Below, one piece after another: positions 1 to 64,000 of a DNA stretch of 64,000 bases (positions are counted from its first letter, which is position 1; each line of letters starts with the position of its first letter). The stretch is taken from positions 124,001-188,000 of IMG/VR virus record IMGVR_UViG_3300043399_000297; one strand, given 5' to 3'. A program made the translations under genes and the position numbers. The notes beneath the pieces are model-generated. The model worked only from the letters and a program-made list of their open reading frames with translations, had not been told where the DNA came from and ran no database searches.

Positions 1-296
1 AATATGATGAGGTTGCAATAAGCGATGACAAGATTATCGTGGCCACGTATGGTGTTGCAGCAGTAGGCATTAATATTCCTAGAATTTTCAATCTTGTTCT
101 TATTGAGCCTGGTAAGAGCTTTGTTCGTGTTATTCAGTCAATAGGTAGAGGCATTCGTAAAGCAGAGGATAAGGACCACGTGGAAATCTGGGATATCACA
201 AGCACTTGTAAGTTTGCAAAACGACATTTGACTCAGCGCAAACAATTCTACAAAGAAGCTAATTATCCCTTCAGTTTGGAGAAATTAGATTATTAA
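1..296 (+). CDS. uvsW: C-terminal part of an SF2 DNA helicase (T4 UvsW-like); 5' end lies outside the window
   Basis: Frame is open from the window start. It carries the SF2 motifs ATYGVAAVGINIP (motif V) and IQSIGRGIR (motif VI) and a UvsW-like HLTQRKQFY tail. Confidence 0.85.
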   Translation, partial: YDEVAISDDKIIVATYGVAAVGINIPRIFNLVLIEPGKSFVRVIQSIGRGIRKAEDKDHVEIWDITSTCKFAKRHLTQRKQFYKEANYPFSLEKLDY

Positions 297-300
297 TTTC

Positions 301-329
301 TTGACTTGTTATAATATTGTTGCTATGAT
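301..329 (+). promoter_or_regulatory. sigma70-type promoter (TTGACT-N17-TATGAT), probably leaderless into ATG 336
   Basis: -35 at 301-306, -10 at 324-329, ATG 6 nt later. Confidence 0.7.
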
Positions 330-335
330 ACTAAT

Positions 336-836
336 ATGCGAATACTAACATTAGAAAATACAAATTATAACCTAGAGACACTTCCTGAGGAAATTGATGA
401 CCTTAGGTTTGCTATTCTAGATAACTCTACTCCTTCAAATGTAGACTATCATTTTATTCCATTGATCTTTTTGGAATCATTTAATAGTCCTGCACTTGTA
501 TTGAAAATAGCAAATAAAATTATCAAGATGCCTATTGATTGGCAAGTATTGATAGGAGAGCAAGAACACGGTGATTTAGAATCATTGCCACTATCAAGTC
601 TTAATGACAGAGGGTTTAATGTTTTTGAGTTTAATCCACTAACTTCGTATGCTCCGGGATTTCTACCTATTGAGATACTAGACATATATCCAGAAGTAAC
701 TTGGTATGCACCTAGATTAAAGAATGGACAATTTTTAGCCGTACCTATAGATGAAGGAGAAAAGCCAAGATGCGTTTACTTTGTTAAAGAAGTCAGTAGA
801 AATTGTGAAGTAGTTGACTATAGCCAAGTATATTAA
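336..836 (+). CDS. hypothetical phage protein (166 aa)
   Basis: Long ORF directly after a promoter; no motif recognised with confidence. Confidence 0.75.
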   Translation: MRILTLENTNYNLETLPEEIDDLRFAILDNSTPSNVDYHFIPLIFLESFNSPALVLKIANKIIKMPIDWQVLIGEQEHGDLESLPLSSLNDRGFNVFEFNPLTSYAPGFLPIEILDIYPEVTWYAPRLKNGQFLAVPIDEGEKPRCVYFVKEVSRNCEVVDYSQVY

Positions 837-846
837 GGAGAAGACA

Positions 847-978
847 ATGACTAGTGTAATTGAATCCTATAAGAAGCAGAGTAAGAAGAAAGAGGGCGAT
901 GTAATGGGAGTAATTCGCACACTTTTCCCTGACATTGAAGTTGAAACCTTTTTGCAAAATAGGAATAAAAATGTCTAG
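847..978 (+). CDS. small hypothetical protein (43 aa, MTSVIESYKK...), below the ORF-track cutoff
   Basis: Strong SD (AAGGAG) upstream of ATG 847; stop overlaps the next ATG (971). Confidence 0.55.
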   Translation: MTSVIESYKKQSKKKEGDVMGVIRTLFPDIEVETFLQNRNKNV

Positions 979-1402
979 TGGAAAAACTATCGCTAATTCA
1001 CAACACGCCAAAGTAATTAATGTTACGAGTAAAACTTGGACATTGCCGAACCCTGCGACAGTTCCGGCAGGAAAGATTCAAGTATATTATGATAATACAA
1101 CGAAGAAGGAAAAGAAGATGGGTTGGTTTAGAAGAAAGTTTATGGAGTGGTCTCAGCGAGCCTGGGAAGACGGTAAGAAAGAACTGCATCATTTAAATGA
1201 AGTCAGACCTCACGAAGGCGTTAGTGGAAAGTCTAGTGTTCGTTTCACCGTTTATGCTGCGTCAGGAGGACATATCATTGAATATTACAAGCAAGATCGC
1301 TATAGAGATAGTGAAGGTCCTGAACTTGTTATCGTCAGTACCGGTGATAGCCTCGGTACAGCAGTTGAGCATATTCTTACACTAGAGGCACTAAAGTCCT
1401 AA
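971..1402 (+). CDS. hypothetical protein (likely start ATG 971)
   Basis: ORF in operon; its TAA shares a base with the next ATG. Confidence 0.7.
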   Translation: MSSGKTIANSQHAKVINVTSKTWTLPNPATVPAGKIQVYYDNTTKKEKKMGWFRRKFMEWSQRAWEDGKKELHHLNEVRPHEGVSGKSSVRFTVYAASGGHIIEYYKQDRYRDSEGPELVIVSTGDSLGTAVEHILTLEALKS

Positions 1403-1989
1403 TGGCTAAAGATAAACTATCAGTAGATGAAAAGTTTGAGAAGGTTGAGTTTGACCTTTTTGAAGCACTTGCGGCTATTGATAGGAAAGACTACGACTAT
1501 TATGATAGGTTAACTACAGAACAACAGCGTAAGTTTGTTCCTTTTATGCTAATTCATTGGGTCAGTGCTATCAAGGGTAGCAAGGATTTACAGTCATATT
1601 ATCTTCGAAGCACTGACTATCACGCTAATAGATATTTGTTCAATGAGTATGTGCAGAAAAATCCTAAACTACAATGGCTGATGCTATGTGCAGCAAGTCC
1701 GAATCGAGGAAAACAGTTCCATCAATGGATCCCGCACATAAAAGAACGTGTATCTAAACTGAAGGAATCACCCAAGAGTAGTGACATAAAGGAATATTTT
1801 AAAAAGGTATATCCAAAAGCATCTAGTTCAGATTTGTCATTAGTCACTGAGGTTTTTGTTGATAGTCATAGAAAAAAGATGTATATTGCAAACAAGTTTC
1901 CTGAACTTAAATATGATGAGATAGAGCTATTAAGTGACCTTATTACGAACGAAGATATCCAAGACTACGAAAAAGCCTCAGGTAACTAA
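1402..1989 (+). CDS. probable clamp-loader small subunit (T4 gp62-like)
   Basis: Pattern DLFEAL.AID.KD..YY...FVPFML..W.S...N...QW..L...FHQWI resembles phage gp62-like proteins; the large subunit is at 59991. Confidence 0.5.
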   Translation: MAKDKLSVDEKFEKVEFDLFEALAAIDRKDYDYYDRLTTEQQRKFVPFMLIHWVSAIKGSKDLQSYYLRSTDYHANRYLFNEYVQKNPKLQWLMLCAASPNRGKQFHQWIPHIKERVSKLKESPKSSDIKEYFKKVYPKASSSDLSLVTEVFVDSHRKKMYIANKFPELKYDEIELLSDLITNEDIQDYEKASGN

Positions 1990-2662
1990 AACAGAATTTC
2001 AATGTGAATTCTGTAATAGGTATTTCCTGAAGGAAACTACTATGATTAGCCATTTATGCGAAACAAAGCGTAGATGGCAAGACCGCGATATGCCAGGCAA
2101 TCGTATAGGATTTCAATCTTGGCTTGAGTTCTATAAAAGAAACACTGCAAGTAAGAAGCAAAAGACATATCAAGATTTCGCAAAGAGTGCATATTATATT
2201 GCCTTTGTCAAGTTTGGACATTATTGTGTTGACATTAAATGTATCAATGTGAATAGATATGCAGATTGGTTATTGAAGAATAATATCAAGATTGATAGTT
2301 GGTGTAGTGATAGCAATTATGATAAGTTTTTGATCGACTTCTTGAAAAATGAAGATCCATTAGATGCTATTGCGCGCAGTATTGAAACTACAATTGAATT
2401 GGCCAAGAAAGAACAAATACAAAGCAATGACTATTTAAGATATGGTAATAAGAATCGTATCTGTCATCTTATAACGAATGGTAAAATTAGTCCTTGGATG
2501 TTATATCAAAGCGAGAGTGGGATTGAGTTTGTTGAAAGTTTAGACGAAGGGCAGCAGAAATTAATCATTGACTATATCAATCCTGAACAGTGGGCATTGA
2601 AGTTTAGAAAAACTAATAACATTGATCAAGTGAAAGAGTTATTGAAAAAAGCAGGTTATTGA
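1934..2662 (+). CDS. hypothetical protein with an N-terminal zinc finger
   Basis: FQCEFCNRYF...SHLC motif. Confidence 0.7.
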   Translation: MTLLRTKISKTTKKPQVTKTEFQCEFCNRYFLKETTMISHLCETKRRWQDRDMPGNRIGFQSWLEFYKRNTASKKQKTYQDFAKSAYYIAFVKFGHYCVDIKCINVNRYADWLLKNNIKIDSWCSDSNYDKFLIDFLKNEDPLDAIARSIETTIELAKKEQIQSNDYLRYGNKNRICHLITNGKISPWMLYQSESGIEFVESLDEGQQKLIIDYINPEQWALKFRKTNNIDQVKELLKKAGY

Positions 2663-2688
2663 ATAAATATATTTGAAGAGGGTTAAAA

Positions 2689-3024
2689 ATGGCTGCGCGT
2701 TACACAAAAATTACTTATTCTAGACCAAATATTCAAACTCCATGGTTTTGGGAGTCGCCTGCTGGATTGCAAGACACTTCCTTAAATGCCGGATTACAAG
2801 GATTTTATTCTTCACAATTGAATAACTTGGTATATTTTAATGAGACACGCTCTCAAAATTTATTGTCTACTATATTTGAATATAATTTTCCTGATTTTGA
2901 TGCCTGGATGACTTTCAATAATTTAACGGCTGAGGAAGTTTTTCCTATAGACATTTTACCTGCTGAGAAAGCATATAATGCAGAACACGGAATAACTTAT
3001 GTTTTGGAAACCAACGAAATCTGA
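2689..3024 (+). CDS. hypothetical protein, probably late-expressed
   Basis: TAAATA box at ~2664 and GAGGG SD upstream. Confidence 0.6.
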   Translation: MAARYTKITYSRPNIQTPWFWESPAGLQDTSLNAGLQGFYSSQLNNLVYFNETRSQNLLSTIFEYNFPDFDAWMTFNNLTAEEVFPIDILPAEKAYNAEHGITYVLETNEI

Positions 3025-3030
3025 TTTTTG

Positions 3031-3059
3031 TTGACAATTACGAATAGGTCGTGTATCAT
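3031..3059 (+). promoter_or_regulatory. sigma70-type promoter (TTGACA-N17-TATCAT), leaderless into ATG 3066
   Basis: Consensus -35, 17-nt spacer, ATG 6 nt after the -10. Confidence 0.7.
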
Positions 3060-3065
3060 TACAAA

Positions 3066-3287
3066 ATGAGCGCGACCTATTTTCATATGAGTCAGGATTT
3101 ATTTAACAAGTGGACATATGCTTTGATTGATGAAGCATACGATTGGAAACAACTTGGACTTTCAAATGAATATTGCAATGATATATCAATGCCTAAATAT
3201 GGGTTGAGGCTCATCAATTGGCAAGACCGATCGTTTTATATTATAGACGAAAAGAAATATGCAATCTTTCTATTGAGGTACCAATGA
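3066..3287 (+). CDS. small hypothetical protein (ends IFLLRYQ)
   Basis: ORF; start placed at ATG 3066 by promoter geometry. Confidence 0.6.
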   Translation: MSATYFHMSQDLFNKWTYALIDEAYDWKQLGLSNEYCNDISMPKYGLRLINWQDRSFYIIDEKKYAIFLLRYQ

Positions 3288-3502
3288 GTATATTCAAAGA
3301 TGAAAGCCCATACAGTGTCCTTGTCGGTGACAGCAAAATCATCGATGAAAATGAGGTATTAGATTGGTGTCGTAATACTGAAGGGTTCCAGGGCGTAATT
3401 ACAACTGATGTATCTGATGTTAGTGCTACTGATGATATTATCTATACCTATTTGTTTGACACTCAAGAAGCTGCAACTTGGTTTAAATTAAGGTGGTTAT
3501 AA
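3284..3502 (+). CDS. small hypothetical protein (ends WFKLRWL)
   Basis: ATGA overlap with the previous stop. Confidence 0.6.
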   Translation: MSIFKDESPYSVLVGDSKIIDENEVLDWCRNTEGFQGVITTDVSDVSATDDIIYTYLFDTQEAATWFKLRWL

Positions 3503-3744
3503 GAAGTAGCTGGTACGATATTAAACGAGGTTGGGAACAAACTAATCCGGGATGGTATGAAAAGATCATATACATAGAAGATCCACCCGAAACAATAAAA
3601 AGATATTACGAAATATTAGAATGGATTTATGAAAACTTAGATAGTTGTGAACGACATTGCAGGTGGCGATATAACGGCAACTATCTATGTTTTAAGTTTA
3701 GATATGAAAGACATTACTTATGGTTCAACCTAACTTGGGGTTAA
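3493..3744 (+). CDS. small Trp-rich hypothetical protein
   Basis: Overlapping ORF in operon; ends WFNLTWG. Confidence 0.6.
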   Translation: MVIRSSWYDIKRGWEQTNPGWYEKIIYIEDPPETIKRYYEILEWIYENLDSCERHCRWRYNGNYLCFKFRYERHYLWFNLTWG

Positions 3745-4001
3745 CCCCAATAAATTATGAATATATAGACGAACAACCAACTCCTCCTAGAAAGATTAAA
3801 AAGACAGTTCCTTCTAATGACGGTGGTTGGGAAGATAGAACTTTTATCCGTATTCCAGTCGGAGAACATAAAATAAGTGAATTAGAAATTTGGTGTAGAT
3901 CATATTACTATGAACCTCGTTATCTTGGTCCCTGGTTCAAAGTTTCTGGCTATATCATATTAGACGAAAAGACATATACGCATTGGAAGTTGTGTGAGTG
4001 A
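3720..4001 (+). CDS. small hypothetical protein
   Basis: Overlapping ORF in operon. Confidence 0.55.
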   Translation: MVQPNLGLTPINYEYIDEQPTPPRKIKKTVPSNDGGWEDRTFIRIPVGEHKISELEIWCRSYYYEPRYLGPWFKVSGYIILDEKTYTHWKLCE

Positions 4002-4683
4002 TCTAACAACCGGTGAAGGTTACATATTCCTAGAGAATATTATACCACACGATCTTATTGATGGGATCAACAGTAAACTAGATACACTATATCCTGTTCG
4101 TGCATCCAGTGCAGGTAAGCAATATGCAGAAAAAGATGACATAAAGAATCTACCTGATATTAGCGTTTGGTGGAGTCAAATGACTATGGATTGGCCAGAA
4201 GTATATTTGATCAATGACTTCTTAATTACACAAGTAAGTAAGGAGTTAGATAACTCAGTTTGGTATGCTAGCGATATAGTCACGATTAACGGTGATAGTA
4301 AGTGGGTGAATCCACATGTGGATACCCCACATAGATTTGATCAATGGAATATGGATGATAGACTGTTAGGAGTGCAGTGCATCGTTTCATTGCAAGATAC
4401 TACTCCTGAAATGGGAGCAACTGGATTTGTACCAAACAGTCATATACCAGACTGGGACATTCATCTATGCTATAACGGTGCATATAACAAATATTTTTAT
4501 GATTTTTGTGAACAGAAACATATGCCGAAAGGTAGTGTATTGATGTATAACTGTAGATTGCTTCATAGTAGTATGCCAAATTATTTTCATGAACCTCGCC
4601 CAATGCTCTTGCTAAATTATCTAAACGGTGATATAGTAGAAGATGTGAAAAAGATAGATAATATTTGGAGTTCAAATGGCTAG
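3994..4683 (+). CDS. phytanoyl-CoA dioxygenase (PhyH) family 2OG-Fe(II) oxygenase
   Basis: PHVD (HxD) motif, GATGFVPNSH, and KGSVLMYNCRLLHSSMPN..PR (distal His and Arg). Confidence 0.85.
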   Translation: MSDLTTGEGYIFLENIIPHDLIDGINSKLDTLYPVRASSAGKQYAEKDDIKNLPDISVWWSQMTMDWPEVYLINDFLITQVSKELDNSVWYASDIVTINGDSKWVNPHVDTPHRFDQWNMDDRLLGVQCIVSLQDTTPEMGATGFVPNSHIPDWDIHLCYNGAYNKYFYDFCEQKHMPKGSVLMYNCRLLHSSMPNYFHEPRPMLLLNYLNGDIVEDVKKIDNIWSSNG

Positions 4684-5233
4684 GCATTGTATGCTGGATA
4701 TGGAAACGCTTGACACTGCACCGTCAACTGTTATCCTCACGATTGGTGCAGTGATTTTTGATCCGCGCGGTATGGGAGTCACTGATACTCTTGATCTTCG
4801 CCCCACGATTGATGAACAGACCGACACATATGGTCGCACTATAAGTGACGCTACTATGCAATGGTGGAGCGGCCAGAGTCCAGAAGCGATTGAAGAAGCT
4901 ATGGGTGATCGTGATCGTATCCCATATCGTGACGCAATGGAAAAGCTTTATAAGTTCTGCTGGAACTGTGATAAGGTCTGGGCTAACGGGTCAATCTTTG
5001 ATATCGCAGTGGCAGAAAGTGCATTTCGTGATCTTGAAATGCAGATGCCCTGGCAGTTTTGGAACATTCGTGATTGTCGCACTATTTATGATCTTGCCGG
5101 TGTATCGTTGAAGGATGCAAAGTATCAGACTAAGACTACTCACAAGGCCGTAGAAGATGCTATACACCAGGCTATTGTTATTCAAGACGCATACAAGATT
5201 TTTATGAAGGCTGGATTGACTCATATCCGATGA
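4676..5233 (+). CDS. DEDDh 3'-5' exonuclease
   Basis: MLDMETL (ExoI), WANGSIFD (ExoII), HKAVEDA (ExoIII). Confidence 0.85.
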   Translation: MARHCMLDMETLDTAPSTVILTIGAVIFDPRGMGVTDTLDLRPTIDEQTDTYGRTISDATMQWWSGQSPEAIEEAMGDRDRIPYRDAMEKLYKFCWNCDKVWANGSIFDIAVAESAFRDLEMQMPWQFWNIRDCRTIYDLAGVSLKDAKYQTKTTHKAVEDAIHQAIVIQDAYKIFMKAGLTHIR

Positions 5234-5454
5234 ACACTGAAAAAGAAAATATTTGGCGAACACTGCAAGGGTTGAAGCCTATTCAGCCATTAAAGTGTCG
5301 TTTGGGGTGGCATCGTTGGACTAGCTTTGAAGTGACTGACGGTGATTATGGAATGGGATATGGAGCTGCTGCAAGATGTAATTGTGCGGATTGCGGATTA
5401 CCCAGAGTAGAATATCCCGTCAGATTATTAGGTCCTAAAAATAATGCAAATTGA
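5230..5454 (+). CDS. small Cys/His-containing hypothetical protein
   Basis: CRLGWHRW...CADCG motif; overlaps both neighbours. Confidence 0.6.
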   Translation: MNTEKENIWRTLQGLKPIQPLKCRLGWHRWTSFEVTDGDYGMGYGAAARCNCADCGLPRVEYPVRLLGPKNNAN

Positions 5455-6013
5455 TAGTGACATTGACATTGATGTTGGGAATCGTGATCAACTGTTATCA
5501 GTGATCAAGCATATTCCTGCCGCAATGCGCAAAGTCAATCCTATCCGCAAACATCCAAGTGGTATCTATATCACAGATATTCCCTATGATCCTATAAACG
5601 ATATGGCATCAATTGATTATGTTGAAGCCGAACAGAGAGGATATTTTAAACTAGACATTCTTAATGTCCACGTATATGAAAAAGTAAAGGACGAAGAACA
5701 TTTAGTTAGATTGATGGAAGAACCAGATTGGTCTATGCTCAATGACAAATCTATAGTTGAAAAACTAATACACCTTAATAATTCATTCTATGTTATTCAA
5801 AGAATGCCAGAGCCAATTAATAGTATCCCTAGACTTGCTATGTTTCTAGCAGTTATTCGTCCTGCTAAAAAGCATCTGCAAGGGTTATCTTGGAAAGAAG
5901 TTGCTAAAACTGTGTGGGATAGAGATGTAGACGGGTACAGCTTCCGAAAGTCTCACGCAATAGCTTATGCCCAATTAGTTGTTGTTCATATGAATTTATT
6001 GAGGGGAGTATAA
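5444..6013 (+). CDS. dnaE: DNA polymerase III alpha (DnaE)-like fragment carrying the catalytic aspartates
   Basis: SDIDID, KHPSGIYI, GYFKLDILN and YSFRKSHAIAYA match DnaE PDxDxD, HAGGVVI, GLVKFDFLG and YGFNKSHSAAY. Confidence 0.85.
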   Translation: MQIDSDIDIDVGNRDQLLSVIKHIPAAMRKVNPIRKHPSGIYITDIPYDPINDMASIDYVEAEQRGYFKLDILNVHVYEKVKDEEHLVRLMEEPDWSMLNDKSIVEKLIHLNNSFYVIQRMPEPINSIPRLAMFLAVIRPAKKHLQGLSWKEVAKTVWDRDVDGYSFRKSHAIAYAQLVVVHMNLLRGV

Positions 6014-6276
6014 TGGCCGAAATCAAAATCAAGCGTAAGCCTGTAAGAATGAATGAAAATATGACAGCTATGCAAATTAGGCGTAAGCATATAAACATTA
6101 CTGGAAAGATCACAACACTACAGGAGCAGATTAAGCAATTGCAGGAACTATGTCAGCATACAAATGTTGAGAAGAAGTATAAAGCCAACACAGGCAACTA
6201 CGATCCCTCTGCTGACAGTTACTGGATTGATTGGAGATGCCCGGATTGCGGCAAACGATGGATAACAGACCAATGA
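6013..6276 (+). CDS. hypothetical protein with a zinc-ribbon-like C-terminus
   Basis: CQH...CPDCGKRW. Confidence 0.6.
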   Translation: MAEIKIKRKPVRMNENMTAMQIRRKHINITGKITTLQEQIKQLQELCQHTNVEKKYKANTGNYDPSADSYWIDWRCPDCGKRWITDQ

Positions 6277-6485
6277 CTCACTTAACTATAGTTAAATGGC
6301 TAGGAACAATAGGTATCATTGGTTCTACACTACTTAGAGCATTTGATTATCATATTGCTGATATGACAGTAGGCTTTATTGGTACTGCTTGCTGGGCATA
6401 TGCTGCTATTAAAGAGAAAGATTACCCTCTGCTTACGGTTAACGGATTCGTATTAGCAGTATTAGGATATGGACTTATTAGATGA
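6273..6485 (+). CDS. small membrane protein
   Basis: Three hydrophobic segments; ATGA overlap at 6273. Confidence 0.6.
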   Translation: MTHLTIVKWLGTIGIIGSTLLRAFDYHIADMTVGFIGTACWAYAAIKEKDYPLLTVNGFVLAVLGYGLIR

Positions 6486-6826
6486 AACCACTAATTAAAC
6501 ACGCAAGATCGTTTCCAGTATCAATTTACATTGCTGGAAGTTATAGTAAGGCAATTAAGCTGGTACAGGAATACTGTGACGAAGTAGGATATTGCGTCAC
6601 AGTAGAATCTACTTATTATGTATACAAAGGAGGAAGCGAACACGGAATTCGTGTAGGACTTATCAATTACCCTCGCTTCCCTAGTGATCCTTCTACCATT
6701 ACCAAGAAAGCATTTGAGATTGCTGAAAAACTACGAGTAGGGTTGAATCAAGAATCCTATTCAGTGGAAACTCCATTAGAAACGATTTGGTATAGTTATA
6801 GAACGGGTGATGTAAGTGAAGATTAA
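6482..6826 (+). CDS. hypothetical phage protein
   Basis: ORF coupled to both neighbours; contains GLINYPRFP. Confidence 0.7.
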   Translation: MKPLIKHARSFPVSIYIAGSYSKAIKLVQEYCDEVGYCVTVESTYYVYKGGSEHGIRVGLINYPRFPSDPSTITKKAFEIAEKLRVGLNQESYSVETPLETIWYSYRTGDVSED

Positions 6827-7076
6827 TTACGGAATATTAGCTAGGGCTTTTTGGGATAGCATCAAGTTTCCTTTACTAATACTAGGGTTACTAGCATTGG
6901 TTGCTACTGTGGTAATACCTATATTCTATTTTCTAGGTCCTAATGCAGGATTCCCGGTAGTCATAGCACTGCTTGTGTTTAGTCTGTTGGTAATGTTCAC
7001 TATCGTGAGATATAGAGAGTTGATGGAGGAACATAGAAAAGAACAGAAGAGGATAATTAACACACTAATGAAATGA
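6816..7076 (+). CDS. membrane protein (2 TM)
   Basis: Two long hydrophobic stretches. Confidence 0.6.
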   Translation: MKINYGILARAFWDSIKFPLLILGLLALVATVVIPIFYFLGPNAGFPVVIALLVFSLLVMFTIVRYRELMEEHRKEQKRIINTLMK

Positions 7077-7189
7077 TAGACTTTTTAAAGTTTGTTTTCG
7101 TTGTTGTCTATATAGTTACAATAGAAGTTTATGATAGGATATTTAATGCAGATAAAGTTGTTAGAAGAAGGAAACGAATTACTGACTAA
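7073..7189 (+). CDS. putative 38-aa membrane peptide (MIDFLKFVFVVVYIV...)
   Basis: ATGA overlap with the previous stop; hydrophobic N-half and basic tail; overlaps the def start. Confidence 0.3.
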   Translation: MIDFLKFVFVVVYIVTIEVYDRIFNADKVVRRRKRITD

Positions 7190-7664
7190 TGCCTGTGAAG
7201 AATGGGACTTTGAGAAAGACGGTGATCCTACCGAGTTAGTCAAAGATTTGTTCACCGCGTTAGTTGAGTATGGCGGTGTTGGGCTTGCTGCCCCGCAATG
7301 TGGAATTATGAAGAACATCTTTGTAATGGGCAACTTCCAGAAATTGACAGCCTGCATTAATCCTGTTGTAGTTGAAACGAGTGATAATGCAATAGTTGAT
7401 GTAGAAGGATGCTTGAGCTTTCCGGGACTATGGCTTAAGGTAAAAAGACCTACTAGTGTAACAGTGCAATATCAGAATATTGAGGGCAAGACTGTTCAGG
7501 AAGAACTAGATGGACTTGCTGCAAGGGTGTTCTTGCACGAATTTGATCACTTGTTTGGCATTACATTTGATAACAGGGTAGGGGAATTAAGTTTGAAGAT
7601 GGCTAGAGAAAAGAGAAAGAAGTCAATAAAGAAACTATCTAGGGCATCCGCTTCACAAGCGTAA
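7146..7664 (+). CDS. def: peptide deformylase
   Basis: GVGLAAPQ, EGCLS and HEFDH signature motifs. Confidence 0.95.
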   Translation: MQIKLLEEGNELLTNACEEWDFEKDGDPTELVKDLFTALVEYGGVGLAAPQCGIMKNIFVMGNFQKLTACINPVVVETSDNAIVDVEGCLSFPGLWLKVKRPTSVTVQYQNIEGKTVQEELDGLAARVFLHEFDHLFGITFDNRVGELSLKMAREKRKKSIKKLSRASASQA

Positions 7665-8016
7665 TACTACGTCTTTTAGAACGTTTTTTAGCAAAGTCAG
7701 TCATACTAACTATAGGACCATGAACGATTTCCAGCCCCTTGTTATTGAATGTCTTGATATAAGGCTTAAAGATATTCCATTCTGTTTTCAGAAAAATATT
7801 AATGGGAATCGATCTATTCGATTCCCACCACCATATATCACCTAATTCTAAAAATTTTGCTTTTAACTCTATCTCAACAATCGCACCGTAATCATATAAT
7901 GTTGTAACAGTGTCATCCCTATTTTGGATTATGCCCACGTAATCTTGATTACTGTAGGTGCATATGGTGATGAAAGGATGGTTGTCGCTCAGCTTCTTTA
8001 AAAAATCTTCATTCAT
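7639..8016 (-). CDS. hypothetical phage protein
   Basis: ORF preceded by a minus-strand TAAATA box (~8028-8033). Confidence 0.7.
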   Translation of the reverse strand: MNEDFLKKLSDNHPFITICTYSNQDYVGIIQNRDDTVTTLYDYGAIVEIELKAKFLELGDIWWWESNRSIPINIFLKTEWNIFKPYIKTFNNKGLEIVHGPIVSMTDFAKKRSKRRSITLVKRMP

Positions 8017-8101
8017 AATAGTGAAAGTATTTACACTATTTTACCCAAACTATATATTTTCATATTTTATTAGCTAAATACGTTATCAAAGGAGAAACAT
8101 T

Positions 8102-8869
8102 TTGTATAGCACTAATGTATTTTTATACACACAGCGTCAAATTGTCGTGCTCCTAATAGGAAATTCACCGAGGAAGTATATGCCAGTATATGCCAAGCCA
8201 CTAACTCTACATAAAGGCGTAGACAACAAGATACAGTTTCAGTTCTTGAACCAAGAACAGAAGCCAGTTGACATTACAGGCAAAGAAATCACCTGTAGAA
8301 TAATCAACTATGACGGCACACAAGTATTAATAAGAAAAGCATTGACTCTTGAATTGTCAGTGACTGGTATTGCTGCACTTTATCTAAATGCTGCTGAAAT
8401 TGAAGATATCGTTCCTCAAAAAGCTTACTATAGTTTAGAGATTCCAGTAGGTGAGTTTGATTTCCCTGTATTTGTTGATCAAAATGCAGGAGCAAGAGGC
8501 GATATGAATATCGTTAATTCGGTACTTCCATCCTTTGTCCCTTCCCAATCAGTTACGATTCCAACAGGACAAGCGTTTCCCAATATTAGCAACAACTCGG
8601 GAAATGCGAACTATGTATATTCCACAAGCGTTATCAATACACAGGATAATCCTATTCTTACTATTCAGGCTAGATATGATGAGTATTATGGTAATGTCGC
8701 AATACTAGGTTCTACTATTGTTGATGGTGATTGGTATCCTATTGTAGAAGAAACCGACTTTGCTAATGTAACTGAGACTAAGGGGTATACTATAAAAGGG
8801 TATCATCCCTTCGTAAAGATGGAATTCACAAGCAATGCGGGAACCGTAACTAACGTATTGTCCCGATAA
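8102..8869 (+). CDS. probable virion structural protein (beta-rich)
   Basis: Late TAAATA box at 8075, AAGGAG SD, TTG start. Confidence 0.6.
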   Translation: MYSTNVFLYTQRQIVVLLIGNSPRKYMPVYAKPLTLHKGVDNKIQFQFLNQEQKPVDITGKEITCRIINYDGTQVLIRKALTLELSVTGIAALYLNAAEIEDIVPQKAYYSLEIPVGEFDFPVFVDQNAGARGDMNIVNSVLPSFVPSQSVTIPTGQAFPNISNNSGNANYVYSTSVINTQDNPILTIQARYDEYYGNVAILGSTIVDGDWYPIVEETDFANVTETKGYTIKGYHPFVKMEFTSNAGTVTNVLSR

Positions 8870-8872
8870 TAT

Positions 8873-8901
8873 TTGACTTTACAATAGAAACCTGTTAAAA
8901 T
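8873..8901 (+). promoter_or_regulatory. sigma70-type promoter (TTGACT-N17-TAAAAT), leaderless into primase GTG 8908
   Basis: 17-nt spacer; start codon 6 nt after the -10. Confidence 0.65.
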
Positions 8902-8907
8902 ACATTT

Positions 8908-9885
8908 GTGTTTGATATATTAACCATTGTTCCTGGTAAAAAGAAGACAACTGGCAAGGGCTGGGTAAGCTTTAATGCACCTTGTTGCCACAATAGGGGA
9001 CATAGGCCAGACAAAAGAAGTCGCGGCGGCATCAAATTTGATGGTGATACTAATTGGTCATATCACTGCTTTAACTGTGATTTCAAATGCGGATTCATTT
9101 TGGGAAACACTTTTAGTAAGAACTTGAAGATGTTTTTGTCTTGGTGCGGAGTACCAGACGAGCAGATTACTAAATGGAACTTTGAGAGTCTACAACAAAA
9201 AGACTTAATTGAATATATCAAAGTAAAGAAACAGAAATCAAAGGTAAAATTTAAAGAAACTAAACTTCCTGAAGATGCTATACTCATTGATGAGAATAAC
9301 ATAGATCATAAAAAGTATGCAGACTATATTAAAAGTCGCGGATTATCAGTCAATGACTATCCCTTTATGATCACGCCAGATGAAGAGGGTAGAAACAGTA
9401 ATAGAATTGTCATACCCTATACATTTGAGGGCAAAATCGTAGGTCATATTAGTAGATATCTTGACAATCGTATTCCTAAGTATATTAAAGAGCAGCAAGT
9501 AGGATATGTGTTTGGATATGATTTACAGAAACCTGAATATGAAGTATGCGTTGTGGTCGAGGGTATATTTGATGCGCTGAGTATCAATGCGTGTGCATTA
9601 ACTCACGATACTATAAGCGACGAACAGGCAGAAATACTAAGAAAGCTTAATAAAAAGATAATAGTAGTGCCTGACTTAGATAAGTCCGGAATGACAATAT
9701 GTGATAGAGCAATTGAATTGGGATTTTATGTATCTATTCCTAATTGGGACGATGACATAAAGGATACCAATGATGCTATATTAAAGTATGGCAGAGTCCC
9801 TACATTACTAAGTATCTTACAGTCAGCAACTAATAGTAAGATTAAGATAGAATTACAGAGGAAGAAAATTGCTAAAAGAATATAA
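8908..9885 (+). CDS. DNA primase (T4 gp61/DnaG-like)
   Basis: N-terminal Zn motif (PCC...YHCFNC); TOPRIM VVEGIFDA and PDLD. Confidence 0.9.
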   Translation: MFDILTIVPGKKKTTGKGWVSFNAPCCHNRGHRPDKRSRGGIKFDGDTNWSYHCFNCDFKCGFILGNTFSKNLKMFLSWCGVPDEQITKWNFESLQQKDLIEYIKVKKQKSKVKFKETKLPEDAILIDENNIDHKKYADYIKSRGLSVNDYPFMITPDEEGRNSNRIVIPYTFEGKIVGHISRYLDNRIPKYIKEQQVGYVFGYDLQKPEYEVCVVVEGIFDALSINACALTHDTISDEQAEILRKLNKKIIVVPDLDKSGMTICDRAIELGFYVSIPNWDDDIKDTNDAILKYGRVPTLLSILQSATNSKIKIELQRKKIAKRI

Positions 9886-11281
9886 CACCGACGTTCAAGA
9901 ACTATTTTTAAGAATGATGGTAACTAACGCAGAGTTGTATACTCGCGTTATGAACATTATGAATCCTCAGAACTTTGATCGTAGACTTAGGCCGGTTGCT
10001 GAATTCTTAGTTGATCATACTAACAAGTATAGTATTATGCCTGATCCAACGCAGATTAAGGCTACTACAAGCGAAACTATTGAAGCAATACCTGACTTAA
10101 CTGAGGGGCATTATGAGTGGTTCTTGGAAGAGTTTGAAGCGTTCACTAAACGCCAAGAACTTGAAAGAGCTATTCTTAAGGCAGCAGACTTGCTTGAGAA
10201 GGGTGAGTTTGATCCTGTTGAAAAACTAGTTAAAGATGCTGTTCAGATTAGCTTGATGCGTGATATGGGCACAGACTATTTTGCTGATCCTAAGCAACGA
10301 CTAGACAAATACTTTAATCAGGGTGGTCAGGTATCTACAGGCTGGCCTCAGCTTGATAGAGTTATGTATGGCGGAATGAGTCGCGGTGAGTTGAATATCT
10401 TTGCAGGTGGTTCAGGTTCTGGTAAAAGTCTCGTGATGATGAACATCGCATTGAATTGGTTAGAGCGCGGACTAAGTGGCGTTTATATCACATTAGAACT
10501 TAGTGAAGAACTTACTTCACTTAGAACCGATGCTATGCTTACAAGTATGAGCACCAAAGATATTCGTAAGAACCTAGATGATTCTGCATTGCGTGTCAAG
10601 ATGGCAGGTAGAAAGATGGGTACTTATCGTGTTAAGAAATTGCCCGCTCAAAGCAATGTCAATGCTATCAGAGCATATATCAAAGAAGTTCAAATTCAGA
10701 CTGGGATCAAGATCGACTTTGTTATGGTTGACTATCTTGATCTTGTTATGCCTGTGTCAGTCAAGGTCAATCCCAACGATCAGTTCATTAAAGACAAGTA
10801 TGTTTCGGAAGAACTTCGCAATCTTGCAGAAGAACTTAATGTATTGTTCATCACTGCTAGTCAGTTGAACCGTAGTGCAGTTGAAGAAATTGAGTTTGAT
10901 CATAGTCATATTGCAGGCGGTATCTCAAAGATCAATACTGCTGACTATGTGTTTGGTATCTTTACTTCACGATCTATGAAGGAGCGCGGCAAATATCAGA
11001 TTCAATGTATGAAAAGTCGTAGTTCTACTGGTGTGGGACAAAAGATTGACCTAGAATATAATATCGAAACTATGCGTATTACTGATGAGGACCCAGAAGA
11101 GGGAAGAACACATACCCAAACACCTAGTCAACTTATGAGTCAAATACGGCCCGGGCCGGGAGGAATTGTTTCGCCGGGCTCGAATGGCCCGGCTGCAACA
11201 ATAGAAAATACACCTAAGATAAATGCAAATGTGGATGGAGCTAAACTAAAATCATTGTTGAATTCTCTCAAGAAAACTTAA
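9869..11281 (+). CDS. replicative DNA helicase (DnaB/T4 gp41-like)
   Basis: Walker A GGSGSGKS, ITLEL, VDYLD, TASQLNR. Confidence 0.93.
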   Translation: MLKEYNTDVQELFLRMMVTNAELYTRVMNIMNPQNFDRRLRPVAEFLVDHTNKYSIMPDPTQIKATTSETIEAIPDLTEGHYEWFLEEFEAFTKRQELERAILKAADLLEKGEFDPVEKLVKDAVQISLMRDMGTDYFADPKQRLDKYFNQGGQVSTGWPQLDRVMYGGMSRGELNIFAGGSGSGKSLVMMNIALNWLERGLSGVYITLELSEELTSLRTDAMLTSMSTKDIRKNLDDSALRVKMAGRKMGTYRVKKLPAQSNVNAIRAYIKEVQIQTGIKIDFVMVDYLDLVMPVSVKVNPNDQFIKDKYVSEELRNLAEELNVLFITASQLNRSAVEEIEFDHSHIAGGISKINTADYVFGIFTSRSMKERGKYQIQCMKSRSSTGVGQKIDLEYNIETMRITDEDPEEGRTHTQTPSQLMSQIRPGPGGIVSPGSNGPAATIENTPKINANVDGAKLKSLLNSLKKT

Positions 11282-11312
11282 ACTTTGAATAAATACGATA
11301 TAGGATCTTATT

Positions 11313-11567
11313 ATGCAAAAGAAAACAAGAAGCCTTCTTGAAGAATTACAAGCATATGGCGACACCCGTGATATTAATCACATTATTGAATCACGGGCAT
11401 CAAATGTAATCACTAGCGCCATCAATTTACTTGAATTGATACAAAAAAATTATTCTTCTGAAAAGGCTGAAATACTTGAAAGGAAACTTTTGAGTGCAAT
11501 CAAGAGCAAAGATCAAACTAGATTTGCTAAGGCTGTAAGGAAGAAAAATGAAGATAAACGAGATTAA
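11313..11567 (+). CDS. hypothetical protein, late
   Basis: TAAATA box at 11290 and an SD. Confidence 0.7.
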   Translation: MQKKTRSLLEELQAYGDTRDINHIIESRASNVITSAINLLELIQKNYSSEKAEILERKLLSAIKSKDQTRFAKAVRKKNEDKRD

Positions 11568-12858
11568 TCAACCTCAACAAGTTGATGAAGGTATTAGAGA
11601 TTCTCTAACAGGGCTATCTCAATCCTTGATAGGTGATTATGGTACTGCTGCAATTAAAGGAATGTTTACTGGTAAGGGTACTAAAAAGCAGTTAGAATAT
11701 GATACCTTCTTCAAAGACTTCTTCAATGATGCAGTCACTTCACTACAAAATGGAATCAAAAGCGGAATTGTTGACAAAAACCTATCAATGTCTGGTATAC
11801 CCGCGCCTGCAGGCGACGGTGAAGTTGATCCACCCACCGTTACTCCTGAACCCGGCGAACCGGGAGGGGGTCCTACTCCCGGTCCTACTCCAGGTCCTAC
11901 ATCAGGAGGTGGCATTACTACAGGAGGCTCTATATCAGGCAGGAGTCCTACCACAAGTATGTCTATAACACGTTCGGCAGCACCCGGATCTCCAACTTCC
12001 ACAACAACGCCCGGAGCACCCACTCCCAAAACATCTGCTACTGCCCCGGCGGTTGCAGCTAAAAAAGCACAACAACAAACAACACAAAATATCAATAATT
12101 ATATTAAGCAAGCAGCGCAAACACTTAACACAGCTACTGATAAAAATCAAAAAATTGCGCTCACAAAAGAATTAGTGAACGCGATGGCTGATAGGCAAGG
12201 ATCTCCCGAGTGGAATAATGCACTTGCTACTGTTCAGCAAATTATTAAGAGAGGAGGAGTAGATCCGGGATTTGCAAATGCTGCTATCGGCAATCTCAAA
12301 GCAGGCAAAACAATGTCTGAAGCTTGGAGAATCTATTTTGCTAATAAACTTATTGAAGCTGTAGGTCTAACTTGGAAAGATTTGGGTCTTTGTGTTCTGA
12401 AGGAAAATAAAAAATATTTTGTTGCTAGCACAAAATTTGCAAAATTAAATTATATCTTCGAAAGTATACTTGAAGCAGACACCGGAGTTAAGAGTGTGGG
12501 TGACTATATGCTAGAGTGGTTCACTGCTTGGATGGGAGGCACTGCTTGGGATTCGTATAAACCTAAAATTATTCAGTTATGCCAAAACATTGAAAATAGT
12601 TATAGAAAAGGTAACTGGAAAGAAGCAATAAGAACACTAGCTAAAGCCGCGTATGCGATTCCTGGAGTAGGTAAAGCAAAGGGTCTTGCAAACGTTCCGG
12701 GTGCAGCAGGATCTGAAGCTCCCGGCGCTACTAAAAAGCCAACTGCCGACTTCGGAGCACCTAGCGGCGGGTCTTCTACACTGGCGGCTCAGTTGGATGC
12801 TTTAAAGAAAGAAGATCCTGAAGGATTCAAAAGATATATGGATAGTTTAAGGTCCTAA
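11548..12858 (+). CDS. putative internal head/ejection protein with a Pro/Thr-rich linker
   Basis: MKINEI...VDEG N-terminus; low-complexity PT segment. Confidence 0.55.
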   Translation: MKINEINQPQQVDEGIRDSLTGLSQSLIGDYGTAAIKGMFTGKGTKKQLEYDTFFKDFFNDAVTSLQNGIKSGIVDKNLSMSGIPAPAGDGEVDPPTVTPEPGEPGGGPTPGPTPGPTSGGGITTGGSISGRSPTTSMSITRSAAPGSPTSTTTPGAPTPKTSATAPAVAAKKAQQQTTQNINNYIKQAAQTLNTATDKNQKIALTKELVNAMADRQGSPEWNNALATVQQIIKRGGVDPGFANAAIGNLKAGKTMSEAWRIYFANKLIEAVGLTWKDLGLCVLKENKKYFVASTKFAKLNYIFESILEADTGVKSVGDYMLEWFTAWMGGTAWDSYKPKIIQLCQNIENSYRKGNWKEAIRTLAKAAYAIPGVGKAKGLANVPGAAGSEAPGATKKPTADFGAPSGGSSTLAAQLDALKKEDPEGFKRYMDSLRS

Positions 12859-12861
12859 CAT

Positions 12862-14004
12862 ATGAATGATCTAAGAACAATCATTGATAAAATTACTGAA
12901 CTCAGTACTATTACTGAGGCTAAAGGACACCTAGACCATCCTGAGGATCTTGTGTTTTTAGAAGACGAAGCTGGCGCGCAAAGAGCTATTCAAGCGATTG
13001 AAGCTACTGTTTTAAATCCGCAGACAGTAACAATCAAGTGGGACGGATATCCTGCTCTAATTTTCGGTAGAGGTCCTGATGGTAATTTTACTATTATGGA
13101 CAAGCATATGTTCAACAAAAAGGACGGATCCGGCAGACAAGTTTACAGCCCTAAAGCATTCGTTGAATATGATAGGGCAAGAGGCGTTGACCGCGGCGAT
13201 TTGTATAATCTAATTAATACAATATGGCCGGGGTTAGAACAAGAAGATAGAGGCTCTAACGGCTACTATTGGGGCGATCTATTATTCAGCAGACCATTAC
13301 AGGATGAAAACGGGGTATTTAAATTTAGAGCCAATCCAAATGGTATTGCCTACACAGTAGATGCTGACAGTGATGTTGGTAAACTGTTAACCGATAAAGT
13401 TGCTGGTATAGCCGTCCATCAATTTATTCCCGCTAATGCAACAAGCACAGATGATGCTACTCCGTTGAACGGGACAATTGGAAATCTACAAAATACTAGC
13501 AATGTTGCTATTGTTCCCAGTAAGATGCCTATTACTCCTAAGTTAAAAATGCCAAAGCAGCTTGTAAATGTCGCTCAGCGAGAATTAAATCAATATGGAC
13601 CCTCTATCAGAGATTTGATGAATACTGCGCCTCAAGCTAGAAACACGTTCAATCAATTGTTTACTACCTATATCAACAAGAAGATTGTTAGTGGTAATCT
13701 TTCAAACTTGTTAAAGGGTTTTATGGACTATGTTCAAACAAGGCCAATGAGCGACAAAATGAAAGCTAAAATTATGGAGCATCTTAAAGTCAATAAAGAA
13801 GGCTTGTTGGGCGCATTCAAAGTATGGGTAGCTATTTACAATCTTAAAATGAATGTAGTGAAACAACTTGATCAAGCAGCAGCACATAGCCCAGTTAAAG
13901 GCTATCTACAGGATGGTACCCAAACACAAGAGGGATTTGTCAGTCAAGGTCTCAAGTTCGTAGACAGAATGGGCTTCAGTCGCCAAAATCTAGCCGGCCG
14001 ATAG
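12862..14004 (+). CDS. ligase-like nucleotidyltransferase-fold protein
   Basis: TIKWDG (KxDG motif I) and QEGFV...LKFVDR (motifs IV/V). Confidence 0.55.
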   Translation: MNDLRTIIDKITELSTITEAKGHLDHPEDLVFLEDEAGAQRAIQAIEATVLNPQTVTIKWDGYPALIFGRGPDGNFTIMDKHMFNKKDGSGRQVYSPKAFVEYDRARGVDRGDLYNLINTIWPGLEQEDRGSNGYYWGDLLFSRPLQDENGVFKFRANPNGIAYTVDADSDVGKLLTDKVAGIAVHQFIPANATSTDDATPLNGTIGNLQNTSNVAIVPSKMPITPKLKMPKQLVNVAQRELNQYGPSIRDLMNTAPQARNTFNQLFTTYINKKIVSGNLSNLLKGFMDYVQTRPMSDKMKAKIMEHLKVNKEGLLGAFKVWVAIYNLKMNVVKQLDQAAAHSPVKGYLQDGTQTQEGFVSQGLKFVDRMGFSRQNLAGR

Positions 14005-14082
14005 TCCAAAACCGAGTTTTTTTCTTCCTGGGATAAATACTTTTATGAGCTATGCGCTCACATTTATATAAGGAAAAATAAA

Positions 14083-14457
14083 ATGGCACAATTTACTCGC
14101 GTTAATGGTGATTTGGATCCGGTACTATGGCTCGATGCACCTGAATATAGCAATCCTGGCTCAACCTCAGCAGTTACTAGTGGTGTAACAGTTCAGCCCC
14201 AGGGCCCAAAGCTTGAATTCTTCACAATTACAGGCAACGGCGCGCAGATTGCAACTAACATCAATGCAGTATTCCAGACTGTTCAGCAGCTTGCAACCGT
14301 ATATCTCTATGAGTATACCAACGCAACTGATGACACTCTTGCTATTGCTGTTTATCCAGTAGAAGCTTGGACCACTACTACACTTGACAACGCACTTTCA
14401 AATGCTTGGACAAGTGCTAACGTTTCAGTAGCAACTGGTGCAACTTTCAACGGCTAA
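14083..14457 (+). CDS. small probable virion protein
   Basis: Own TAAATA box (14034), leader hairpin, strong SD and a terminator. Confidence 0.65.
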   Translation: MAQFTRVNGDLDPVLWLDAPEYSNPGSTSAVTSGVTVQPQGPKLEFFTITGNGAQIATNINAVFQTVQQLATVYLYEYTNATDDTLAIAVYPVEAWTTTTLDNALSNAWTSANVSVATGATFNG

Positions 14458-14482
14458 TAGTTAGCTAAACAAATCTACGAAG

Positions 14483-14513
14483 ACCCGGGGCTAGAAATAT
14501 CCCCGGGTTTTTT
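14483..14513 (+). terminator. Rho-independent terminator
   Basis: ACCCGGGG...CCCCGGGT stem followed by a T-tract. Confidence 0.85.
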
Positions 14514-14530
14514 ATTATTCTAAATACTTT

Positions 14531-14974
14531 ATGTCTTATCGTATTAGATGTTATACGTTGTTTAATATTACACAGACGGGAGTGTTGAATAGATCCAAAC
14601 CAAACGAAACCGACATTGGCAATTGGGTAGAAAACCGAAACACACAGTGTAATTTTGATACAATACTTCAGGTTATCTCGTTAAGATCACAACCTGATGT
14701 GGTGAAGTCACCCACACAGAAAATTGTTACTGAAGATGATTTACAAAACTTTGGATTTTTATATACTATAGAGGAAGAAAACGCTAATATATGGCAGTTT
14801 GATTTTGAAGTTCAACATCCTAGTGTTTTCGAGAACGGAATTACAGAGTTTGGTGCATTGTATAATGATTGTAATGGAGTTCCTATGATAAACTGCAACA
14901 ATCAATTGAAAAATGTACCAAACTTTTTGAATATAAGTGACGAGTTATCTAATATATACTTTGAGGTAATATGA
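14531..14974 (+). CDS. hypothetical protein, late, probably leaderless
   Basis: CTAAATACTTT directly before the ATG. Confidence 0.7.
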   Translation: MSYRIRCYTLFNITQTGVLNRSKPNETDIGNWVENRNTQCNFDTILQVISLRSQPDVVKSPTQKIVTEDDLQNFGFLYTIEEENANIWQFDFEVQHPSVFENGITEFGALYNDCNGVPMINCNNQLKNVPNFLNISDELSNIYFEVI

Positions 14975-15435
14975 AGAACGCAGTTAAACTTGTTAAGTTT
15001 TTCGACAGGGAGTTACCTCACTGTGCAGATGAACTTATTGTTCCTTTAGAAAAGAACACTTACTTATTGTTCAATAAGTATAGAGTTATTCAAGAACAAG
15101 ACAAGGTGGTTGCATATGATATGAATTATAAAGAATCAGTTGACTTTTCGAGTTTAAAGGTAGCAGTTTCATATTGCACATTGATGCATAACAAAAAATA
15201 TAATCAAGCTAAACGATTGAAGACTATTGACTTGAAACTAATAAGCTTAACCTTTGATGCATCGATTCACAAACAACGATTAAAACAAAGTATAGATGAA
15301 GATTCTAAAATACTGTATACTACTAAGATCCAGGAAGATTTTTATCAAAAGAGATTATTACGTGATGAGATGGATTATTTCATAAATAGTTCAAAGGATA
15401 TGTTATCAAGAAAATTATCCCACAATTTTAATTAA
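14971..15435 (+). CDS. hypothetical protein
   Basis: ORF overlapping the previous stop. Confidence 0.65.
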   Translation: MKNAVKLVKFFDRELPHCADELIVPLEKNTYLLFNKYRVIQEQDKVVAYDMNYKESVDFSSLKVAVSYCTLMHNKKYNQAKRLKTIDLKLISLTFDASIHKQRLKQSIDEDSKILYTTKIQEDFYQKRLLRDEMDYFINSSKDMLSRKLSHNFN

Positions 15436-15472
15436 TTGTGATAAATACAATATCAGGATGGAAGAATAACCT

Positions 15473-16213
15473 ATGAGACTTACCGATTTAGATAAAACTA
15501 ATACCCCAGTCAAAGCATTGAAAGAAAACTTTGCAATGGATTTTGATGTATCGACCCTTGATAAATCAAAGACTAGAAATATGCTTACTAAGGTTAAGGG
15601 TCTTATCAATGAGACAAGGAAATCTAAAGATTTCCACACCGCACAGAAGAATCCTTCTTATATGAAATTGATGTTTATGGAGCAAGCTCTTACTCAGCAT
15701 ATGAAAGTTGCAAAGAGTCCTCGTATCGTATTTGAAAACGAAGAAGTAGAAAAGAGCCAGGTTATTCTCGCTGCGCAGGATATGATTGATTCAGTGCAGA
15801 AGATGTATGAAGACATTAATGATATGCTAGTTAAAGAACTTCCTGCTCTAGTTGACTCAATTCAAAGCGAGATTGGCGTCACCGAAAGTGATACGTTTAA
15901 CTCACAGGCAAGTGAAGCTCTTACTACTCTTAATTCAACATTGCAAGAAACACAGACTGCACTTAAGGGTGCATTGGGTGCATTGACTGGTCAAGCACCT
16001 GGTGATATGATGGGCGGAGAAATGCCCGAATTAGGTGCTGATATGGGAGCAGAGATGGGCGCCGAAATGGGTGCAGATGCAGAAGCAGAACTAAATGCGC
16101 CGGCCCCGGGCGCAGGTCCTGCAGGTGGAGGAGCACCTGAGCTTCCTCCTGTTCCAGATATGGGCGGAGAAGAAGAAGCTCCTGGCGCAGCAGTTGGTCG
16201 TCCCAAAAGATAA
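15473..16213 (+). CDS. putative head scaffold/core-type protein (coiled coil with an acidic Gly/Met/Pro tail)
   Basis: Late box at 15442; helical body; GAEM repeats. Confidence 0.55.
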   Translation: MRLTDLDKTNTPVKALKENFAMDFDVSTLDKSKTRNMLTKVKGLINETRKSKDFHTAQKNPSYMKLMFMEQALTQHMKVAKSPRIVFENEEVEKSQVILAAQDMIDSVQKMYEDINDMLVKELPALVDSIQSEIGVTESDTFNSQASEALTTLNSTLQETQTALKGALGALTGQAPGDMMGGEMPELGADMGAEMGAEMGADAEAELNAPAPGAGPAGGGAPELPPVPDMGGEEEAPGAAVGRPKR

Positions 16214-16548
16214 TGCGTCTTTTTGAACTAGTGGATCAAGATAGTCTTGCAATTAAAATAGATGTTTTGGTTCAGCAATTAGAACAAGACTATAAAGAGG
16301 GTAAGATCAATGATGATTTTACCCTCGATGATCTTATTCGATATTTTAGTGATAATGAAGTTGTGTTAGGTAAAGAAGACTTATACAATATGATTAAAGT
16401 TCCTCCTATGAATGACTTGGTAAAAAATATTCAAGGTGACAAAGTAGTATTTGCGGGACAAGAAGAAGAACACGCTGATAGACCGGAAGATGGCGGCGAC
16501 AATGAAAAAACAGTTAAACAGATGGCTAAAAGAGCAATGAAAATTTAA
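16213..16548 (+). CDS. hypothetical acidic protein
   Basis: TAATG coupling; MRLFEL N-terminus. Confidence 0.65.
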   Translation: MRLFELVDQDSLAIKIDVLVQQLEQDYKEGKINDDFTLDDLIRYFSDNEVVLGKEDLYNMIKVPPMNDLVKNIQGDKVVFAGQEEEHADRPEDGGDNEKTVKQMAKRAMKI

Positions 16549-16590
16549 CCATAACTGTTGATAACACATAAAATAGTGATATAATATTAT

Positions 16591-17277
16591 ATGGCTATAA
16601 CAAACAAATTCCCTTATCAAGAAATGAAGCGTGAAACGACTACTGAAGGTCGTAAGTATGTAACTCCAGATGGATCAAAGCTTCCTAGCGTCACTACGAT
16701 ATTAGACGCAACTAAACCAATCGAAGCAAAGAAAGCTCTCATTGAATGGCGCCGCAGAGTTGGCGAACAAAAAGCTAAAGAAATTACAGCCGAGGCAGCA
16801 GGTCGCGGTACTCGAATGCACAAGTGGCTTGAGAACTACATCTTAAATGATGACACGGGTGAACCAGGTGGTCATCCTGCAAGTCAGCAATCACATAGGA
16901 TGGCACATACTGTTATCAAGGAAGGTCTATCCAACTGTGATGAATTTTGGGGAACAGAAGTTTCCCTCTATTTCCCTCAAATCTATGCAGGTACAACAGA
17001 CTTAGTTGGAATTCACGATGGTGCAGAAGCTATTATGGACCACAAACAAACCAATAAGCCCAAGAAGCGTGAATGGATTGAAGACTATTTCTTGCAGTTG
17101 ACTGCTTATGCTAACGCTCACAACGAAGTCTATGGAACTAAGATTCGTAAGGGTGTAATCTTTATGTGTAGTGCTGCAAACGAATACCAAGAGTTCATTG
17201 TTGAAGGCAATGAGTTCGATGAATGGAGCAATCGCTGGTGGAAGCGAGTAGAGGAATACTACACCAAGTTCCTATAA
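16591..17277 (+). CDS. PD-(D/E)XK exonuclease (lambda-exo/MGME1-like)
   Basis: LPSVTTIL, RGTRMH, AGTTDLVG and MDHKQT motifs. Confidence 0.85.
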   Translation: MAITNKFPYQEMKRETTTEGRKYVTPDGSKLPSVTTILDATKPIEAKKALIEWRRRVGEQKAKEITAEAAGRGTRMHKWLENYILNDDTGEPGGHPASQQSHRMAHTVIKEGLSNCDEFWGTEVSLYFPQIYAGTTDLVGIHDGAEAIMDHKQTNKPKKREWIEDYFLQLTAYANAHNEVYGTKIRKGVIFMCSAANEYQEFIVEGNEFDEWSNRWWKRVEEYYTKFL

Positions 17278-17319
17278 CCTAGCATAAATAAGTGTATTCA
17301 GTAGGCAAAGAATACACTT

Positions 17320-20300
17320 ATGGCAATTATCCAGATTTCAAAAATCCAACAACGCTCAGGTAATTTAGTAGACCTGCCGCAACTTGACGAAGCCGAATTT
17401 GGCTGGGCGACTGACGAAAAACGTCTTTTTATTGGTAAAACCACCCCAAACGAAAACATTGAAATATTAACCTCATATTCGCATATTGCATTCAGTCAAA
17501 TTGATGGTTCTGTAGGCAATCTCAATATTAACCCATTAACCGCCGCTAATGGACAACCACTAGTGTTTGATGGAGACAATTGGGTAAATAAGGGAGGAAT
17601 TGCGGGAGGCTTAATTACATTAGGTGATGTATCTAATGTTAAAATCGACGGGGGTGCAATCGGATATGTTCTTGAGACAGATGGGTCCGGAAATTTAAAT
17701 TGGACTCCTAAGGGAGCAATAGTTGCCTATATTGAAAATGTGTCTCAAGCCAATCCCGGTATTGTGACAACTACAGCAAATAATGCATTCGTTGATGGGT
17801 TGCGAGTTACTATAACTGGTGCTCAAGGAATGACTCAGTTGAATGGTAATTCCTATTATATTGATGTGTTGACTGCTAATACTTTTGCTCTTTACACGAA
17901 TTCAACTTTATCAGCTACAGGCAATACTCTATCTTTTTCTCCCTATGCCTATTCAACAGTATCTGCTACTACTGCAAGTACCAACAGGATTACTGTAGGT
18001 AACTCTGCACCCCTTTCATTGAACGCTCCTGTAAAATTTTCAGGAAATATTGCAGCAAATGGCAGTGGCAATGTAACAAACTTAAATACTTCGACTACAT
18101 TTTATGTAAAGTCTAAAGATTCGGGTAACACTTGGATTACTGTTTCTGATACATTGTTACCGAACGGCGTAGCTGGAAACACTTATATACTCGCTACGTC
18201 AACGAGTTTAAGTGCTGCTGTATATCAAACCGGAGGTAGAGCAGTTTCTTCATTATCCGGGGGAACTTCTAGTGCCAATGCTCAAGGTACTAATACCTCG
18301 GTTCAGTATAACGCAGGTGGATTTTTAGCAGGAGGAACCGATCTTACCTTTGATTATGTCGGTAAAGTATTAACTGTTAATGGTACTGCTAATATAGTAA
18401 ATGTCAACGCCGGCGGTAATGTAGTGGGAAATAGATTTATTGCTAATGTGGCTACTGGTACTGCTCCTATTCAAGTGACTTCAACTACTCGTGTAGCAAA
18501 TCTTAACGTTGCATACTCAAACGTAAGTGACTTTGGTGTTGTTACTGCACAAACAACAGGGACATTTTATCCTACCTTTATCAATGGAACAAGTTCGGGT
18601 AATTATGCATTAAGTGCAAACAGTGCTTTCAGCGCAAATATTACATCTGGCGTGTTTAATGCCGGCGGATTTACTGCATTAGGAAACATATCTGCTAATA
18701 ATTTATCAATCAGTAATTTAGCAAACGTAGGTTCAAACCTCAATGTATCCGGTAATATCACTGCTCCGAGATTAATATCCAATATTGCAACTGGCACTGC
18801 GCCATTAACTGTAACTAGCAACACTCGTGTTGCAAACTTGAATGTTAATTACGCAAATGTAAGTGATTTCGGAGCTGTTACTGCACAAACAACAGGAACA
18901 TTCTATCCAGTTTTTGTAAGTGGTAGTTCAAGTGCAAATTATGCTTTGGGTGCAAATGCTAATATTTCGTTTAATGCAGCAACCGGAAATCTTGCTGTAA
19001 CATTGTTGAATGTTACGTCAAATGCTAACGTTGGTAACTTAGGGACAGCAGCACTTGTTGCAACGGGCAATGCTTCGTTTACGGGTGCAAACGTTTATGT
19101 AGCAGATATCGGAAACCTAAAGATTCCTGGAGGCTCAAGTGGATATGTATTACAAACAGACGGTACTGGTAACTTAAGTTTTGCTAACCCTGGTGCAGTA
19201 GTTGCTTCTCCTGCAGGTTCAAATACACAAGTTCAGTTCAACGATAATAATGTAATGAACGCAACAAGTGCATTTACATTTAATAAAGCAACTAATAATG
19301 TCAATGTAAACGGCAATACGATCACAAGTGGACTTGTTTCCGGCGGAACGTTAAATATAACCGGCAATGCTAATATCGGTAATCTCGGATTAAGTGGAAT
19401 TATAACTGCTTCTGGTACAATAACAGGCGGAAACTTATCAACTGGCGGCACATTAAATGCAACCGGCAATGCTAATGTAGGCAACATTGGAGCTACTAAT
19501 GCAAATATTACTGCGATCACAGTTTCAAGCAATGCTAATGTTGGCAATTTAGGTGCAAGTGGAATTATAACTGCTTCTGGTACAATAACAGGAGGCAATT
19601 TAGCGACTAACGGAACGTTGAATGTAACCGGTAATGCCAATGTAGGTAATATCGGAGCAGTTGCTGCTGTGTTCACTGGTGCAGTTTCAGGGGCCACCTT
19701 AAATATAACAGGTAATGCTAATACAGGTAATTCAAGAACCGGTGCTCTTGTAGCAACAGCTAACGTTTCGTTTACCGGATCTAATATTAGTTTAGGTGAT
19801 GTTGGCAACGTAAAAATTACCGGCGGCTCAAGTGGTTACGTGTTGTCTACTGACGGTTCAGGTAATTTAACTTTTGCTAACCCTGGAGCAGTTGTTGCTT
19901 CTCCGGCTGGATCAAACACCCAAGTTCAATTCAATGACAACAACGTAATGGGGGCAAATAATAATTTCACCTTTAATAAAACAACCGGTAATTTGAATGT
20001 TCCTGGAAATATTGTCGCCGGCACTACTTTAGTGGGAACAGGGTTAACTATTAACGGCAATGGTACTCTCACCGGAAACTTAACTACTCAAAAGAACCTT
20101 TCAGTTGGATTATCAGCAACTATATCCGGCGCGTTGAATGTCAATGGGCAAACAACACTGGGTCTTGCTAGCGGCACTTTTTCAGGGAGTGGCGCCGGAT
20201 TATATTCAATTAACGGTGGAAATGTCAGTAAAGTAGCCAATGCTGTTTATGCAGATAATGCAGGGTATGCAACTACTGCGGGAAGTATAACATCTATTCC

Positions 20301-20751
20301 GGCCGGAACAAAAATGTTGTTTGCACAGACCTCTGCTCCCACCGGATGGACTAAGGATACTACATATGATAACGCGGCTCTCAGAGTAGTAAGCGGTGCC
20401 ACCGGAGCAGGTGGCTCAGTAGATTTCACTTCAGCATTTACCTCACAGGCTGCGGGCGGCACAGTAGGTGATACTGCATTATCTGCGAATCAAATGCCAT
20501 CCCACACACACTATACTGTAGCCGATGTTCTGGGATCTGGAAAAATCACTTCGTCATCTCCGATTGCGTGGTGGAATGGAAACAACCCCGGTGAAGAAGA
20601 ATATGAATTGGCTGACAGCTATGGCAACCCGGCTACACTAGGTATTACTAGCAGTACGGGCGGATCAGCATCACACACTCACTCATTTTCGGGAACCAGC
20701 ATTAATCTCGCTGTTAAATACGTAGACGTTATTATCGCAACGAAAAACTAA
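17320..20751 (+). CDS. tail fibre protein (1143 aa)
   Basis: N-terminal QQRSG...LDEAEFGWATDEKRLFIG anchor, Asn/Gly/Thr repeats, collar-like C-terminus (PTGW...QMPSHTH...HTHS). Confidence 0.85.
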   Translation: MAIIQISKIQQRSGNLVDLPQLDEAEFGWATDEKRLFIGKTTPNENIEILTSYSHIAFSQIDGSVGNLNINPLTAANGQPLVFDGDNWVNKGGIAGGLITLGDVSNVKIDGGAIGYVLETDGSGNLNWTPKGAIVAYIENVSQANPGIVTTTANNAFVDGLRVTITGAQGMTQLNGNSYYIDVLTANTFALYTNSTLSATGNTLSFSPYAYSTVSATTASTNRITVGNSAPLSLNAPVKFSGNIAANGSGNVTNLNTSTTFYVKSKDSGNTWITVSDTLLPNGVAGNTYILATSTSLSAAVYQTGGRAVSSLSGGTSSANAQGTNTSVQYNAGGFLAGGTDLTFDYVGKVLTVNGTANIVNVNAGGNVVGNRFIANVATGTAPIQVTSTTRVANLNVAYSNVSDFGVVTAQTTGTFYPTFINGTSSGNYALSANSAFSANITSGVFNAGGFTALGNISANNLSISNLANVGSNLNVSGNITAPRLISNIATGTAPLTVTSNTRVANLNVNYANVSDFGAVTAQTTGTFYPVFVSGSSSANYALGANANISFNAATGNLAVTLLNVTSNANVGNLGTAALVATGNASFTGANVYVADIGNLKIPGGSSGYVLQTDGTGNLSFANPGAVVASPAGSNTQVQFNDNNVMNATSAFTFNKATNNVNVNGNTITSGLVSGGTLNITGNANIGNLGLSGIITASGTITGGNLSTGGTLNATGNANVGNIGATNANITAITVSSNANVGNLGASGIITASGTITGGNLATNGTLNVTGNANVGNIGAVAAVFTGAVSGATLNITGNANTGNSRTGALVATANVSFTGSNISLGDVGNVKITGGSSGYVLSTDGSGNLTFANPGAVVASPAGSNTQVQFNDNNVMGANNNFTFNKTTGNLNVPGNIVAGTTLVGTGLTINGNGTLTGNLTTQKNLSVGLSATISGALNVNGQTTLGLASGTFSGSGAGLYSINGGNVSKVANAVYADNAGYATTAGSITSIPAGTKMLFAQTSAPTGWTKDTTYDNAALRVVSGATGAGGSVDFTSAFTSQAAGGTVGDTALSANQMPSHTHYTVADVLGSGKITSSSPIAWWNGNNPGEEEYELADSYGNPATLGITSSTGGSASHTHSFSGTSINLAVKYVDVIIATKN

Positions 20752-20763
20752 CAGGATATATTA

Positions 20764-21066
20764 ATGAAACTAGAACCCGGAAAATTTTGCCCACTGCTTA
20801 AAAAAGATTGCATAGGCTTGCAATGCTCTTGGTTTATGCTAATTAGAGGTAAGCATCCACAGACAGGTCAAGACGTTGATGAATGGGGCTGCGCTATGAC
20901 TTGGTTACCTATACTAATGATTGAAAATAGTCAACAGCAGAGACAGACCGGTGCTGCTGTAGAAAGTTTCAGAAATGAAGTAGTAATGGCAGCAGAAAAA
21001 AGTCAACAGCGTTTGCAACAAGAAAATAATACGCCTCCGTTATATATTAATACTTTTCAAGGCTGA
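20764..21066 (+). CDS. Cys-rich fibre-associated protein
   Basis: CP..KKDC...QC.W...WGCA motif directly after the fibre gene. Confidence 0.6.
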   Translation: MKLEPGKFCPLLKKDCIGLQCSWFMLIRGKHPQTGQDVDEWGCAMTWLPILMIENSQQQRQTGAAVESFRNEVVMAAEKSQQRLQQENNTPPLYINTFQG

Positions 21067-21110
21067 ATGTTTTTATTAACATAGCATATAATTATTTCTT
21101 ACCAATAAGA

Positions 21111-21190
21111 TAAATACTTTCAAGCTCAAGAGAGTTTATGCAGTCCCCGCTGCGTAGAGGCTAGAACCCTCTTATATAAGGAGAAAACAA
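21111..21190 (+). promoter_or_regulatory. late promoter plus structured 5' leader
   Basis: TAAATA at 21111-21116; stems AAGCTC/GAGTTT, TATGCAG/CTGCGTA and GAGG/CCTC precede the SD. Confidence 0.5.
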
Positions 21191-22459
21191 ATGGGACGCC
21201 CACTAAAGATTGCTAAAGCACAAGCAGTCATTACAATCACAAACACAACTAACTCAACTGATCTAGTTACAACTAATGCAAACTTCACTAATCTTGGTAT
21301 TATTGCAGGTATGCCGTTTGTAACTGCATCGAACATCGGCGGGCTTGTCGCCGGAACACTATATTGGATTCTTAAGGTAGTAAACTCAGGAAATAACAGC
21401 ACTTTCACTGTTTCTGAAACTCCGTTAAATGCTAATGTAAATAGCACACCCAAAGATTTGTCAACTGCATCAGGCACTGTTTCAACTACAGTTGGTCCAG
21501 TTGATGCGTATTTCAATAATCCAAACGGTCCTCAATGGCCAGCAACAAATGCCAATACTTACTCAGTAGTAGGCGGTAATACATCAATTTATGGCAAACA
21601 AGTACTTTGCAATGTTGCGCTAGGTCAAACAGGTTCAGGTGTAATCTATTCATACACTACGAGCCCTGTAATTGGTGGTCTAGGAACAGATTTTGCCAAC
21701 ACTAGCGGTACAGGCACTGTTATTCAGTATGTGCAAGCAAATGGTGTTCCAGCTACTCTTGGATATGTAAGCAGCAATGCTCAGCCAAACATTGAGATTT
21801 CAAATGCAACTGCAACTGGTAATTTCTTGACAACAGTAGGTAATGCATTAACTTTGAGTTTAAATCTTCCGGTTACTCTAACAGCCGATATCGGTGGTCT
21901 AACAGCAGGAACTACTTATTTCGTTAAAACAACTCCAAATGCAACTGCATTTTCAGTGTCATTAACGCCGGGCGGAGCTAATGTTGGATTAAGCAGCGAA
22001 GATGCAACTTCTTACGCAAATCAGGACTTGGTCACTTTCGCAGCTAACGCAGCAGCAGCTACTTCAGCCGCTGCTTATATCTTTGCAACACCAGAAGCAG
22101 GATATATTGTTCGTCAGAAGGGCAAGCAGAAGTATCTTGTTAAGGGAGCCACATCAGGTCTCGTTGGACAGTGCTACACTGCAAACGTTGCAAATACTGC
22201 AATGCTTCCAAACACTATGACTATCACTGCAACCTATGCCAACAGTGCAACAGTTAAGGTTCAGAGTTTGAGCGATCACACTGCTGAATTGTTCACTGCA
22301 ACATCAGGTGGACCTGCAACAAGCACTGACAACATTAACAATGCTGCCCCTGCTTTTGCAACGTTCAACACCGCTGTTGCTGCTAACTCGACTCAGTTGT
22401 ATGATTTCAGTTATGGCAACGCACAACCTTACCCGATCGTACAAATCGGCAACGCATAA
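21191..22459 (+). CDS. virion structural protein
   Basis: Late promoter, strong SD, two copies of a GG..AGT.Y(W/F)(I/V)...F.VS.T beta module. Confidence 0.7.
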   Translation: MGRPLKIAKAQAVITITNTTNSTDLVTTNANFTNLGIIAGMPFVTASNIGGLVAGTLYWILKVVNSGNNSTFTVSETPLNANVNSTPKDLSTASGTVSTTVGPVDAYFNNPNGPQWPATNANTYSVVGGNTSIYGKQVLCNVALGQTGSGVIYSYTTSPVIGGLGTDFANTSGTGTVIQYVQANGVPATLGYVSSNAQPNIEISNATATGNFLTTVGNALTLSLNLPVTLTADIGGLTAGTTYFVKTTPNATAFSVSLTPGGANVGLSSEDATSYANQDLVTFAANAAAATSAAAYIFATPEAGYIVRQKGKQKYLVKGATSGLVGQCYTANVANTAMLPNTMTITATYANSATVKVQSLSDHTAELFTATSGGPATSTDNINNAAPAFATFNTAVAANSTQLYDFSYGNAQPYPIVQIGNA

Positions 22460-22469
22460 GGAATAAAAT

Positions 22470-22787
22470 ATGGCTCAGCCTTCACCACAATTTGCTAGTG
22501 CTAAGACTGAGACCGAAGTCGCAGTCCTTCAGGTCCAGTTCGAAAATATCAACGAAAAGGTAGATAATTTGAAAACTGACCTGAAGGAAATGCGAGAAGC
22601 AATTAACCACACAAGTGAAACAGCCTTTAGACTTATTAAAGAGTTCAAAGAAGATAATGCTAAGGCACATAAGGAAGTTGCAGATAAGATTTCTGCTTTA
22701 GAAAAATGGCGCTGGATGCTTATGGGCGCAGGAATCTTAGCCGGAGCATTAGGTTGGCCAGTGCTATCTAAATTGCTTGGTATCTAA
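22470..22787 (+). CDS. coiled-coil protein with a C-terminal TM helix (holin/XhlA-like candidate)
   Basis: Heptad pattern followed by LEKWRWMLMGAGILAGAL. Confidence 0.5.
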   Translation: MAQPSPQFASAKTETEVAVLQVQFENINEKVDNLKTDLKEMREAINHTSETAFRLIKEFKEDNAKAHKEVADKISALEKWRWMLMGAGILAGALGWPVLSKLLGI

Positions 22788-23185
22788 GTAAGACTGTTTA
22801 ATTTCTCTATAACAATATCAATATTAACCGTAGAAAATAATCCCGGATGTAATGGTTTAGGATATAACCCATTCATAACCCAAGCATAACCACAGTGTTC
22901 ATAATTTAGTTCGGGTACAAACTCATCTTCTATTTCACAAAAAAAGGTATGATACACGAAGTTGCCATTGACAAACTTTTGTATGGGTATTAGTTTGATA
23001 TCCTCGTTGAAAAAACCAATTTCTTCATTACATTCTCTTGCGATACCATCGAATAGTGTTTCGTTTTGTTCGATCTTTCCGCCAGGTATGCTCCACGTTG
23101 GATTTTTTTGATCGGATCGTAATAGATAGAGATATCGGTCAGTTTTCTTGCTATGAAAGAATACGCCGGCTGCTTGATGGGTCAT
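22784..23185 (-). CDS. Nudix hydrolase
   Basis: Nudix box GGKIEQNETLFDGIARECNEEIG. Confidence 0.9.
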   Translation of the reverse strand: MTHQAAGVFFHSKKTDRYLYLLRSDQKNPTWSIPGGKIEQNETLFDGIARECNEEIGFFNEDIKLIPIQKFVNGNFVYHTFFCEIEDEFVPELNYEHCGYAWVMNGLYPKPLHPGLFSTVNIDIVIEKLNSLT

Positions 23186-24558
23186 ATTACTATACTATAG
23201 TCGCCCTGATCGTACCAACCTTCATATGATTTTACCCACATCCCTTCAGTAGGAACATATCTATATTGCACATTAGTGGTTAAATTAGTTACAAATTCAA
23301 TTGAGGTTGCATTTAAACTATCAAATGATACTACCCACTCCATTGTATTGGTGTCAAACTCTATAACATCATTGGCACTAGCAACTAAGTTGCCCCAAGA
23401 TACAGTAGTATCGTTGTCATATCCAATGTTCTCTACAATTAAATATCTTACTCCGGGAGTCGGCCCGGGTAATCCTGCATTAGGACCAGTCAACAACGGA
23501 TTAATAATGGCGTTTATCGGAGACAGCGTGTTCTGTGGCAAGGTGTCTTCATCAATATTGTAAATTAAGAATCTGTCATCGTTAGGATTAGGAACTATTG
23601 TTCCCACGATATCGTCTTCCATATATGGATTTTGTAACCAAATCTGGCTAATTCCCGGTTTTACAGCTCCATATACATTTAATAAACTTGACCAATATAA
23701 ATCAGTATTGGGATTTATCGGTTGTTCAAAGCTATCGTTAGGTGGAAAGAATGGTTCATTTGCCGGAAGTAGTTGTAGTTGATTACCCATTAACAGTAAT
23801 TTGTATCCATATGGTGTAATCTTTTGTCTAGTTCCGAGTAACAAATCTTCGTCCTGCATATCTTGTAAAGCATTTCCTTTAAAGATACTTGCAATGATTT
23901 TATGAATAACTCCCATCTTCTTGAGTTTAGAACTAGTGCTGATCCATATTGGCATATAGAACTTCCAAGTCAAAATATCAATTGGATTTTGTGTTCCTTG
24001 CGGGATCGTTCTACTAGTGAAGGTTATGCCATCCTGGTATACAACTGAAAGAGAAGTCCAGTCAATAAAGTTATCAGTGCTTTGAATTTCTAAAGCAGGA
24101 TTAAATAACGTGCCCAATTGCTCTACTATTTCAAGTTTCTGATTATAGTTTGTGGTCCAAAAATCAACAGTCACTCTAAGAGTGTATGGTACTGGCATTA
24201 ATCTTTCGACTGTGAATGCCTGCCCTTGCGTAGTCTCGTAAACTTGAGTATCTTGATTATATGCTCGTTGTCTCACGTTAATTCTGTCAACGAAAGTAGG
24301 ATCCTGCGTCCTCTTTTGATCATATTCTAACCCGCTAATGTAGTAAGTAATCATAGGTGCAGAGGGAAGATTGCTTGCACTATTGTTTGCAATAATAGTA
24401 GATGCTTGTCTGCTACTATCACCGTACATAATAGGAACTCGCATATATATTGGATTACCGTTCGGATCTTTACCCCTAGTTACTTCCCAGTTGCTAAAAA
24501 TCTTAGCAAACTGAATCAAAAACCGACGTATTTGGTTATCATAAAAATATTGTGCCAA
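23182..24558 (-). CDS. tail terminator / sheath stabiliser (T4 gp15-like) with a C-terminal extension
   Basis: YFYD.QIRRFLIQF..IFS, VPIMYG, PVPYTL, EQL..LFNP. Confidence 0.8.
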   Translation of the reverse strand: MAQYFYDNQIRRFLIQFAKIFSNWEVTRGKDPNGNPIYMRVPIMYGDSSRQASTIIANNSASNLPSAPMITYYISGLEYDQKRTQDPTFVDRINVRQRAYNQDTQVYETTQGQAFTVERLMPVPYTLRVTVDFWTTNYNQKLEIVEQLGTLFNPALEIQSTDNFIDWTSLSVVYQDGITFTSRTIPQGTQNPIDILTWKFYMPIWISTSSKLKKMGVIHKIIASIFKGNALQDMQDEDLLLGTRQKITPYGYKLLLMGNQLQLLPANEPFFPPNDSFEQPINPNTDLYWSSLLNVYGAVKPGISQIWLQNPYMEDDIVGTIVPNPNDDRFLIYNIDEDTLPQNTLSPINAIINPLLTGPNAGLPGPTPGVRYLIVENIGYDNDTTVSWGNLVASANDVIEFDTNTMEWVVSFDSLNATSIEFVTNLTTNVQYRYVPTEGMWVKSYEGWYDQGDYSIVI

Positions 24559-24569
24559 TTATTAAATCC

Positions 24570-26306
24570 TTATTCTGGTGGCAAAACGTCTGGCTTCGGT
24601 TGAAGTATTGATGACAGTGGTTGTGCTTCAGGAACCAATTTACCTTCATTATTTACATAAATTTCTTGCTTGTCATTAATAAATCCTGAGAGCAGTGCCT
24701 GATCAGCTAACGTAAATCCTGTATCAGTTCTTACATTTTCAGAGATTCTAATCCACAATTGCCCGTCCCAACGATATAACAACTGCGGAGCATAATCAAT
24801 ACGTAAGAAATAGTCACCCACTTGCGGGTTTTGTGGGAAACTAATACCAGCACCGGTTGTACCATATGGTCCAGTTACTCCTGCAGGATAACCGTTTGGT
24901 GTCGAACCATCCCCAGTTAGATATCCTGCGGAATAACCGAATGATCTTGGGCTTGCTCGTGCTATATATTGGAATCTAGGATCGCAGTCAGCACGATAAT
25001 CCATTTGTTGTGTAATATCACCGGTGAATCCAGGAGCAGTAGGATCAGCGTCGGCAGTAGCATAGGTGTTGTCTGCGGTGCCATATGGCCCATATACAAT
25101 GCCATATGATTCAACAGTTAATATCTTTGTACCTTCTACTGCTCCGGACCCACCGTCAGTTCTAGAGGGTGCTTGTTCTATGATTTGCAGACTTGCTTGC
25201 ATAAACTTATCAATTGTTCCACCGTCTGCGGTCATATTATAAATTGCATCTAGTGCTTCGGAGGAAATTTTAATTCCGGCACTTGGATTTTTATACTTTG
25301 AATTTCTAAAAATTGTTATCTTACCTAATGCAGGAGTAAATCCAGGAGTAGTACCAGGCTGCACGTTAACGTCAATCGGCGGCGCGGGTTGGTCATACTT
25401 ACGAGATAATACACCGTTTGATTCGTATTCCCCGTAAGTAGGAACAATATACAATTTACTTGTATCATACCCTGATAGTGGAACTAGTCTTTGTGCTTCT
25501 TGTAATTGAGCATCGTTGATTGCAATATTTTTGTTATACGTAGAAAGAATATCAGCAAGACTGCCGTTGTCTACTACCTTCCAATATGTTTCGTTTGGAG
25601 GAGTGATTCCAATCGGAACTTCTATTAATGCCTCGTAAACTTTGCCGCCATATGTTACTGTATATCCGGCCGGATACGTTTTAGCAGAATCGTAATCGCC
25701 TAAATAATTGTCTTGCTCTACAGGCTGATCTAATATGTCTTTGAATTCTTCGCTGTTTACTAGTGGTTCACACTTGATACGCCATAGATGAGGGTACCAA
25801 GTTTGACTAAAGCCTTCACTTGCATAGTTAGAATCAGTGATTTGATAGAATCGCTTTAACGCAACGGGAATAGTCTCGTTTAATGGATTATAATCTAGTA
25901 AGTGTGGAAGTTCCAATACGTCACCAACCATCAATTTACGACCTATAATGTCTATCATATCATTGTAGTGGACGGTGATAAAGATTATATCATTGTTCAG
26001 GAACAAACCAAATTGGCTTAAATCAAAGTCTAAGTTTTGAACATTATAGTGACCGCGCAGTCGATAAATGTTTGGATCATACTTACGATCACGGTTTTCT
26101 AAGAACAACAAGTCTTGAATCTGTGTAGGATTAGGTTCAAGATATTGTGGTTGAGTGTAATCAGTAGATGGACCCTGATTGGCTATACCTATATACTTGT
26201 GAATATATAAGTCGGTACCACCGACCGTAAACATCTCTGAGATATTTCGGTCTAGAAAACGATAATCGTTTTGTTTGTTCGAACGGTAAAGTGATAGCTT
26301 TGGCAT
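24570..26306 (-). CDS. neck/head-closure protein (T4 gp14-like) with extensions
   Basis: DLLFLENRDRKY, LSQFGL, GRKLMVGDVLELP, WRIKCEP; adjacent to the gp15-like gene. Confidence 0.7.
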   Translation of the reverse strand: MPKLSLYRSNKQNDYRFLDRNISEMFTVGGTDLYIHKYIGIANQGPSTDYTQPQYLEPNPTQIQDLLFLENRDRKYDPNIYRLRGHYNVQNLDFDLSQFGLFLNNDIIFITVHYNDMIDIIGRKLMVGDVLELPHLLDYNPLNETIPVALKRFYQITDSNYASEGFSQTWYPHLWRIKCEPLVNSEEFKDILDQPVEQDNYLGDYDSAKTYPAGYTVTYGGKVYEALIEVPIGITPPNETYWKVVDNGSLADILSTYNKNIAINDAQLQEAQRLVPLSGYDTSKLYIVPTYGEYESNGVLSRKYDQPAPPIDVNVQPGTTPGFTPALGKITIFRNSKYKNPSAGIKISSEALDAIYNMTADGGTIDKFMQASLQIIEQAPSRTDGGSGAVEGTKILTVESYGIVYGPYGTADNTYATADADPTAPGFTGDITQQMDYRADCDPRFQYIARASPRSFGYSAGYLTGDGSTPNGYPAGVTGPYGTTGAGISFPQNPQVGDYFLRIDYAPQLLYRWDGQLWIRISENVRTDTGFTLADQALLSGFINDKQEIYVNNEGKLVPEAQPLSSILQPKPDVLPPE

Positions 26307-26330
26307 ACATTTATTTATCGAAAAAAACGG

Positions 26331-26359
26331 TTGACACGGCTACACTAAACTGCTAAAAG
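26331..26359 (+). promoter_or_regulatory. sigma70-type early promoter TTGACA-N17-TAAAAG
   Basis: Consensus -35; TGC immediately before the -10. Confidence 0.6.
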
Positions 26360-26397
26360 AGAGAAATGCAATGCCGCATTAACATAGACGGAAAAAT

Positions 26398-26874
26398 ATG
26401 ATGTTTAAGTATAAGTGCAATCCTGAGTTTTTTGATCATCAAGGGAACCCCTATTTCCCGGCATTTTTTAGAGGGAAGGAGCTGCCCGGATACTACTTTG
26501 TTTTCCGAGAGGGCAAGATAGTGTTTATGAGTAATCGCCGGGGATCACTTAAGCCGCTGTCACCTAGCGTTAGTGGTAAAAGCAAATACCCTAAGGTTAG
26601 TGTAACTGTTGATGAGTTTGGCACCAGACTCACTCCTCATATTCATCAAATTGTTGCACAGACTTTCCACGATTATCCTCTACCGGACGGGGTTACCGAA
26701 GCTGAATGGCGCCGAACTCCTGCTTCTATTAAGAAGCATTTTGATTCACATTATTGGGAAGCAAATCACATCGACCACGATCATTCTAACTTCCATCCAA
26801 ACAACTTGGAGTGGGTATCCCGCGGTACCAATGTCGATAAGTATCACGAACATCGCTTGGAAAATGAAGATTGA
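26398..26874 (+). CDS. HNH endonuclease-like protein
   Basis: IHQIVAQTF...ANHIDHDHSNFHPNNLEWVS..TN. Confidence 0.85.
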   Translation: MMFKYKCNPEFFDHQGNPYFPAFFRGKELPGYYFVFREGKIVFMSNRRGSLKPLSPSVSGKSKYPKVSVTVDEFGTRLTPHIHQIVAQTFHDYPLPDGVTEAEWRRTPASIKKHFDSHYWEANHIDHDHSNFHPNNLEWVSRGTNVDKYHEHRLENED

Positions 26875-26887
26875 CCTGAGTTTTCGG

Positions 26888-26916
26888 TTGACATAGTTAC
26901 CCAAAACTGCTATAAG
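26888..26916 (+). promoter_or_regulatory. sigma70-type early promoter TTGACA-N17-TATAAG
   Basis: Consensus -35 and 17-nt spacer. Confidence 0.7.
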
Positions 26917-26941
26917 AGAACTATAGCAAGGAGATAGTGAT

Positions 26942-27172
26942 ATGCTCAAGCCCGAAACCCGCGCAAAGGTCATTGAACTTAAGAGCCGATTGCATCGTGC
27001 AGAAGATCGGGAACTTATCGACAGTCTGGTTAACGCAGTTGAACAGTTCCATAAGGAAAACGAACGTCTTAAACAACGTAACCTCGAGGATAGCTGGCGC
27101 AACAGCCCCGATCGCAGCGGCGGACAGTTTAGTGATAGTGAAATTCTTGACAGCTACAGGAATCGTTGGTAA
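26942..27172 (+). CDS. small early hypothetical protein
   Basis: AAGGAG SD; coiled-coil character. Confidence 0.7.
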   Translation: MLKPETRAKVIELKSRLHRAEDRELIDSLVNAVEQFHKENERLKQRNLEDSWRNSPDRSGGQFSDSEILDSYRNRW

Positions 27173-27348
27173 TGACCATTGAAGACCGCGCATTTGAACT
27201 TCTCCGCGAAGCTCTGCCCGGGCTTAATGAAGGGCAATATCGTATAATCAAGGAAACTTCTCACCCTTTATGGGAAGAGGCAGTAAAGATTGCCACTAAA
27301 GAAGATGAAGATTGGGCCTTTCTCACTAAGCGTTGGGAGCAATTATGA
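27172..27348 (+). CDS. small hypothetical protein
   Basis: TAATG coupling. Confidence 0.55.
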   Translation: MTIEDRAFELLREALPGLNEGQYRIIKETSHPLWEEAVKIATKEDEDWAFLTKRWEQL

Positions 27349-27695
27349 CTACTAATGCATACCTCTTTATGTGGAATCAGTATGGTATTGAATCCATCAT
27401 TCCGATCACACAGTATGAAGATCAAAGTAAGCTTGACATGTGGAAGATTCTCAAGGAAGAACCTACAGGTAAGAATCCTCTTGATGAAATCATTAGTGCT
27501 ATGATGATGCGGGCCCGATTCAATACAGAGCGTAGTTTTGAAATCTATGCTATGGATTGTGAAGAAGGCATCACCGAAGAAAATCTGTGGGAATTTTGGG
27601 ATAATAGTCCTCAATGTGCTGCTGACCTAACTCGTCAAAAGGGTGTATGCATCTTTAGCAATCGTAATATGCTAAACGAAGTCAAGATTAGGTAA
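27345..27695 (+). CDS. hypothetical protein
   Basis: GGAG SD and ATGA overlap. Confidence 0.65.
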   Translation: MTTNAYLFMWNQYGIESIIPITQYEDQSKLDMWKILKEEPTGKNPLDEIISAMMMRARFNTERSFEIYAMDCEEGITEENLWEFWDNSPQCAADLTRQKGVCIFSNRNMLNEVKIR

Positions 27696-27703
27696 CTTTT
27701 CAA

Positions 27704-27732
27704 TTGACATTGTTTGCCCATTTTGCTATAAC
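27704..27732 (+). promoter_or_regulatory. sigma70-type early promoter TTGACA-N17-TATAAC
   Basis: Consensus -35 and 17-nt spacer; downstream TATAGCAAGGAGATA leader is shared with the 26942 gene. Confidence 0.7.
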
Positions 27733-27757
27733 AAATATATAGCAAGGAGATATTGAA

Positions 27758-27940
27758 ATGTCCGACTTTGATACATTGTTTGACCTATTGAAGATTCGTT
27801 ACAAGAACGATGCTGATCCTAGTCGCAGTGCATATCTATATCTCGCTCATCTGTTTCGTACCCACGTTCCAGAAGATGCAATGAAGTTTTACATTAAAAA
27901 TACCGAAAAAGCTATAATTATTAACACTCTCAAAGCTTGA
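27758..27940 (+). CDS. small early hypothetical protein
   Basis: AAGGAG SD. Confidence 0.6.
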   Translation: MSDFDTLFDLLKIRYKNDADPSRSAYLYLAHLFRTHVPEDAMKFYIKNTEKAIIINTLKA

Positions 27941-27951
27941 GGAAATACAAG

Positions 27952-28158
27952 ATGGGATATCGTGTTCTTAATCGCACTGATCGTGACAAGTATCAGCCTC
28001 GCAAGGGTCTTGAAGGTCCGTTCTTCTATCCTAATGGTCGTGTGACATATTACGATCCGATTGAGGGCGCGTATTGGGACCCTACAACCGACTTTTACCT
28101 CTCTTATGAGGAACAAGTTGAGCTACAAAATATGATTTTTGACAAACTTAAGGCTTGA
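27952..28158 (+). CDS. small hypothetical phage protein (LEGPF...YYDP.EGAYWDP)
   Basis: GAGG SD before ATG 27952. Confidence 0.65.
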   Translation: MGYRVLNRTDRDKYQPRKGLEGPFFYPNGRVTYYDPIEGAYWDPTTDFYLSYEEQVELQNMIFDKLKA

Positions 28159-28183
28159 CATTTCAAGCCTACCGTTGTATAGT
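28155..28183 (+). promoter_or_regulatory. sigma70-type promoter TTGACA-N17-TATAGT
   Basis: Near-consensus elements. Confidence 0.75.
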
Positions 28184-28214
28184 GATACATAAGCTTAAAA
28201 CTTAGGAGTAAATT

Positions 28215-29468
28215 ATGGCTCGTCGTGCAATCGTTACTAAGGTTCGCAAGCCCAAGAAGACCACAGTTCGTGTTGGTAAGAAGGGTGTTGCCCTCGCTTC
28301 GTCTGGTAATACACTTACGAAGGATTTTCGCCCTAAGGATAGTGATGTTCTGCGGTATGGTCCTGAACCCAGCTTCACTGACAGCCAGCCCATTGAGGAA
28401 CAGCGTCAGTCTATTCTTTCCGACGCATATAATTGGTATTCGCGTTTCTGCACTCACAAGGATTCCAAGCTGTTCCTAATTCAGTATCTTGAAGATACTA
28501 ATATGAGCAAGGATGTTGTCAAGTTAGTGCGTAAGGCCCCTGACAATCGTATGGTTACGACTGCTGGTTGGGCTGCTCGTTGCGCTACTCGTGGTCTTGT
28601 TCTGACCGAGAAGCAGAAGAATTATATTCAGGCTTGTGTTGATCGTCTAGTTGACTTTGCTAAGGCTGGTGTTAAGGACGAGCCTGCCGAAGGCGAAGAA
28701 ACTGTTGTTGAAAAGCCCAAGCGCACTGTCAACATTCAGGAAGTGATGCGTGAAAAGGCTGATGAAGCACTGAGTGATGTTGAAGCACTGTTTGATGAAT
28801 TCATCACTGCCGGTTGCCCCAAGGACTTTTCTGTAGACAAGAAGATCATTGGTTTTCTGACTAGCCGCAATGTTCTCCCCCAACACATTGCCAACGCTAT
28901 CAAGCGTTATACTAGCCTGCTTAACGAGTATAATGAAGCAGTTGCTGGTAACGATGACCAAGTCAAGGAAGCATATTCCAGCTATGGTAAGATGCAGTTG
29001 CGCTATACCGTCAAGTTTATTGAAGATATCATTGCAGAACTGAATGGTTATATCGGTCTTAAGCAGGCTACGAAGAAGGTTCGTGCTAAGAAGGTTGTTC
29101 CGGTTGAGAAGGTCGTGGCGAAGGTAAAGTTCCAAAAAACCAACGATGCACTTGGTATCACAAGTGTCAGTCCCGTCAAGCTGCATCAGTGCGCCGAGGC
29201 GTTCCTGTATGATACTGCTAAGCGCAAGATCATTTGGTTGGTTGCTGACGAGTATAGTAAGTGCTTGATTGTCAAGGGCAATGCAGTAATTGGGTTTGAC
29301 AAGAAAAAGAGTATGAGCAAGACTGTTAGGAAACCGGAAGAGTTCCTTAAGGGAATGATGAGCGCAAGTCGCCCGAACACTCGCAAGATGATTGACGATA
29401 TCAAGGCAGTTGCAGCGATCCCGAATGGTCGATTCAATGAGAATATTGTTATCCTTAAGGTTTGGTGA
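28215..29468 (+). CDS. hypothetical basic phage protein (417 aa)
   Basis: Strong SD, biased codon usage, C-terminal KTVRKPEE...NGRFNEN..ILK motif. Confidence 0.8.
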   Translation: MARRAIVTKVRKPKKTTVRVGKKGVALASSGNTLTKDFRPKDSDVLRYGPEPSFTDSQPIEEQRQSILSDAYNWYSRFCTHKDSKLFLIQYLEDTNMSKDVVKLVRKAPDNRMVTTAGWAARCATRGLVLTEKQKNYIQACVDRLVDFAKAGVKDEPAEGEETVVEKPKRTVNIQEVMREKADEALSDVEALFDEFITAGCPKDFSVDKKIIGFLTSRNVLPQHIANAIKRYTSLLNEYNEAVAGNDDQVKEAYSSYGKMQLRYTVKFIEDIIAELNGYIGLKQATKKVRAKKVVPVEKVVAKVKFQKTNDALGITSVSPVKLHQCAEAFLYDTAKRKIIWLVADEYSKCLIVKGNAVIGFDKKKSMSKTVRKPEEFLKGMMSASRPNTRKMIDDIKAVAAIPNGRFNENIVILKVW

Positions 29469-30072
29469 TCGTCTTGCACGAATCCCCGTGCCATCTGACG
29501 AAATTACCCTTGTTAACTGTCTTCCCGCAGTGTTCGCAAGTTAATTGATACTCTGGTTTGCACATTGGATTATTTTTCCCGGTCTTGTTAGCGTTTAGTG
29601 CCGACAGGGCCGGGTTTTTCTTCCCACGCATTGCACTCGGTTTCCCATACATTGGATTCTTCTCGCCTAAGTTTTCCGAGTTGCGTCTACTAAGTTCGGG
29701 GTTCTTGGTACCGAACATAGGATGTTTTTCTCCCTGGCGTTTTCTATTTCTCTCTGCTGTATCAGGGCGAGACTTCCCAAAACAAGGATGATTTACCCCT
29801 GCTTCGGAACCGCCTGTTTCCGGTATACGGTTGGCCCACTCATCGCTTTCTACAACGTTCCATAGTTCGGAATAATATACGCCCCAGGTTGTCAGTTCTT
29901 CTTTAGTTTGGCACTCTTTCAATATCACTGTAGTTACATCATTTCCGTGTTCAAGGATATGAGGTATCCAATCAATGCCGGAACCTTTATATTTGAATGG
30001 ATCTTTTTCTGTTTTACCTAGGTATTGTAGACCGGTTTTGTTGTGGGTCTTCTTATACAAATAAATAGTCAT
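29455..30072 (-). CDS. free-standing GIY-YIG-type (Seg-like) homing endonuclease with NUMOD3-like repeats and a C-terminal zinc knuckle
   Basis: IYLY...YLGKT..Y.GSG..W...WAN..PETG; NPMYGK/HPMFG repeats; CEHC...RWH...C. Confidence 0.8.
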   Translation of the reverse strand: MTIYLYKKTHNKTGLQYLGKTEKDPFKYKGSGIDWIPHILEHGNDVTTVILKECQTKEELTTWGVYYSELWNVVESDEWANRIPETGGSEAGVNHPCFGKSRPDTAERNRKRQGEKHPMFGTKNPELSRRNSENLGEKNPMYGKPSAMRGKKNPALSALNANKTGKNNPMCKPEYQLTCEHCGKTVNKGNFVRWHGDSCKTITKP

Positions 30073-30140
30073 TGCTGATACTCCGCTATAGTGTTAGAGT
30101 GGTTAGATGCGTCAACATCGTGAACCACACTTTTATTTAG
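30073..30140 (-). promoter_or_regulatory. late promoter plus conserved two-hairpin leader of an endonuclease gene, copy 1
   Basis: Homologous to 33040-33107 and 61575-61640, with compensatory base changes. Confidence 0.8.
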
Positions 30141-30204
30141 TCCTTTTTACTTGACTTAGAACCATTAATCTAATATATTAAACAAATCATCAAAAGGAGT
30201 TATC

Positions 30205-30645
30205 GTGGGAAACAATGTCAATTTAAGTGAGTATGCAAAGTTTGTGTTGGCTGTATGCAGTGAACCTAGCAAGAATCTTACTGCGTATATGGATCGGCTT
30301 GACGAATTAGATGCAAACTATGATCCGAAGCTTATGGGGTATGGTCCGGACATCAATGTTCCTTTGCTATTAACCGCAGCTTTGGGTTTGGGATCGGAAT
30401 CCGGAGAATTCCAAGAAATCGTAAAGAAGGTCTATTTCCAAGGAAAACCAATGACGGATGAAACCGTCCATCACGCCAAGCGTGAACTCGGGGACATTAT
30501 CTGGTATTGGGCTAACGCTTGTAATGCGCTTGGTCTTGATCCTGACGATGTTATTGCAGAGAATGTCAAGAAGCTTGAAGCACGATATCCGGGTGGCAAG
30601 TTTGATGTTCACTATTCAGAAAATAGAAAGGACGGAGACCTGTAA
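30205..30645 (+). CDS. mazG: MazG-like NTP pyrophosphohydrolase
   Basis: GLGSESGEFQEIVKK...ELGDIIWY...N..KL.ARY. Confidence 0.9.
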   Translation: MGNNVNLSEYAKFVLAVCSEPSKNLTAYMDRLDELDANYDPKLMGYGPDINVPLLLTAALGLGSESGEFQEIVKKVYFQGKPMTDETVHHAKRELGDIIWYWANACNALGLDPDDVIAENVKKLEARYPGGKFDVHYSENRKDGDL

Positions 30646-30854
30646 TGGGTCTCGGTCCAAGTGTCTGTGGTAGATGTAGGGTATTTTCTAATTACGTGCC
30701 CAATGTGATTCCTAATAAGCGGGGATATTGGGTATGCCCAGTATGTGACCTAGAAACACACGATAGTCTATTTGAATTTACAAGGGACGATCAGCTAGTT
30801 ATAGAAATCAATACACAAATTATTAGAGAGAATAGAGGTCAGAGCGTTTCCTGA
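30645..30854 (+). CDS. small zinc-ribbon protein
   Basis: CGRC...CPVC. Confidence 0.55.
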   Translation: MGLGPSVCGRCRVFSNYVPNVIPNKRGYWVCPVCDLETHDSLFEFTRDDQLVIEINTQIIRENRGQSVS

Positions 30855-30879
30855 TAAATAAGATTAATAGGAAACAACT

Positions 30880-31665
30880 ATGGCAGCAGACCTTTTAGCA
30901 ACACCAAACAATTATGATCTTCAAGAATACAAGAATGCTCTCTTTGAAAATCTACGCCTGCGTTTAGGCGGAGATATCATTGATCTTGAGTTGGATCCGC
31001 AGCACTATGAAGCTGCCTACAACTATGCTATCAAACTATACAGGCAAAGAGCGCAGAACGCAACGATTGAAAGCTATACGCTTTTTATGGTTGAAAAGAA
31101 CGTATATGAGTATACGCTTCCGGAAGAATTCATCAACGTAAGATGCTTGTATCGTAGAACGGTGGGCTTGGAAACAGGTCCATCGTCCACTGCGTTTGAT
31201 CCATTCTCAAGTGCAATTCTCAACACCTATCTACTCAACTACAACTACACGGGCGGCCTTGCTACATACGACTTCTACGCTGGATATGTAGAGCTTACAG
31301 CACGTATGTTCGGTGGCTATCTCAATTATACATTCAACCCAGTAACCAAACTCTTGAAGATCGTGAGAGACTTTAAGGGCACAGGAGAGCGTGTTTTGAT
31401 TTGGGCTGACGTTCAGCGTCCTGAGTTAGAATTGTTGCAAGACCCGGGTGCCGGTGTATGGATCGGTGACTATATTCTTGCTATTCTAAAAGGGATCATT
31501 GGCGAAGCCCGTGAAAAGTTTCAGTCAATCGCCGGACCTGGTGGAGGCACATCATTAAATGGTTCTGCAATGAAGGCTGAAAGTAAGGCCGATCAGGAAC
31601 GGTTAATTATGGAACTTAAGGCTTATGTGGACTTTTCACAACCCCTGACATGGATACAGGGCTAA
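30880..31665 (+). CDS. neck / head-tail adaptor protein (T4 gp13-like)
   Basis: LRLG..IIDLELD, GEAREKF...GG.SLNG; late box at 30855. Confidence 0.85.
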   Translation: MAADLLATPNNYDLQEYKNALFENLRLRLGGDIIDLELDPQHYEAAYNYAIKLYRQRAQNATIESYTLFMVEKNVYEYTLPEEFINVRCLYRRTVGLETGPSSTAFDPFSSAILNTYLLNYNYTGGLATYDFYAGYVELTARMFGGYLNYTFNPVTKLLKIVRDFKGTGERVLIWADVQRPELELLQDPGAGVWIGDYILAILKGIIGEAREKFQSIAGPGGGTSLNGSAMKAESKADQERLIMELKAYVDFSQPLTWIQG

Positions 31666-31711
31666 ATTAACTTGGATTCACGGATGAGGACTACTATCGG
31701 GCAACACAAGG

Positions 31712-31740
31712 TTGACATTTTTAAAGAAATGTAATATCAT
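31712..31740 (+). promoter_or_regulatory. sigma70-type promoter TTGACA-N17-TATCAT, leaderless into ATG 31747
   Basis: ATG 6 nt after the -10; no SD. Confidence 0.7.
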
Positions 31741-31746
31741 ATAAGA

Positions 31747-32397
31747 ATGACAAATAAAATTATCTCCATCTCCGGATTGATAGGATCAGGAAAAGACACC
31801 GCCGCCGACTATCTCTGCACGGTACATGGTTTCAAGCGTATGAGCTTTGGTGCCAGTCTCAAGGACGCAGTAGCAGTCATTTTTAATTGGAATCGCGAAC
31901 TACTAGAAGGGTCAACTAAGACTAGCCGAGAATGGCGAGAAGAAGTTGACACTTGGTGGGCAGATCGTTTAGGCATTCCCAATCTAACTCCTCGTTGGGT
32001 ACTACAGCAATGGGGAACAGAAGTTGCTCGTAAGGGTTTCCATGATGAAATCTGGGTTGCGAGTGTAGAGAACAAACTTCTCAACAATAAAGATGATATC
32101 GTAATCACTGATTGTAGATTCCCCAACGAACTTACTGCTATCAAGAACGCAGGTGGTATCACAATGCGAACTCATAGAGGCAAGGCTCCCAATTGGTTAG
32201 ATATCGCTGCAATTATAAACACTACTACGGACGAAGCCGTAAAGATTCACTGTCTAGAGCAAATTGAAAAGTTCAACGTTCATGCTAGCGAGTATTCTAG
32301 CGTTGGTCTAGCGTATGATTATCATCTAGACAACAATAAGACGGTAACAGAATTGCACGAACAAATTGAGAGTATTTTACGCCAATCTACAATTTGA
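31747..32397 (+). CDS. deoxynucleoside monophosphate kinase (T4 gp1-like)
   Basis: GLIGSGKDT P-loop, TPRWVLQQWGTE, ITDCRFPNE, HASE. Confidence 0.92.
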   Translation: MTNKIISISGLIGSGKDTAADYLCTVHGFKRMSFGASLKDAVAVIFNWNRELLEGSTKTSREWREEVDTWWADRLGIPNLTPRWVLQQWGTEVARKGFHDEIWVASVENKLLNNKDDIVITDCRFPNELTAIKNAGGITMRTHRGKAPNWLDIAAIINTTTDEAVKIHCLEQIEKFNVHASEYSSVGLAYDYHLDNNKTVTELHEQIESILRQSTI

Positions 32398-33039
32398 ATT
32401 ATGCCAACGATTGAAGTTGCCCATGCCCGCTACTTTCTTATGACAGTGCGGGCATTCAAATACCGGGTCCTTTTTACCATACCTAACACTCTTTTCACCC
32501 AATTGTGAATTTCTTCTTTTCTCGTTTGATTCGGGAGTTTGAGTTTTTCCAAACATATGGTTATCAGGGCCTAATTGACAGGTCTTCATCCTAGCACTTT
32601 GATCTGGTCTTTTTCTACCAGTGAGTTTTTTACTATGCTCGGGTCTTTTTCTACCTATTTTAGGTAAGGCAGCTTTTCTCTTGTGTTCTTCTGTGTGTTT
32701 TCTACCGGCTTGTGCAATTCTAAGTTTTTCTTTAGTTTTTGCTGATCTGGGAACGCCAACCTTCCCACCAACTCCCCCGCCGGTTTCTGGAATTTTATTA
32801 GCCCATTCTGTGCTGTCTGCAACACTCCATAGCTTGCTGTAATATCTGCCCCAGTAGTTTAATTCTTCGTTGGATTGGCATTCCTTGAGGATTTCAGTAG
32901 TTACATCACACCCGTGTTCTTTGATATGCGGTACCCAATCTGTACCAGAACCCATATACTTATACGGGTCTTGGATAGTTTTTCCGAGATACTTGAATCC
33001 GGTTTTGTTGTGGGTTTTCTTGTACAAATAAATAGTCAT
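32377..33039 (-). CDS. free-standing GIY-YIG-type (Seg-like) homing endonuclease with NUMOD3-like repeats and a zinc knuckle; paralogue of 29455-30072
   Basis: MTIYLYKKTHNKTG..YLGKT N-terminus nearly identical to copy 1; CPHC...RWH..C. Confidence 0.8.
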   Translation of the reverse strand: MTIYLYKKTHNKTGFKYLGKTIQDPYKYMGSGTDWVPHIKEHGCDVTTEILKECQSNEELNYWGRYYSKLWSVADSTEWANKIPETGGGVGGKVGVPRSAKTKEKLRIAQAGRKHTEEHKRKAALPKIGRKRPEHSKKLTGRKRPDQSARMKTCQLGPDNHMFGKTQTPESNEKRRNSQLGEKSVRYGKKDPVFECPHCHKKVAGMGNFNRWHNSNCRLA

Positions 33040-33107
33040 AGCTGATACTCCTTGACAGTATTAGAGTAGTTGGGGATTGCCGTCCCGCGAACTACATCTT
33101 TATTTAT
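33040..33107 (-). promoter_or_regulatory. late promoter plus conserved two-hairpin leader, copy 2
   Basis: See copy 1; the TAAATA overlaps the stop of the 33100-33456 gene. Confidence 0.8.
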
Positions 33108-33456
33108 GCCAATCTACGAGCAAATCTCCGCGCTTCCAAGTTATCTCTTTGCGCTTCACTACCTCAACGCAATTGAGACAAATTGACCTAAGGTTAGTTA
33201 GATTGACATTAGTTAAGTCTCCGTCTATGTGGAATACAAGCATTTGCGTTGGGTAAGACGCTTTGAATCCGCAACATTCACATATTGTCTTTTTTTTGTA
33301 TCCAGCCTTCTCCCATATATAAAGTTGTGGCTTTTTCTTGGCCCTTTTCTTTCCGCAACTATCACATATACTGCGATAGTAGGTTTTGCCATTGCGGATG
33401 TAATTTATTGCGCAATAGTTCTTATTACATTCCTTGCATATGGGTCTTTTCAACAT
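33100..33456 (-). CDS. zinc-binding HNH-like protein
   Basis: Several CxxC pairs plus FHIDGDLTNVNLTNLRSICLNC. Confidence 0.7.
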   Translation of the reverse strand: MLKRPICKECNKNYCAINYIRNGKTYYRSICDSCGKKRAKKKPQLYIWEKAGYKKKTICECCGFKASYPTQMLVFHIDGDLTNVNLTNLRSICLNCVEVVKRKEITWKRGDLLVDWHK

Positions 33457-33519
33457 AACACTATTTAGTCATTTTCACCTTTAAAGGTTCCGTTAACCAC
33501 ACTTTTTTATGTTTTTTGC

Positions 33520-33595
33520 TAAATATCTCTAGAACCTTAGTAATCGTTACTAGGGCAGGTGGTAAACCTCATAATCATACGAAGGAAAAAATAAT
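33520..33595 (+). promoter_or_regulatory. late promoter plus two-hairpin leader of the tail sheath gene
   Basis: TAAATA 33520-33525; stems CCTTAGTAA/TTACTAGGG and AGGT/ACCT. Confidence 0.5.
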
Positions 33596-36500
33596 ATGGC
33601 ACTCGTTTCACCAGGTGTAGAAGTTACAATCATTGACGAATCTCAATATCTTCCAGCACCAACTAATACTATTCCATTCGTCTTGCTTGCAACTGCACAA
33701 GATAAAGCAAATCCAACTGGCACAGGCGTAGCATCAGGTACTACAGCCGCAAATGCTGGTAAGTTGTTCCAAGTAACAAGTCAGCGTGATCTTGTTGCTC
33801 TTTATGGAAACCCATTCTTCTACACAACTGCAAACGGTACTCCAATTCAGGGCTATGAACTTAATGAATATGGGCTGCTTGCTGCTTATTCTGCATTGGG
33901 TATCACAAATCGTGTATACTGCTTACGTGCAGACATTGATCTTGCAAGCTTAGTAGGACAAACTGGTAGACCAACTGGTAACCCTGCAAATGGTACATAT
34001 TGGTTAGACACTACTACATCAACTTGGGGCATTTATGAATTTGATTCAGTAACAGGAACATTTGCTCTGCAAACACCAATTGTAATTACTGATCCTGATC
34101 AAATAAGCGGAAGTTATCCCATTAACTCTTTGGGTGTAATTGGAAGTTATGCAGTAATTGCAATTCCTACATATGATTGGCCAAGCCAAACAGCCGCCGG
34201 ACAATTCTTTTATAAAAATGATGTTAATCAGTGGGTAAGAATTGGTACCGCTGAATGGTTAAACTCTTGGCCTACTGTTCAGGGCACACTAGCCCCAGGT
34301 TCTTTAACAATGAATAATGAGCTTACTATTACTTTAAGTGGTATGGCAACAGTGTCAGTATCAGTAAGTTCTTCGCCCGACAATACTGTAGCAGATTTGG
34401 TGAATCAAATCAATACATTTGCAAACGGTGGTAATTTGGGAAGTTTATTTGCTGCTTCAGTGAATGGTAAATTAGTTCTTTATTCCAGACAAACAGGCGG
34501 CGATATTACATCATCTGTTCCTTATGAGGTAACAATTGGCGGCACGGCAGGACTATTGACACAATTAGGAATTTCTGCGGGAACATATTATCAGCCTATA
34601 GTTTCTTATGGAACATCCGCTCAGCAGCCATTATGGCAACAAGGACAATCATATCCTGCACCAACTGGATCAGTTTGGATCAAGATAGGAACTGCAGGTT
34701 CAGGTTTAAATTCAGTAGTTTCTGAATTTAATTCTACTACTGCTAATTGGGTGGCAAAAACGGTATCTTACGCTACTGCTGACTGGAGCGCGATAGGCAG
34801 TCTCGATTCATCAGGTGGTAAAAATATTCCAGCAGGAACCGTATACGTACAATATGATTACGATACGAGAGTAACAGGTGGTATTATACAGAAATATCCG
34901 GCAACTCCTATCTATTATTGGGAAAGACTTGCAGAAGGCCCTACTGTAGTTACTGGGACTAACACCTCACCCTCATTCACAAATGGACCATATGATTTAT
35001 TAGTACAAATATCTGTTCCGGGAACGTCAACATTAGGCAATTATTACACGGTCGTCCTCGGCGATAACACTGATGCAGAAGATTTTGTAAATGCTTGGAA
35101 CACTGCTGCTATCCCATATACTATAGCATCTTTAACTTCGGCAGGAGCAATACAATTAACACACACGCAAGGAGGCGTGATTGTTCTAAGCGATATTCTT
35201 TGGGATACGACTGGTGTAAGTTCTGGTTTACTTGAAGAAGCCGGATTTGTACCGGGATCGACCTTAGGTGCAAAATACGGACCTGCTGTTATGACTATGC
35301 TTAATGCCGGTCAGGGCCCAAGCTATCCTGATTCTACTACAAGTGGAGTTGGATCAGGTTTCGAAATGACAATCAGAGGTCAATATCAAACTTATTATTT
35401 CGAGACAGATAACTTCGTTGATGCCGGCGGCGGATATGCAGTTGGTGACACTATAACAATCAATGGTTCATACTTAGGTGGTTCATCTGGAACAAATAAT
35501 TTGGTTGTTGCTGTTACAAGTGTAGACGCAGGAAATGGCAACGCTGTTACAGGCATTGCATACGTGTCAGGAACTGCTGCATTAACCTATCAAGTACAGT
35601 TATCAAATTGGGTAGAGTTTGATATGACTGCTAACGAGGGTTCACCTACACAGGCTCCTGATGATTTGACCAATTGGTTCTATAGTGTTGTTGATGAAGT
35701 AGACATTATGGTTAATACCACTAGCGGTTGGTATGGCTATAGAAACGTTTCATATGATAATAACGGTTTCCCCCTTCCTTCAGGTATTAATACTACTGAT
35801 CCAAACGGACCTATTGTAAGTGCAACTAAACCAACCACTCAATCAGATGGTACAGCACTTTCATACGGTGATCTTTGGATTGATACTAGTGATGTTGAAA
35901 ATTATCCAATTATTAATCGTTGGCAGTCTGTTAGCGGCGTAAATCAATGGGTAAGAATTGATAACACTGACCAAACATCATCAAAAGGTGTATTATTTGC
36001 TGACGCACGTTGGGCTACAAATGGAACTACTAATCCAGCAAACGATCCGATTCCGTCTATTGTGAGTTTGTTAACAAGCAATTACTTGGATCTTGGAGCT
36101 CCTGACGAAGATTTGTATCCAGTTGGTATGTTGTTGTTCAACACTCGACGTTCAGGATACAACGTCAAGCAATATCGTGTTAATTATTTTAACACTGATA
36201 GATTCCCTGATCAACCCATTCCTGATCAAACAGATGCTTGGGTAACTATTTCAGGCAATCAGTCAAACGGTAGTCCATATATGGGTCGTAAGGCACAGCG
36301 TGCAGTTGTAGTTAAGGCACTACGTGCAGCAATTGATACTAATAGCGCAATTCGCGACGAAGATAATCCATTCAACTTAACTGCTTGCCCTAACTATCCT
36401 GAATTGCAGCCTAATATGGTTGTTCTAAACAACGATAGAGGAAATACAGGTTTCATCGTCGGTGATACTCCAATGAGACTTCCAGATGATGCTACTGCAA

Positions 36501-37228
36501 TTCAAGCCTGGGCAACTAACGCAGCCGGAGCTACATCTACTGGCGAAGAAGGTCTTGTAACTCGTGATACATATCTCGGACTATTCTATCCATCAGGTAT
36601 CACCAGCGACTTGAATGGCAATTTAGTAGCTGTTCCTGCATCACATATGATGTTGAGAACTATTCTTAGAAACGATACTGTTGCTTATCCTTGGTTCGCA
36701 CCGGCTGGTACTCGTCGCGGTATTATTGATAACGCAACAAGTATTGGTTATATTGATAGCGCAACTGGTGAATTCCAAGTAATTAAGACTAGAATTGGTA
36801 TTCGTGATGTTCTTTACACAAATCAGATTAATCCAATGGTATTCTTTACTGGAAATGGATTATTGAATTATGGAAATAAAGTAAGCTTTAATTCACAGTC
36901 AGCACTTGATAGAATCAATGTTGCAAGACTTATTGCTTATATCCGTCGACAGTTGACAATTGCTGCAAGACCGTTCGTGTTTGAACCAAATGATGCAATT
37001 ACTCGTCAGCAGGTTACATCTGTAATTCAAACATTGTTTATTGATCTTGTTGCAAAACGTGGTATTTACGATTATCTCGTAGTTTGCGATGAATCAAATA
37101 ATACTCCGGCTCGTATCGACAGAAATGAGCTTTGGGTAGATATTGCAATTGAGCCAGTTAAGGCAATTGAGTTCATTTACATTCCGGTAAGAGTTCTCAA
37201 CACTGGCGAAATTGCAGCATTAGGTTAA
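33596..37228 (+). CDS. tail sheath protein (T4 gp18-like), 1210 aa with large internal insertions
   Basis: SPGVEV N-terminus; PWFAPAG.RRG, RINVARL, FVFEPND, P.KAIEFI. Confidence 0.95.
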   Translation: MALVSPGVEVTIIDESQYLPAPTNTIPFVLLATAQDKANPTGTGVASGTTAANAGKLFQVTSQRDLVALYGNPFFYTTANGTPIQGYELNEYGLLAAYSALGITNRVYCLRADIDLASLVGQTGRPTGNPANGTYWLDTTTSTWGIYEFDSVTGTFALQTPIVITDPDQISGSYPINSLGVIGSYAVIAIPTYDWPSQTAAGQFFYKNDVNQWVRIGTAEWLNSWPTVQGTLAPGSLTMNNELTITLSGMATVSVSVSSSPDNTVADLVNQINTFANGGNLGSLFAASVNGKLVLYSRQTGGDITSSVPYEVTIGGTAGLLTQLGISAGTYYQPIVSYGTSAQQPLWQQGQSYPAPTGSVWIKIGTAGSGLNSVVSEFNSTTANWVAKTVSYATADWSAIGSLDSSGGKNIPAGTVYVQYDYDTRVTGGIIQKYPATPIYYWERLAEGPTVVTGTNTSPSFTNGPYDLLVQISVPGTSTLGNYYTVVLGDNTDAEDFVNAWNTAAIPYTIASLTSAGAIQLTHTQGGVIVLSDILWDTTGVSSGLLEEAGFVPGSTLGAKYGPAVMTMLNAGQGPSYPDSTTSGVGSGFEMTIRGQYQTYYFETDNFVDAGGGYAVGDTITINGSYLGGSSGTNNLVVAVTSVDAGNGNAVTGIAYVSGTAALTYQVQLSNWVEFDMTANEGSPTQAPDDLTNWFYSVVDEVDIMVNTTSGWYGYRNVSYDNNGFPLPSGINTTDPNGPIVSATKPTTQSDGTALSYGDLWIDTSDVENYPIINRWQSVSGVNQWVRIDNTDQTSSKGVLFADARWATNGTTNPANDPIPSIVSLLTSNYLDLGAPDEDLYPVGMLLFNTRRSGYNVKQYRVNYFNTDRFPDQPIPDQTDAWVTISGNQSNGSPYMGRKAQRAVVVKALRAAIDTNSAIRDEDNPFNLTACPNYPELQPNMVVLNNDRGNTGFIVGDTPMRLPDDATAIQAWATNAAGATSTGEEGLVTRDTYLGLFYPSGITSDLNGNLVAVPASHMMLRTILRNDTVAYPWFAPAGTRRGIIDNATSIGYIDSATGEFQVIKTRIGIRDVLYTNQINPMVFFTGNGLLNYGNKVSFNSQSALDRINVARLIAYIRRQLTIAARPFVFEPNDAITRQQVTSVIQTLFIDLVAKRGIYDYLVVCDESNNTPARIDRNELWVDIAIEPVKAIEFIYIPVRVLNTGEIAALG

Positions 37229-37237
37229 GAAATAAAG

Positions 37238-37270
37238 TTTAGAGTGGGTACAAAGTGCCCACTCTAAAAA
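37238..37270 (+). terminator. strong hairpin (terminator or processing site) between sheath and tube genes
   Basis: TTTAGAGTGGGTAC-AAA-GTGCCCACTCTAAA inverted repeat. Confidence 0.6.
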
Positions 37271-37298
37271 GATAAATACTTTTATAGGAGAATACAAA

Positions 37299-37937
37299 AT
37301 GGCAACAGCCTCTCAATCATTGTTCAACATGACCGTAGCATCTGATAACGCGGGCGGCAACCAAGGTCTGTTGATGCCTAAACTACAGTTCCGCTTTAGA
37401 GTCAACTTCTTGAACTTTGGGGTTGATGCAAATGGTGGTCTTCAGTTGACAAAGCAGGTTATGGACTGTGCAAGACCTCAAGTGCAGTTTGACGAAGTTA
37501 CATTGAACGTTTACAACTCAACAATGTATCTTGCAGGTAAGCATAAGTGGCAAACACTTGCAATTAACATTCGTGATGATGCATCAGGAACAGTTTCTAA
37601 GGCTGTAGGACAGCAGTTACAGAAGCAACTTGATTTTGTTGAGCAGGCATCTGCTGCAACCGGTCAAGACTACAAGTTTCAAACAAATATCGATATCTTA
37701 GATGGTGGTAATGGAGCATTAGCTCCAGTAACATTAGAAACTTGGGAACTATATGGTTGTTTCTTGCAGCAGGTAAACTATCAGACATTAAACTATGGTA
37801 CAAGTGATGCCGTTTCAATTGCATTAACGCTACGCTATGATAACGCAATTCAGGCACCTCTTGGTTCTGGTGTTGGAACAAACGTTGGTCGTGCGTTCGG
37901 CGGAGCATCAGCAACTGGTATTGGCGCTACTACTTAA
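37299..37937 (+). CDS. tail tube protein (T4 gp19-like)
   Basis: Follows the sheath gene; YLAGKHKW, WELYGCF, LRYD. Confidence 0.9.
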   Translation: MATASQSLFNMTVASDNAGGNQGLLMPKLQFRFRVNFLNFGVDANGGLQLTKQVMDCARPQVQFDEVTLNVYNSTMYLAGKHKWQTLAINIRDDASGTVSKAVGQQLQKQLDFVEQASAATGQDYKFQTNIDILDGGNGALAPVTLETWELYGCFLQQVNYQTLNYGTSDAVSIALTLRYDNAIQAPLGSGVGTNVGRAFGGASATGIGATT

Positions 37938-37953
37938 TAATTAGGACTATTTA

Positions 37954-39204
37954 ATGTCACTAGGAAATTGGGGACAATCTTTACTCAATGTCGCTGCTAA
38001 TTTAACTGGCGGCGACATTGACCTTAAAGACTACCAACACGCATCTAAAACTTTTAGGACTAATTCATATGAATATGCTCCTAAGTTCAAATTTCTATTC
38101 CATACTTATTTTGAAATTAATCCAGAAGCATATGGACAAAATGTTAACTATGGCTTATTAGTTAAAGAAGTAAAGCTCCCTACGTTTAGTTTCCAGACAT
38201 ATCAACTAAATCAATACAATAGAAAAAGAATAGTTCAGACTAAAATAAAATATGAACCCATTGAAATAACGTTTCACGATGACGGAGGAAATAACGTTAC
38301 TAAATTATGGGAAGCATACTATCGTTATTATTATAATGATGCCAGTAAACCGCAAAGTGTATTAATGGGATCAAGAGGATCGAGTTTATCAGGGGATTCA
38401 AGCGACCCTCTTACTTCATATAATGATAGAAATATATACACTGATAGTATTTCCGGAGATGATGACTGGGGTTTTATAGGCGGAGCAAATAAGCAAGATG
38501 ATAAAAAGGCTCCCTTCTTTAAGAATATAACTGTTTTTGGATTAAACCAGCATAATTTTACCGCATATACTCTAGTCAATCCTGTAATTACAAATTTCTC
38601 GCACGACACCTACAACTATAATGAAGGCGGAGGAATAATGCAAAATAGAATGACAATAGACTATGAAACTGTTGTATACAACTATGGAGCATTAGACGGA
38701 AGGGATCCAAGTCAAATAGTTACTGGATTTGGAGAAACAGCACACTACGATACTGATCCAAGTCCAATTATGAACGGCGGCGCAAATGGGACAATATTGG
38801 GTCAAGGTGGACTAATTGATGCAGCAGGCGGAACAATTCAATCACTTACTGATGGTAATATACCGGGTGCAATTAGAAATGCAGGAATTGCATACGACAA
38901 TATTAAAAATCCAAACTTGGTAGAAAATTCTGCATTAGCAATAGCCGGTATGTTCTTTAATACATTGTCTAATGCTCCGAAGAATAGAAATACTAATTTT
39001 TCTTCTCCTACAGCAGGTTCTACACCTGGTCCATTAGGAACAGCGAGCAGCCCAACTATTGCTGCTAAACAAAAGCCTGACGTATTAAGAAACGATCCTA
39101 CATCAGGATACCCTGTAGATGGTTCAACTCTACTAAATAATTATAATGGTAAGGGTTTTCCGGTCGATGCACCGTTCAAAACCGGGCCTATAGTTAGCGC
39201 GTAA
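37954..39204 (+). CDS. tube-like baseplate protein (gp48/gp54-like tube initiator)
   Basis: Tube-fold pattern LVKEVKLP...NQYNRKR...YEPI.ITFHDD...YE. Confidence 0.65.
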   Translation: MSLGNWGQSLLNVAANLTGGDIDLKDYQHASKTFRTNSYEYAPKFKFLFHTYFEINPEAYGQNVNYGLLVKEVKLPTFSFQTYQLNQYNRKRIVQTKIKYEPIEITFHDDGGNNVTKLWEAYYRYYYNDASKPQSVLMGSRGSSLSGDSSDPLTSYNDRNIYTDSISGDDDWGFIGGANKQDDKKAPFFKNITVFGLNQHNFTAYTLVNPVITNFSHDTYNYNEGGGIMQNRMTIDYETVVYNYGALDGRDPSQIVTGFGETAHYDTDPSPIMNGGANGTILGQGGLIDAAGGTIQSLTDGNIPGAIRNAGIAYDNIKNPNLVENSALAIAGMFFNTLSNAPKNRNTNFSSPTAGSTPGPLGTASSPTIAAKQKPDVLRNDPTSGYPVDGSTLLNNYNGKGFPVDAPFKTGPIVSA

Positions 39205-39209
39205 ATGAT

Positions 39210-39569
39210 ATGACTAGTATAGTAGATGTAAAACAAATAGACAACACGATTAAAGTTTTTGATAACTTTTATAATACCCAATTGAAGGTAAATGCGGCTG
39301 ATTGGGATATTGTATATTCATATTTTTATGGAACTAGCAAGAACAAAACAATAGCTAATAATTTTGCTAGTTTGTTGTTTAGGATTGCACAAGAAGGTAA
39401 TTTTAGTGTATTAGATTTGTTAGCTACTATCAAAGGCACCAATACTAAATTACAAATGAACGAAATAATATGTTATTATTTAAATACATTTAGATTAAGA
39501 GCCACATTATACGGAATAGGAATCGTGCCAAAACCCAATCAGGCAGTGCAAAGAAACGTAGTTCTATGA
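39210..39569 (+). CDS. hypothetical protein
   Basis: ORF in the tail operon. Confidence 0.7.
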   Translation: MTSIVDVKQIDNTIKVFDNFYNTQLKVNAADWDIVYSYFYGTSKNKTIANNFASLLFRIAQEGNFSVLDLLATIKGTNTKLQMNEIICYYLNTFRLRATLYGIGIVPKPNQAVQRNVVL

Positions 39570-39570
39570 T

Positions 39571-40005
39571 ATGGGTAATTGGGCACAAGGCAAATATACA
39601 CCTAAAAATCCAGAAAAATATATAGGAAATCACATACCAAAATATCGTTCTGGTTGGGAACTTACATTTATGACATTCTGTGATTCAAACAAGAGTGTTT
39701 TATATTGGTCAAGTGAAAGTATTAGAATTCCATATCGTCATCCATTGACAGGTAAACCAACTATCTATGTACCGGACTTCTTTGTAGTCTATGAGAACAA
39801 GTTTGGTAAGAAAATAGCTGAAGTAGTAGAAATCAAACCTAAAAAACAAAGTCTTATTGAAAGCAAAGTAGCCAGCGCAAGAGATAGAGCAATAGTTGCA
39901 ATCAATCACGCTAAATGGAAAGCAGCAGCAGCATATTGTCAATCACAGGGGTTTGCCTTTCGAGTAATTACGGAAGATGATTTGTTCTATAATGGGCGTA
40001 AGTAA
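39571..40005 (+). CDS. head completion nuclease (T4 gp4-like, TnsA-like fold)
   Basis: KNP.KY.G...YRSGWE...WSSE...Y.PDF...EIKP. Confidence 0.9.
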   Translation: MGNWAQGKYTPKNPEKYIGNHIPKYRSGWELTFMTFCDSNKSVLYWSSESIRIPYRHPLTGKPTIYVPDFFVVYENKFGKKIAEVVEIKPKKQSLIESKVASARDRAIVAINHAKWKAAAAYCQSQGFAFRVITEDDLFYNGRK

Positions 40006-40017
40006 CTAAATACTTTT

Positions 40018-40503
40018 ATGACCCGAAAGCTTGAAGAATTGTTTGAATTGGCATCATCCGATGACACCGACCTCACTATCCCATTACCTGAAGTTACTGA
40101 AGAAGTAACAGAAACTGCATTAAGCACCTTAGAAAAAATTGAAAATGCTTTACCTCAAGTAAAAGGACTTGAAGCAGCAGACAATGAAATGGATGAACTA
40201 GCAGATATGGCTACTGCTAGCTATAAGGATCTAATGGATCTTGGAATGCAAGTGGAATCCAGATTTAGTTCCGAAATCTTCAACAGCGCAAGTAGTATGT
40301 TAGGTCACGCTATAACCGCAAAGACTGCTAAAATTAATAAAAAGCTAAAGATGCTTGATATGCAATTAAAGAAGGCACAACTTGATGCTAGACTTGCTGC
40401 CAAAAATGAAGAAGTTGAAAATACTCCACTAGGTGAAGGACAAGCACTTGATCGTAACGAATTGCTTAAGATGCTCTCCAACAAAAATGAAAACAAAGAA
40501 TAA
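40018..40503 (+). CDS. helical protein, possibly a terminase small subunit
   Basis: Late leaderless start and coiled-coil character; function inferred only. Confidence 0.35.
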   Translation: MTRKLEELFELASSDDTDLTIPLPEVTEEVTETALSTLEKIENALPQVKGLEAADNEMDELADMATASYKDLMDLGMQVESRFSSEIFNSASSMLGHAITAKTAKINKKLKMLDMQLKKAQLDARLAAKNEEVENTPLGEGQALDRNELLKMLSNKNENKE

Positions 40504-40531
40504 ATACATAATAGAATATTAGAGGCCACTA

Positions 40532-41158
40532 ATGAAAAGTTTAAAATACTACCTGATGGAATCAATACACACTTACAACTATAGAATTAGAGTTGCGGGT
40601 GACATTGATGACAATAAACTAGAGTTGCTAAAATACAACTTACAAAAGTTTAGCCCAGTTCGCATTAGCGAACCTAAAACTACTCCTATTCAGAAAGCAG
40701 TTGCAGGATTTCCTGGCATCAATAACGAGAGAGTTACAACAATTGAAATGGATTGTCGTTATCCTGTAATTGATGCATTTGTAAAGCAGATGGCACAACT
40801 ATTAGGTATTGATCCAAATCGTGTAAGAATGGTCAATACTAACTATGATGATAGTATAGACAGTGAAATGGACGGATATGTCAATCAAATGGATCACAGT
40901 CCTCTATTAACTCACGAAGAACTTGAAGAACAGCACGGTGCAAAAGATGCAGTTAAAGCATATGGAAATATGTATCTTGACAGCATTAAAGAGCAGACCA
41001 AAGACGATAAGATTGTAATCCCGTTTGAAGGAAAACCCACTCCACCTGCATTCGATCCATTTAAGCCAGAGACATATGTAGATAAGAAGGGCCAAACAAG
41101 CCCGATGAGTCATATCACTCGTCCTGCAAAGCCACAAACCGGCGCACACAAGGGATAA
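40532..41158 (+). CDS. putative internal head protein
   Basis: N-terminus MKSLKYYLMES resembles the T4 capsid-targeting sequence. Confidence 0.5.
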   Translation: MKSLKYYLMESIHTYNYRIRVAGDIDDNKLELLKYNLQKFSPVRISEPKTTPIQKAVAGFPGINNERVTTIEMDCRYPVIDAFVKQMAQLLGIDPNRVRMVNTNYDDSIDSEMDGYVNQMDHSPLLTHEELEEQHGAKDAVKAYGNMYLDSIKEQTKDDKIVIPFEGKPTPPAFDPFKPETYVDKKGQTSPMSHITRPAKPQTGAHKG

Positions 41159-41162
41159 TAAG

Positions 41163-44024
41163 ATGAAAGATATTTTAGATAAACTTACGGAACTTGAAGC
41201 GACTGCGCCGAAGCCAAAGAAGATGTTAACTGAAGATTCAGCTACTCCTCCTGTAAATACTAGCCCAGCTACATTGAAAGACTTCTTTGAATCAGCATTG
41301 AACAAGATACCTATCCCAGGCGAAAAGACTGGCGGAGGAGTAGGTCAGCCTGCATTCTTAGCAACTACTGACCCACAACTTCAAAAAACATTAGGTCCTA
41401 TGATCGATCAATTAGCAAAAGATAAAAAATTAGTAATGATGACTCCGGGACAGCCTGGACAGCCGGCTGGTACACAGACAGCTACTCCGGGGCAACCGGC
41501 ACAAGCTGGTGCAACTGGCCAGCCACAAGCAGGACAACAGCAAATGCGTGAAGGAAATGATACAGTAGAAGAAATCATTCAAACTCTTAAGGCAAGAGGT
41601 AAGGCAGCATTACCGAGGATTACTAGCGAAATTATTGATTTTGTGAAAAGTAATCCGAAGTTTGCATTAGTTGAGCCCTATAAAGGCTATTATAAAATTG
41701 TGCCGGATGCAGACAAGGATAATCACGTTTTTCCTGATCGTGGCGGACGAATTATTGTCAGTGGCGGACAGGCACTTAACGAAAGAGACGAAGGTAAGCC
41801 AGGCAAGAACTTTGCTAAGATTGCTAAGAGTGCCGGTAAGCGTTATGGTAGTAAGGAAGCTGGTGAACGTGTAGCCGGCGCAGTTCGTGCAAAGCTAGCA
41901 AAGCAAGGTAAACTTGAAGAAGAAATGGATGAAGGTCTCGGAGACAAAATCAAGAAAGGTGCTAAATCAGTAAAGCGTTGGGGTCAAGGATGGGATATAG
42001 GTCGTAACACAGCCTCTGTGAAATATGACACCGACACTCTTAGCCCCGATGCAGTTGATTGGACGCTTGGTAGAGATTCAGTAGAACATTCACCACTTGA
42101 TTTACAACAAAAGCTACTCAAGCGCAAAATGAGAAAAGGCGAACTTGAAGAAGGCGCAAAGGTTGATCGCATGGTCAAGCACATTGAAAAGTCAGAGCGT
42201 AAGCTAGGCAAGAGTAAAGAAAAGGCTTCGGACATTGCCTGGGCAACTGCTAACAAGCGTGGTATGCTTGACAATAAGAATAAGAAAGTTAAAGAAGCTG
42301 ATATCCCATCAACACAAGGCGTAGATACAGAAGGCGCAAATCTCGGTGCTGGCAGAAGCCCAACAACACTTGAAGGAAAAACTATGAAGAAATTAAAGCC
42401 AGACTTTTTTGATGCTGACGGTGATGGCAACAAGAAAGAGCCAATGAAAAAAGCTATCAAAGATAAAAAGAAATTGAAGGAAGGTGCAAGTCGTATTGAT
42501 CTTGCTCGCCGTAGAGGACATTTACACGGTTTAGAAAATGCAGAACATTGTGGTTCTAAGTATGAAGACTTAGATGAGCGCAAAGCATATTGTGAAGGTT
42601 ATAAGACCGGACTTGACGAATGCTATGGAATGGGCGTTTACGAAGCTGCTCCCGCAATGCCGCCTGCAACAGTCGGTGGTATGGCAGACGGTGCTATGGA
42701 TGAGGGCAAGTTTGGTAAAGCTTTGGCTACAGCAGCCGGCATTGGCACTTTAGCAGCAGGTGCTGGTATGGCAAAAGGTGCATACGACTACCATAAGACA
42801 GATCCGCGCATCGGTATGTCACAGTATGATTTGGACAAGATGGGCGGAAGAGATTTCACTAAAGAAGATGAGTTTGATGAAGGTAACGCCTTTAGCAAAG
42901 CCGTAAGAGACGCAAAGAGCGATGGGATTCAGCCTGGTGAAACAATCAGAGTAGGTGGGAAAACTTACCCAGTTAAGGAAGAGGATTATGCATTTGAATC
43001 ACTTGATCGTCAATTGAATGCATTACTTAACGAAGGTGAAGTAAACGAAGGACTCTCTGTGTCAGTTTCTAAGGGACAGCAGAATAGCCCTGACTCAGTA
43101 ACTATCACTGCACAAGATGCTGACGCCGATCAACTATTACAGCTTGTAAAGCACGCTGGTTTAGGATTGTTTGGTGATGATCACGCAGAACCATCAAGTG
43201 CAATGTCAGTTCAACCTGCACACGGTGAGCCTGATGAAGTTGGCTCAGGTGGAGTAGATATTGACGTAGTAGATGGTTCTGACGATATGCTTTCTCTTAT
43301 GCAGAAATTAACCGGAATTCAAGGAACAGATATGGATGACGGTGACGAAGATTATGCTGATGAAAAAGGTTCAAGTGACGAATTTCACAGCCACGATGAT
43401 TCAGATGACGAAGAAGGTGATGAAGAAAACACCGATGAATCAACTTGCAACGAATGCGGTATGATGGAAACAAAGTGCTGCTGTGGTGACAAGGAAGAAG
43501 TTGACGAAGTAGAAACTCCAGATCAACAGGAATTTGAAGTAGCTGAAGAAACTGACGCACAAGCAGATGAAGAAGCGGAATCACAAGAAGATGCTGCATT
43601 AGCAGGTGCAGATTCTGGAAATGATGAAGAAGTTACTGAATCATTTTTTGAAATGCTTCAGCGTTTAGACAGTTTAGCAGAAGGCTCAGGTGATAAGCCA
43701 AAGCATCCTGAACACGATAAGAAGGATGACAAGGACTATGATGACGCTGAAGATGATGAAGAAGACGACGAAGAAGACCTAACTGAAGGCCTTAACGAAT
43801 GGGCTAATCAAGTAGGTAAGGGTCCAGGTAAGGGCACAGATGCTAGCTTTGAAGAAGACATTGAGTTTATGACTAAAGTTATTGCTGGTGGACTCAACAA
43901 GCCTAAGTCAACTGGTCAGACTACAGTTCCTGTAATTGCTGGTCAACACGAGCGTATGCACGATCACGTTGGTAAGACAAGCGACACCGTTGATGACTGG
44001 ACTAAGTTAGCCGGAATTAAGTAA
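41163..44024 (+). CDS. large acidic modular protein, likely an internal head protein processed by the prohead protease
   Basis: Many hydrophobic-x-E(G/A/S) sites separating short modules. Confidence 0.6.
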   Translation: MKDILDKLTELEATAPKPKKMLTEDSATPPVNTSPATLKDFFESALNKIPIPGEKTGGGVGQPAFLATTDPQLQKTLGPMIDQLAKDKKLVMMTPGQPGQPAGTQTATPGQPAQAGATGQPQAGQQQMREGNDTVEEIIQTLKARGKAALPRITSEIIDFVKSNPKFALVEPYKGYYKIVPDADKDNHVFPDRGGRIIVSGGQALNERDEGKPGKNFAKIAKSAGKRYGSKEAGERVAGAVRAKLAKQGKLEEEMDEGLGDKIKKGAKSVKRWGQGWDIGRNTASVKYDTDTLSPDAVDWTLGRDSVEHSPLDLQQKLLKRKMRKGELEEGAKVDRMVKHIEKSERKLGKSKEKASDIAWATANKRGMLDNKNKKVKEADIPSTQGVDTEGANLGAGRSPTTLEGKTMKKLKPDFFDADGDGNKKEPMKKAIKDKKKLKEGASRIDLARRRGHLHGLENAEHCGSKYEDLDERKAYCEGYKTGLDECYGMGVYEAAPAMPPATVGGMADGAMDEGKFGKALATAAGIGTLAAGAGMAKGAYDYHKTDPRIGMSQYDLDKMGGRDFTKEDEFDEGNAFSKAVRDAKSDGIQPGETIRVGGKTYPVKEEDYAFESLDRQLNALLNEGEVNEGLSVSVSKGQQNSPDSVTITAQDADADQLLQLVKHAGLGLFGDDHAEPSSAMSVQPAHGEPDEVGSGGVDIDVVDGSDDMLSLMQKLTGIQGTDMDDGDEDYADEKGSSDEFHSHDDSDDEEGDEENTDESTCNECGMMETKCCCGDKEEVDEVETPDQQEFEVAEETDAQADEEAESQEDAALAGADSGNDEEVTESFFEMLQRLDSLAEGSGDKPKHPEHDKKDDKDYDDAEDDEEDDEEDLTEGLNEWANQVGKGPGKGTDASFEEDIEFMTKVIAGGLNKPKSTGQTTVPVIAGQHERMHDHVGKTSDTVDDWTKLAGIK

Positions 44025-44040
44025 TTTTACTACAAACTAA

Positions 44041-44071
44041 AATAGCCGGGCTAGTTCCCGGCTATTTTTTT
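44041..44071 (+). terminator. Rho-independent terminator
   Basis: AATAGCCGGG-CTAGTT-CCCGGCTATT plus a T-tract. Confidence 0.9.
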
Positions 44072-44127
44072 GGCTATCGTCAATTCTCCCAAAAAGATAA
44101 ATACACTATAAGAAGGTATTTTAACGG

Positions 44128-47100
44128 ATGAGCCAACGCAATATAGATTTTGGTAGTTTTCCAAATGATCCCGGTGCAGATGCAATTAGAACCGCTTTTC
44201 AGAAAGTTCAAGAGAACTTTAGTGAGCTTTTCGCCGGTCAAGAACAGCAAGCTGTTCTTTCGGTAAACAAGACACCGGGTGCGGGAATTACAGTAAATGC
44301 TCCTACAGGAAATGTAGTAGTTAGTGCAAAAATTGCTTGTGTGCAGATACAAACCTCTACATTAGGTTTGGGTACCGGCGCTGGCCCTAATACTGCAAAC
44401 GTTGCTATTATTACTCAAGGTACAACCCCTTTCATTATTGACATTCCTGAAACAGTAAACAACGTAGCAAATATTAACTTAAGTAATACTTTAGTAACGA
44501 ATAATGTAGTAGCAAATGCTAACATAAGTGCTAATAATATTTCAGTTACGTCAAACATATCGTCCGGTAATATCTCTGCCACCAATCTTGCACTATCTGC
44601 AAATGCTAATGTTAGCAATGTAAATGCAGCAAACGGGACGTTTACTGCCAATGTAAGCGCAGTAAACTATAGTGGAACAACATTAGCCACAACCGGTAAT
44701 ATTACAACTAGTGCTGGGTTTTTAGTTGCACCAAATGCCAGTATTTCCGGAAACATTACATCAGGAAATGCTAATTTGGGTAATTTAGCTAAAGCTAATT
44801 ATTTCCAAGGTGATGGTAGTCTATTAACCAATGTTACTTCTGCTGCTAACTCACAGATAGTATTAGGTACAAGCAATGTAAAAATACCCACATCAGGTGG
44901 CAATGTTAATACTTCAGTTGGTGGTGTAGCTAATGTTTTGGTTGTAACAACAACCGGTGCAAATATAACAGGCACATTAAATGCAACCGGAAATAGTAAT
45001 GTTGGTAACTTAGGTACAAGTGGACTTATTACTGCTACTGGCAACATTACCGGTGGCAATTTAATCGGTACACTGGCAAATGGCAATAGTAACGTTTCTA
45101 TTCCAGCAGCAGCCGGCAATGTTAATATTTCAGTCAATGGAACAGCTAATGTTCTTGTCACTACTAGCACAGGAATCAATGTTGCTGGCACACTAAATGC
45201 AACTGGTAATAGTAATGTCGGTAACTTAGGTACAAGTGGACTTATTACGGCTACTGGAAATGTCACCGGCGGTAATATCAACACATCTGCTAAGGTTGTA
45301 GCATCAACATTAACATCAAACGTAGCAACAGGTACTGCTCCTTTAACAGTCACATCAACAACTCGTGTAGCTAACTTGAATGTTGCCTATGCAAACGTAA
45401 GTGATTTTGGAGCAGTTACTGCACAAACTACAGGAACATATTATCCAGTTTTTGTAAGTGGTAGTTCAAGTGCAAATTATGCTTTGGGCGCAAATAGCGT
45501 ATTCAGTGCTAACTTGGCAAACGGCGCATTGATTGCTACTACATTCGTCGGCGCATTGAGTGGCGCTGCAACAAGTGCAACTACAGCTGGTACAGTGACA
45601 ACAGCAGCGCAACCAAATATTACAAGTGTAGGCAATCTCACTTCATTGATTGTAATCGGTAATATTACAGGCGGTAATTTAATTGGTCCTCACGCGAACG
45701 GCACAAGCAATGTCAATATTCCAACTGCTAGTGGTAATGTTAACGTTTCGGTTGGTGCAACTCCCAATGTTCTTGTCATTACTTCAACCGGCATAAATGT
45801 TGCGGGCACATTAAACGCGACCGGCAATGCTAATGTCGGTAATATCGGTGCTACTAATGCAAACGTAACTGCGATCACGGCAACCGGCAATGCTAATGTC
45901 GGTAATATCGGTGCTACTAATGCAAACGTAACTGCGATCACAGCAACCGGCAATGCTAATGTCGGTAATATCGGTGCTACTAATGCCAACATAACTGCAA
46001 TCACCGTATCAGCTAATGCTAACGTAGGCAACTTAGGCACAACTGGACTTATTACTGCAACCGGAAACATTACAGGTGGCAATTTACTTGGTACTCACGC
46101 GAACGGCACAAGCAATGTCAATATTCCAACTGCAAATAGTAACATCAATCTTAGTGTTAATGGATCAGCAAATGTTCTAGTCGTGACTAGCACAGGCGTT
46201 AATGTTGCTGGTACATTTAATTCAAGTGGCAATGCTAACGTAGGCAACTTAGGCACAACTGGACTTATTACGGCTACTGGAAATATTACAGCGACCGGCA
46301 ATGTAAGCGGTGGTAATTTATTAACCTCAGCCGCAGTCATTGCAAGCACATTAACTTCCAATGTTGCAACTGGTACTGCTCCTTTAACAGTTACCTCAAC
46401 AACTCGCGTCAGCAATTTGAATGTTAATTACGCCAATGTAAGTGACTTCAATGTTGTAACTGCTCAATCTACAGGTACTTATTACCCGACATTTATTAAT
46501 GGAAGCTCAACTGCAAATTATGCATTAGCTGCTAATAGTGCGTTCAGTGCAAATCTTGCAAATGGTGCATTAACTGCTACGACATTTGTTGGGTCATTAA
46601 GCGGAGCTGCTACGAGCGCAACTACAGCCGGTACAGTGACCAATGCTGCTCAGGGCAATATAACCTCAGTCGGCACATTAACAAGTTTAAATGTAAGCGG
46701 AAACATCACCGCACCAAACATCACAGCTAATACAGGAATATTTGCAGGTAACGGGTCTGGATTAACTAATCTAACTGGTGCAAATGTGACAGGAACTGTG
46801 ACAAGCGCAACTAATGCTGCTGCTGTTCTACAAAACACTTCAAGTGCAACTACCGTTTACCCAACATTCAGCACATCAAGTGCAAATGGAAACTCAAGTG
46901 CAGTTATCAATACAGGAATCACCGCTAACTTAGCAAATGCAAGTATAACTGCTACAACATTTGTAGGTGCTCTATCAGGTGCTGCTACAACAGCAGGAAC
47001 TGTAACAACAGCATCACAACCAAACATTACAAGTGTTGGCAATTTGTCAAGCTTGACAGTAACAAGTAATATTACATCAGGTAATGCTAATCTCGGTAAC

Positions 47101-50100
47101 TTAGCTAAAGCTAATTATTTCCAAGGGGACGGCGGATTACTTTCTAATATCTCTGTAGCAGCCGGCTCATATATTCTCAATGGTACAAGTAACGTTACAG
47201 TTGATGCAAGTGGCAACGTAAGAACGAGCGTTGCAGGCAATGCTAATATATTCATCGTTACAGGCGCCGGCGCCAATGTTAACGGAACATTCACTGTAAC
47301 TGGAAACGCTAATGTTGGTAATCTAAACGGCGCCAATACTATTGCAGGTAATTATCTAACAGGAACATTAACTACTGCATCGCAACCTAATATCACTAGT
47401 GTAGGAAACTTGACTTCATTAACGATGGCAGGTATTGCTAATCTAGGTCCTAACGGTAATGTAATTATTACGGGTGGAACGAATGGCGCATTCTTAAAGA
47501 CGAATGGATCTGGATCATTATCTTGGGATACTGCAACATTAGTTCCTGCGCAAGGTTTGAATACACAAGTTATCTTCAACGACGGCGGATCAACTTATGC
47601 AGGTAATGCTAATCTAACGTTCAACAAGACTACCGGTAATTTAAGTGTAGGCGGTGGATTAACTGTAACAGGCACTTCTACATTTGGAAACGTGTATGCT
47701 AATTCAGGCACAATAGGTGCTTCGTTATTGACCGGTACATTAACTACAGCAGCACAACCTAATATCACGAGCATAGGAGCATTAAGTTCATTAATCGTTA
47801 ATGGTAATATTAATGCTAGTAGTTTAACATTAAGCAACTATGCTAATGCTAAGTTTTTAACAGCTACTGCTGGAACATTAACCGCTAGCACTCCTGCCAT
47901 AAGTGTAACCCAAACTTGGAATAATGCGAGTGTCGCATTTACGGCGATAACAGCGAATATAACTGACACCGCTAGTGCAGCGGGTTCTGAGTTAATTGAC
48001 TTGCAGGTAGCTGGTGTGACTGAATTCGCAGTAGACAAATCAGGAAACGGAACATTTGCCGGAACTCTTACTGTAACAGGAAATGCTAATGTTGGTAACT
48101 TAGGTACTGCTGGTCTTATTACTGCAAGTGGTAATATTACAGGCGGCAATTTAAATACATCAGGCAATGTTACTGCATCAAGATTAATTTCAAATGTTGC
48201 AACAGGCACTGCACCATTTGTTGTCACTTCTACTACGCAGGTAGCAAATCTCAGTGTTGCGACAGCAGGTTCTGCTACCACAGCAGGTTCTGCTACCACA
48301 GCAGGAACGGTAACAACTAATGCTCAACCTAATATTACTAGCGTTGGTACATTAACATCACTCGGAGTAAGTGGAAATATCACGGCTGCAAATATTACTG
48401 CAAACACAGGAATCTTTGCCGGAAATGGATTTGGACTAACTAATTTGACTGGTGCTAATGTAACCGGAACAGTTAGCAGTGCAACGAATGCTGCTGCATT
48501 ATTACAGAACACGAGTGCAGCAACTACCGTTTACCCAACATTCAGCACATCAAGTGCAAATGGAAACTCAAGTGCAGTTATCAATACAGGAATCACCGCT
48601 AACTTAGCAAATGCAAGTATAACTGCTACAACATTTGTAGGTGCTCTATCAGGTGCTGCTACAACAGCAGGAACTGTAACAACTGCTGCACAAGGCAATA
48701 TAACCTCAGTCGGAACTTTAACTTCACTTAATGTTAGTGGTAATATCACTGCTCCCAATATTACTGCTAACACCGGCATATTCGCAGGTAACGGATTTGG
48801 ACTTACAAATATTGCAGGCGGTAATGTTACTGGTCAGGTTGGTAACGCATTAGTTGCCGGCACAGTATATACGGCAGCACAACCCAATATTACAAGTGTC
48901 GGCACCTTGTCTAGCTTGAGCGTAACTGGAAACACGACTAGTGGTAATTTAATAGGTACATTAGCAAATGGTAATAGTAATATTGCTATCACTTCGAATG
49001 CGAACATCACATTCTATGTAGCAGGTAATGCTACAGCGAGAGCAGTGTTCACGACAACCGGTGCAAACATTAATGGTACTGCTAACATAACAGGAAATGC
49101 TAATGTCGGTAATTTGGGTGCTGCACAAGTATTTGCAACCGCAAATATTACAGCTCCGCAGATTATTTCAAATATTGCTACTGGTACTGCTCCATTCGTC
49201 GTAACTTCTACTACCCAAGTAGCAAACCTAAGCGTTGCTACCGCAGCTAGTGCAACTACTGCTGGTACAGTTACAACTAATAATCAGCCAAACATTACAG
49301 GTGTCGGTACATTAACTAACCTTTCTGTAGCTGGAAATATAACAGCCGGCAATGCAAATGTAACCGGACAGTTAATATCTACCCTAGCTACTGGCAATGC
49401 TCCTATTCTAGTAAGTTCTACCACTAAAGTGGCCAATCTCAATGCTGATTTATTAGATGGTTATGATACCGCTACTGCAAACACCGCGAACACGGTCGCA
49501 ATAAGAGATGCAAATGGCAACGTTTCTGCTAATTTCTTTGTCGGTAACGGTAGTCAACTAACAGGTATCATTACAAGCGTATCTAATGTAACAAACGGAA
49601 CGTCTAATCTCAATATTGCAACGTCCGGCGGTAATGTTACGGTTAGTGTTGCGGGTAATGCTAATGTAGTTACAGTAACTGGTACCGGTGTTAATGTCTC
49701 CGGCACGTTAAATACAACAGGTAATGTTTCGTTTACTGGTGCAAATGTAAGTGTAGGAAATGTCTCAAATCTTAAGATTACCGGCGGAACTGCAAATGCA
49801 TTGTTGCAGACTGATGGTACAGGTAATCTGAGTTGGACTACTCCAACTACTGCATATGTATATACTCAATCTGTTGCTGCTACAAGTTGGGTAATAACTC
49901 ACAACTTAGGTATTCAGTATGTTAATGTTCAACTCGTAGATGCAACAGGAAATAGTTGGACTGGTAGATATAACTATCCAACTATCACATTTAATAATAC
50001 AAGTGCATTAACTGTAACTTTCGATAGCGCACAAGCTGGATATGCCGCTGTAACTTCAGGCGGGGGATCACAGGGTCCTCAGGGCCTTCCGGGAGCATCA

Positions 50101-51498
50101 GGCGGCGGATCAATATCAAATGGATTATCAAATGTAACCATTGCTACCTCCGGCGGTAACGTTACTACATCAGTCGGCGGCGTTGCAAATATAATTGTTG
50201 CTACAACGACAGGGGTTAATGTCTCTGGAACATTGAACGCAACTGGAAATGCTAACTTCGGTAATGTGGGTGCTACAATAGGATCATTCACTAATGTAAG
50301 TGGAAACGGTTCTACTTTATCTTCTATTACCGGCGGAAATGTCACTGGACAGGTAGGAAACGCATTAGTTGCAGGAACCGTTTATGCTGCTTCTCAGGGC
50401 AATATAACCTCAGTCGGCACATTAACTTCACTCGGTGTGAGTGGAAATATCACTGCTCCTAATATTACTGCAAACACAGGAATCTTTGCAGGTAATGGCT
50501 CCGGTCTTACAAGTATTACAGGTGGTAATGTAATTGGTGCAGTTGCCAACGCCACTTACGCCACGAGTGCAGGCTTAGCAACTAGTGCAACAACGGCCGG
50601 AACTGTAACAACTGCTTCTCAGGGCAATATAACCTCAGTCGGCACATTAACTTCACTTGGCGTGAGTGGCAATATCACTGCTCCTAATATTACTGCTAAT
50701 ACCGGCATCTTTGCAGGTAATGGCTCCGGACTTACAAGTATTACAGGTGGTAATGTAACAGGTTGGGTAGCAAATGCTAACGTGGCAAACTACACAGTTG
50801 CTGCTGCCACATCTACTGGTACATATTATCTCTCACTTTCATCTGCTACATCAGGTAACATTGCCTTAGCAGCTAATACTAATATTAACGTAGCGGTTGC
50901 AACCGGTGCTCTTAATGCTGCTTTACTAGGCGGTGTTCTTACTACAGCATCACAGCCAAACATCACTAGTGTTGGTACGTTAACAAGTCTCTCAGTAACT
51001 GGTAATATAACTACTGGTAATTTAATTGGTACATTAACAAACGGAAATAGTAATATATCTATACCTTCTGCTAATGGAAATATTAATATTAGTTCTGGTG
51101 GTAATGCTAATATATTAATTGTAACTGGCACGAGTGTAAATGTAACAGGAACATTGAATGCTACCGGTGCAATAATTTCCGGAACTGCCAATGTTACGAG
51201 TAACGCAAATATTACACCCACTACTTCAGTCAATCAATATAATGTGACTGCGTTAGCTGTGGCAGCAAATATCCTTGCACCAACTGGTACTGCGTTCGAT
51301 GGACAAAAACTATTAATACGACTTAAAGACAATGGGGTGGGTAGAGCATTGACTTGGACTACAACATCAGGTGGTTATAGAGTCATAGGAACAACATTGC
51401 CAACTACAACCACAGCTTCTAAAACTACATATGTAGGATGTGTGTATAATTCCGCAGATACTTTCTGGGATGTAGTAGCTGTGACAACACAGGCTTAA
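44128..51498 (+). CDS. long tail fibre / adhesin-like virion protein (2456 aa)
   Basis: N-terminal G..PND..AD.IRTAFQKV.ENF.EL anchor; many QPNITSVG.L and GNANVGNLG repeats. Confidence 0.85.
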   Translation: MSQRNIDFGSFPNDPGADAIRTAFQKVQENFSELFAGQEQQAVLSVNKTPGAGITVNAPTGNVVVSAKIACVQIQTSTLGLGTGAGPNTANVAIITQGTTPFIIDIPETVNNVANINLSNTLVTNNVVANANISANNISVTSNISSGNISATNLALSANANVSNVNAANGTFTANVSAVNYSGTTLATTGNITTSAGFLVAPNASISGNITSGNANLGNLAKANYFQGDGSLLTNVTSAANSQIVLGTSNVKIPTSGGNVNTSVGGVANVLVVTTTGANITGTLNATGNSNVGNLGTSGLITATGNITGGNLIGTLANGNSNVSIPAAAGNVNISVNGTANVLVTTSTGINVAGTLNATGNSNVGNLGTSGLITATGNVTGGNINTSAKVVASTLTSNVATGTAPLTVTSTTRVANLNVAYANVSDFGAVTAQTTGTYYPVFVSGSSSANYALGANSVFSANLANGALIATTFVGALSGAATSATTAGTVTTAAQPNITSVGNLTSLIVIGNITGGNLIGPHANGTSNVNIPTASGNVNVSVGATPNVLVITSTGINVAGTLNATGNANVGNIGATNANVTAITATGNANVGNIGATNANVTAITATGNANVGNIGATNANITAITVSANANVGNLGTTGLITATGNITGGNLLGTHANGTSNVNIPTANSNINLSVNGSANVLVVTSTGVNVAGTFNSSGNANVGNLGTTGLITATGNITATGNVSGGNLLTSAAVIASTLTSNVATGTAPLTVTSTTRVSNLNVNYANVSDFNVVTAQSTGTYYPTFINGSSTANYALAANSAFSANLANGALTATTFVGSLSGAATSATTAGTVTNAAQGNITSVGTLTSLNVSGNITAPNITANTGIFAGNGSGLTNLTGANVTGTVTSATNAAAVLQNTSSATTVYPTFSTSSANGNSSAVINTGITANLANASITATTFVGALSGAATTAGTVTTASQPNITSVGNLSSLTVTSNITSGNANLGNLAKANYFQGDGGLLSNISVAAGSYILNGTSNVTVDASGNVRTSVAGNANIFIVTGAGANVNGTFTVTGNANVGNLNGANTIAGNYLTGTLTTASQPNITSVGNLTSLTMAGIANLGPNGNVIITGGTNGAFLKTNGSGSLSWDTATLVPAQGLNTQVIFNDGGSTYAGNANLTFNKTTGNLSVGGGLTVTGTSTFGNVYANSGTIGASLLTGTLTTAAQPNITSIGALSSLIVNGNINASSLTLSNYANAKFLTATAGTLTASTPAISVTQTWNNASVAFTAITANITDTASAAGSELIDLQVAGVTEFAVDKSGNGTFAGTLTVTGNANVGNLGTAGLITASGNITGGNLNTSGNVTASRLISNVATGTAPFVVTSTTQVANLSVATAGSATTAGSATTAGTVTTNAQPNITSVGTLTSLGVSGNITAANITANTGIFAGNGFGLTNLTGANVTGTVSSATNAAALLQNTSAATTVYPTFSTSSANGNSSAVINTGITANLANASITATTFVGALSGAATTAGTVTTAAQGNITSVGTLTSLNVSGNITAPNITANTGIFAGNGFGLTNIAGGNVTGQVGNALVAGTVYTAAQPNITSVGTLSSLSVTGNTTSGNLIGTLANGNSNIAITSNANITFYVAGNATARAVFTTTGANINGTANITGNANVGNLGAAQVFATANITAPQIISNIATGTAPFVVTSTTQVANLSVATAASATTAGTVTTNNQPNITGVGTLTNLSVAGNITAGNANVTGQLISTLATGNAPILVSSTTKVANLNADLLDGYDTATANTANTVAIRDANGNVSANFFVGNGSQLTGIITSVSNVTNGTSNLNIATSGGNVTVSVAGNANVVTVTGTGVNVSGTLNTTGNVSFTGANVSVGNVSNLKITGGTANALLQTDGTGNLSWTTPTTAYVYTQSVAATSWVITHNLGIQYVNVQLVDATGNSWTGRYNYPTITFNNTSALTVTFDSAQAGYAAVTSGGGSQGPQGLPGASGGGSISNGLSNVTIATSGGNVTTSVGGVANIIVATTTGVNVSGTLNATGNANFGNVGATIGSFTNVSGNGSTLSSITGGNVTGQVGNALVAGTVYAASQGNITSVGTLTSLGVSGNITAPNITANTGIFAGNGSGLTSITGGNVIGAVANATYATSAGLATSATTAGTVTTASQGNITSVGTLTSLGVSGNITAPNITANTGIFAGNGSGLTSITGGNVTGWVANANVANYTVAAATSTGTYYLSLSSATSGNIALAANTNINVAVATGALNAALLGGVLTTASQPNITSVGTLTSLSVTGNITTGNLIGTLTNGNSNISIPSANGNINISSGGNANILIVTGTSVNVTGTLNATGAIISGTANVTSNANITPTTSVNQYNVTALAVAANILAPTGTAFDGQKLLIRLKDNGVGRALTWTTTSGGYRVIGTTLPTTTTASKTTYVGCVYNSADTFWDVVAVTTQA
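45818..46005 (+). repeat. three tandem 63-bp repeats (ATGNANVGNIGATNAN(V/I)TAIT)
   Basis: Near-identical DNA units with period 63. Confidence 0.85.
46846..47009 (+). repeat. ~164-bp direct repeat, second copy at 48520-48683
   Basis: Identical by eye; offset 1674 bp (in frame). Confidence 0.85.
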
Positions 51499-51507
51499 GG
51501 ACAAAAG

Positions 51508-52491
51508 ATGGCAACTAAAACTGTTCTAGTCACTTCCGGTACTACTTGGACACTTCCTAGCGATCTTGACACGTCAGTCAACGTCACTGTCGTTTGTATT
51601 GGTGGTGGTGGTGGTGGCGCTAGAAGTGGCGGCAGTGCTGGGGGTGGTGGGGGCGGTGGGGGCGCTTGGTCAAAAGTATCGCTTTCTATGGCCGGCCTTG
51701 CTCCTGGAAGTTCATCAGTTTTTATTAATATTGGCAGTGCTGGTTCTGGTGGTATTTCTGGATCAGCTAGTGGTGGTAGTGGTGGCGATACTTGGCTGAA
51801 TAAAACAGCTAATATTGCTCCTACTACTTCTAGTGATGGCGCTTTAGCCAAAGGCGGCGGGGGCGGGTTTTCCGGCGGAAACGGTAATAGCGGTGGTTCA
51901 GCAGCAACTGGAGTTGGAGATACAAAAAATTCTGGTGGCGCCGGAGGCGCTGGTTTCTGGGGTGGCGGTGGTGGTGGCGCCGCCGGAAACGAAACTGGCA
52001 ATGGCGGAACTGGTGGTACTTCTGCAACTGGTGGTGTTCGAGGTGGCGGCGGAGGCGGCGGTACAGGAAGCGCAGGTACTACTACGTCTAGCGGCAATGG
52101 TGGTAATGGCGGATTAACATATCTAGGTGCAGCTGGAGGTACTGGTGGTTCATCTGGCACTCCTGCAGGGGGAGTAGGTTCAAATGGCGGCGGCGGTGGT
52201 GGCGGCTACTCTGTTACTAGTGGTACTGGAGGCAGCGGCGGCGCTGGAGGTAATGGTACTGAATATACCATCACCGCAGGAGGCACTGCAGGGTCAGGTG
52301 GTGGCGGCGGCGGCGGGGGTTATGGCACTACTGCTAATTATATAGGCGGGTCTGCTGGTAATTATGGCGGCGGCGGTGGCGGCGGCGGATATAGTACTGG
52401 TAATGGCGGAAATGGCGCGCAAGGTGCATTGATCATAACTTACACTGTTGCTGTACCTAGCACAGGCAATATGCTTATGATGTTCTTTTAA
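51508..52491 (+). CDS. glycine-rich virion (fibre-associated) protein
   Basis: TSGTTWTLP...V.VVCIGGGGGG...GAQGALIITY architecture. Confidence 0.75.
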   Translation: MATKTVLVTSGTTWTLPSDLDTSVNVTVVCIGGGGGGARSGGSAGGGGGGGGAWSKVSLSMAGLAPGSSSVFINIGSAGSGGISGSASGGSGGDTWLNKTANIAPTTSSDGALAKGGGGGFSGGNGNSGGSAATGVGDTKNSGGAGGAGFWGGGGGGAAGNETGNGGTGGTSATGGVRGGGGGGGTGSAGTTTSSGNGGNGGLTYLGAAGGTGGSSGTPAGGVGSNGGGGGGGYSVTSGTGGSGGAGGNGTEYTITAGGTAGSGGGGGGGGYGTTANYIGGSAGNYGGGGGGGGYSTGNGGNGAQGALIITYTVAVPSTGNMLMMFF

Positions 52492-52527
52492 CTAAACAAT
52501 AAATACTTATATATAGGAGAATATAAA

Positions 52528-52701
52528 ATGGCAAAACCAAAATCAAGTGGCGGTTCTAACAAAGGAAATAAAGTATCTTTTTCAGATCAAGTAAAGGGAA
52601 AGACTACGATTGGTCTTAGTAGAAACAGTATTAAGTTTGGTACTATGAATAAAAACAAGCGTAGAAGCTATAAGGCATATCGAGGTCAAGGGAGGCCATA
52701 A
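52528..52701 (+). CDS. small basic protein (57 aa, ends KRRSYKAYRGQGRP), absent from the ORF track
   Basis: Late box at ~52500, AGGAGA SD, TAATG coupling to the endolysin. Confidence 0.75.
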   Translation: MAKPKSSGGSNKGNKVSFSDQVKGKTTIGLSRNSIKFGTMNKNKRRSYKAYRGQGRP

Positions 52702-53324
52702 TGACTCAAGTAACACTAGACTTGTTGAAACAATTATGTCCATCAACTAAAGCAGCGACTCTTGCAAAATATGTTGAGCCGTTGAACACAGTTGGTAGTC
52801 ACTATGATCTTTTTGCTAATCCAAAAAGAATGGCTGCGTTTCTTGCTCAAGTAGCACACGAGTCTGGTGGTTTCAACTTCACCAAAGAAGGATTGAATTA
52901 TTCTGCACAAGCACTAAACAGAACATTCAAGAAGTATTTTCCCACAGTTGCAAGTGCGCAACCATATGCTCGCAATCCGCAAAAGATTGCAAATAAAGTG
53001 TATGCGAATCGTATGGGCAATGGTCCAGAAAGTTCAGGCGACGGATATAAGTTCTGCGGTCGTGGATTAATTCAATTAACCGGCCGCAATAATTATACAC
53101 GCTTTGCAACTGCAATTGGTAAAACACTTGATGAAGCTATTCAATATCTTGAGACTCCTGAAGGTGCAGTAGCAAGTGCGGCTTGGTTCTGGGATGTGAA
53201 CAAGTTAAACATTTATGCTGACAAGGGTGACTTTGTTGGATTAACTCGTAGAATAAATGGCGGCACTAATGGTCTTGCTGATAGACAGCATCATTATGCA
53301 ATTGCGTTAAAGGCGTTAACCTAA
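52701..53324 (+). CDS. glycoside hydrolase family 19 endolysin
   Basis: AAFLAQVAHESGGF, GDGYKFCGRGLIQLTGRNNY, SAAWFW, INGGTNGL.DR. Confidence 0.93.
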   Translation: MTQVTLDLLKQLCPSTKAATLAKYVEPLNTVGSHYDLFANPKRMAAFLAQVAHESGGFNFTKEGLNYSAQALNRTFKKYFPTVASAQPYARNPQKIANKVYANRMGNGPESSGDGYKFCGRGLIQLTGRNNYTRFATAIGKTLDEAIQYLETPEGAVASAAWFWDVNKLNIYADKGDFVGLTRRINGGTNGLADRQHHYAIALKALT

Positions 53325-53332
53325 GGATTATT

Positions 53333-56155
53333 ATGGCTCAACCAGTTTGGATTACTAGTGCAGGACAAATAGGTTCATTCCCTTCTGGATCTAAAATTAT
53401 ACCTGTGTTCCTCGAGGCTGAGCCGGTAGCGCCTGCAACTTCATTAACGTTTGCGATCATAAGTGGTAATTTACCAGATGGATTACAAATTACTGACAAC
53501 GGGATTATATATGGAATCAGCAATCCCGTTTTTGAAAACACAATAAGTACATTTGTAGTGCGAATTACCGATAATTTAGGAAATATTAACGATAGGACAT
53601 TTTCTATATTAATGTCTGGTATAGATGCCCCTGAATTCACTACCCCGGCTGGGAATATTCTTACTACGATTGATAGTATATGGACTGAATTGCAAATCGA
53701 ATATACTAATCCAATACCCAATACTGATATCTTAATTAGACTCATACAAGGTAAATTGCCTCCGGGGCTTGAAATTAATCAGTATGGGCTTATTAGGGGA
53801 TACCCAGAACCTCCTATCTATCTAACAAACGCCGGATTGATTAATACTTCTGCAACGGAAACTAAAGACAACACTATTATTTGTTATAATACATCTGGCT
53901 TTTTTGCAGGTAGACCAATTAACTTCACTGGAGACACGTTTGGTGGTATTGTAGCTAATTTCACGTATTATGTTAAATCAGTAATTAACAGTACAACATT
54001 CACTATTTCAACGTCAGTAGATGGTCCTACATTTGGATTAGAAAACGATACAGGATATATGAACATAACTTTACCTGATTATCAGGTAGGAACTCCAACT
54101 AAAAAAACTTATAGCTTTACTCTTAAACTACAAAGTGCATATGGTTCAAGTATACGTGCATATAGAATGGTTATTATAAATCAAAACTTACCAATTCCTG
54201 AGGGCGGACCCGGTAGGCCAATACATTCTCGCATACCTACAGCACTCAATACCAGACCATTAAGCTATAACATATATGAAAATGACATTAATTATAATTA
54301 TTATTCTTTTCCTCCTAACAGTAAGGGAACAACCTATCCGCCAAACACCCCTGCTTATATAGGAAAATATAGTAGCGATAATCTGTTTTCATTTAGGATA
54401 TTAGGATATGATTTTGACGAAGATGATGTTGAATATGTATTCACTGATTTACCAAATGGATTGACCGGCGATACTTCTTCAGGGTGGATTACCGGATATC
54501 CTATTATTGCAGATAATAGTATAGGAAAATTTGAGTTTAATGCGGCAGTAAGAAAAAGAGTTTATCCATCTGTTCAGTCTCCTTTCTATAGTTTTTCATT
54601 TTACTTAAGAGACAACGTAGGTGGTGATATAATTTGGCTTTCTAATAACAACCTAGGAACAATTTTTAACGATACTACTAGTGTTTTCAAAATACAAGCG
54701 GTTTGCGATCTTGATCTTCAATATACTATTGACTCGGGTTCGTTGCCACCTAATTTAGTTCTTCAAGAGAACGGTGAAATAACCGGCGTTGTGGCATTTC
54801 AGCCCACAACTGATTTATTGGAACAAGGAGATTCAACAACTTTTACTTTTACGGTAAAAGCGTATTCACCGAATTATCCAGTTGTCAATAGTACCAAAGA
54901 GTTTACAATTACAGTATTTCAGAAGTTTAGTCAACCGATGGATACATTATATATTAAATGCACTCCTAGTGTTGAAGACCGAGACTTATTAGCGTCATTG
55001 TTAAACAATACTGAGTTGATTCCGAATGAATTCATTTATAGACCGGACGATAGTAATTTTGGCAAGGCAAGTTCAATTATATATGAACACGCATATGGAA
55101 TAAATGCCAGTAATTTTGACGAATATGTTGCAGCAGTTACTAAAAATCACTATTGGAGAAACATAACTTTAGGTGAATTGAGAACAGCAATAGCGCGTGA
55201 TGAGAACACCGGCGAAATAATATATGAAGTGTTATACAGTGTAGTGTATGATAATCTAGTAAACTATAATAAAGATATTGAGTTTAATGTTTTCGATCAA
55301 ACATTGATTATTAATCCAAACGGTGTTAGTATTTCAAAGCAGATTGATTGGCCAAGACCTATCCCATTATATTTGGGTCAGTGGTATACTAGCGAGACTA
55401 ATTTATATACTAGCTATATAATGAATCCAAATGGGCAAGATTATTATACAAGTTTAACCCCGGGCTTTGCACAAACATTATATCCGAATAGTCTTCCTAA
55501 TATGCGTCAACAAGTTATTGATGAGTTGGGGCAGGAACAAAATACTTACGTATTGCCATTATGGATGACAAGTCAGCAACTAAATGGATCTAGCTTAGGA
55601 TTCACGCCGGCTTGGGTAATATGCTATACAAAACCAAGACGATCCTACACAACACAAGCTACACAAACTAAGAGTATCGATAATATCATTACAGTGGATA
55701 GCACTGAGGGCTTTATAGTAAACAAGCCATTAATATTTACTGGTAAAACATATGGTAACATTGTTAACAATCAAACTTATTATATTAAACAAATAGTTTC
55801 TGAAACTGAAATTATTATTAGCGAGACAATAGAGGGACAGGCATACACATTAGTTGATTCAACTGGTAGTATGGATGTAACATTCTTAGAAGTTGCGTAT
55901 AGTGAAATCATCAAAGAAAATATTGAAAATAATTGGACAACTCCTGCTGGAACGCCCTTCGTTCTAAATAAGATTAACTTCAAGATTGATAGATTCACAG
56001 TAGACAAAAGCACAAGCTATGATTATGATAATAATCTTAATCCTCCCGCCTGGATAGGCTTGCCTAGTGCTACTCCTGTACCCGATCCTAAGGATTCTAA
56101 GAACTTTTATGTTTGGTTCCCTAGGCAAACTATTTTATCCGATAAAACACAGTAA
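53333..56155 (+). CDS. virion/baseplate protein with putative Ig-like repeats
   Basis: Repeated G.LP.GL.I...G.I.G motifs. Confidence 0.7.
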   Translation: MAQPVWITSAGQIGSFPSGSKIIPVFLEAEPVAPATSLTFAIISGNLPDGLQITDNGIIYGISNPVFENTISTFVVRITDNLGNINDRTFSILMSGIDAPEFTTPAGNILTTIDSIWTELQIEYTNPIPNTDILIRLIQGKLPPGLEINQYGLIRGYPEPPIYLTNAGLINTSATETKDNTIICYNTSGFFAGRPINFTGDTFGGIVANFTYYVKSVINSTTFTISTSVDGPTFGLENDTGYMNITLPDYQVGTPTKKTYSFTLKLQSAYGSSIRAYRMVIINQNLPIPEGGPGRPIHSRIPTALNTRPLSYNIYENDINYNYYSFPPNSKGTTYPPNTPAYIGKYSSDNLFSFRILGYDFDEDDVEYVFTDLPNGLTGDTSSGWITGYPIIADNSIGKFEFNAAVRKRVYPSVQSPFYSFSFYLRDNVGGDIIWLSNNNLGTIFNDTTSVFKIQAVCDLDLQYTIDSGSLPPNLVLQENGEITGVVAFQPTTDLLEQGDSTTFTFTVKAYSPNYPVVNSTKEFTITVFQKFSQPMDTLYIKCTPSVEDRDLLASLLNNTELIPNEFIYRPDDSNFGKASSIIYEHAYGINASNFDEYVAAVTKNHYWRNITLGELRTAIARDENTGEIIYEVLYSVVYDNLVNYNKDIEFNVFDQTLIINPNGVSISKQIDWPRPIPLYLGQWYTSETNLYTSYIMNPNGQDYYTSLTPGFAQTLYPNSLPNMRQQVIDELGQEQNTYVLPLWMTSQQLNGSSLGFTPAWVICYTKPRRSYTTQATQTKSIDNIITVDSTEGFIVNKPLIFTGKTYGNIVNNQTYYIKQIVSETEIIISETIEGQAYTLVDSTGSMDVTFLEVAYSEIIKENIENNWTTPAGTPFVLNKINFKIDRFTVDKSTSYDYDNNLNPPAWIGLPSATPVPDPKDSKNFYVWFPRQTILSDKTQ

Positions 56156-56179
56156 TAAATACATTATGGAATTATTAAT

Positions 56180-57460
56180 ATGAGTCAGATTAACACTAAC
56201 GGCATCAACGTAAATTATCCAATACCCGGGAAAAACAATAGTTCTCAGGGGTTCCGTGATAACTTTACTCAAATAAAAACCAACTTGAATACTGCCAGTG
56301 CGGAAATCACTGACCTGCAAAACAAAGTTGTATTGAAAGCTGCACTAGATAATTCGACATTAAACAATGATATGGCTAATACATTGATTAGCAATTTATC
56401 GACTAGAGGATTTAGAGCTACTACATATAATTTAGGAAACGCTCTTTCAGGTACAGTGTTAGTCGATGTTAACAAAGCAGATGTGCATTATGGTACTGTC
56501 ACTCAGGATGTTTTGTTACAATTTGGCAGTTGGGCTCCTACTAACACAGAAAGTAATGTTGTTGTAAGACTTACTATAGCTAATACTGATGCTACTGTGT
56601 CGTTGCCCAGTCAATGTGTAAGTAGTAACAATAACTTTGGTGTAACTTTACTTGAGAATTATGCTAATGTTGCAAACACTGCAACATTGACTGCGCCCGC
56701 AAATACTCAAATACTTGAATACACATTCAGCACTATTGATTGTGGTAATACTATTACAGTATCACCTATTAATAGACCATTCCAATCAACACAGATAGTA
56801 AATAGAAATCCTCCCCCGACTGGGATTCCAGGCGACGTAACAGGTACTGTTAGTGTAGGGACCTCACAATCTCAACTATCAATTACAAATACTTATGCAA
56901 ATGATGAGATATTAACGTCAAGCACTAGCAGTATGTATATTGATATGCCCGTAACATTTACCGGCGAACTACTAGGCGGTATCACAGAAGATACTACTTA
57001 CTATATCAATAATATTGTAAATGGAAACACTTTTACTATCTCATCAACTGCGGGAGGCGGAAACGTAAATCTTTCTGCTGACAGTGGTAATATGTATTTA
57101 AACCCTGTCAGCTATATGTATGTATGCACTAACAATTTTTCAGCAAACATCGAAGAAAAAGATGTAATTAACACTTATTCAACCGGCAACATCATCAAAC
57201 TGAGCAGCACAGTTGATCTAACTGAAAACTCTCCGATCATCTTTACTGGAAATACTGATAGTGGAAATACTAATATTCTTGAGAATGAAGTTTATTATAT
57301 CAAGACTATTAGTTCACCCAACATTACTATAAGTCAAAGTCGCTTTAATGGTATTGCAGGAACTGAATACGCAGTTGGTAATAAAACAAATGTAGACGCT
57401 GTAGCAACTGTATACGTTGGTCCTGACATTTGGAAAAGAATACAACTGAATAACTGGTAA
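56180..57460 (+). CDS. virion structural / short fibre protein
   Basis: N-terminal YP.PG.NN.SQGFRDNF..IK..L..A..EITDLQ anchor; late box. Confidence 0.7.
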   Translation: MSQINTNGINVNYPIPGKNNSSQGFRDNFTQIKTNLNTASAEITDLQNKVVLKAALDNSTLNNDMANTLISNLSTRGFRATTYNLGNALSGTVLVDVNKADVHYGTVTQDVLLQFGSWAPTNTESNVVVRLTIANTDATVSLPSQCVSSNNNFGVTLLENYANVANTATLTAPANTQILEYTFSTIDCGNTITVSPINRPFQSTQIVNRNPPPTGIPGDVTGTVSVGTSQSQLSITNTYANDEILTSSTSSMYIDMPVTFTGELLGGITEDTTYYINNIVNGNTFTISSTAGGGNVNLSADSGNMYLNPVSYMYVCTNNFSANIEEKDVINTYSTGNIIKLSSTVDLTENSPIIFTGNTDSGNTNILENEVYYIKTISSPNITISQSRFNGIAGTEYAVGNKTNVDAVATVYVGPDIWKRIQLNNW

Positions 57461-57461
57461 T

Positions 57462-57704
57462 ATGGAACATCCATTCATTGATAAATCTACGCTTGCTGAC
57501 AAGTCACTAGAAGAATTGCAAGATACCATATCTGGATTAATGAACAAATTGACTTTTGCATATCGAACTGGTAATGGTCCATTAATTCATCAATTACAGA
57601 TGGTGATTGAAAGCTATAGAGGTCAATATTCTAAAAAGATGGATGAGATGTTCGCTAAGCAAAAACTAAACAATCAAATCAACATTCAGTCGGATAAATT
57701 ATGA
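57462..57704 (+). CDS. hypothetical protein
   Basis: Helical ORF in operon. Confidence 0.65.
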   Translation: MEHPFIDKSTLADKSLEELQDTISGLMNKLTFAYRTGNGPLIHQLQMVIESYRGQYSKKMDEMFAKQKLNNQINIQSDKL

Positions 57705-58252
57705 ACACTAGGATTGAACGAGACTTCTATTTTCACGCTGCACTACACTTCAAAAAGGAGTTTTACGTTAATACCTATGACATTACGTTATCTATGCTCA
57801 TAGATACAGACAGTGCAAGAGAACAGCAAGTGGCTATGGACAGGATATTACATTATCTGAAATGTATATTCAGTGATTGTATCTTTGTTCACTGTTTAGA
57901 TACTGAATCTATCAACAAATACAAAATGGCGGGCATAAGAGTTTGTGAACTACCAGAAGAACCCTGGGACCAAGTTGTAGCAATGGTAGTTTTAAACAAG
58001 TTAAATGCTATAATGGAAAATAGAATACGTATTACTGATATGGTATTGGCTAGTGCGATGAGCGAGGGTGTTAGATATTCAATCGTCAGTGAAGAAGCAG
58101 AAAGTGTATTAGCTGGAAATAACTGGTGGAATAACGCAAGTATGTCAATTACAAATGAGAATGGTTATCCTGGAGAGAACGTAGTCAAGTTATTTCACGA
58201 AGACGATTGGATTAGTTTGGGGTTATCCTGGAAAGAAATGGGTAAAACTTAA
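57701..58252 (+). CDS. hypothetical protein
   Basis: ORF overlapping the previous stop. Confidence 0.7.
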   Translation: MNTRIERDFYFHAALHFKKEFYVNTYDITLSMLIDTDSAREQQVAMDRILHYLKCIFSDCIFVHCLDTESINKYKMAGIRVCELPEEPWDQVVAMVVLNKLNAIMENRIRITDMVLASAMSEGVRYSIVSEEAESVLAGNNWWNNASMSITNENGYPGENVVKLFHEDDWISLGLSWKEMGKT

Positions 58253-58254
58253 TA

Positions 58255-58283
58255 TTGACATTATGTTAAGTTAGTGCTATCTT
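58255..58283 (+). promoter_or_regulatory. sigma70-type promoter TTGACA-N17-TATCTT, leaderless into ATG 58290
   Basis: ATG 6 nt after the -10. Confidence 0.65.
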
Positions 58284-58289
58284 GACACT

Positions 58290-58796
58290 ATGGAAAGAGA
58301 CAAGTTCGGCCAAATCATATATAATGAGAATGACTTAATAGACTTGTATCTATCCAATCCTGACATTAGCTTAAATAACGTTATCGTAAATAAAAAAATA
58401 GTATTCAATAATGAATTGTCACTAGAAAATATACCGGAACTGATTGACTACCTGGTTAGTGATAGTAGCATTGAAGATTTTGATAAAGAATGTCAGAACA
58501 ATTGGTTTCTTCCTGACGAATACAAAACTTTTGATATTGCACAGTTTGTATTAGATCAATGCACTAATCAGGAAGAACTACAACGTGCTGGTGAAGAGTT
58601 ATTGCTTTACCAAGAACGTGATATGTTTATGTTACTTAGATATCTAAAATACTTTGTAGATACGATGAGGAAACATAAAATAGTATGGGGAGTTGGGAGA
58701 GGCTCTAGCGTTAGTAGTTTTGTATTGTTTTTAATTGGTGTCCATAAGATTAATTCATTATACTATGACCTTTCTGTTGATGAGTTTTTAAAGTAA
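58290..58796 (+). CDS. dnaE: DNA polymerase III alpha (DnaE)-like fragment, N-terminal palm part
   Basis: RAGEEL...VWGVGRGSSVSSFVLFLIGVHKINSLYYDLSVDEFLK corresponds to DnaE GPGRGSGAGSLVAYAL.IT.LDPL.FDLLFERFL. Confidence 0.85.
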   Translation: MERDKFGQIIYNENDLIDLYLSNPDISLNNVIVNKKIVFNNELSLENIPELIDYLVSDSSIEDFDKECQNNWFLPDEYKTFDIAQFVLDQCTNQEELQRAGEELLLYQERDMFMLLRYLKYFVDTMRKHKIVWGVGRGSSVSSFVLFLIGVHKINSLYYDLSVDEFLK

Positions 58797-58836
58797 GGTT
58801 TTCGCTGTATAAATAAAAATGACAAGGAGTTAATTT

Positions 58837-59313
58837 ATGGGTGTTTATAGATCAGCACAAGGAAAAACAATTGATATGGCAAGACTTGCTGCAATGAACG
58901 AAAGAGTTCGTGCGGTAGGTAATATGAACGTCAACGCTAGAGGTGATACTATTGACAGTAACGGTAGAGTTGTCGTTCCTGTTACTAAAAAGGTAGGAGA
59001 AGCTTACCAAAAGACTGTAGCAAATAGAGCGGCAAATCTTCTCAAGAAGAAAAGAGAAGCTGCCGAAATTGCTGCTGCAAACAAGGCTCAGTCTACTAAC
59101 CAACAAAAAGTTAAAAATGAAGTTATTGCTGAACCCGTAGAAGAAGAAATCGAATTATTGGAAGAGGAATTTGAATTAGAAAATGACGAAGATGCACTTG
59201 CTATCGAAGTATTGAAGGCCGAAGAAAACAAAAAGAACTTTGTCGTTAAGCCTGCAAGTGAAGCTCCTGACTTCTTTGATCCAAATATTGATGTAACTAC
59301 TAAGAAAAAGTAA
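58837..59313 (+). CDS. hypothetical protein, late
   Basis: TATAAATA box, AAGGAG SD, RAVGNMNVNARGD motif. Confidence 0.75.
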   Translation: MGVYRSAQGKTIDMARLAAMNERVRAVGNMNVNARGDTIDSNGRVVVPVTKKVGEAYQKTVANRAANLLKKKREAAEIAAANKAQSTNQQKVKNEVIAEPVEEEIELLEEEFELENDEDALAIEVLKAEENKKNFVVKPASEAPDFFDPNIDVTTKKK

Positions 59314-59315
59314 AA

Positions 59316-59684
59316 ATGGCAAATCAAATACACATTACAAAGCACAAGATTGAGAAGATTACTCCACTAAAGGATACTATTTTAGTTCACGGAATGGAGT
59401 TTAAAGAGCGTCTAAGTAGGGGTGGAATCATTCTTATGGACGACGATATGAAAAGCCAAGGCATTCGGCCAAGATGGGCGCAGGTCTACGCTGTTGGTCC
59501 GGATGTTACAGATATTAAAGTAGATGATTATATTATGATAGCACACGGTCGCTGGAGTCGTGGGATAGCAATTGAAGACGAAGACGGCGAGAAAACGATC
59601 CGTAAAGTAGATCCAAATGACATTTTATTAATTAGTGATGAACCAGTAGAAGATTATACAATGAGTGATAAGGTTATTGCTTAA
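59316..59684 (+). CDS. groES: GroES-like co-chaperonin
   Basis: PLKDTILV...SRGGIIL...VYAVGP...IKVDD. Confidence 0.85.
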   Translation: MANQIHITKHKIEKITPLKDTILVHGMEFKERLSRGGIILMDDDMKSQGIRPRWAQVYAVGPDVTDIKVDDYIMIAHGRWSRGIAIEDEDGEKTIRKVDPNDILLISDEPVEDYTMSDKVIA

Positions 59685-59816
59685 ACGAATATTGAGAAAC
59701 ATTTCTAGTAGGGCCGTGAGCCGAGAATCACTATTTGTTTAAGACTTTAAAGTGAGAAAAAAATACCCATATTAGTAAAATTCCGTACTATGGTCACTTT
59801 AAATAATGGAAAAATT

Positions 59817-59987
59817 ATGAAAAATCAAACTAAAAAAGAAATAGTTGCTCTTGCTGCATTAATAGGTGCAGCAGGAGCAGCAACCTATATGTTCTTAAAG
59901 ACATACAAATCCATTCGTGATTTGGAGAACATTGATCTTGACATTGGCGATGATAGTGTGTTATCTTCTCTTTTTAAGAAGGATTAA
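59817..59987 (+). CDS. small protein with an N-terminal membrane anchor
   Basis: IVALAALIGAAGAATYMFL. Confidence 0.5.
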   Translation: MKNQTKKEIVALAALIGAAGAATYMFLKTYKSIRDLENIDLDIGDDSVLSSLFKKD

Positions 59988-59990
59988 TCA

Positions 59991-60914
59991 GTGAAGAATC
60001 GGTTGTGGGTTGAGAAATATCGCCCATCTAAAATAGATGATTATGTGTTTGTTGACGATAGACAAAAGAACACAGTTGAGCAGTGGATCAAAGACGAGTC
60101 TATTCCCCATCTATTGCTTTCAGGCGATCCCGGCACAGGTAAAACTACATTAGCTAAGGTTCTTATCAATGAACTTAATGTAGAAGACTTTGACGTTCTA
60201 GAAATCAATGCTAGTAGAGAAAATGGCATTGACAACCTTAGAGAAAAAATCAATGGCTTTGTGCAGACTATGCCTTTCGGCAAGTTCAAGGTTGTTTTGT
60301 TAGACGAAGCTGACTATCTTACTCAGCCAGCACAGGCAGCATTGCGTAATGATATGGAAGCATATCACGAAACAGTCAGATACATTTTAACTTGTAACTA
60401 TCAGCACAAAATTATTCCTGCGTTGAAAAGTCGTTGTCACGAATTCCATATCGCAAAGCCCGATATCACGGAATACACAACTCGTGCCGCTACTGTTCTT
60501 ATAAACGAAAACATTGAGTTTGATCTAGATGACCTTGACACATATGTTCGTGCCTGTTATCCCGATCTAAGAAAGTGTTTGAATCAGTTACAGCAGAATA
60601 GCATCACTGGTTCTCTTGCCAAGCCACAGTCAACTGGTAGTGGCGAAGATGAACTATTGGTCGCTGCTACAGAATTGTTCAAGAGTGGTAAGATTCTTGA
60701 AGGTCGTCAGCAATTGTTACAATATATCAGTCTATATCCAACTCGGGTAGAAGATGTGGTAAGATGGGCATATGACAATCTTGATCTTTGGGGTAAGACT
60801 CAAGAGAGCAAAGATGCTTCAATTGTGATCATTCGCAATACGTTAGCAAACCTGCCCTTAGTAGGGATACCTGAAATAAGCATTGCGGCCATGATGGTTG
60901 AATTATGTAGCTAA
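59991..60914 (+). CDS. clamp-loader large subunit (T4 gp44 / RFC-like AAA+)
   Basis: [30 protein letters not shown]. Confidence 0.95.
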
Positions 60915-61574
60915 TTCCCAACCCTTGACTGATTTGTAATATTTTGTGCGGTTGACCAAATTATAAATATTACTGGCTGAGGCACTGATGTAATTACAGA
61001 AATCGTATTTTGTCATGGTAACTACTTCTTGAGTTTCTTTGTTTCTAAATGAATATAAAGTGTGATCATATTGGTGGTTACCGGCACCTGTTCTATTTCT
61101 ACTTCTAGTCGCTCGTACTTCCGGAGAACTCATACGCTTCTTAAACGCCTCACGACTTTTTTGGCTTTTTGCAGGGTGTCTTTCACCCAAAGACAGCATT
61201 CTCTCGGATTGCAGTGTTCGGTATTTTTCTAATTTGTTGTGACTGTTCTCGCCTGATATTCTTAGAATATGCTCTTCGGTATGCTTATATCCGCTACATC
61301 CGTCTCCACCGTCGGTGAGATTTCGTAGTATGCCGGTGTCATTATCTACTCTACCGTACCATCGTATCATCCGTCTTTCTAACGCAAACGCTCCGGTTTC
61401 GGTGAGATTTTGTTCAAGAAATACAATTCTTGAAAGGTCATCTGGAACCTTAAGTTTTCCGTGATTAGCAAACGCTCGGTTCCCGTTGCCTTTTCCTATG
61501 TAATAAGGGGTTCCTGCTTTAGCTGTAGTTGAGTCATTTTTTCGTAGATATGCGTAGACATAATAAATATTCAT
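60903..61574 (-). CDS. free-standing GIY-YIG-type homing endonuclease (different clade from the other two)
   Basis: YYVYAYLR...PYYIGKG.GNRA...E...I..YGR...[10 protein letters not shown]; helical repeats; KGW C-terminal DNA-binding motif. Confidence 0.8.
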
Positions 61575-61640
61575 GCTGATTCTCCTTAACAGAATTAGAG
61601 TGAGTAGGAATGCCAGTTCCGTGACTCACAACTATTTATA
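61575..61640 (-). promoter_or_regulatory. late promoter (TATAAATA) plus conserved two-hairpin leader, copy 3
   Basis: See copy 1. Confidence 0.8.
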
Positions 61641-61653
61641 CTAGGAGGTTATT

Positions 61654-61968
61654 ATCCGTTACTTATTGATTAGTTTCCTCAGAAAGATGGGTGGACAGAT
61701 TGACGAAATGGTCAGTGTTGGCAAAAGAGTTCGTGATAGTGATAAGATCAATGCTAATGTCATTCTTGACTTTGCTGATAAAAAGATTATTAAGTGTATC
61801 ATTGAGGGCAATGAACACGACTCTACCTTTGAGCAACTAAGAGATTATTATTATAAGGTCTATCCTAACTTAATTGATCAGTTAGAGCGTGAGGCTAATA
61901 TTACTGCAATGCAAGAGCAGCCAATGAATAGACAGCAGCGTAGAGCGCAAGAAAGTAAAAAGAAGTAA
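61654..61968 (+). CDS. hypothetical protein; start either a non-canonical ATC at 61654 or TTG at 61666
   Basis: AGGAGG SD at 61643-61648; in-frame stop at 61642-61644. Confidence 0.65.
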   Translation: MRYLLISFLRKMGGQIDEMVSVGKRVRDSDKINANVILDFADKKIIKCIIEGNEHDSTFEQLRDYYYKVYPNLIDQLEREANITAMQEQPMNRQQRRAQESKKK

Positions 61969-61989
61969 ATGGGGCTTTCGCCCCATTTA
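61966..61989. terminator. hairpin between convergent genes, likely a bidirectional terminator
   Basis: TAAATGGGGC-TTTC-GCCCCATTTA. Confidence 0.8.
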
Positions 61990-61991
61990 CT

Positions 61992-62765
61992 TTATGAATA
62001 CATATTCAATATGTGTTCAATAATTTCGTGACGCCTAATATCCTTATTAGTAAATTCACAAGATACCATACCTGGCACACGATACTCTATAATTTTAGAT
62101 TTCAAATCTAATAATCCGTTGTCGGGAGTTTTTCTGTCGGTTTGTTCAACGTCGCCAGTAATGACAATCTTACTGCCCTCACCAATTCTTGTCATTAGCA
62201 TTTTCATCTGACTAGGCGTTGCATTCTGGGCTTCATCCAGAATAATCCAACTGTGCTTAAAGTTACGGCCTCTGCAAAAGGCTAGTGGGGTTATTTCAAT
62301 AACTTGTTCATCTATCATATACTCCAATTCTTTAGTTGAGTAAAACTCTTTCAAAACATCAAACAATGGTCTGACCCACGGTTCCATCTTTGAGTTCAAG
62401 TCGCCGGGTAAGAACCCGTGCTTTTCATCATCAACAGCAACCGCGGGTCTTGTTAGTAGAATCTTGTCACACTGACCACTACGCATAGCTTGAATTGCTG
62501 CAAGCATTGCAAGATATGTTTTACCAGTTCCCGCAGGGCCACTCACCACGACTATATCTGTGTCAGGGTCAGTTAATGCGATTATATATTTTTCCTGATT
62601 TACCGATTGCGGTATTAGTTCGATGGACTTTTTGGTCCTCTTGGGACTGGCTTGATTGAAGTCAATTGTCTTTGATTCATTACTATAGAAAGGTTTACTT
62701 TCATAATCTTTTTTCTGTGTGTATCGTGTGTCTTTTCTTAGTGCGCTTGTTTTTCTCTTTGTCAA
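61992..62765 (-). CDS. phoH: PhoH-like ATPase (likely TTG start at 62765)
   Basis: GPAGTGKT, LTRP, GFLPG, RGRNF, ILDEAQN, TGD..Q.D; AGGAGA SD before the TTG. Confidence 0.93.
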   Translation of the reverse strand: MTKRKTSALRKDTRYTQKKDYESKPFYSNESKTIDFNQASPKRTKKSIELIPQSVNQEKYIIALTDPDTDIVVVSGPAGTGKTYLAMLAAIQAMRSGQCDKILLTRPAVAVDDEKHGFLPGDLNSKMEPWVRPLFDVLKEFYSTKELEYMIDEQVIEITPLAFCRGRNFKHSWIILDEAQNATPSQMKMLMTRIGEGSKIVITGDVEQTDRKTPDNGLLDLKSKIIEYRVPGMVSCEFTNKDIRRHEIIEHILNMYS

Positions 62766-62929
62766 GTATGGTCTCCTGATACCGTTTGAAAGCATTTGCT
62801 CTCAAACTTACTTAGATAGGGGATAATGAGTAAACTATGAGTATGTGAAAAATAGTTTCCTATGATAAATATAAAGCTTATTGCTAAAGTTGTTTCCTTC
62901 TTATTATAGCTGGAGAGATAAATACATAT

Positions 62930-63550
62930 ATGACTACTTTACCAGCAGATAAATTCTTTAACGATATTGACTTCGTTTCTATTGTAGATACTATCAAGGG
63001 TGTCTATATGAGCGACGGATCTATGTCCACATTACTCGATTTTGAACGAGTATTAGATGAAGCCGACTTGTATGCCTTTAAAAATTGGATCGTCGGTGAA
63101 TTAGTTGATGGTCCAGTTATCGGACGATACAATTGCAAATGCACATTCATGTGGCCATACAAGTTAATGCCAGACCCTAGAGGGGCATTACGTTTGGTAA
63201 ACATAGGGTGCAAAGTTACATTTGGTAAAGGTAAAATCAAAGTTCCCGTTCAAGTTAAAGACTATGAAGACTTTGAGCCCGGTACAAGATATCCTAAGTG
63301 GAAAGAACATAAAGTTTGGTTCATAGAGATTGTAGTACCTGCTGACTTAATGGATGACATTAAAGAAGGTTCTATTGATCTTGCTGACCAGTCTATTGAC
63401 TTAAGTGAAATTGAAGACGCATACGATGAAGACCTAGACGATTCAACTAAAGAAGATGCAGGATCAGACACACAAGCAGAAGAAAATCAGCCACTAGGCG
63501 GAGCTCCTGGTGAAATGGCAGCGCCCGGTCCAGAAATGGGGATGATGTAA
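62930..63550 (+). CDS. hypothetical phage protein, late
   Basis: GATAAATA just upstream; acidic tail. Confidence 0.75.
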   Translation: MTTLPADKFFNDIDFVSIVDTIKGVYMSDGSMSTLLDFERVLDEADLYAFKNWIVGELVDGPVIGRYNCKCTFMWPYKLMPDPRGALRLVNIGCKVTFGKGKIKVPVQVKDYEDFEPGTRYPKWKEHKVWFIEIVVPADLMDDIKEGSIDLADQSIDLSEIEDAYDEDLDDSTKEDAGSDTQAEENQPLGGAPGEMAAPGPEMGMM

Positions 63551-63551
63551 T

Positions 63552-64000
63552 ATGAGCCTAGATTACATGGACCTTGAAGGTCAACTTAAAGACACTATTA
63601 CAGTTGATGAGTATGCTGCTAAGATGGGTGAAGACAAAGATATTATCACCATAACATTTACTACTAATTCAAAATTAGCAGCAGAAGATTTAGTAACTTG
63701 GTTTGAATTGGGATATAAATTTGTTTTAGATGCAAGCGTCAGCGATGGTGAAATCGAACCCGGACAATGGTTAGTATTTGTTGAAATCAAACGTAGAAGT
63801 AAAGCTCCAGAACAAATAATTAGTTTGTTGACGGACCTAGAAACATTAACTGGTTATAAACTCAAAGATTGGAATATAATCATTGATGATGAAGAATATG
63901 ACGCAGATGAGCATTTACTTCATCAAACTATGATATTAAATCCAAACGAATACAAAAAAGATGATGAAGTAGAAGAAGAACTTAATGAGTTCAGAACAAT
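63552..64000 (+). CDS. hypothetical protein (MSLDYMDLEGQL...), runs off the window end
   Basis: Open frame from ATG 63552 to the end of the window. Confidence 0.7.
   Translation, partial: MSLDYMDLEGQLKDTITVDEYAAKMGEDKDIITITFTTNSKLAAEDLVTWFELGYKFVLDASVSDGEIEPGQWLVFVEIKRRSKAPEQIISLLTDLETLTGYKLKDWNIIIDDEEYDADEHLLHQTMILNPNEYKKDDEVEEELNEFRT

Follow-up and report, generated by a model that had tools for sequence, protein, structure and literature searches.

Two distant small genes of a freshwater virus record most likely encode the halves of a minimal split DNA polymerase III alpha

Described C-family polymerases and the split phage enzyme

The C-family DNA polymerases DnaE and PolC are single chains of more than 1000 amino acid residues. 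Cyanobacteria have split DnaE genes, the products of which are joined by trans-splicing inteins, and Bacillus subtilis has two C-family enzymes, PolC and DnaE, with DnaE extending RNA primers. A far smaller version has been described in jumbo phages. Iyer et al. 2021 (Viruses 13:63, PMC7824862, sections 3.4.1 and 3.5) reported a minimal split DNA polymerase III alpha in phages of group 2.2, where two proteins, an NTP-binding N-terminal part and a Mg2+/template-binding C-terminal part, occur alongside a family B enzyme (PolB). The same authors regarded PolB as the primary replicase in group 2 phages, suggested that the split enzyme may work together with it in repair or in making one of the strands, and proposed that the C family grew from a small palm-plus-finger module (PMC7824862). 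In GenBank, one piece or both are already labelled as Pol III alpha for several of these phages. In the literature that we searched, no published expression, purification, activity or genetics of the split enzyme was found. To our knowledge, it is the smallest natural C-family polymerase core.

The window analyzed here, a stretch of 64,000 nucleotides, corresponds to bases 124001-188000 of a virus record from IMG/VR, which is linear, 244 kb long and estimated to be 71% complete. Among public sequencing runs, its sequence was found in only two DNA runs, both from a freshwater metagenome, and in no RNA run. Two small open reading frames (Table 1) most likely code, each for one half, for the phage-specific minimal split DNA polymerase III alpha that is known from the T4-like jumbo phages of group 2.2. 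Both are encoded on one strand with 52,276 nt between them, the C-terminal half first, and add up to 357 amino acid residues. An earlier note on this DNA had singled out both reading frames, and we found their coordinates, termini and motifs to be exactly as it gave them. The split mini Pol III itself is not new, having been published from comparative genomics in 2021 (PMC7824862), and the window holds a distant member of that family. Its identity, and the association of its halves in a heterodimer, are much more certain than its role.

The locus agrees with those of described group 2.2 phages (PA5oct/Paride, Rak2/121Q/GAP32 and Atu_ph07) in having two distant genes with the C-half first, a PolB gene, helicase/primase and clamp-loader genes as neighbours, equal motifs, and matches to the families PHROG 11127 and PHROG 11778. 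It departs from the cultured group 2.2 copies in sequence, with 48% identity to PA5oct-like phages and no more than 48% to any cultured phage copy, and in that its clade usually has a gene for a DEDD exonuclease upstream of the C-half. The mini enzyme has in common with DnaE and PolC the fold of the palm, with the GRGS loop, three catalytic aspartates and the lysine of K-x-D, as well as the RP(G) motif and the steric-gate helix bearing K-S-H. Unlike DnaE and PolC, it consists of two chains and is without PHP, thumb, distal fingers and the beta-clamp-binding, HhH, OB and tau-binding parts; unlike DnaE, it carries an extra 67-residue extension at the N-terminus of its N-half. As in cyanobacterial split DnaE, a C-family polymerase comes from two distant genes, but here the break lies inside the palm, just before the DxD motif, and the halves would have to associate non-covalently because intein parts are missing. 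The pair PolC and DnaE of B. subtilis may offer a parallel for a second, less processive C-family polymerase among replication genes, a functional analogy only, given that the main enzyme of the window phage is of family B.

Table 1. Positions of the two polymerase halves and of associated features. Positions are those of the window, except for the family B polymerase, which lies outside it.
Feature	Position	Strand	Description
Rv2179c-like DEDD 3'-5' exonuclease	4676..5233	+	Pfam PF16473, E 1.1e-38; two genes upstream of the C-half
C-half of minimal split Pol III alpha	5444..6013	+	189 aa; begins MQIDSDIDID; has KLDILN and FRKSHAIAYA
T4-type DNA primase	8908-9885	+	PHROG 47, E 1.6e-37; about 3 kb downstream of the C-half
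DnaB-like replicative helicase	9869-11281	+	PHROG 19, E 1.4e-72; about 3 kb downstream of the C-half
Conserved 183-aa gene, predicted T-fold (PTPS/QueD-like)	57701..58252	+	directly upstream of the N-half
Sigma-70-like promoter match, extended -10	58255..58283	+	TTGACA-17-TGcTATCTT; ends 7 nt before the N-half ATG; consensus match only
N-half of minimal split Pol III alpha	58290..58796	+	168 aa; ends ...GVGRGSS...YDLSVDEFLK*
RFC-like clamp loader	59991..60914	+	PHROG 168, E 3.3e-75; three small genes downstream of the N-half
Family B polymerase	G000:C1:208336-211053		905 aa; exonuclease and polymerase domains; same record, about 20 kb past the window end

A reduced palm and finger in two pieces

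The N-half is recognized by the Pfam model DNA_pol3_alpha (PF07733, E 1.4e-8, above the curated cut-off) and by PHROG 11127 (E 9e-41), which bears the name 'DNA polymerase'. When a profile of 34 homologues (37-76% identity) was searched against solved structures, it matched Pol III alpha chains (E 0.0024), with residues 94-167 aligned to residues 381-454 of Taq alpha and residues 98-167 to residues 323-392 of Escherichia coli alpha. In the AlphaFold2 model of the N-half (pLDDT 87.5), residues 68-168 match DnaE/PolC with Z scores of 10-12 (VIA-align) and correspond to E. coli alpha 278-393. These residues make up the first part of the palm and include the triphosphate-binding loop GVGRGSS at positions 134-140, which aligns with Taq and E. 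coli alpha and is invariant in 34/34 homologues. The C-terminus follows the pattern [EDK][FY][LI]K throughout the 34 aligned homologues and reads EFLK in 31 of them, the final lysine being invariant. Residues 1-67 form a family-specific extension for which no DnaE counterpart was found.

The C-half has no Pfam match; it matches PHROG 11778 (E 5e-58), also named 'DNA polymerase'. A search of the PDB with the single sequence (phmmer) returned only noise, and the link to DnaE is seen only through the profile of its homologues and the fold search. The profile, built on 82 diverse homologues (33-59% identity), identified E. coli alpha in the PDB with E 3.9e-5 in three blocks: residues 4-20 align with E. 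coli 399-417, residues 55-140 with 539-641, and residues 152-179 with 740-768. The AlphaFold2 model (pLDDT 96) matches DnaE/PolC with Z scores of 9.0-9.5 over 184-186 of its 189 residues, corresponding to E. coli 397-778 (VIA-align). For both halves, DnaE and PolC were the sole real structural neighbours in Foldseek and VIA-align comparisons, with unrelated folds reaching Z scores of 3.4 at most.

Several conserved residues of the C-half can be placed in the E. coli active site. D6, D8, K69, D71, R139 and P140 are invariant in all 82 homologues, H171 is kept in 81, and position 169 is lysine or arginine in 80. The three aspartates D6, D8 and D71 align with D401, D403 and D555 of E. coli alpha, K69 with K553, and R139-P140 fall within the RPG motif at 639-641. 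The segment FRKSH at 167-171 aligns with E. coli 756-760, so that K169-S170-H171 correspond to K758-S759-H760. In E. coli alpha, D401, D403 and D555 are catalytic, and a role as steric gate against ribonucleotides has been proposed for H760 (PMC8485763). By its predicted structure, the C-half comprises the remainder of the palm, with DxD and K-x-D, and a minimal finger, with RP and KSH, and, judging by residue conservation, the putative active site of the mini Pol III is under selection.

Together, the two halves need about 290 residues to cover E. coli alpha 278-778, since the C-half matches 397-778 and residues 68-168 of the N-half match 278-393. The break had been placed by the earlier note immediately before the catalytic DxD, and the alignments bear this out: the N-half ends at about E. 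coli 393, the C-half starts at about 397, leaving no spare residues, and D6/D8 fall on D401/D403. Relative to E. coli alpha, the C-half has 418-538 reduced to 34 residues and 642-739 to 11; thus about 190 residues of the 397-778 region are missing and about 100 residues of the finger are gone. The first of these deletions presumably removes the whole thumb, going by the domain borders of Lamers et al. 2006.

Domain searches agree with the alignments that the 357 residues contain neither a PHP domain nor an intein, as had been proposed. No PHP domain (PF02811) was detected in the two reading frames or anywhere in the 244-kb record, and the DNA_pol3_finger and HHH_6 models (PF17657 and PF14579) likewise found nothing in the record, whereas control genomes were positive for all three. 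This absence of further polymerase fragments, for which the earlier note had suggested a search, is not proof, because the estimated completeness of the record is only about 71%. An intein domain was detected neither in the reading frames nor in the record, no OB domain was found for the split enzyme, and no clamp-binding tail is evident in either half. A search of the whole 244-kb record for a PolA domain gave only a sub-threshold match (E 0.019).

Predicted association of the halves, distribution and gene context

Prediction of a complex between the N-half and the C-half gave a score of 0.91 in three runs, while the best of three controls scored 0.00. The predicted interface sets the GRGS loop (N-half 134-142) against the DxD strand (C-half 3-13) and residues 168-171. 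Of 80 solved complexes, 58 reach the mark used for such scores, as do 2 of 110 mismatched pairs; these counts are only roughly valid here because our own alignments were used in the complex prediction. Because single-chain DnaE structures have already been solved, the score shows likeness to the DnaE palm rather than proving binding, and may in part reflect memorization of those structures by the model. Within these bounds, the comparison of AlphaFold-type models of both chains with DnaE structures, a check that the earlier note had proposed, returned DnaE/PolC folds and a complex score in support of a predicted heterodimer.

Nature also provides the two parts in one chain. Single-chain fusions of 375-376 residues are present in three clusters at 90% identity. 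In one of these proteins, P0286 (375 aa), the N-terminal part is 36% identical to the N-half (E 7e-26) and the C-terminal part 41% identical to the C-half, the two being joined by a linker of about 10 residues; the other two fusion clusters, of 376 aa each, come from other sources. P0286, the only fusion placed in the C-half tree, groups with two proteins of split size (support 100/88), and because it nests among split-size relatives, the fusion is probably secondary. Complex prediction, natural fusions and co-occurrence support the view that the two halves make one enzyme, as a heterodimer. What the earlier note had proposed, a heavily reduced two-subunit enzyme of the C family, is upheld by the fold matches, the invariant active site, the complex prediction and the fused homologues. 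We suggest that annotations name the two small reading frames as complementary halves of a single enzyme.

The family is very large in uncultured freshwater phages. Each half is represented by at least 8000 clusters at 90% identity, and nearly all clusters have lengths of 168-169 (N-half) or 190-192 (C-half) residues. Among cultured phage records, tblastn found the C-half in 96 and the N-half in 92, reaching PA5oct-like phages, Atu_ph07 and Rak2-like phages with both. Five long IMG/VR relatives with an N-half, two of them complete genomes, all encode a C-half as well, at a distance of 37-128 kb. The two genes adjoin each other at none of 80 N-half loci (flank 1.5 kb) and none of 80 C-half loci (flank 3 kb) from IMG/VR. 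The split point is fixed and separation is the rule, fusions being rare. The window phage belongs to a very large uncultured clade, apparently of fresh water.

The gene context of both halves is that of a replisome, and it is conserved with the PA5oct-like phage Paride. A primase gene and a helicase gene follow the C-half, and a clamp-loader gene follows the N-half (Table 1). In Paride, at 48% identity, the C-half, primase and helicase have the same arrangement, and the clamp loader lies two small genes downstream of the N-half.

A DEDD exonuclease gene lies upstream of the C-half on the same strand at 47 of 55 IMG/VR loci where the C-half is at least 60.5% identical to that of the window, and at none of 25 loci of lower identity. 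Several of the eight loci without the exonuclease are too short upstream to tell. The family is absent from the complete genome of Paride, and in a complete relative its member is found 47 kb away. We therefore rejected the exonuclease as an obligate partner, given that the adjacency is confined to C-half identities of about 60% and above and the family is missing in Paride; the adjacency is specific to one lineage and does not mark a universal partner.

Probable accessory role beside the family B polymerase

About 20 kb past the end of the window, the same record encodes a complete family B polymerase (Table 1) with intact motifs A (DINSLYPS), B (KILLNSAYG) and C (YGDTDS). It ends in an aromatic C-terminal tail, ...VDDFFSFG, which we take to resemble the clamp-binding tail of the T4/RB69 polymerase; no comparable tail exists in either half of the mini Pol III. 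All five long relatives also encode PolB, of about 900-980 residues, in one case as two reading frames. The replicase of this phage is still to be seen in PolB, whose presence, intact, in the record and in all five relatives is the reason for regarding the mini Pol III as accessory. Two circumstances had been named by the earlier note as telling against its proposal, a complete polymerase elsewhere and poor conservation of the fragments: the former was found, while the fragments are very well conserved.

We consider it likely that the two halves form an active two-subunit DNA polymerase that is accessory to PolB, with activity and role read from sequences and models. The halves would be translated separately, with neither intein nor splicing, and would associate non-covalently into one palm of the Pol-beta fold with a minimal finger. 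The GRGS loop, which binds the triphosphate, would come from the N-half, and the three aspartates for metal binding would come from the C-half, together with the lysine of K-x-D, the RP motif and the steric-gate histidine on its K-S-H helix. Such a heterodimer would be an active, dNTP-selective polymerase that extends primers as directed by a template. Ordinary processive synthesis is doubtful because DNA-binding HhH/OB domains are missing and no clamp-binding tail is evident; as thumb and proofreading domains are absent too, the enzyme would probably be distributive. Its work might consist of gap filling, repair or primer extension beside PolB, as part of the T4-type replisome encoded by the genes around both halves.

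A bolder version would make the mini Pol III a true second polymerase of the replisome, extending the products of the primase or filling lagging-strand gaps before the hand-over to PolB. In the freshwater clade it might possibly be joined by the upstream DEDD exonuclease as a proofreader, in a three-piece 'mini Pol III core'. We regard this as rather unlikely. If true, it would provide a natural minimal C-family polymerase in a replisome of hybrid, bacterial plus archaeo-eukaryotic, composition.

The Pol-beta-like nucleotidyltransferase superfamily includes many enzymes that are not polymerases. Since the palm of the mini Pol III belongs to this superfamily, and neither a thumb nor any auxiliary DNA-binding domain is present, the main rival to an accessory polymerase is an active heterodimeric nucleotidyltransferase that does not copy a template, such as a terminal transferase acting on DNA ends or primers, or an enzyme whose nucleotide product serves in host takeover or counter-defence. 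Against it stand the finger motifs specific to the C family, which are kept (the steric-gate histidine, the preceding lysine and serine, and RP; PMC8485763), structural neighbours that are limited to DnaE and PolC, and adjoining genes of the replisome. On balance, we find this reading improbable.

The earlier note had implied that the mini Pol III stands in for the B-family polymerase of a T4-type replisome. The proximity of the C-half to primase and DnaB helicase, that of the N-half to the clamp loader, and the strict conservation of catalytic residues would all fit a replicative polymerase. Against this stands the 905-residue PolB of the record, which is complete with exonuclease domain, polymerase motifs and T4/RB69-like tail, and has counterparts in five of five relatives, complete genomes among them. 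The mini enzyme is also devoid of thumb, clamp-binding and proofreading parts, and PolB is the primary replicase of group 2 phages according to Iyer et al. 2021 (PMC7824862). The mini Pol III as the phage's replicase is not supported, and we hold such a replacement to be very unlikely.

Still less credible, indeed barely so, is a pair of non-functional, decayed remnants of a captured dnaE, or an artefact of assembly. The reading frames are very small compared with DnaE, and a Pfam match is missing for the C-half; such decay is at odds with thousands of homologues of equal lengths and termini, invariant active-site residues, confident AlphaFold2 models of both halves, and synteny that is held down to 48% identity and in complete cultured genomes. 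Post-translational joining by a split intein, for which cyanobacterial DnaE is a precedent, can practically be dismissed, as no intein domain was detected, no leftover residues exist at the break, the natural fusions have only their short linker, and the C-half does not start with the Cys, Ser or Thr that would follow an intein.

Should the split mini Pol III prove active, the minimal catalytic unit of the family of bacterial replicases would be defined by it. The enzyme would then have a bearing on the origin of the C family as well, that is, on growth from a small palm-plus-finger module as proposed by Iyer et al. (PMC7824862) versus paring-down by phages. The natural fusions could be handy single-chain constructs for biochemistry.

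Two further features lie immediately upstream of the N-half. The conserved gene at 57701-58252, present at 62 of 80 N-half loci, has no Pfam or PHROG match; its neighbours in the ESM Atlas are PTPS proteins (TM 0.57-0.62). We considered it as a missing piece of the polymerase and rejected it, the predicted structure being a PTPS/QueD T-fold that has no likeness to any Pol III domain. Between this gene and the N-half lies a match to a sigma-70-like promoter with an extended -10 element, and a match of the same type precedes the clamp-loader gene, at 59938-59967. Four such matches occur in the 244 kb, compared with about 0.07 expected from shuffled sequences, and two of the four are the sites before the N-half and the clamp loader.

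Genes flanking the C-terminal half

The C-terminal half of the split Pol III alpha lies downstream of an Rv2179c-like DEDD 3'-5' exonuclease gene, and this arrangement follows the relatedness of the C-terminal half itself. Among the IMG/VR relatives, 47 of the 55 loci whose C-half identity is at least 60.5% have this exonuclease gene upstream in the same orientation, as against 0 of the 25 loci of lower identity; phage Paride, a cultured jumbo phage with both halves, has no Rv2179c-like DEDD exonuclease. The enzyme could be a proofreading partner particular to this lineage.

Both small ORFs flanking the C-terminal half contain CxxC pairs, which are suggestive of zinc ribbons. The 74-aa ORF overlaps the start of the C-terminal half by 11 nt and is rare (5 of 80 related loci). 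The 87-aa ORF matches PHROG 4837, a family of unknown function (E 1.4e-22). Further downstream, the translation of the 177-aa ORF shows by eye the motifs EGCLS and HEFDH, which are typical of peptide deformylase, making its product a candidate for this enzyme.

Features near the two polymerase halves and in related records (window positions unless a record is named; G000:C1, the whole 244-kb record; L007, an ENA metagenome contig)
Feature	Position	Strand	Remark
DEDD exonuclease, Rv2179c-like	4676-5233	+	two genes 5' of C-half
74-aa ORF	5230-5454	+	5' flank of C-half
87-aa ORF	6013-6276	+	3' flank of C-half
177-aa ORF	7131-7664	+	EGCLS, HEFDH
Conserved 183-aa gene	57701-58252	+	adjoins N-half on 5' side
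Promoter-like site 1	58255-58283	+	just 5' of N-half gene
T4-late-promoter-like TATAAATA	~58807-58814	+	short gap 3' of N-half
GroES/gp31-like gene	59316-59684		PHROG 931 'head morphogenesis'
Promoter-like site 2	59938-59967	+	just 5' of clamp-loader gene
Bona fide PTPS gene	G000:C1:220221-220604		same record, apart from 183-aa gene
Single-chain fusion of N-half and C-half homologues	L007:1066-2193

Surroundings of the N-terminal half

Two near-identical promoter-like sites (TTGACA, a 17-18 nt spacer and TGnTATCTT) precede the N-half and clamp-loader genes. Site 1 ends merely 7 nt from the N-half ATG, so the predicted mRNA would be nearly leaderless. The T4-late-promoter-like TATAAATA precedes a 158-aa ORF and the GroES/gp31-like gene, and this motif suggests that the temporal class switches immediately past the N-terminal half.

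The 183-aa gene has a conserved counterpart in 62 of 80 N-half loci and no match in Pfam or PHROG. Structural neighbours of its product in the ESM Atlas are PTPS/QueD T-fold proteins (TM 0.57-0.62), and weak similarity was detected to Paride_0086, encoded at the equivalent position in phage Paride.

Family B polymerase and natural fusions

In the IMG/VR relative G005 (the record of locus L014), family B polymerase matches are divided between a 560-aa and a 417-aa ORF (C1:163654-166082), in contrast to the usual single ORF of ~900 aa; this polymerase may be split or interrupted. Single-chain fusions of both Pol III alpha halves, 375-376 aa long, form three sequence clusters from different sources (including P0391 and P0392), and would provide convenient one-chain constructs for biochemistry.

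What the first reader, a model, noticed from the sequence alone, without database searches (positions are those of the whole stretch)
29455..29468. All three leader-bearing endonuclease cassettes sit antisense and overlap the stop codon of a + strand gene
Seen: tail-to-tail overlaps of 14 nt (28215-29468 gene), 21 nt (dNMP kinase, 32377-32397) and 12 nt (clamp loader, 60903-60914), with no terminator between the genes. At the other end, the TAAATA box lies within about 10 nt of the next native signal: a TTGACT promoter at 30151, the stop of the 33100 gene, and an SD at 61643. The cassette is therefore exactly promoter + leader + ORF and takes its stop codon from the neighbour's antisense strand. 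Inference: a stereotyped insertion mode at gene 3' ends. The neighbouring gene is the likely cleavage target, and its convergent transcription may silence the nuclease.
Basis: partly seen in the sequence, partly recalled or inferred. Interest (0 to 1): 0.7.

Follow-up and report, generated by a model that had tools for sequence, protein, structure and literature searches.

The report
Antisense homing-endonuclease cassettes at gene ends
In this uncultured freshwater jumbo phage and many of its environmental relatives, selfish nuclease genes with a shared late promoter and structured leader sit backwards against the end of a conserved gene, unlike the same-direction layout of the model phage T4.

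Summary
The three minus-strand ORFs overlap the stop regions of a 417-aa gene, the dNMP kinase and the clamp loader by 14, 21 and 12 nt. All three are GIY-YIG nucleases.

The 244-kb contig holds seven covariance-model hits to the leader, all on the minus strand. Their tails lie -21 to +2 nt from a plus-strand stop.

In 91 environmental cassette clusters:
- 65 of 86 are antisense to the local majority, against 15.7% of other genes.
- 44 of 62 convergent tails overlap, against 19 of 74 other convergent pairs.

The cassettes are mobile:
- They are absent from the same junctions in about 160 related loci.
- One relative keeps a deleted remnant.
- HEG2 travels with the last ~20 dNMP kinase codons as a mosaic tract.

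The stop-codon claim holds for cassettes 1 and 3. At cassette 2 the dNMP kinase takes its tail and stop from the cassette.

The TAAATA box is the phage's ordinary late promoter. Silencing by convergent transcription could not be tested, because no RNA run was listed.

I read this as a new antisense variant of free-standing homing endonucleases, probably selected to restrain nuclease expression.

The parts
29455..30072 (-). HEG1: GIY-YIG + NUMOD3 + C-terminal zinc-finger endonuclease ORF (205 aa)
   Evidence: ORF. NUMOD3 hit. The model of the N-terminal domain best matches the I-TevI catalytic domain (TM 0.64/0.69). Absent between p417 and MazG in relatives.
30073..30144 (-). Cassette 1 late-promoter box (TAAATA 30139-30134), hairpin (30128-30098), SD GGAG (30084-30081)
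   Evidence: Covariance-model hit at genome 154061-154144, 85.6 bits. Covarying stems.
29455..29468 (.). 14-nt tail-to-tail overlap of HEG1 with the 417-aa gene (28215-29468, +)
   Evidence: The HEG1 stop is the complement of cTTAag in the conserved ILK codons. The neighbour ends KVW*, against KAF* in cassette-free relatives.
30151..30179 (+). Sigma70-like promoter TTGACT-N17-TATATT for MazG (30205-30645)
   Evidence: This spacer is absent from cassette-free relatives, where MazG follows p417 after 10-20 nt.
32377..33039 (-). HEG2: GIY-YIG endonuclease ORF (220 aa), 52% identical to HEG1
   Evidence: phrog_314, homing endonuclease, 3e-16. Present only in the window and L204, with a remnant in L205/L206.
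33040..33111 (-). Cassette 2 leader and late-promoter box (TAAATA 33106-33101)
   Evidence: Covariance-model hit, 91.5 bits. An identical 70-nt leader heads an HNH-type nuclease at the same site in L069/L269/L225.
32335..32397 (+). Last ~20 codons of the dNMP kinase (31747-32397), which travel with HEG2. Includes the 21-nt overlap at 32377-32397.
   Evidence: 93-97% nt identity to L205 here, against 70-80% in the backbone. Mosaic alignment. The tail is ILRQSTI*, against IINR*.
33100..33456 (-). Resident HNH-like gene (118 aa), conserved in all relatives. Its stop sits inside cassette 2's promoter box.
   Evidence: 60-80% identity at this position in about 80 related loci. It overlaps the kinase tail directly where no cassette is present.
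60903..61574 (-). HEG3: GIY-YIG endonuclease ORF (223 aa)
   Evidence: The profile of its family hits GIY-YIG chains in PDB (1.6e-4). Three of 20 members hit Pfam GIY-YIG. Absent between clamp loader and orf100 in 79 of 80 related loci.
61575..61645 (-). Cassette 3 leader and late-promoter box (TATAAATA 61640-61633)
   Evidence: Covariance-model hit, 87.4 bits. Sequence.
60903..60914 (.). 12-nt tail-to-tail overlap of HEG3 with the clamp loader (59991-60914, +)
   Evidence: The HEG3 stop is the complement of the conserved Leu305 TTA codon. The clamp loader ends ELCS*, against ELTS*, at the same length.
61643..61968 (+). SD AGGAGG and orf100, which in relatives starts at or inside the clamp-loader stop (ATGA)

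Best explanation
The three ORFs are free-standing homing-endonuclease genes. Each is a self-contained late transcription unit made of the phage's own late-promoter box, a conserved ~55-nt structured leader, and a nuclease ORF.

Each unit is inserted backwards into the almost non-existent spacer after the stop codon of a conserved plus-strand gene. The nuclease's functional part ends at the junction. The ORF then runs a few codons into the neighbour's antisense strand, or the neighbour runs into the cassette, so the two reading frames share 0-44 nt.

The cassettes spread by homing. The nuclease is expected to cut the cassette-free allele in or near the neighbour's 3' end. Repair then copies the cassette together with a short flanking tract.

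I infer that the antisense orientation is selected. It uncouples the nuclease from read-through transcription and translational coupling in the phage's one-directional operons, and it keeps the cassette's late promoter from driving downstream phage genes. Nuclease mRNA therefore comes only from its own late promoter, and it is opposed by incoming transcription. The net effect would be late, low expression.

Shown: the anatomy, nuclease identity, mobility, orientation bias, one mosaic tract, and late-promoter identity.
Inferred: the cleavage site, and the reason for the orientation.
For: - Coordinates and overlaps.
- Nuclease families.
- Seven of seven leader hits on the minus strand of a contig that is about 85% plus-strand.
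- All 11 leader hits in 160 related loci are antisense to the anchor gene.
- Environmental survey: 65 of 86 antisense (p 1e-34) and 44 of 62 tails overlapping (p 1.5e-7).
- Cassette-free junctions in relatives.
- HEG2 remnant with the promoter kept and the nuclease domain deleted.
- Mosaic tract in the dNMP kinase.
- HEG2 is 98-100% identical in other metagenomes, where the backbone is about 85-90%.
- ATAAATA precedes about 30 plus-strand genes and is strongly concentrated in intergenic DNA.
- The overlap covers only the variable tail after the last zinc-finger Cys in 14 of 15 cases.
- Ordinary accessory ORFs at the same junctions are sense-oriented (156 plus, 28 minus).
- In T4, all homing endonuclease genes but segD are sense-oriented, and none has an early promoter (PMC2988022).
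Against: - No transcript data exist, so neither insulation nor attenuation is shown.
- Two of the seven neighbours on this contig carry late boxes themselves. Keeping the nuclease out of early transcripts therefore cannot be the whole reason.
- About a quarter of environmental leader cassettes are co-directional with their neighbours.
- Overlap lengths are not clearly different from simple run-on into a neighbour (median 12.5 nt observed, 17 nt expected after truncation, p 0.065). The overlap itself may have no function.
- My gene calls are a greedy ORF heuristic that cannot see overlaps above 45 nt.
- Clusters at 85% identity are not guaranteed to be independent insertions.
- Co-conversion is shown for one cassette only.
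Confidence: 0.6

Rival explanations
1. Convergent transcription from the neighbouring gene actively silences the nuclease, through polymerase collision or double-stranded RNA. This silencing is what the layout is for.
For: No terminator lies between the tails. The plus-strand neighbours have strong promoter matches (28155, 31712, 59938). Two neighbours outside the window are late genes that would be transcribed at the same time as the nuclease.
Against: No RNA evidence. For the three window cassettes the neighbours have sigma70-type promoters and the nucleases have late promoters. The two transcripts may therefore be separated in time rather than colliding. This reading is not exclusive of the best explanation.
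Confidence: 0.3
2. The leader hairpin works mainly on the other strand. Read in the plus direction it is a hairpin followed by a U-rich tract (complement of the A-rich promoter box), which would terminate or insulate host-phage transcripts that have crossed the antisense nuclease gene. The module would then be bifunctional.
For: In 106 unique leaders the stems show 1256 Watson-Crick pairs. There are 15 A.C pairs, which are G.U on the complementary strand, and only 1 G.U on the nuclease-sense strand. Cassette 1 is followed by a new sigma70-like promoter for MazG that cassette-free relatives lack. In the related clade this leader occurs only on antisense cassettes, while sense-oriented nucleases have other 5' regions.
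Against: The terminator scan did not call these sites. The U-tract starts 2-3 nt after the stem and is weak at cassette 3. There, orf100 follows with only an SD and no promoter, so strong termination would be harmful. Seven of the 15 A.C cases sit at one stem position next to conserved sequence. Only one of the seven cassettes on this contig has a good sigma70 match beside it; three others show only weaker sigma70-like or late-box candidates.
Confidence: 0.25
3. Orientation and overlap are neutral by-products of extreme genome compaction and of where the nucleases happen to cut, with no selected role.
For: Spacers in cassette-free relatives are 0-20 nt. Overlap lengths fit simple run-on.
Against: Unrelated nuclease families (GIY-YIG of two types, HNH_3) at many different targets share the antisense orientation. 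Ordinary accessory ORFs inserted at the same junctions are 85% sense-oriented. A neutral process would give roughly equal orientations.
Confidence: 0.12
4. The minus-strand ORFs are fixed, domesticated resident genes of this phage lineage, not mobile elements.
For: One minus-strand nuclease-like gene, 33100-33456, is indeed resident and conserved in all relatives.
Against: HEG1 and HEG3 are absent from the same junctions in all but the near-identical contig. HEG2 is in 2 of about 80 related loci, plus a remnant. A different nuclease occupies the same site in other relatives.
Confidence: 0.02

Closest known systems
Free-standing seg (GIY-YIG) and mob (HNH) homing endonuclease genes of phage T4, spreading by intronless homing (review PMC2988022)
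   Same: The same nuclease families lie between conserved genes and are sporadic among relatives. They have middle or late promoters rather than early ones. The target lies in a neighbouring gene, and flanking markers are co-converted.
   Different: In T4 every such gene except segD has the orientation of its neighbours. Here 7 of 7, and about 75% of environmental cassettes, are antisense, with tails overlapping the neighbour and one shared structured leader.
T4 segD
   Same: A GIY-YIG gene antisense to its neighbours, genes 23 and 24.
   Different: segD has no promoter of its own, is flanked by terminators, and is thought to be nearly untranscribed. These cassettes carry a consensus late promoter and an SD, and have no terminators at the tail.
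'Fractured gene' endonuclease cassettes of marine metagenomes and Aeh1 mobE (Dassa et al. 2009, PMC2677866)
   Same: Free-standing GIY-YIG or other nuclease genes with a TATAAATA box and a 5' UTR hairpin. Their 3' end overlaps the neighbouring ORF by 6-69 bp. The element supplies termini for its neighbours.
   Different: Those cassettes are co-directional, split a host gene in two, and overlap the START of the downstream piece. Here the neighbours stay whole, the orientation is opposite, and the overlap is stop-to-stop.
PeSL composite promoter-terminator cassettes of T4-type phages (PMC2839356, PMC4122927)
   Same: A short conserved promoter + stem-loop module repeated around a genome. It can serve as shared homology for swapping the gene behind it. 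Here an identical leader heads two unrelated nucleases at one site.
   Different: PeSLs carry early promoters, flank diverse ORFs of hyperplastic regions in the sense orientation, and are not tied to nucleases. I read only the titles and abstracts of these papers.

Membership tests
Free-standing homing endonuclease gene | Encodes a nuclease of a homing-endonuclease family | tested here: met
   HEG1/2: the model best matches the I-TevI catalytic domain, with NUMOD3 and phrog_314. HEG3: the family profile hits GIY-YIG chains at 1.6e-4 and Pfam GIY-YIG in 3 of 20 members.
Free-standing homing endonuclease gene | Sporadic presence at a site that is otherwise syntenic in relatives | tested here: met
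   absent from the three junctions in nearly all of 160 related loci. Remnant in L205/L206.
Free-standing homing endonuclease gene | Lies between genes, not inside an intron or intein | tested here: met
   Neighbouring ORFs are full length and colinear with those of relatives. No group I intron hit in Rfam.
Free-standing homing endonuclease gene | Co-conversion of flanking sequence with the gene | tested here: met
   Cassette 2 only: mosaic breakpoint near 32335. Cassettes 1 and 3 have no second carrier to compare.
Free-standing homing endonuclease gene | Site-specific cleavage of the allele that lacks the gene | not testable with these tools
   Needs protein and substrate DNA.
GIY-YIG nuclease superfamily | GIY...YIG strands, then conserved Arg, Glu and Asn, in the alpha/beta fold | tested here: met
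   HEG3 family invariants are Y-Y..YYIGKG, R33, E66, N85. The HEG1/2 family has IYLY..YLGKT, with a conserved E and N81. Its fold is I-TevI-like at pLDDT 81, but it lacks an invariant Arg at the usual place, and Pfam GIY-YIG did not score it.
T4-type late transcription unit | TATAAATA-like box used as the phage's late promoter | tested here: inconclusive
   The box is present at all cassettes. The same motif sits 4-30 nt before about 30 plus-strand genes. I did not search for a gp55/gp33-type factor, and there are no transcript data.
'Fractured gene' cassette (Dassa 2009) | The nuclease gene splits a host gene into two co-directional pieces | tested here: not met
   Neighbours are intact and the orientation is opposite.
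Rfam RNA families | Leader matches a curated family | tested here: not met
   No hit at gathering score. Nothing meaningful at E up to 10.

The most novel reading that the evidence does not exclude
The conserved unit of promoter box, covarying hairpin, SD and the first four codons (M-x-I-Y) may be a portable 'antisense expression adaptor' that works on both strands. On one strand it would be the late promoter and 5' UTR of the nuclease. On the other it would be a hairpin + U-tract that stops or insulates the host-phage transcript. It would also be the shared homology arm through which unrelated nuclease genes (GIY-YIG, HNH) are exchanged at a site. If so, the adaptor rather than any one nuclease is the persistent element.
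Probability: 0.25. Interest if true: 0.8.

Novelty: new variant of a known kind. Interest (0 to 1): 0.62.

Why it matters
Homing endonuclease genes are the main selfish elements of large lytic phages, and they mark boundaries of genetic exchange. The textbook picture from T4 is sense-oriented genes whose expression is held down by promoter choice and RBS-hiding hairpins.

A large uncultured clade shows a different recurrent solution: antisense placement, stop-to-stop overlap, and one shared leader across unrelated nuclease families. This offers several things:
- a simple sequence signature for finding such elements in metagenomes;
- predicted cleavage regions, namely the 3' ends of the adjacent genes;
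- a natural case for testing how antisense placement controls a toxic gene.

The overlap also explains why degraded cassettes leave 3' remnants. The neighbour's last codons and stop lie inside them.

Tried and rejected
- Megablast of 28000-34000 and blastn of the leader against cultured phages found nothing. The nearest cultured relatives are PA5oct-like phages at 51% clamp-loader identity, with no cassettes at the syntenic site.
- RNA evidence: no RNA run was listed. The DNA runs are kept as contigs only, so they showed presence and the repeated leader but no transcripts.
- The terminator scan did not support terminators at the tails, and it did not call the leader complement.
- I looked for closely related nucleases in different contexts to define the cassette's 3' end. 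Every pair at or above 75% identity shared its context, so this gave nothing.
- I tested whether every cassette brings a promoter for the next plus-strand gene. Only cassette 1 has a good sigma70 match. Three others show only weaker candidates: 9/12 matches at 198468 and 233747 and an unscored one at 208017, with late-promoter boxes before the next gene at 198468 and 233747.
- I tested whether overlaps are shorter than chance run-on. The result was not significant.
- Pfam alone did not identify the GIY-YIG domain in HEG1-3. Family profiles and a structure model were needed.
- Single-linkage clustering of the nucleases merged GIY-YIG and HNH types through shared C-terminal modules, so N-terminal domains were classified separately.

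Full report
**What is there.** The window is bases 124001-188000 of a single 244,022-bp viral contig. It has 38.8% G+C and an estimated completeness of 71%. Two freshwater metagenome runs hold it whole. Its nearest cultured relatives are PA5oct-like jumbo phages, with 51% clamp-loader identity and the same clamp...PhoH(-) synteny. From about 22 kb onward nearly all genes are on the plus strand.

The three ORFs in the finding exist exactly as described. They are 29455-30072, 32377-33039 and 60903-61574, all on the minus strand. They overlap the 3' ends of 28215-29468 (417 aa, phrog_11903), 31747-32397 (dNMP kinase, PF21448) and 59991-60914 (AAA+ clamp loader) by 14, 21 and 12 nt.

**What the ORFs are.** HEG1 and HEG2 are 52% identical to each other, and HEG3 is 22% identical to HEG1.
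- HEG1 carries NUMOD3 repeats.
- HEG2 matches the homing-endonuclease PHROGs 314 and 655.
- A model of the HEG1/2 N-terminal domain (pLDDT 81) best matches the I-TevI catalytic domain, with TM 0.64/0.69.
- The HEG3 family profile hits GIY-YIG chains in PDB at 1.6e-4, and three of its 20 members score Pfam GIY-YIG.

**The shared 5' module.** Each ORF is preceded by a (T)ATAAATA box, a hairpin, the string CTCTAAYNCT-N5-GGAGNATCAGC, and an ATG 0-3 nt later.
- An alignment of 78 leaders gives 13 pairs, 10 of them with compensatory changes.
- No Rfam family matches.
- The first codons, ATG-NNN-ATT-TAT, are also conserved, even between GIY-YIG and HNH_3 nucleases. The conservation is therefore at the nucleotide level.
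- The box is the phage's ordinary late promoter. Of 52 plus-strand ATAAATA copies, 37 lie in the 6.4% of DNA that is intergenic, mostly 4-30 nt before plus-strand genes.
- The plus-strand neighbours p417, MazG, dNMP kinase and clamp loader have sigma70-like promoters scoring 10-11 of 12.

**Is the layout more than chance?**
- A covariance model of the leader finds seven copies on the contig, all on the minus strand. Four are GIY-YIG type, one of them frameshifted, and three are HNH_3 type.
- Their tails lie +1, -14, -21, -12, +2, 0 and -8 nt from the stop of a plus-strand ORF.
- I deduplicated the environmental hits to 91 clusters and used a greedy ORF caller. Of 83 cassettes with a called downstream neighbour, 62 are convergent with it, and 44 of those 62 overlap it by 4-44 nt.
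- Of 86 cassettes, 65 are antisense to the local majority, against 15.7% of 814 other genes (p 1e-34).
- Only 19 of 74 other convergent pairs overlap (Fisher p 1.5e-7).
- In 160 loci fetched through the clamp loader and the dNMP kinase, all 11 model hits are antisense to the anchor gene.
- In those loci ordinary accessory ORFs are 156 plus to 28 minus. The four sense-oriented nuclease genes found have other 5' regions.

**Are they mobile?**
- In 79 of 80 clamp-loader loci, orf100 starts at or within about 30 nt of the clamp-loader stop, often as an ATGA overlap. In some loci a sense-oriented small ORF intervenes. Only the near-identical contig has HEG3.
- MazG follows p417 after 10-20 nt in relatives, and none has HEG1.
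- HEG2 occurs only in the window and L204 (74% identity). L205 and L206 keep the promoter box joined directly to the last 47 codons, with the leader and nuclease domain deleted.
- Contigs from other metagenomes hold HEG2 at 98-100% identity, while the flanking backbone matches at about 85-90%.
- The window's dNMP kinase body resembles cassette-free L199, but its last ~20 codons resemble the HEG2 carriers L204 and L205. Identity there is 93-97%, against 70-80% elsewhere, with the breakpoint near 32335. This is the signature of homing with co-conversion, and it places the likely cut in the kinase's 3' end.
- At the same site, L069, L269 and L225 carry an HNH_3 nuclease behind a leader identical over 70 nt to that of HEG2. 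The leader therefore acts as shared homology for exchanging the ORF.

**Who lends the stop codon?**
- Cassette 3: the nuclease stop is the complement of the conserved Leu305 TTA of the clamp loader. The clamp loader keeps its length but ends ELCS* rather than ELTS*.
- Cassette 1: the stop is the complement of cTTAag in the conserved ILK codons. The neighbour ends KVW* rather than KAF*.
- Cassette 2: the relation is reversed. The kinase's native IINR* is replaced by ILRQSTI*, encoded antisense to the nuclease's last zinc-finger Cys and tail.
- The 33100-33456 gene is a conserved resident HNH-like gene. In cassette-free relatives it already overlaps the kinase tail-to-tail. In the window its ORF now ends inside the cassette's promoter box (WHK*), whereas L204 keeps the native VDY*.
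- Among nucleases ending in the zinc finger, the overlap covers only the variable 3-8-residue tail in 14 of 15 cases.
- Overlap lengths are compatible with simple run-on into the neighbour's antisense strand.

**How it probably works.** The evidence establishes late-promoter-driven mobile nuclease cassettes inserted antisense at gene ends. Why they are antisense is inference. The T4 review states that all T4 homing endonuclease genes but segD are sense-oriented, that none has an early promoter, and that invading elements must fit the host's transcription programme. Antisense placement would achieve the same restraint by geometry. There would be no read-through or coupled translation of the nuclease, and its late promoter would not drive downstream phage genes.

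**An unexpected observation.** On the nuclease-sense strand the leader stems show 15 A.C pairs but only 1 G.U among 1272 pairs. The hairpin may therefore also matter in the opposing transcript, where a U-rich tract follows it. The terminator scan does not call it, and cassette 3 argues against strong termination.

**Comparison with what is known.** The closest precedents are:
- the T4 seg and mob genes;
- segD, the single antisense exception in T4;
- the co-directional 'fractured gene' cassettes, with a TATAAATA box, a 5' UTR hairpin and a 6-69 bp overlap with the downstream gene;
- PeSL promoter-terminator cassettes.

Literature searches found no description of systematic antisense, stop-to-stop placement.

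**Limits.**
- Gene calls are heuristic and cap overlaps at 45 nt.
- Clusters may share insertions by descent.
- Co-conversion is shown for one cassette only.
- There is no biochemical or transcript evidence.

Noticed in passing
L281:1694-2345 (genome 207293-207944, minus strand; outside the window): A fourth GIY-YIG leader cassette is broken by a frameshift in an A7 run between the GIY and YIG motifs. Its TAG stop abuts the TAA of the plus-strand ORF 206708-207292 with no gap and no overlap. It could be a pseudogene, a sequencing error or slippage.
   Followed up: partly
window 33100-33456 (-); L220:3619-4272: The resident HNH-like gene is conserved in about 80 related loci. In L220 it is fused in frame behind a leader-bearing GIY-YIG domain, giving a 217-aa chimera.
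   Followed up: partly
L205:3637-3800 and L206: HEG2 remnant. The late-promoter box is joined directly to the last 47 codons. The part kept is the part that encodes the dNMP kinase's last codons and stop on the other strand.
   Followed up: yes
window 61643-61660 (+); also L164, L170: orf100 appears to start at ATC (ATT in L164) after a strong AGGAGG, aligned to the ATG of its homologues (M/I-R-Y-L-L). This would be a non-AUG start conserved in three lineages.
   Followed up: no
leader stems, e.g. window 30098-30128, 33065-33095, 61600-61630: Non-Watson-Crick exceptions in 106 leaders are 15 A.C against 1 G.U on the nuclease-sense strand. That is, wobble pairs occur on the complementary strand.
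   Followed up: partly
window 30061-30072, 33028-33039, 61563-61574 and all loci L001-L118: The first four codons (ATG NNN ATT TAT, M-x-I-Y) are conserved across unrelated nuclease folds (GIY-YIG and HNH_3). The conserved module therefore extends into the ORF.
   Followed up: partly
window 33040-33107: Metagenome contig depth rises from about 21 to 440-530 over the leader in four runs, including a wastewater sample. Loose ends diverge on both sides, so the leader is a highly repeated module in these communities.
   Followed up: no
L069:8958-9560, L269:3623-4190: The HNH_3 nuclease behind the HEG2-type leader is frameshifted inside its HNH motif in L069 and L269, but intact in L225.
   Followed up: no
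L219:430-500: A cassette-free relative whose p417 also ends KVW*. It has a 50-nt spacer with short matches to the HEG1 3' end, possibly the footprint of a lost cassette.
   Followed up: no
L284-L287: The leader pattern occurs on four MAG contigs, three assigned to Bacteroidota (one Haliscomenobacter, 148 kb). This is a weak hint about the host, or it reflects mis-binned phage DNA.
   Followed up: no
window 21117-21193 (+): Match to Rfam freshwater-2 RNA (63.2 bits, gathering score 49.9), just upstream of the ORF at 21191.
   Followed up: no
window 61963-61992: A 13-bp hairpin with T-runs sits between the convergent native genes orf100 and PhoH. It looks like a bidirectional terminator, in contrast to the terminator-free nuclease tails.
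   Followed up: no
L280:622-1245 (genome 195621-196244, minus strand): A further antisense HNH + NUMOD3 nuclease gene has a TATAAATA box but no structured leader. It lies 25 nt from the stop of its plus-strand neighbour.
   Followed up: partly

Follow-up and report, generated by a model that had tools for sequence, protein, structure and literature searches.

What kind of control element precedes the homing-endonuclease genes of an uncultured freshwater giant phage, and on which of the two DNA strands does it act? The question arose from a 64,000-nt stretch (hereafter the window; bases 124001-188000 of the 244,022-bp IMG/VR virus record IMGVR_UViG_3300043399_000297), in which the initial annotation described a conserved, covarying two-hairpin element upstream of three GIY-YIG endonuclease genes, at 30073-30140, 33040-33107 and 61575-61640. 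It was read there on the gene strand, as a portable structured-RNA (or ssDNA) module that could be a translational operator or switch, a protein-binding site or a mobility signal. The observation was confirmed: all three copies read on the minus strand exactly as described, ending at the ATGs at 30072, 33039 and 61574, and their alignment showed the same geometry throughout. The interpretation was only partly supported, as the element was found to fold best on the strand opposite the gene and to lie between two facing promoter-like boxes. The features of the three copies are as follows.

30134-30140, minus strand: copy 1, gene-strand promoter-like box CTAAATA, 5 nt before hairpin 1; its complement forms part of the U-rich tail on the plus strand.
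30099-30128, no strand assigned: copy 1, hairpin 1, made of a 6-bp stem, a lone pair between two bulges, a 4-bp stem and a 6-nt loop, predicted to fold best on the plus strand.
30075-30097, no strand assigned: copy 1, hairpin 2; on the gene strand a weak stem with two A·C mismatches, with GGAG at 30081-30084 half in the loop and half in the top of the stem; on the plus strand a perfect 8-bp stem with two G·U pairs and an anti-Shine-Dalgarno loop.
30061-30067, plus strand: copy 1, inverted ATAAATA box formed by the last base of codon 2 plus codons 3-4 (ACT ATT TAT) of the endonuclease, the predicted promoter of the antisense RNA.
30073-30140, plus strand: copy 1, predicted cis-antisense RNA of about 65-70 nt, with inferred ends.
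29455-30072, minus strand: copy 1, free-standing GIY-YIG-type homing endonuclease gene (205 aa) with a NUMOD3 motif and a C-terminal Cys/His motif.
33101-33107, minus strand: copy 2, gene-strand box ATAAATA, overlapping the stop codon of the upstream HNH-like ORF at 33100-33456.
33042-33095, no strand assigned: copy 2, hairpin 2 (33042-33064), a 1-nt linker and hairpin 1 (33066-33095).
33028-33034, plus strand: copy 2, inverted ATAAATA box inside codons 2-4.
32377-33039, minus strand: copy 2, GIY-YIG-type homing endonuclease gene (220 aa), matching the PHROG homing endonuclease family phrog_314.
61633-61640, minus strand: copy 3, gene-strand box TATAAATA, 3 nt before hairpin 1.
61576-61629, no strand assigned: copy 3, hairpin 2 (61576-61598), a 1-nt linker and hairpin 1 (61600-61629).
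61563-61569, plus strand: copy 3, inverted ATAAATA box inside codons 2-4 (AAT ATT TAT).
60903-61574, minus strand: copy 3, endonuclease gene (223 aa) of a second GIY-YIG subfamily, with the motifs YVYAY and YYIGKG.

The three proteins have GIY-YIG-like N-termini (IYLYKK...YLGKT and VYAY...YYIGKG). No family of Rfam 15 matched the element, as the initial annotation had supposed: at gathering thresholds the only match in the whole window was freshwater-2, located elsewhere, and a permissive scan of 29900-33300 on both strands at E up to 10 gave only two chance-level matches away from the element, which excluded the ribozyme classes common in phages (pistol, hatchet, twister-sister). Megablast of the 4.1-kb region and blastn with two copies of the element against GenBank phages found nothing relevant, and no cultured phage was found to carry the element. 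The nearest cultured relatives by tail sheath are jumbo phages such as Pseudomonas PA5oct and Sinorhizobium Phosso, at about 47% identity; a search of the PA5oct literature for a promoter precedent gave no useful result.

To determine how widespread the element is, a covariance model (R1) was built from the three copies with the structure given in the initial annotation. It recovered these copies at E about 1e-24 and identified four further copies in the same record, so that the genome holds seven copies, all on the minus strand, rather than three. Three of the four new copies precede HNH_3 endonuclease genes and the fourth precedes a broken GIY-YIG-like gene. A scan of IMG/VR with a degenerate DNA pattern matched at least 118 stretches; all 80 loci returned, on 80 other viral contigs, contained a model match, 94 matches in all. 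As a control, the same pattern gave 102 matches in 596 Gb of bacterial and archaeal genomes, of which only 7 of the 80 loci returned passed the model, most of them short contigs from freshwater MAGs. The element is therefore phage-specific and far above chance. A second model (R2) found 13, 8, 2, 5 and 12 copies in five large viral records of 139-525 kb. In total the module occurs at more than 130 sites in uncultured freshwater giant phages, the present one and over a hundred relatives; the sample studied here is itself a freshwater metagenome.

The covariation claimed initially from three copies held in the larger set. On 87 distinct sequences, 93% of cells formed standard pairs and 14 of 18 pairs showed changes on both sides, including ten of the 11 pairs of hairpin 1. 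The covariation score was 0.503, against 0.146 for shuffles (0 of 500 reached the observed value) and about 0.05 for controls in which the 3' partner was slid by 1-3 columns. Most sequences came from a pattern that fixed the blocks GCTGAT, A..RTTAGAG and CGYGA, and the near-invariance of these blocks is therefore partly by construction, although the 32 further sequences found by the model alone kept them with few exceptions. None of the paired positions of hairpin 1 was fixed by the pattern, only the short TCRCG block on its 5' side. As viral contigs from many samples may be related, counts are also given per distinct sequence and per distinct haplotype. The structure is real. A pseudoknot between loop 1 (YUGG) and UCAG of stem 2 was considered, but copy 2 and others do not support it.

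The distribution of non-canonical pairs changed the interpretation of the structure. On the gene strand, the cells that were not Watson-Crick were almost all A·C or C·A (105 cells, 42 of them in hairpin 1, against 3 G·U). In the 32 sequences found by the model alone the counts were 31 against 1, and among 80 distinct helix-1 haplotypes 41 carried an A·C and 4 a G·U. An A·C on one strand is a G·U wobble on the other, and counted on the opposite strand pairing rose from 93.0% to 99.6% of cells. Base composition was rejected as the cause, as with the genome's base frequencies A·C and G·U are expected about equally on the gene strand (0.120 against 0.117). The 8-position stem that holds the Shine-Dalgarno has two near-invariant A·C mismatches on the gene strand, a correction to the original description; these become G·U and U·G on the opposite strand, giving a perfect 8-bp helix. 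The consensus fold averaged -14.7 kcal/mol on the opposite strand and -7.6 kcal/mol on the gene strand, with the opposite strand better in 87 of 87 sequences. On one and the same 67-sequence alignment, RNAalifold gave -19.66 against -13.70 kcal/mol, predicting exactly the two hairpins on the opposite strand but only a 3-bp remnant of stem 2 on the gene strand. The plus-strand copies of the window folded into the two hairpins as the minimum-free-energy structure (z = -1.7, -1.9 and -2.2 for copies 1, 2 and 3), whereas on the gene strand z ran from -0.6 to -1.2 and the folds were mixed. Taken alone, the Shine-Dalgarno hairpin averaged -5.6 kcal/mol on the opposite strand and is thermodynamically marginal on the mRNA, with a mean of -2.3 kcal/mol and 49 of 113 sequences at -2 kcal/mol or weaker. 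The assumption that the gene strand is the folding strand is thus not supported.

The structure is flanked by two inverted boxes, of which only the outer one had been noticed initially. On the gene strand, TAAATA was conserved in 80-88 of 94 sequences immediately upstream of the structure, 5 nt before the first G of hairpin 1 in 86 of 120 sequences and 3-4 nt before it in 23; the 3-nt spacing class, to which copy 3 belongs, has 16 members. With the box 3-5 nt upstream of hairpin 1 in 109 of 120 sequences, the whole structure is in the predicted transcript, as the initial annotation had stated. On the opposite strand, positions 6-12 after the start codon read T ATT TAT in about half of the sequences, with close variants in most of the rest; the third base of codon 2 was T in 88 of 95 sequences, while its first two bases varied. 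Overall, TATTTA or TACTTA followed stem 2 at 5-7 nt in 114 of 119 sequences (at exactly 6 nt in 78) and in all three reading frames relative to the start codon (92, 16 and 6 sequences), for example ATG NNT ATT TAT, ATG TAT TTA and ATG TTA TTT ATA; a family of HNH proteins starts ATG TAT TTA, ATG TTA TTT ATA or ATG ATA TTT ATC. Only 3 of 212 other ORFs of the genome had such a hexamer in the same position. The constraint is therefore on the nucleotides and is anchored to the structure, not to the protein, and read on the opposite strand the hexamer is ATAAATA. This was the most enriched 7-mer within 60 nt upstream of ORFs in the genome (32 observed against 2.1 expected), and 37 of its 52 plus-strand occurrences lay in the 8% of the genome that is intergenic, with the start codon following within roughly 10-40 nt in most of them, making it this phage's promoter-like box, of the T4 late type. 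In T4, transcription starts about 6 nt after the box; under that rule both predicted RNAs would begin at the base of a hairpin. A search of the genome with Sigma70_r2 for a factor that might read the box found no match, which is uninformative because T4 gp55-like factors are very divergent and the record is about 71% complete.

The spacer after the gene-strand box is A-rich (AAAGT), while the spacers after the other boxes of the genome are C/T-rich. On the opposite strand, hairpin 1 is therefore followed by ACUUUUAUUUAU, with 6.8 U in 12 nt on average; the tail of the predicted antisense RNA reads ACUUUUAUUUA(U/G). The hairpin averages -10 kcal/mol on this strand, but as its stem has two bulges and the U run is interrupted, this is a modest terminator-like signal, and a simple terminator or promoter scanner did not flag the element, because of the bulges. 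In many loci the next phage gene starts within 20-50 nt of the tail, with no room for its own promoter, and termination therefore cannot be efficient everywhere.

The initial view of a portable, covarying structured module shared by endonuclease cassettes was supported, but restriction of the element to GIY-YIG genes was not. The downstream ORFs fall into about 12 N-terminal clusters, which include two large GIY-YIG groups, classical GIY-YIG (PF01541), HNH (PF01844, PF13392) and a DUF7487/TnsA-like protein, all in free-standing endonuclease genes, and most carry NUMOD3 motifs. In several groups the M-x-I-Y of the module is an N-terminal prefix ahead of the true catalytic motif. One further HNH gene of the genome has no hairpins, only two inverted boxes 9 nt apart. 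The endonuclease gene was opposite to both neighbours in 51 of 69 cases; in this genome about 90% of ORFs are on the plus strand and all seven cassettes are on the minus strand. Insertion boundaries could be inferred from empty sites, in which relatives have the genes for a 417-aa protein (p417) and MazG 12 nt apart with no promoter between them. The filled sites (this genome and a second filled site, L261) carry the reversed endonuclease gene, the element, a sigma-70-like promoter (TTGACT-17-TATATT or TATGAT) and a new Shine-Dalgarno for MazG. On that strand TTGAC followed the element within 10-70 nt in 29 of 121 loci, against 5 for the control word, and the full TTGAC-N17-19-TAnnnT pattern in 22, at variable distance; it is not a constant part of the module.

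The model that accounts for all of these features, which we hold only tentatively, is that the element is the overlap region of a convergent promoter pair carried by free-standing homing-endonuclease cassettes. In this view, the gene-strand late-type box (N)TAAATA would start the endonuclease mRNA at the base of hairpin 1, and the inner box would start a cis-antisense RNA of about 65 nt consisting of a perfect 8-bp hairpin whose 7-nt loop carries the complement of the Shine-Dalgarno, a 1-nt linker, and an 11-pair hairpin with two conserved bulged G residues, followed by the terminator-like tail. This RNA would be fully complementary to the mRNA leader from its 5' end through the ribosome-binding site to the start codon, and would hold endonuclease synthesis down, possibly by blocking of the ribosome-binding site, cleavage of the duplex or interference between the two facing polymerases. 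The analysis itself establishes the structure, its covariation and strand bias, the two boxes with their fixed spacing and the status of ATAAATA as the promoter-like motif of this phage, whereas firing of both boxes, the existence and ends of the RNAs and the regulatory effect are inferred from sequence alone; the sequencing runs that contain the sequence are DNA runs, with no RNA run among them. That the opposite-strand function belongs to the cassette itself is argued by the 13 cassettes pointing the same way as both neighbours, all of which keep the box and which show 4 A·C and 0 G·U. Weighing against the model are the modest terminator, the next genes starting close to the tail, and the fact that both predicted promoters are of the same class, which leaves any timing difference between the two RNAs unexplained. 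The near-invariant blocks (gene strand CTCTAA, ATCAGC and TCRCG) are likewise not explained by base pairing alone.

The main rival, which we consider unlikely though not exclusive of the first model, is that the opposite-strand structure serves as an insulator for the neighbouring phage genes. As the cassette is usually inserted backwards, the hairpin plus U tail would stop or process transcripts that have read antisense through the endonuclease gene, and the inner box, sometimes with a co-inserted sigma-70-type promoter, would restart transcription of the next phage gene, with the hairpins acting as a protective 5' end; this would be a late-promoter analogue of the PeSL cassettes of T4-like phages, composite stem-loop plus promoter motifs associated with indels (PMC4122927). 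The prevailing orientation, the TTGAC excess and the comparison of empty and filled sites support part of this view, as does the closeness of neighbouring genes to the tail, because it shows that termination cannot be complete. However, the box and the A·C bias persist in the 13 cassettes in which there is no phage gene to serve on that strand, the sigma-70-like promoter is present in only about a quarter of loci, and a plain terminator or stabiliser does not explain the conserved bulges, the anti-Shine-Dalgarno loop, or why the Shine-Dalgarno and start codon of the endonuclease are built into the structure at fixed geometry.

Somewhat less likely still is the reading of the initial annotation, in which the structure acts on the endonuclease mRNA itself, hairpin 1 being a 5'-terminal stabiliser or protein-binding operator and hairpin 2 partly hiding the Shine-Dalgarno to give constitutive low translation or a switch. 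The whole structure does lie between the gene-strand box and the ATG at fixed geometry in every copy, half of GGAG pairs in the top of stem 2 and those pairs covary, and RNA hairpins at ribosome-binding sites are the known way in which T4 endonucleases are held down (PMC2988022). This reading remains possible for hairpin 1, which is reasonably stable on the gene strand (mean -8.7 kcal/mol) and would sit at the predicted 5' end of the mRNA, but it is contradicted for the Shine-Dalgarno hairpin by the wobble statistics and the weakness of stem 2, and it does not explain the inverted box conserved in three reading frames; a translational operator on the mRNA is not excluded, but is the weaker reading. 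A DNA-level signal, either a protein-binding site or a recombination or mobility signal used when the cassette is copied, is very unlikely. It would fit the near-invariant blocks, the inverted-repeat arrangement of the boxes at fixed spacing and the operator through which I-TevI represses its own late promoter (PMC2988022), and G·T is also the best-tolerated mismatch in single-stranded DNA. However, a duplex-DNA site would conserve sequence rather than covary to keep pairing, a common self-operator is unlikely for at least three unrelated nuclease classes, and the boxes equal the genome's own promoter-like motif.

A further possibility, unlikely on present evidence, is that the module is a self-contained, portable antisense-RNA control unit that is fused to at least three unrelated nuclease classes and forces an M-x-I-Y (or M-Y-L) N-terminus on them, because the antisense promoter is written into the coding sequence. 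The half of the predicted RNA that covers the Shine-Dalgarno and start codon is nearly identical among copies, and the 7-13 predicted antisense RNAs in one genome could therefore act in trans on every copy, giving genome-wide copy-number control of selfish endonucleases analogous to multicopy inhibition in IS10.

Homing endonucleases are the commonest selfish genes of large phages, and how they are kept harmless is known only for a handful of T4 genes. A conserved antisense-RNA module shared by GIY-YIG, HNH and other endonuclease cassettes would be a new, general way of restraining them, and a new RNA family for Rfam. The inner box offers a clear example of a predicted promoter overlapping a coding sequence and dictating the first residues of unrelated proteins, and the comparison of A·C with G·U pairs shows how reading a structure only on the gene strand can mislead. 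In practice, the module is a sensitive marker for finding free-standing endonuclease cassettes and their insertion boundaries in metagenomic phage genomes.

Among known systems, the I-TevI, segB and Aeh1 mobE genes (PMC2988022) are also phage homing-endonuclease genes with a TATAAATA-type box and an RNA structure at the ribosome-binding site, with the general aim of keeping endonuclease levels low. In T4, however, the hairpin is very stable, the late promoter lies inside it so that late transcripts escape, and the genes point the same way as their neighbours, except segD, whereas here the box is upstream of the whole structure, the mRNA hairpin is weak and cannot by itself act like the stable T4 hairpins, and 74% of cassettes are opposite to both neighbours; the difference from I-TevI noted in the initial annotation is therefore supported. 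The CfrI RNA of cyanophage S-PM2 (Millard et al. 2010, as summarised in PMC2984593) is an antisense RNA of a T4-like phage that overlaps a homing-endonuclease gene, but it is about 225 nt, runs antisense to the endonuclease gene and psbA, and has no described conserved two-hairpin fold or inverted box pair; no sequence or Rfam relationship to the element was found. In the RNA-IN/RNA-OUT system of IS10/Tn10, a mobile element limits its own transposase through a small cis-antisense RNA made from a facing promoter, a stable stem-loop that covers the 5' end, ribosome-binding site and start codon of the mRNA, with an overlap of a few tens of nucleotides. The predicted opposite-strand RNA resembles RNA-OUT in being a stable fold that covers the ribosome-binding site and start codon, but its expression is inferred, it has two hairpins, its carrier is a phage homing-endonuclease cassette and not an insertion sequence, both boxes are of the phage late type, and the putative antisense promoter is written into codons 2-4. 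The PeSL and PmSL cassettes of T4-like phages (PMC4122927, PMC2839356) are likewise short composite stem-loop plus promoter motifs, repeated many times per genome and associated with insertions and deletions of accessory genes. PeSLs, however, consist of a terminator followed by a sigma-70-like early (or Mot) promoter, are conserved in sequence and lie between ORFs, whereas the present module uses late-type boxes on both strands, covaries in its stems, and contains the ribosome-binding site and first codons of an endonuclease gene.

Directly upstream of copy 2 lies a Cys-rich HNH-like ORF of 118 amino acids (window 33100-33456, minus strand), the stop codon of which falls inside the box of copy 2. 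Upstream of this ORF, at about 33495-33520 on the minus strand, we identified a fragment resembling the first half of the module (ATAAAAAAGTGTGGTTAACGGAACC), followed by ACTAAATA only 5 nt before the ATG, which may represent a decayed module. Outside the window, the fifth copy of the module in the phage record (G000:C1:207293-208006; loci L005 and L294) precedes an ORF that stops after 30 codons, while a 205-amino acid ORF with a NUMOD3 motif continues in another frame; this is a frameshifted or decaying endonuclease gene. Modules followed by ORFs of 4-49 amino acids were also found at other loci (L026, L080, L079 and L011). An eighth free-standing gene of the HNH plus NUMOD3 type (G000:C1:195621-196270, outside the window; locus L293) has no hairpins. 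Its upstream region reads TATAAATA, aagctgagg, TATTTATG, that is, two inverted boxes 9 nt apart with the inner one overlapping the start codon, and it is either a minimal or a collapsed version of the module.

Comparison of window 29455-30300 with the corresponding loci of relatives revealed a presence/absence polymorphism of the copy 1 cassette between the gene encoding a 417-amino acid protein and MazG, the site being empty in L264, L277, L279, L281 and L285 and filled in L261. The insertion replaced the last codons of the upstream gene and brought a sigma-70-like promoter (TTGACT-17-TATATT, window 30151-30179) as well as a new ribosome-binding site with a GTG start for MazG. The phage carries PhoH (window 61992-62795, minus strand), MazG (window 30205-30645, plus strand) and a short-chain dehydrogenase that is FabG-like (G000:C1:62922-63656, minus strand), of which PhoH and the dehydrogenase are among the few non-endonuclease genes on the minus strand. 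Among the contigs from cellular genomes that pass the covariance model, by far the longest was L156, a contig of 148 417 bp in a Haliscomenobacter sp. MAG, that is, a MAG of the Bacteroidota; this could be a mis-binned phage genome or a hint about the host.

The GIY-YIG and HNH endonucleases of this genome share a C-terminal motif, CxHCGK...GNFxRWHGDxCK, which looks like a zinc finger and was seen in the C-termini of ORFs 29455-30072 and 32377-33039 and of the HNH genes at loci L004, L006 and L007. They also share NUMOD3 repeats. These shared features suggest that nuclease heads have been swapped onto a common DNA-binding tail. Elsewhere in the window, just at the start of a 422-amino acid ORF (21191-22459) that has no PHROG match, ends a region (21117-21193, plus strand) that matched the Rfam family freshwater-2 RNA (RF02980) at 63.2 bits, above its gathering score of 49.9.

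Follow-up and report, generated by a model that had tools for sequence, protein, structure and literature searches.

Hairpins preceding homing endonuclease genes in a T4-like phage are conserved on the antisense strand and may encode a small antisense RNA

Results

Three homing endonuclease genes share a two-hairpin leader

We analyzed a 64,000-nucleotide stretch (the window), positions 124,001 to 188,000 of the 244,022-bp IMG/VR phage record IMGVR_UViG_3300043399_000297. The record comes from a freshwater metagenome and represents a distant T4-like myovirus, with a tail sheath, tail tube, clamp loader, dNMP kinase, MazG, PhoH, and a gp55 homologue. An ORF on the − strand at 32377–33039 (copy 2) encodes a 220-aa Seg-like homing endonuclease of the GIY-YIG type that starts M-T-I-Y. 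Its assignment rests on the N-terminus that it shares with the ORF of copy 1, of which it is taken to be a paralogue, and which gave tblastn hits to annotated GIY-YIG homing endonucleases of T4-like phages at 26–31% identity. In the mRNA sense, the region upstream of the copy 2 ORF contains a late-promoter-like box (CATAAATA), 5 nt of spacer, hairpin 1 with a 6-bp outer stem, a small internal loop, a 4-bp inner stem and a 6-nt loop, 1 nt, hairpin 2 with eight positions per arm and a 7-nt loop, and 2 nt before the AUG. The Shine-Dalgarno (SD) sequence is split between the loop (GG) and the 3′ arm (AG) of hairpin 2.

On the + strand, the complement of this region begins with an ATAAATA late-promoter box at 33028–33034, inside codons 2–4 of the endonuclease ORF, with a predicted antisense start at about 33040. 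Hairpin 2′, the complement of the SD and of the SD-AUG spacer, occupies 33042–33064, with 8 bp between 33042–33049 and 33057–33064 and the loop CCTTGAC. Hairpin 1′ occupies 33066–33095, and consists of the 6-bp outer stem, one extra G-Y pair flanked by two bulged G, the 4-bp inner stem, and a variable 6-nt loop. It is followed by the U-rich tail ATCTTTATTTAT at 33096–33107, of which 33101–33107 is the complement of the mRNA's ATAAATA box on the − strand. The predicted mRNA +1 is 33095, the first base of hairpin 1. The interval singled out in the initial annotation, 33040–33107, runs exactly from the predicted antisense start to the end of the mRNA's promoter box.

The same architecture precedes two other − strand endonuclease ORFs in the window, with start codons at 30072 and 61574. 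Copy 1 precedes the ORF at 29455–30072 (205 aa, Seg-like, with a NUMOD3 motif) and spans 30061–30140, with the + strand box at 30061–30067, hairpin 2′ at 30075–30097, hairpin 1′ at 30099–30128, and a variant mRNA box, CTAAATA, at 30134–30140 on the − strand. Copy 3 precedes the ORF at 60903–61574 (223 aa, GIY-YIG-like) and spans 61563–61640, with the + strand box at 61563–61569, hairpin 2′ at 61576–61598, hairpin 1′ at 61600–61629, and the mRNA box TATAAATA at 61633–61640 on the − strand. A covariance model finds seven copies in the complete record at E ≤ 4.5e-12, all in one orientation and on the minority strand. The ORFs downstream of these copies belong to different families, and include GIY-YIG-like ORFs, HNH ORFs (PF13392), and one decayed 30-codon remnant.

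The stems pair fully on the strand antisense to the endonuclease gene

The initial annotation reported that the ATG-proximal stems of the three copies pair fully on the + strand, with a conserved G·U wobble, and that the same positions become A·C mismatches on the endonuclease mRNA. This observation is correct. The stems are CTGATACT/AGTGTTAG at 30075–30097, CTGATACT/AGTATTAG at 33042–33064, and CTGATTCT/AGAATTAG at 61576–61598, each fully paired on the + strand with G·U at pair 3 and, in copy 1, a second wobble at pair 5. This is not chance: the pattern has three matches, against none in 100 shuffles. All six copies that were folded individually give the same two-hairpin minimum free energy (MFE) structure on the + strand (−16.9 to −19.4 kcal/mol, z −1.9 to −3.5), whereas the mRNA strand gives −11 to −14.3 kcal/mol (z −0.2 to −1.5) and does not form hairpin 2 consistently.

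To enlarge the alignment, we scanned IMG/VR with a pattern that fixed pairs 1, 2, 4, 7, and 8 of hairpin 2, left pairs 3, 5, and 6 free, and did not constrain hairpin 1 at all. The scan returned at least 118 loci, which gave 107 distinct copies. In mRNA-sense terms, the outer stem of hairpin 1 in these copies has 629 Watson-Crick pairs, 12 A·C (G·U on the antisense strand), 1 G·U, and no other mismatch. In hairpin 2, pair 3 is A·C in 107 of 107 copies, pair 5 is C·A in 60, Watson-Crick in 43, and A·A in 4, and pair 6 covaries (G-C, A-U, U-A) with 2 A·C and no G·U. The extra pair inside the internal loop of hairpin 1 reads G-C in 72, A·C in 23, A-U in 12, and G·U in 0; a further tally of this pair gave GC 35, GU 11, and AU 8 on the antisense strand. 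A second, independent scan of JGI metagenome contigs gave at least 93 new distinct copies, with 22, 4, 15, 59, and 1 antisense G·U (101 in total) and no sense G·U in the variable pairs. Together, the two collections hold at least about 200 distinct copies. Pair 3 is A·C on the mRNA in 200 of 200, although both positions were left free in the search, and outside this invariant pair the count is about 198 antisense G·U to 1 sense G·U. Only 15 diverged copies found by the covariance model alone speak to the positions fixed in the pattern. They keep the G·U at pair 3 and add two more antisense G·U at pair 4 and flipped pairs at positions 7 and 8. In a scan of prokaryote genomes, only 4 of 12 pattern hits are real by the model.

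On 53 distinct gapless copies, 99.9% of cells are standard pairs on the antisense strand compared with 90.4% on the sense strand, and for hairpin 2 the figures are 99.8% and 79.2%. Ten pairs show double-sided changes, with covariation in 9 of the 10 stem pairs of hairpin 1, and none of 500 shuffles reaches the observed covariation score. Unguided RNAalifold finds 19 pairs (−22.4 kcal/mol) on the antisense strand and 13 pairs (−14.5 kcal/mol) on the sense strand, where hairpin 2 shrinks to 3 bp. The antisense fold is the more stable one in 108 of 108 copies (−18.7 versus −12.8 kcal/mol), with hairpin 2 accounting for most of the gap (−6.0 versus −2.2 kcal/mol) and hairpin 1 contributing little (−9.9 versus −9.2 kcal/mol). 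Because the copies are related by descent, counts of cells overstate the number of independent events. Even so, antisense G·U occurs at four positions of the hairpin 1 outer stem, in the inner stem, at the extra pair, and at pairs 3–6 of hairpin 2, in many different stem sequences and in two separate collections. An excess of G·U on the mRNA strand in a larger alignment had been named in advance as an outcome that would count against an antisense fold, and the opposite was found.

A mutation bias of the genome strand does not account for the G·U excess, which follows the orientation of the endonuclease gene. The gene opposes most neighboring genes in 61 loci and is co-oriented with them in 17, and the wobbles remain on the strand antisense to the endonuclease in both groups (65 to 1 and 14 to 0, respectively). 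The loop of hairpin 1 is not conserved in sequence, and a YUNR U-turn motif is present in only 30 of 107 sense loops and 18 of 107 antisense loops, which is not convincing.

A late-promoter box is embedded in codons 2–4 of the endonuclease genes

Nearly all of the ORFs downstream of the element, whatever their family, begin M-x-I-Y, with codons 2–4 reading NNT-ATT-TAT. This constraint is on the DNA rather than the protein. Codon 2 encodes 11 different amino acids, yet its third base is T in 86 of 95 ORFs, compared with 33% elsewhere in the same ORFs (p = 1e-31), Ile at codon 3 is ATT in 65 of 68, compared with 40% elsewhere (p = 1e-22), and Tyr at codon 4 is TAT in 67 of 73. T-ATT-TAT is the reverse complement of ATAAATA, which behaves as the late promoter in this genome: of 52 boxes on the + strand, 39 are intergenic in a genome that is 95% coding, 43 have a + strand ORF start within 150 nt, and the motif is strongly avoided in coding sequence on both strands. 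NATAAATA is the documented late promoter of T4-like cyanophages (PMC2984593). The record contains a gp55 homologue; a search with T4 gp45 found nothing, but the record is only 71% complete and we place no weight on this result.

The antisense box is exact in 81 of 107 copies and lies 6–7 nt before the first base of hairpin 2′ in 74 of 107, while the sense box is exact in 89 of 107 and lies mostly 5 nt before the first base of hairpin 1. In T4 the box occupies −13 to −6 (PMC2988020), and by this rule each RNA would start at the base of a hairpin, with the two RNAs overlapping over the whole leader of about 62 nt, including the SD. We considered whether the two boxes, ATAAATA and TATTTAT, pair with each other in read-through RNA, as in the logic of I-TevI, but none of 52 deviations in one box is mirrored in the other. 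They are therefore two copies of one consensus and not the arms of an RNA helix. The antisense box is kept whether or not a co-oriented gene follows it (50 of 67 versus 20 of 31). No σ70-like promoter was called at the element.

On the + strand, hairpin 1′ is followed 2 nt later by a U-rich tract in 99 of 108 copies, against a background of 0.116. However, this tract is simply the complement of the mRNA's promoter box, and late promoters are also AT-rich just downstream of the box (PMC2988020), so it is not independent evidence for termination. The stem of hairpin 1′ is interrupted by bulges, and a simple terminator scan does not call the site. On the − strand the U criterion is satisfied in only 27 of 108 copies, with the U-run about 9 nt away.

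The element matches no Rfam 15 family, either at the gathering threshold in the window or at E ≤ 10 on four loci holding copies. Megablast of the region, blastn of one copy, and tblastn of a 422-aa ORF of unknown function at 21191–22459, which follows the freshwater-2 motif, gave nothing useful against 50,697 phage records. Among five cultured T4-like phages, the covariance model found no copy in S-PM2, S-CRM01, HTVC008M, or T4, and gave only a 17.5-bit hit (E 0.08) in Aeh1 that we take as chance. A search for sequencing runs holding this DNA returned five DNA metagenome runs, two of which may be the source sample, and no RNA run.

Discussion

A model with two convergent late promoters

The best-supported model, which we hold at roughly even confidence, is that the element is a compact regulatory module that travels with free-standing homing endonuclease genes (GIY-YIG, HNH, and others) in an uncultured lineage of T4-like phages. 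In this model, two late promoters read by a gp55-type sigma factor face each other about 75 bp apart, with two hairpins between them. The − strand promoter would make the endonuclease mRNA, whose leader starts at the first base of hairpin 1 and carries the SD in a deliberately weak hairpin 2. The + strand promoter, written into codons 2–4, would start an RNA at the base of hairpin 2′ that is complementary to the whole leader up to the base before the AUG, folds into two stable hairpins, and probably ends at hairpin 1′ plus the U-rich complement of the mRNA's promoter box, giving a cis-antisense RNA of about 65–70 nt. Selection would maintain the helices on this antisense RNA, so that wobbles are G·U there and A·C on the mRNA. 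The wobble would cost the antisense hairpin little but break the mirrored hairpin on the mRNA, which would otherwise bury the SD-AUG spacer, and this would also explain why neither base of pair 3 is ever changed to make a Watson-Crick pair. By analogy with RNA-OUT/RNA-IN of IS10 and sar of phage P22, pairing of the two RNAs, together with convergent transcription, would hold endonuclease expression down, although with both promoters of the late class the antisense RNA would damp expression rather than switch it. Our analysis establishes the structure, its covariation and strand bias, the two promoter boxes with their spacing, and the DNA-level constraint on the codons, whereas firing of the + strand box, the position of the RNA's 3′ end, and repression of the endonuclease are inferred from sequence alone.

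The interpretation in the initial annotation is partly supported. Its core inference, that the functional fold may belong to the + strand, is strongly supported by the expanded alignment. Its proposed source for that RNA, read-through from upstream + strand genes with no visible terminator, is not needed and is weaker. The alternative that it offered, that the A·C mismatch is a selected weak point of an SD-sequestering stem, is not a rival to the model and is probably the other half of the same design.

Alternative explanations

The main rival, which is possible but less likely, is that the + strand box is an outward-facing promoter that repairs polarity by driving phage genes downstream of the insertion, with the hairpins serving as a 5′-terminal stabilizing leader of a long mRNA. 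Embedded promoters for neighboring genes are found in T4 seg and mob genes (PMC2988022). In 67 of 98 loci the next gene is co-oriented with the + strand RNA (median gap 124 nt), and only 17 of those 67 have a box of their own; of 37 loci with a co-oriented gene within 150 nt, that gene lacks its own box in 27, and there the + promoter could serve it instead. In the window, the tail-sheath gene at 33596 has no perfect box, and the nearest upstream + strand box is the one at 33028. However, the box is kept almost as often where the next gene points the other way, the resulting leaders of about 190 nt are far longer than this phage's usual 20–40 nt from box to ATG, a U-rich tract follows hairpin 1′ in most copies, and this reading does not explain why pair 3 must stay G·U/A·C. 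The two functions could coexist. Read-through RNA that crosses the endonuclease gene as antisense, with the hairpins acting on it as, for example, a terminator or processing site, appears unlikely. It would fit the opposite orientation of the endonuclease gene to both neighbors in 46 of 78 loci with both flanks present, the minority-strand location of all seven copies in this genome, and the terminator-like appearance of hairpin 1′ with its U-tract. Yet in the 17 loci where the endonuclease gene is co-oriented with most neighboring genes, no read-through antisense RNA is expected and the bias persists, a dedicated promoter box is held in place by the codon constraint, and two terminator-like sites on the + strand inside the antisense endonuclease gene, at 32519–32547 and 32604–32631, may block read-through before it reaches the element.

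Regulation on the mRNA alone, as in T-even phages, is also unlikely. In that case hairpin 1 would be a 5′ stabilizer, hairpin 2 an SD stem with a selected A·C weak point, and TATTTAT after the AUG would either pair with the promoter box in read-through transcripts or aid translation. Ribosome-binding-site (RBS) hairpins combined with late promoters are the known control of I-TevI, segB, and mobE (PMC2988022), hairpins carrying TATAAATA were reported upstream of metagenomic endonuclease genes (PMC2677866), and the predicted mRNA +1 falls on the first base of hairpin 1. However, in hairpin 1, which has no reason to be weak, wobbles on the mRNA strand are 34 A·C against 1 G·U, hairpin 2 on the mRNA averages only −2.2 kcal/mol, with pair 3 mismatched in all copies and pair 5 in more than half, and the promoter lies upstream of both hairpins so that late transcripts do not lose an arm. 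The absence of covariation between the boxes further argues against this reading. A DNA-level element, in which the hairpins extrude from single-stranded + strand DNA and serve as a recombination, homing, or protein-binding site of the mobile cassette, cannot be excluded but is very unlikely, and nothing requires it. The sharing of the module by unrelated endonuclease families is expected of a cassette boundary, and G·T is tolerated in DNA and more stable there than A·C, but both hairpins start exactly at the predicted transcription starts of two promoter boxes, the hairpin 1 loop is not conserved, and no protein or process is known that would read only one DNA strand here.

Relationship to known systems

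The proposed arrangement resembles RNA-OUT/RNA-IN of IS10/Tn10 and the sar RNA of phage P22 that acts against ant. In these systems, face-to-face promoters lie a few tens of base pairs apart and a small, stably folded antisense RNA is complementary to the 5′ end and RBS of the mRNA of a potentially harmful mobile-element or phage gene. Here, both promoters are of the T4 late type, the predicted overlap covers the whole leader but apparently not the AUG, there are two hairpins rather than one, the target is a homing endonuclease, and expression and repression are inferred. The CfrI antisense RNA of cyanophage S-PM2 also runs opposite a homing endonuclease gene in a T4-like phage and is co-expressed with it (PMC2984593, citing Millard et al, 2010). 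It is about 225 nt, links the endonuclease gene to psbA, and has no known function, and because our model finds nothing in S-PM2 the two are not homologous in sequence or structure. The RBS-sequestering hairpins of I-TevI, I-TevII, I-TevIII, segB, and Aeh1 mobE (PMC2988022) likewise combine a late promoter with an RNA hairpin that touches the SD just upstream of the ORF, but there a very stable hairpin forms on the mRNA and the late promoter sits so that late transcripts lose one arm, whereas here the mRNA hairpin is weak, the promoter lies upstream of both hairpins, and selection acts on the opposite strand.

Conserved hairpins with TATAAATA were described in the 5′ UTRs of free-standing, phage-like endonuclease genes of more than one family in marine metagenomic 'fractured genes', with two complementary motifs and a T4-type late-promoter box (Dassa et al, 2009; PMC2677866). 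These may be the same or a related element; the authors read the hairpin as an mRNA translational control and report no antisense promoter and no strand bias. PeSLs of T4-like phages (PMC4122927, PMC2839356) are also short, repeated cassettes of a promoter plus a stem-loop that are scattered through genomes and move with variable genes, but they carry early (sigma-70-type) promoters and are not tied to endonucleases, and the 2014 description (PMC4122927) mentions neither late promoters nor antisense transcripts. Neither of the two papers on endonuclease hairpins (PMC2988022, PMC2677866) describes an antisense promoter written into the first codons or a strand bias of the helices, and the review account of CfrI (PMC2984593) mentions neither. 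Cis-antisense RNA is itself a known kind of control.

Hairpin 2 is nearly identical in all copies while the loop of hairpin 1 is copy-specific, and a more speculative and doubtful possibility is that the module encodes a family of small phage antisense RNAs that act both in cis and in trans across all endonuclease genes of a genome and of co-infecting relatives. This would amount to a copy-number-sensing or 'immunity' network among selfish endonucleases, and would be a natural case in which an invariant G·U/A·C asymmetry gives opposite stabilities to two complementary transcripts of a single palindrome.

Homing endonucleases are the main selfish elements of T4-like phages, and their known controls are promoter choice, autorepression, and mRNA hairpins. 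The module described here is widespread, and a conserved antisense-RNA module shared by unrelated endonuclease families would add a new layer of control. It would provide a clean natural example of strand-specific RNA selection that can be read from counts of G·U against A·C, and would define a candidate structured RNA family that matches no Rfam family. If the model is right, it also explains why these proteins begin M-x-I-Y: a promoter is written into the codons.

ATAAATA boxes and predicted transcription signals around the module

Across the whole phage record, ATAAATA is strongly purged from coding sequence on both strands. About 61 copies per strand are expected from composition, whereas 52 were observed on the + strand, 39 of them intergenic, and 20 on the - strand. 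Of the 13 + strand boxes that lie in coding sequence, six are the ones inside endonuclease start regions. A late-promoter box at window position 21110 on the + strand is followed directly by a freshwater-2 RNA motif (RF02980, 63.2 bits; 21110-21193 with the box), which runs into the start of an ORF at 21191-22459. This ORF encodes 422 amino acids and has no Pfam or PHROG match and no match in cultured phages. The motif may be a leader element of a highly expressed late, and possibly structural, gene.

Two terminator-like sites, each consisting of a hairpin plus a T-run, lie on the + strand at 32519-32547 and 32604-32631, just after the dNMP kinase gene and inside the antisense of endonuclease copy 2. 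The 3' ends of the kinase gene and the endonuclease ORF overlap by 21 nt (32377-32397), and such convergent 3' overlaps are common in the other loci. Just upstream of copy 2, on the same strand as the endonuclease, is a 118-aa HNH-like ORF (33100-33456, - strand; phrog_10822, E 3.6e-5) that has no hairpin module of its own and whose stop codon (33100-33102) overlaps the mRNA promoter box of copy 2. On the + strand, the tail-sheath gene (33596-37228) has no perfect ATAAATA box of its own in the region before it (33457-33595), only CTAAATAT about 70 nt upstream. The nearest upstream + strand box is the one embedded in endonuclease copy 2.

Distribution of the module and its endonuclease genes

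True copies of the module, scoring 55-78 bits, also occur on contigs binned into MAGs of freshwater bacteria: a 148-kb contig of a Haliscomenobacter sp. MAG (L136), contigs from two Bacteroidetes bins (L133 and L141), and a contig from a Nitrosomonadales bin (L140). These are probably mis-binned phage contigs. The three Bacteroidota assignments may hint at the host. When all copies are compared, the first and last loop bases at the loop-closing position of hairpin 1 alternate mainly between C..A (41) and U..G (18) in the mRNA sense, a wobble-to-wobble alternation that looks the same on either strand.

The GIY-YIG-like and the HNH endonucleases of this phage (window 29455-30072 and 32377-33039, and positions 851-1498 and 899-1498 of two further loci, L004 and L006, respectively) share NUMOD3-like repeats and a C-terminal Cys/His motif, roughly C-x-H-C-G-K ... 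G-N-F/Y-x-R-W/F-H-G-D-x-C-K. Therefore, unrelated nuclease domains appear to be joined to one DNA-binding module. At copy 5 (positions 1406-1498 of locus L005, at ~207,900 in the phage record), both promoter boxes and both hairpins are kept, with the + strand box 10 nt rather than 6-7 nt from hairpin 2', but the endonuclease ORF is cut to 30 codons. Here the regulatory module has outlived the gene.
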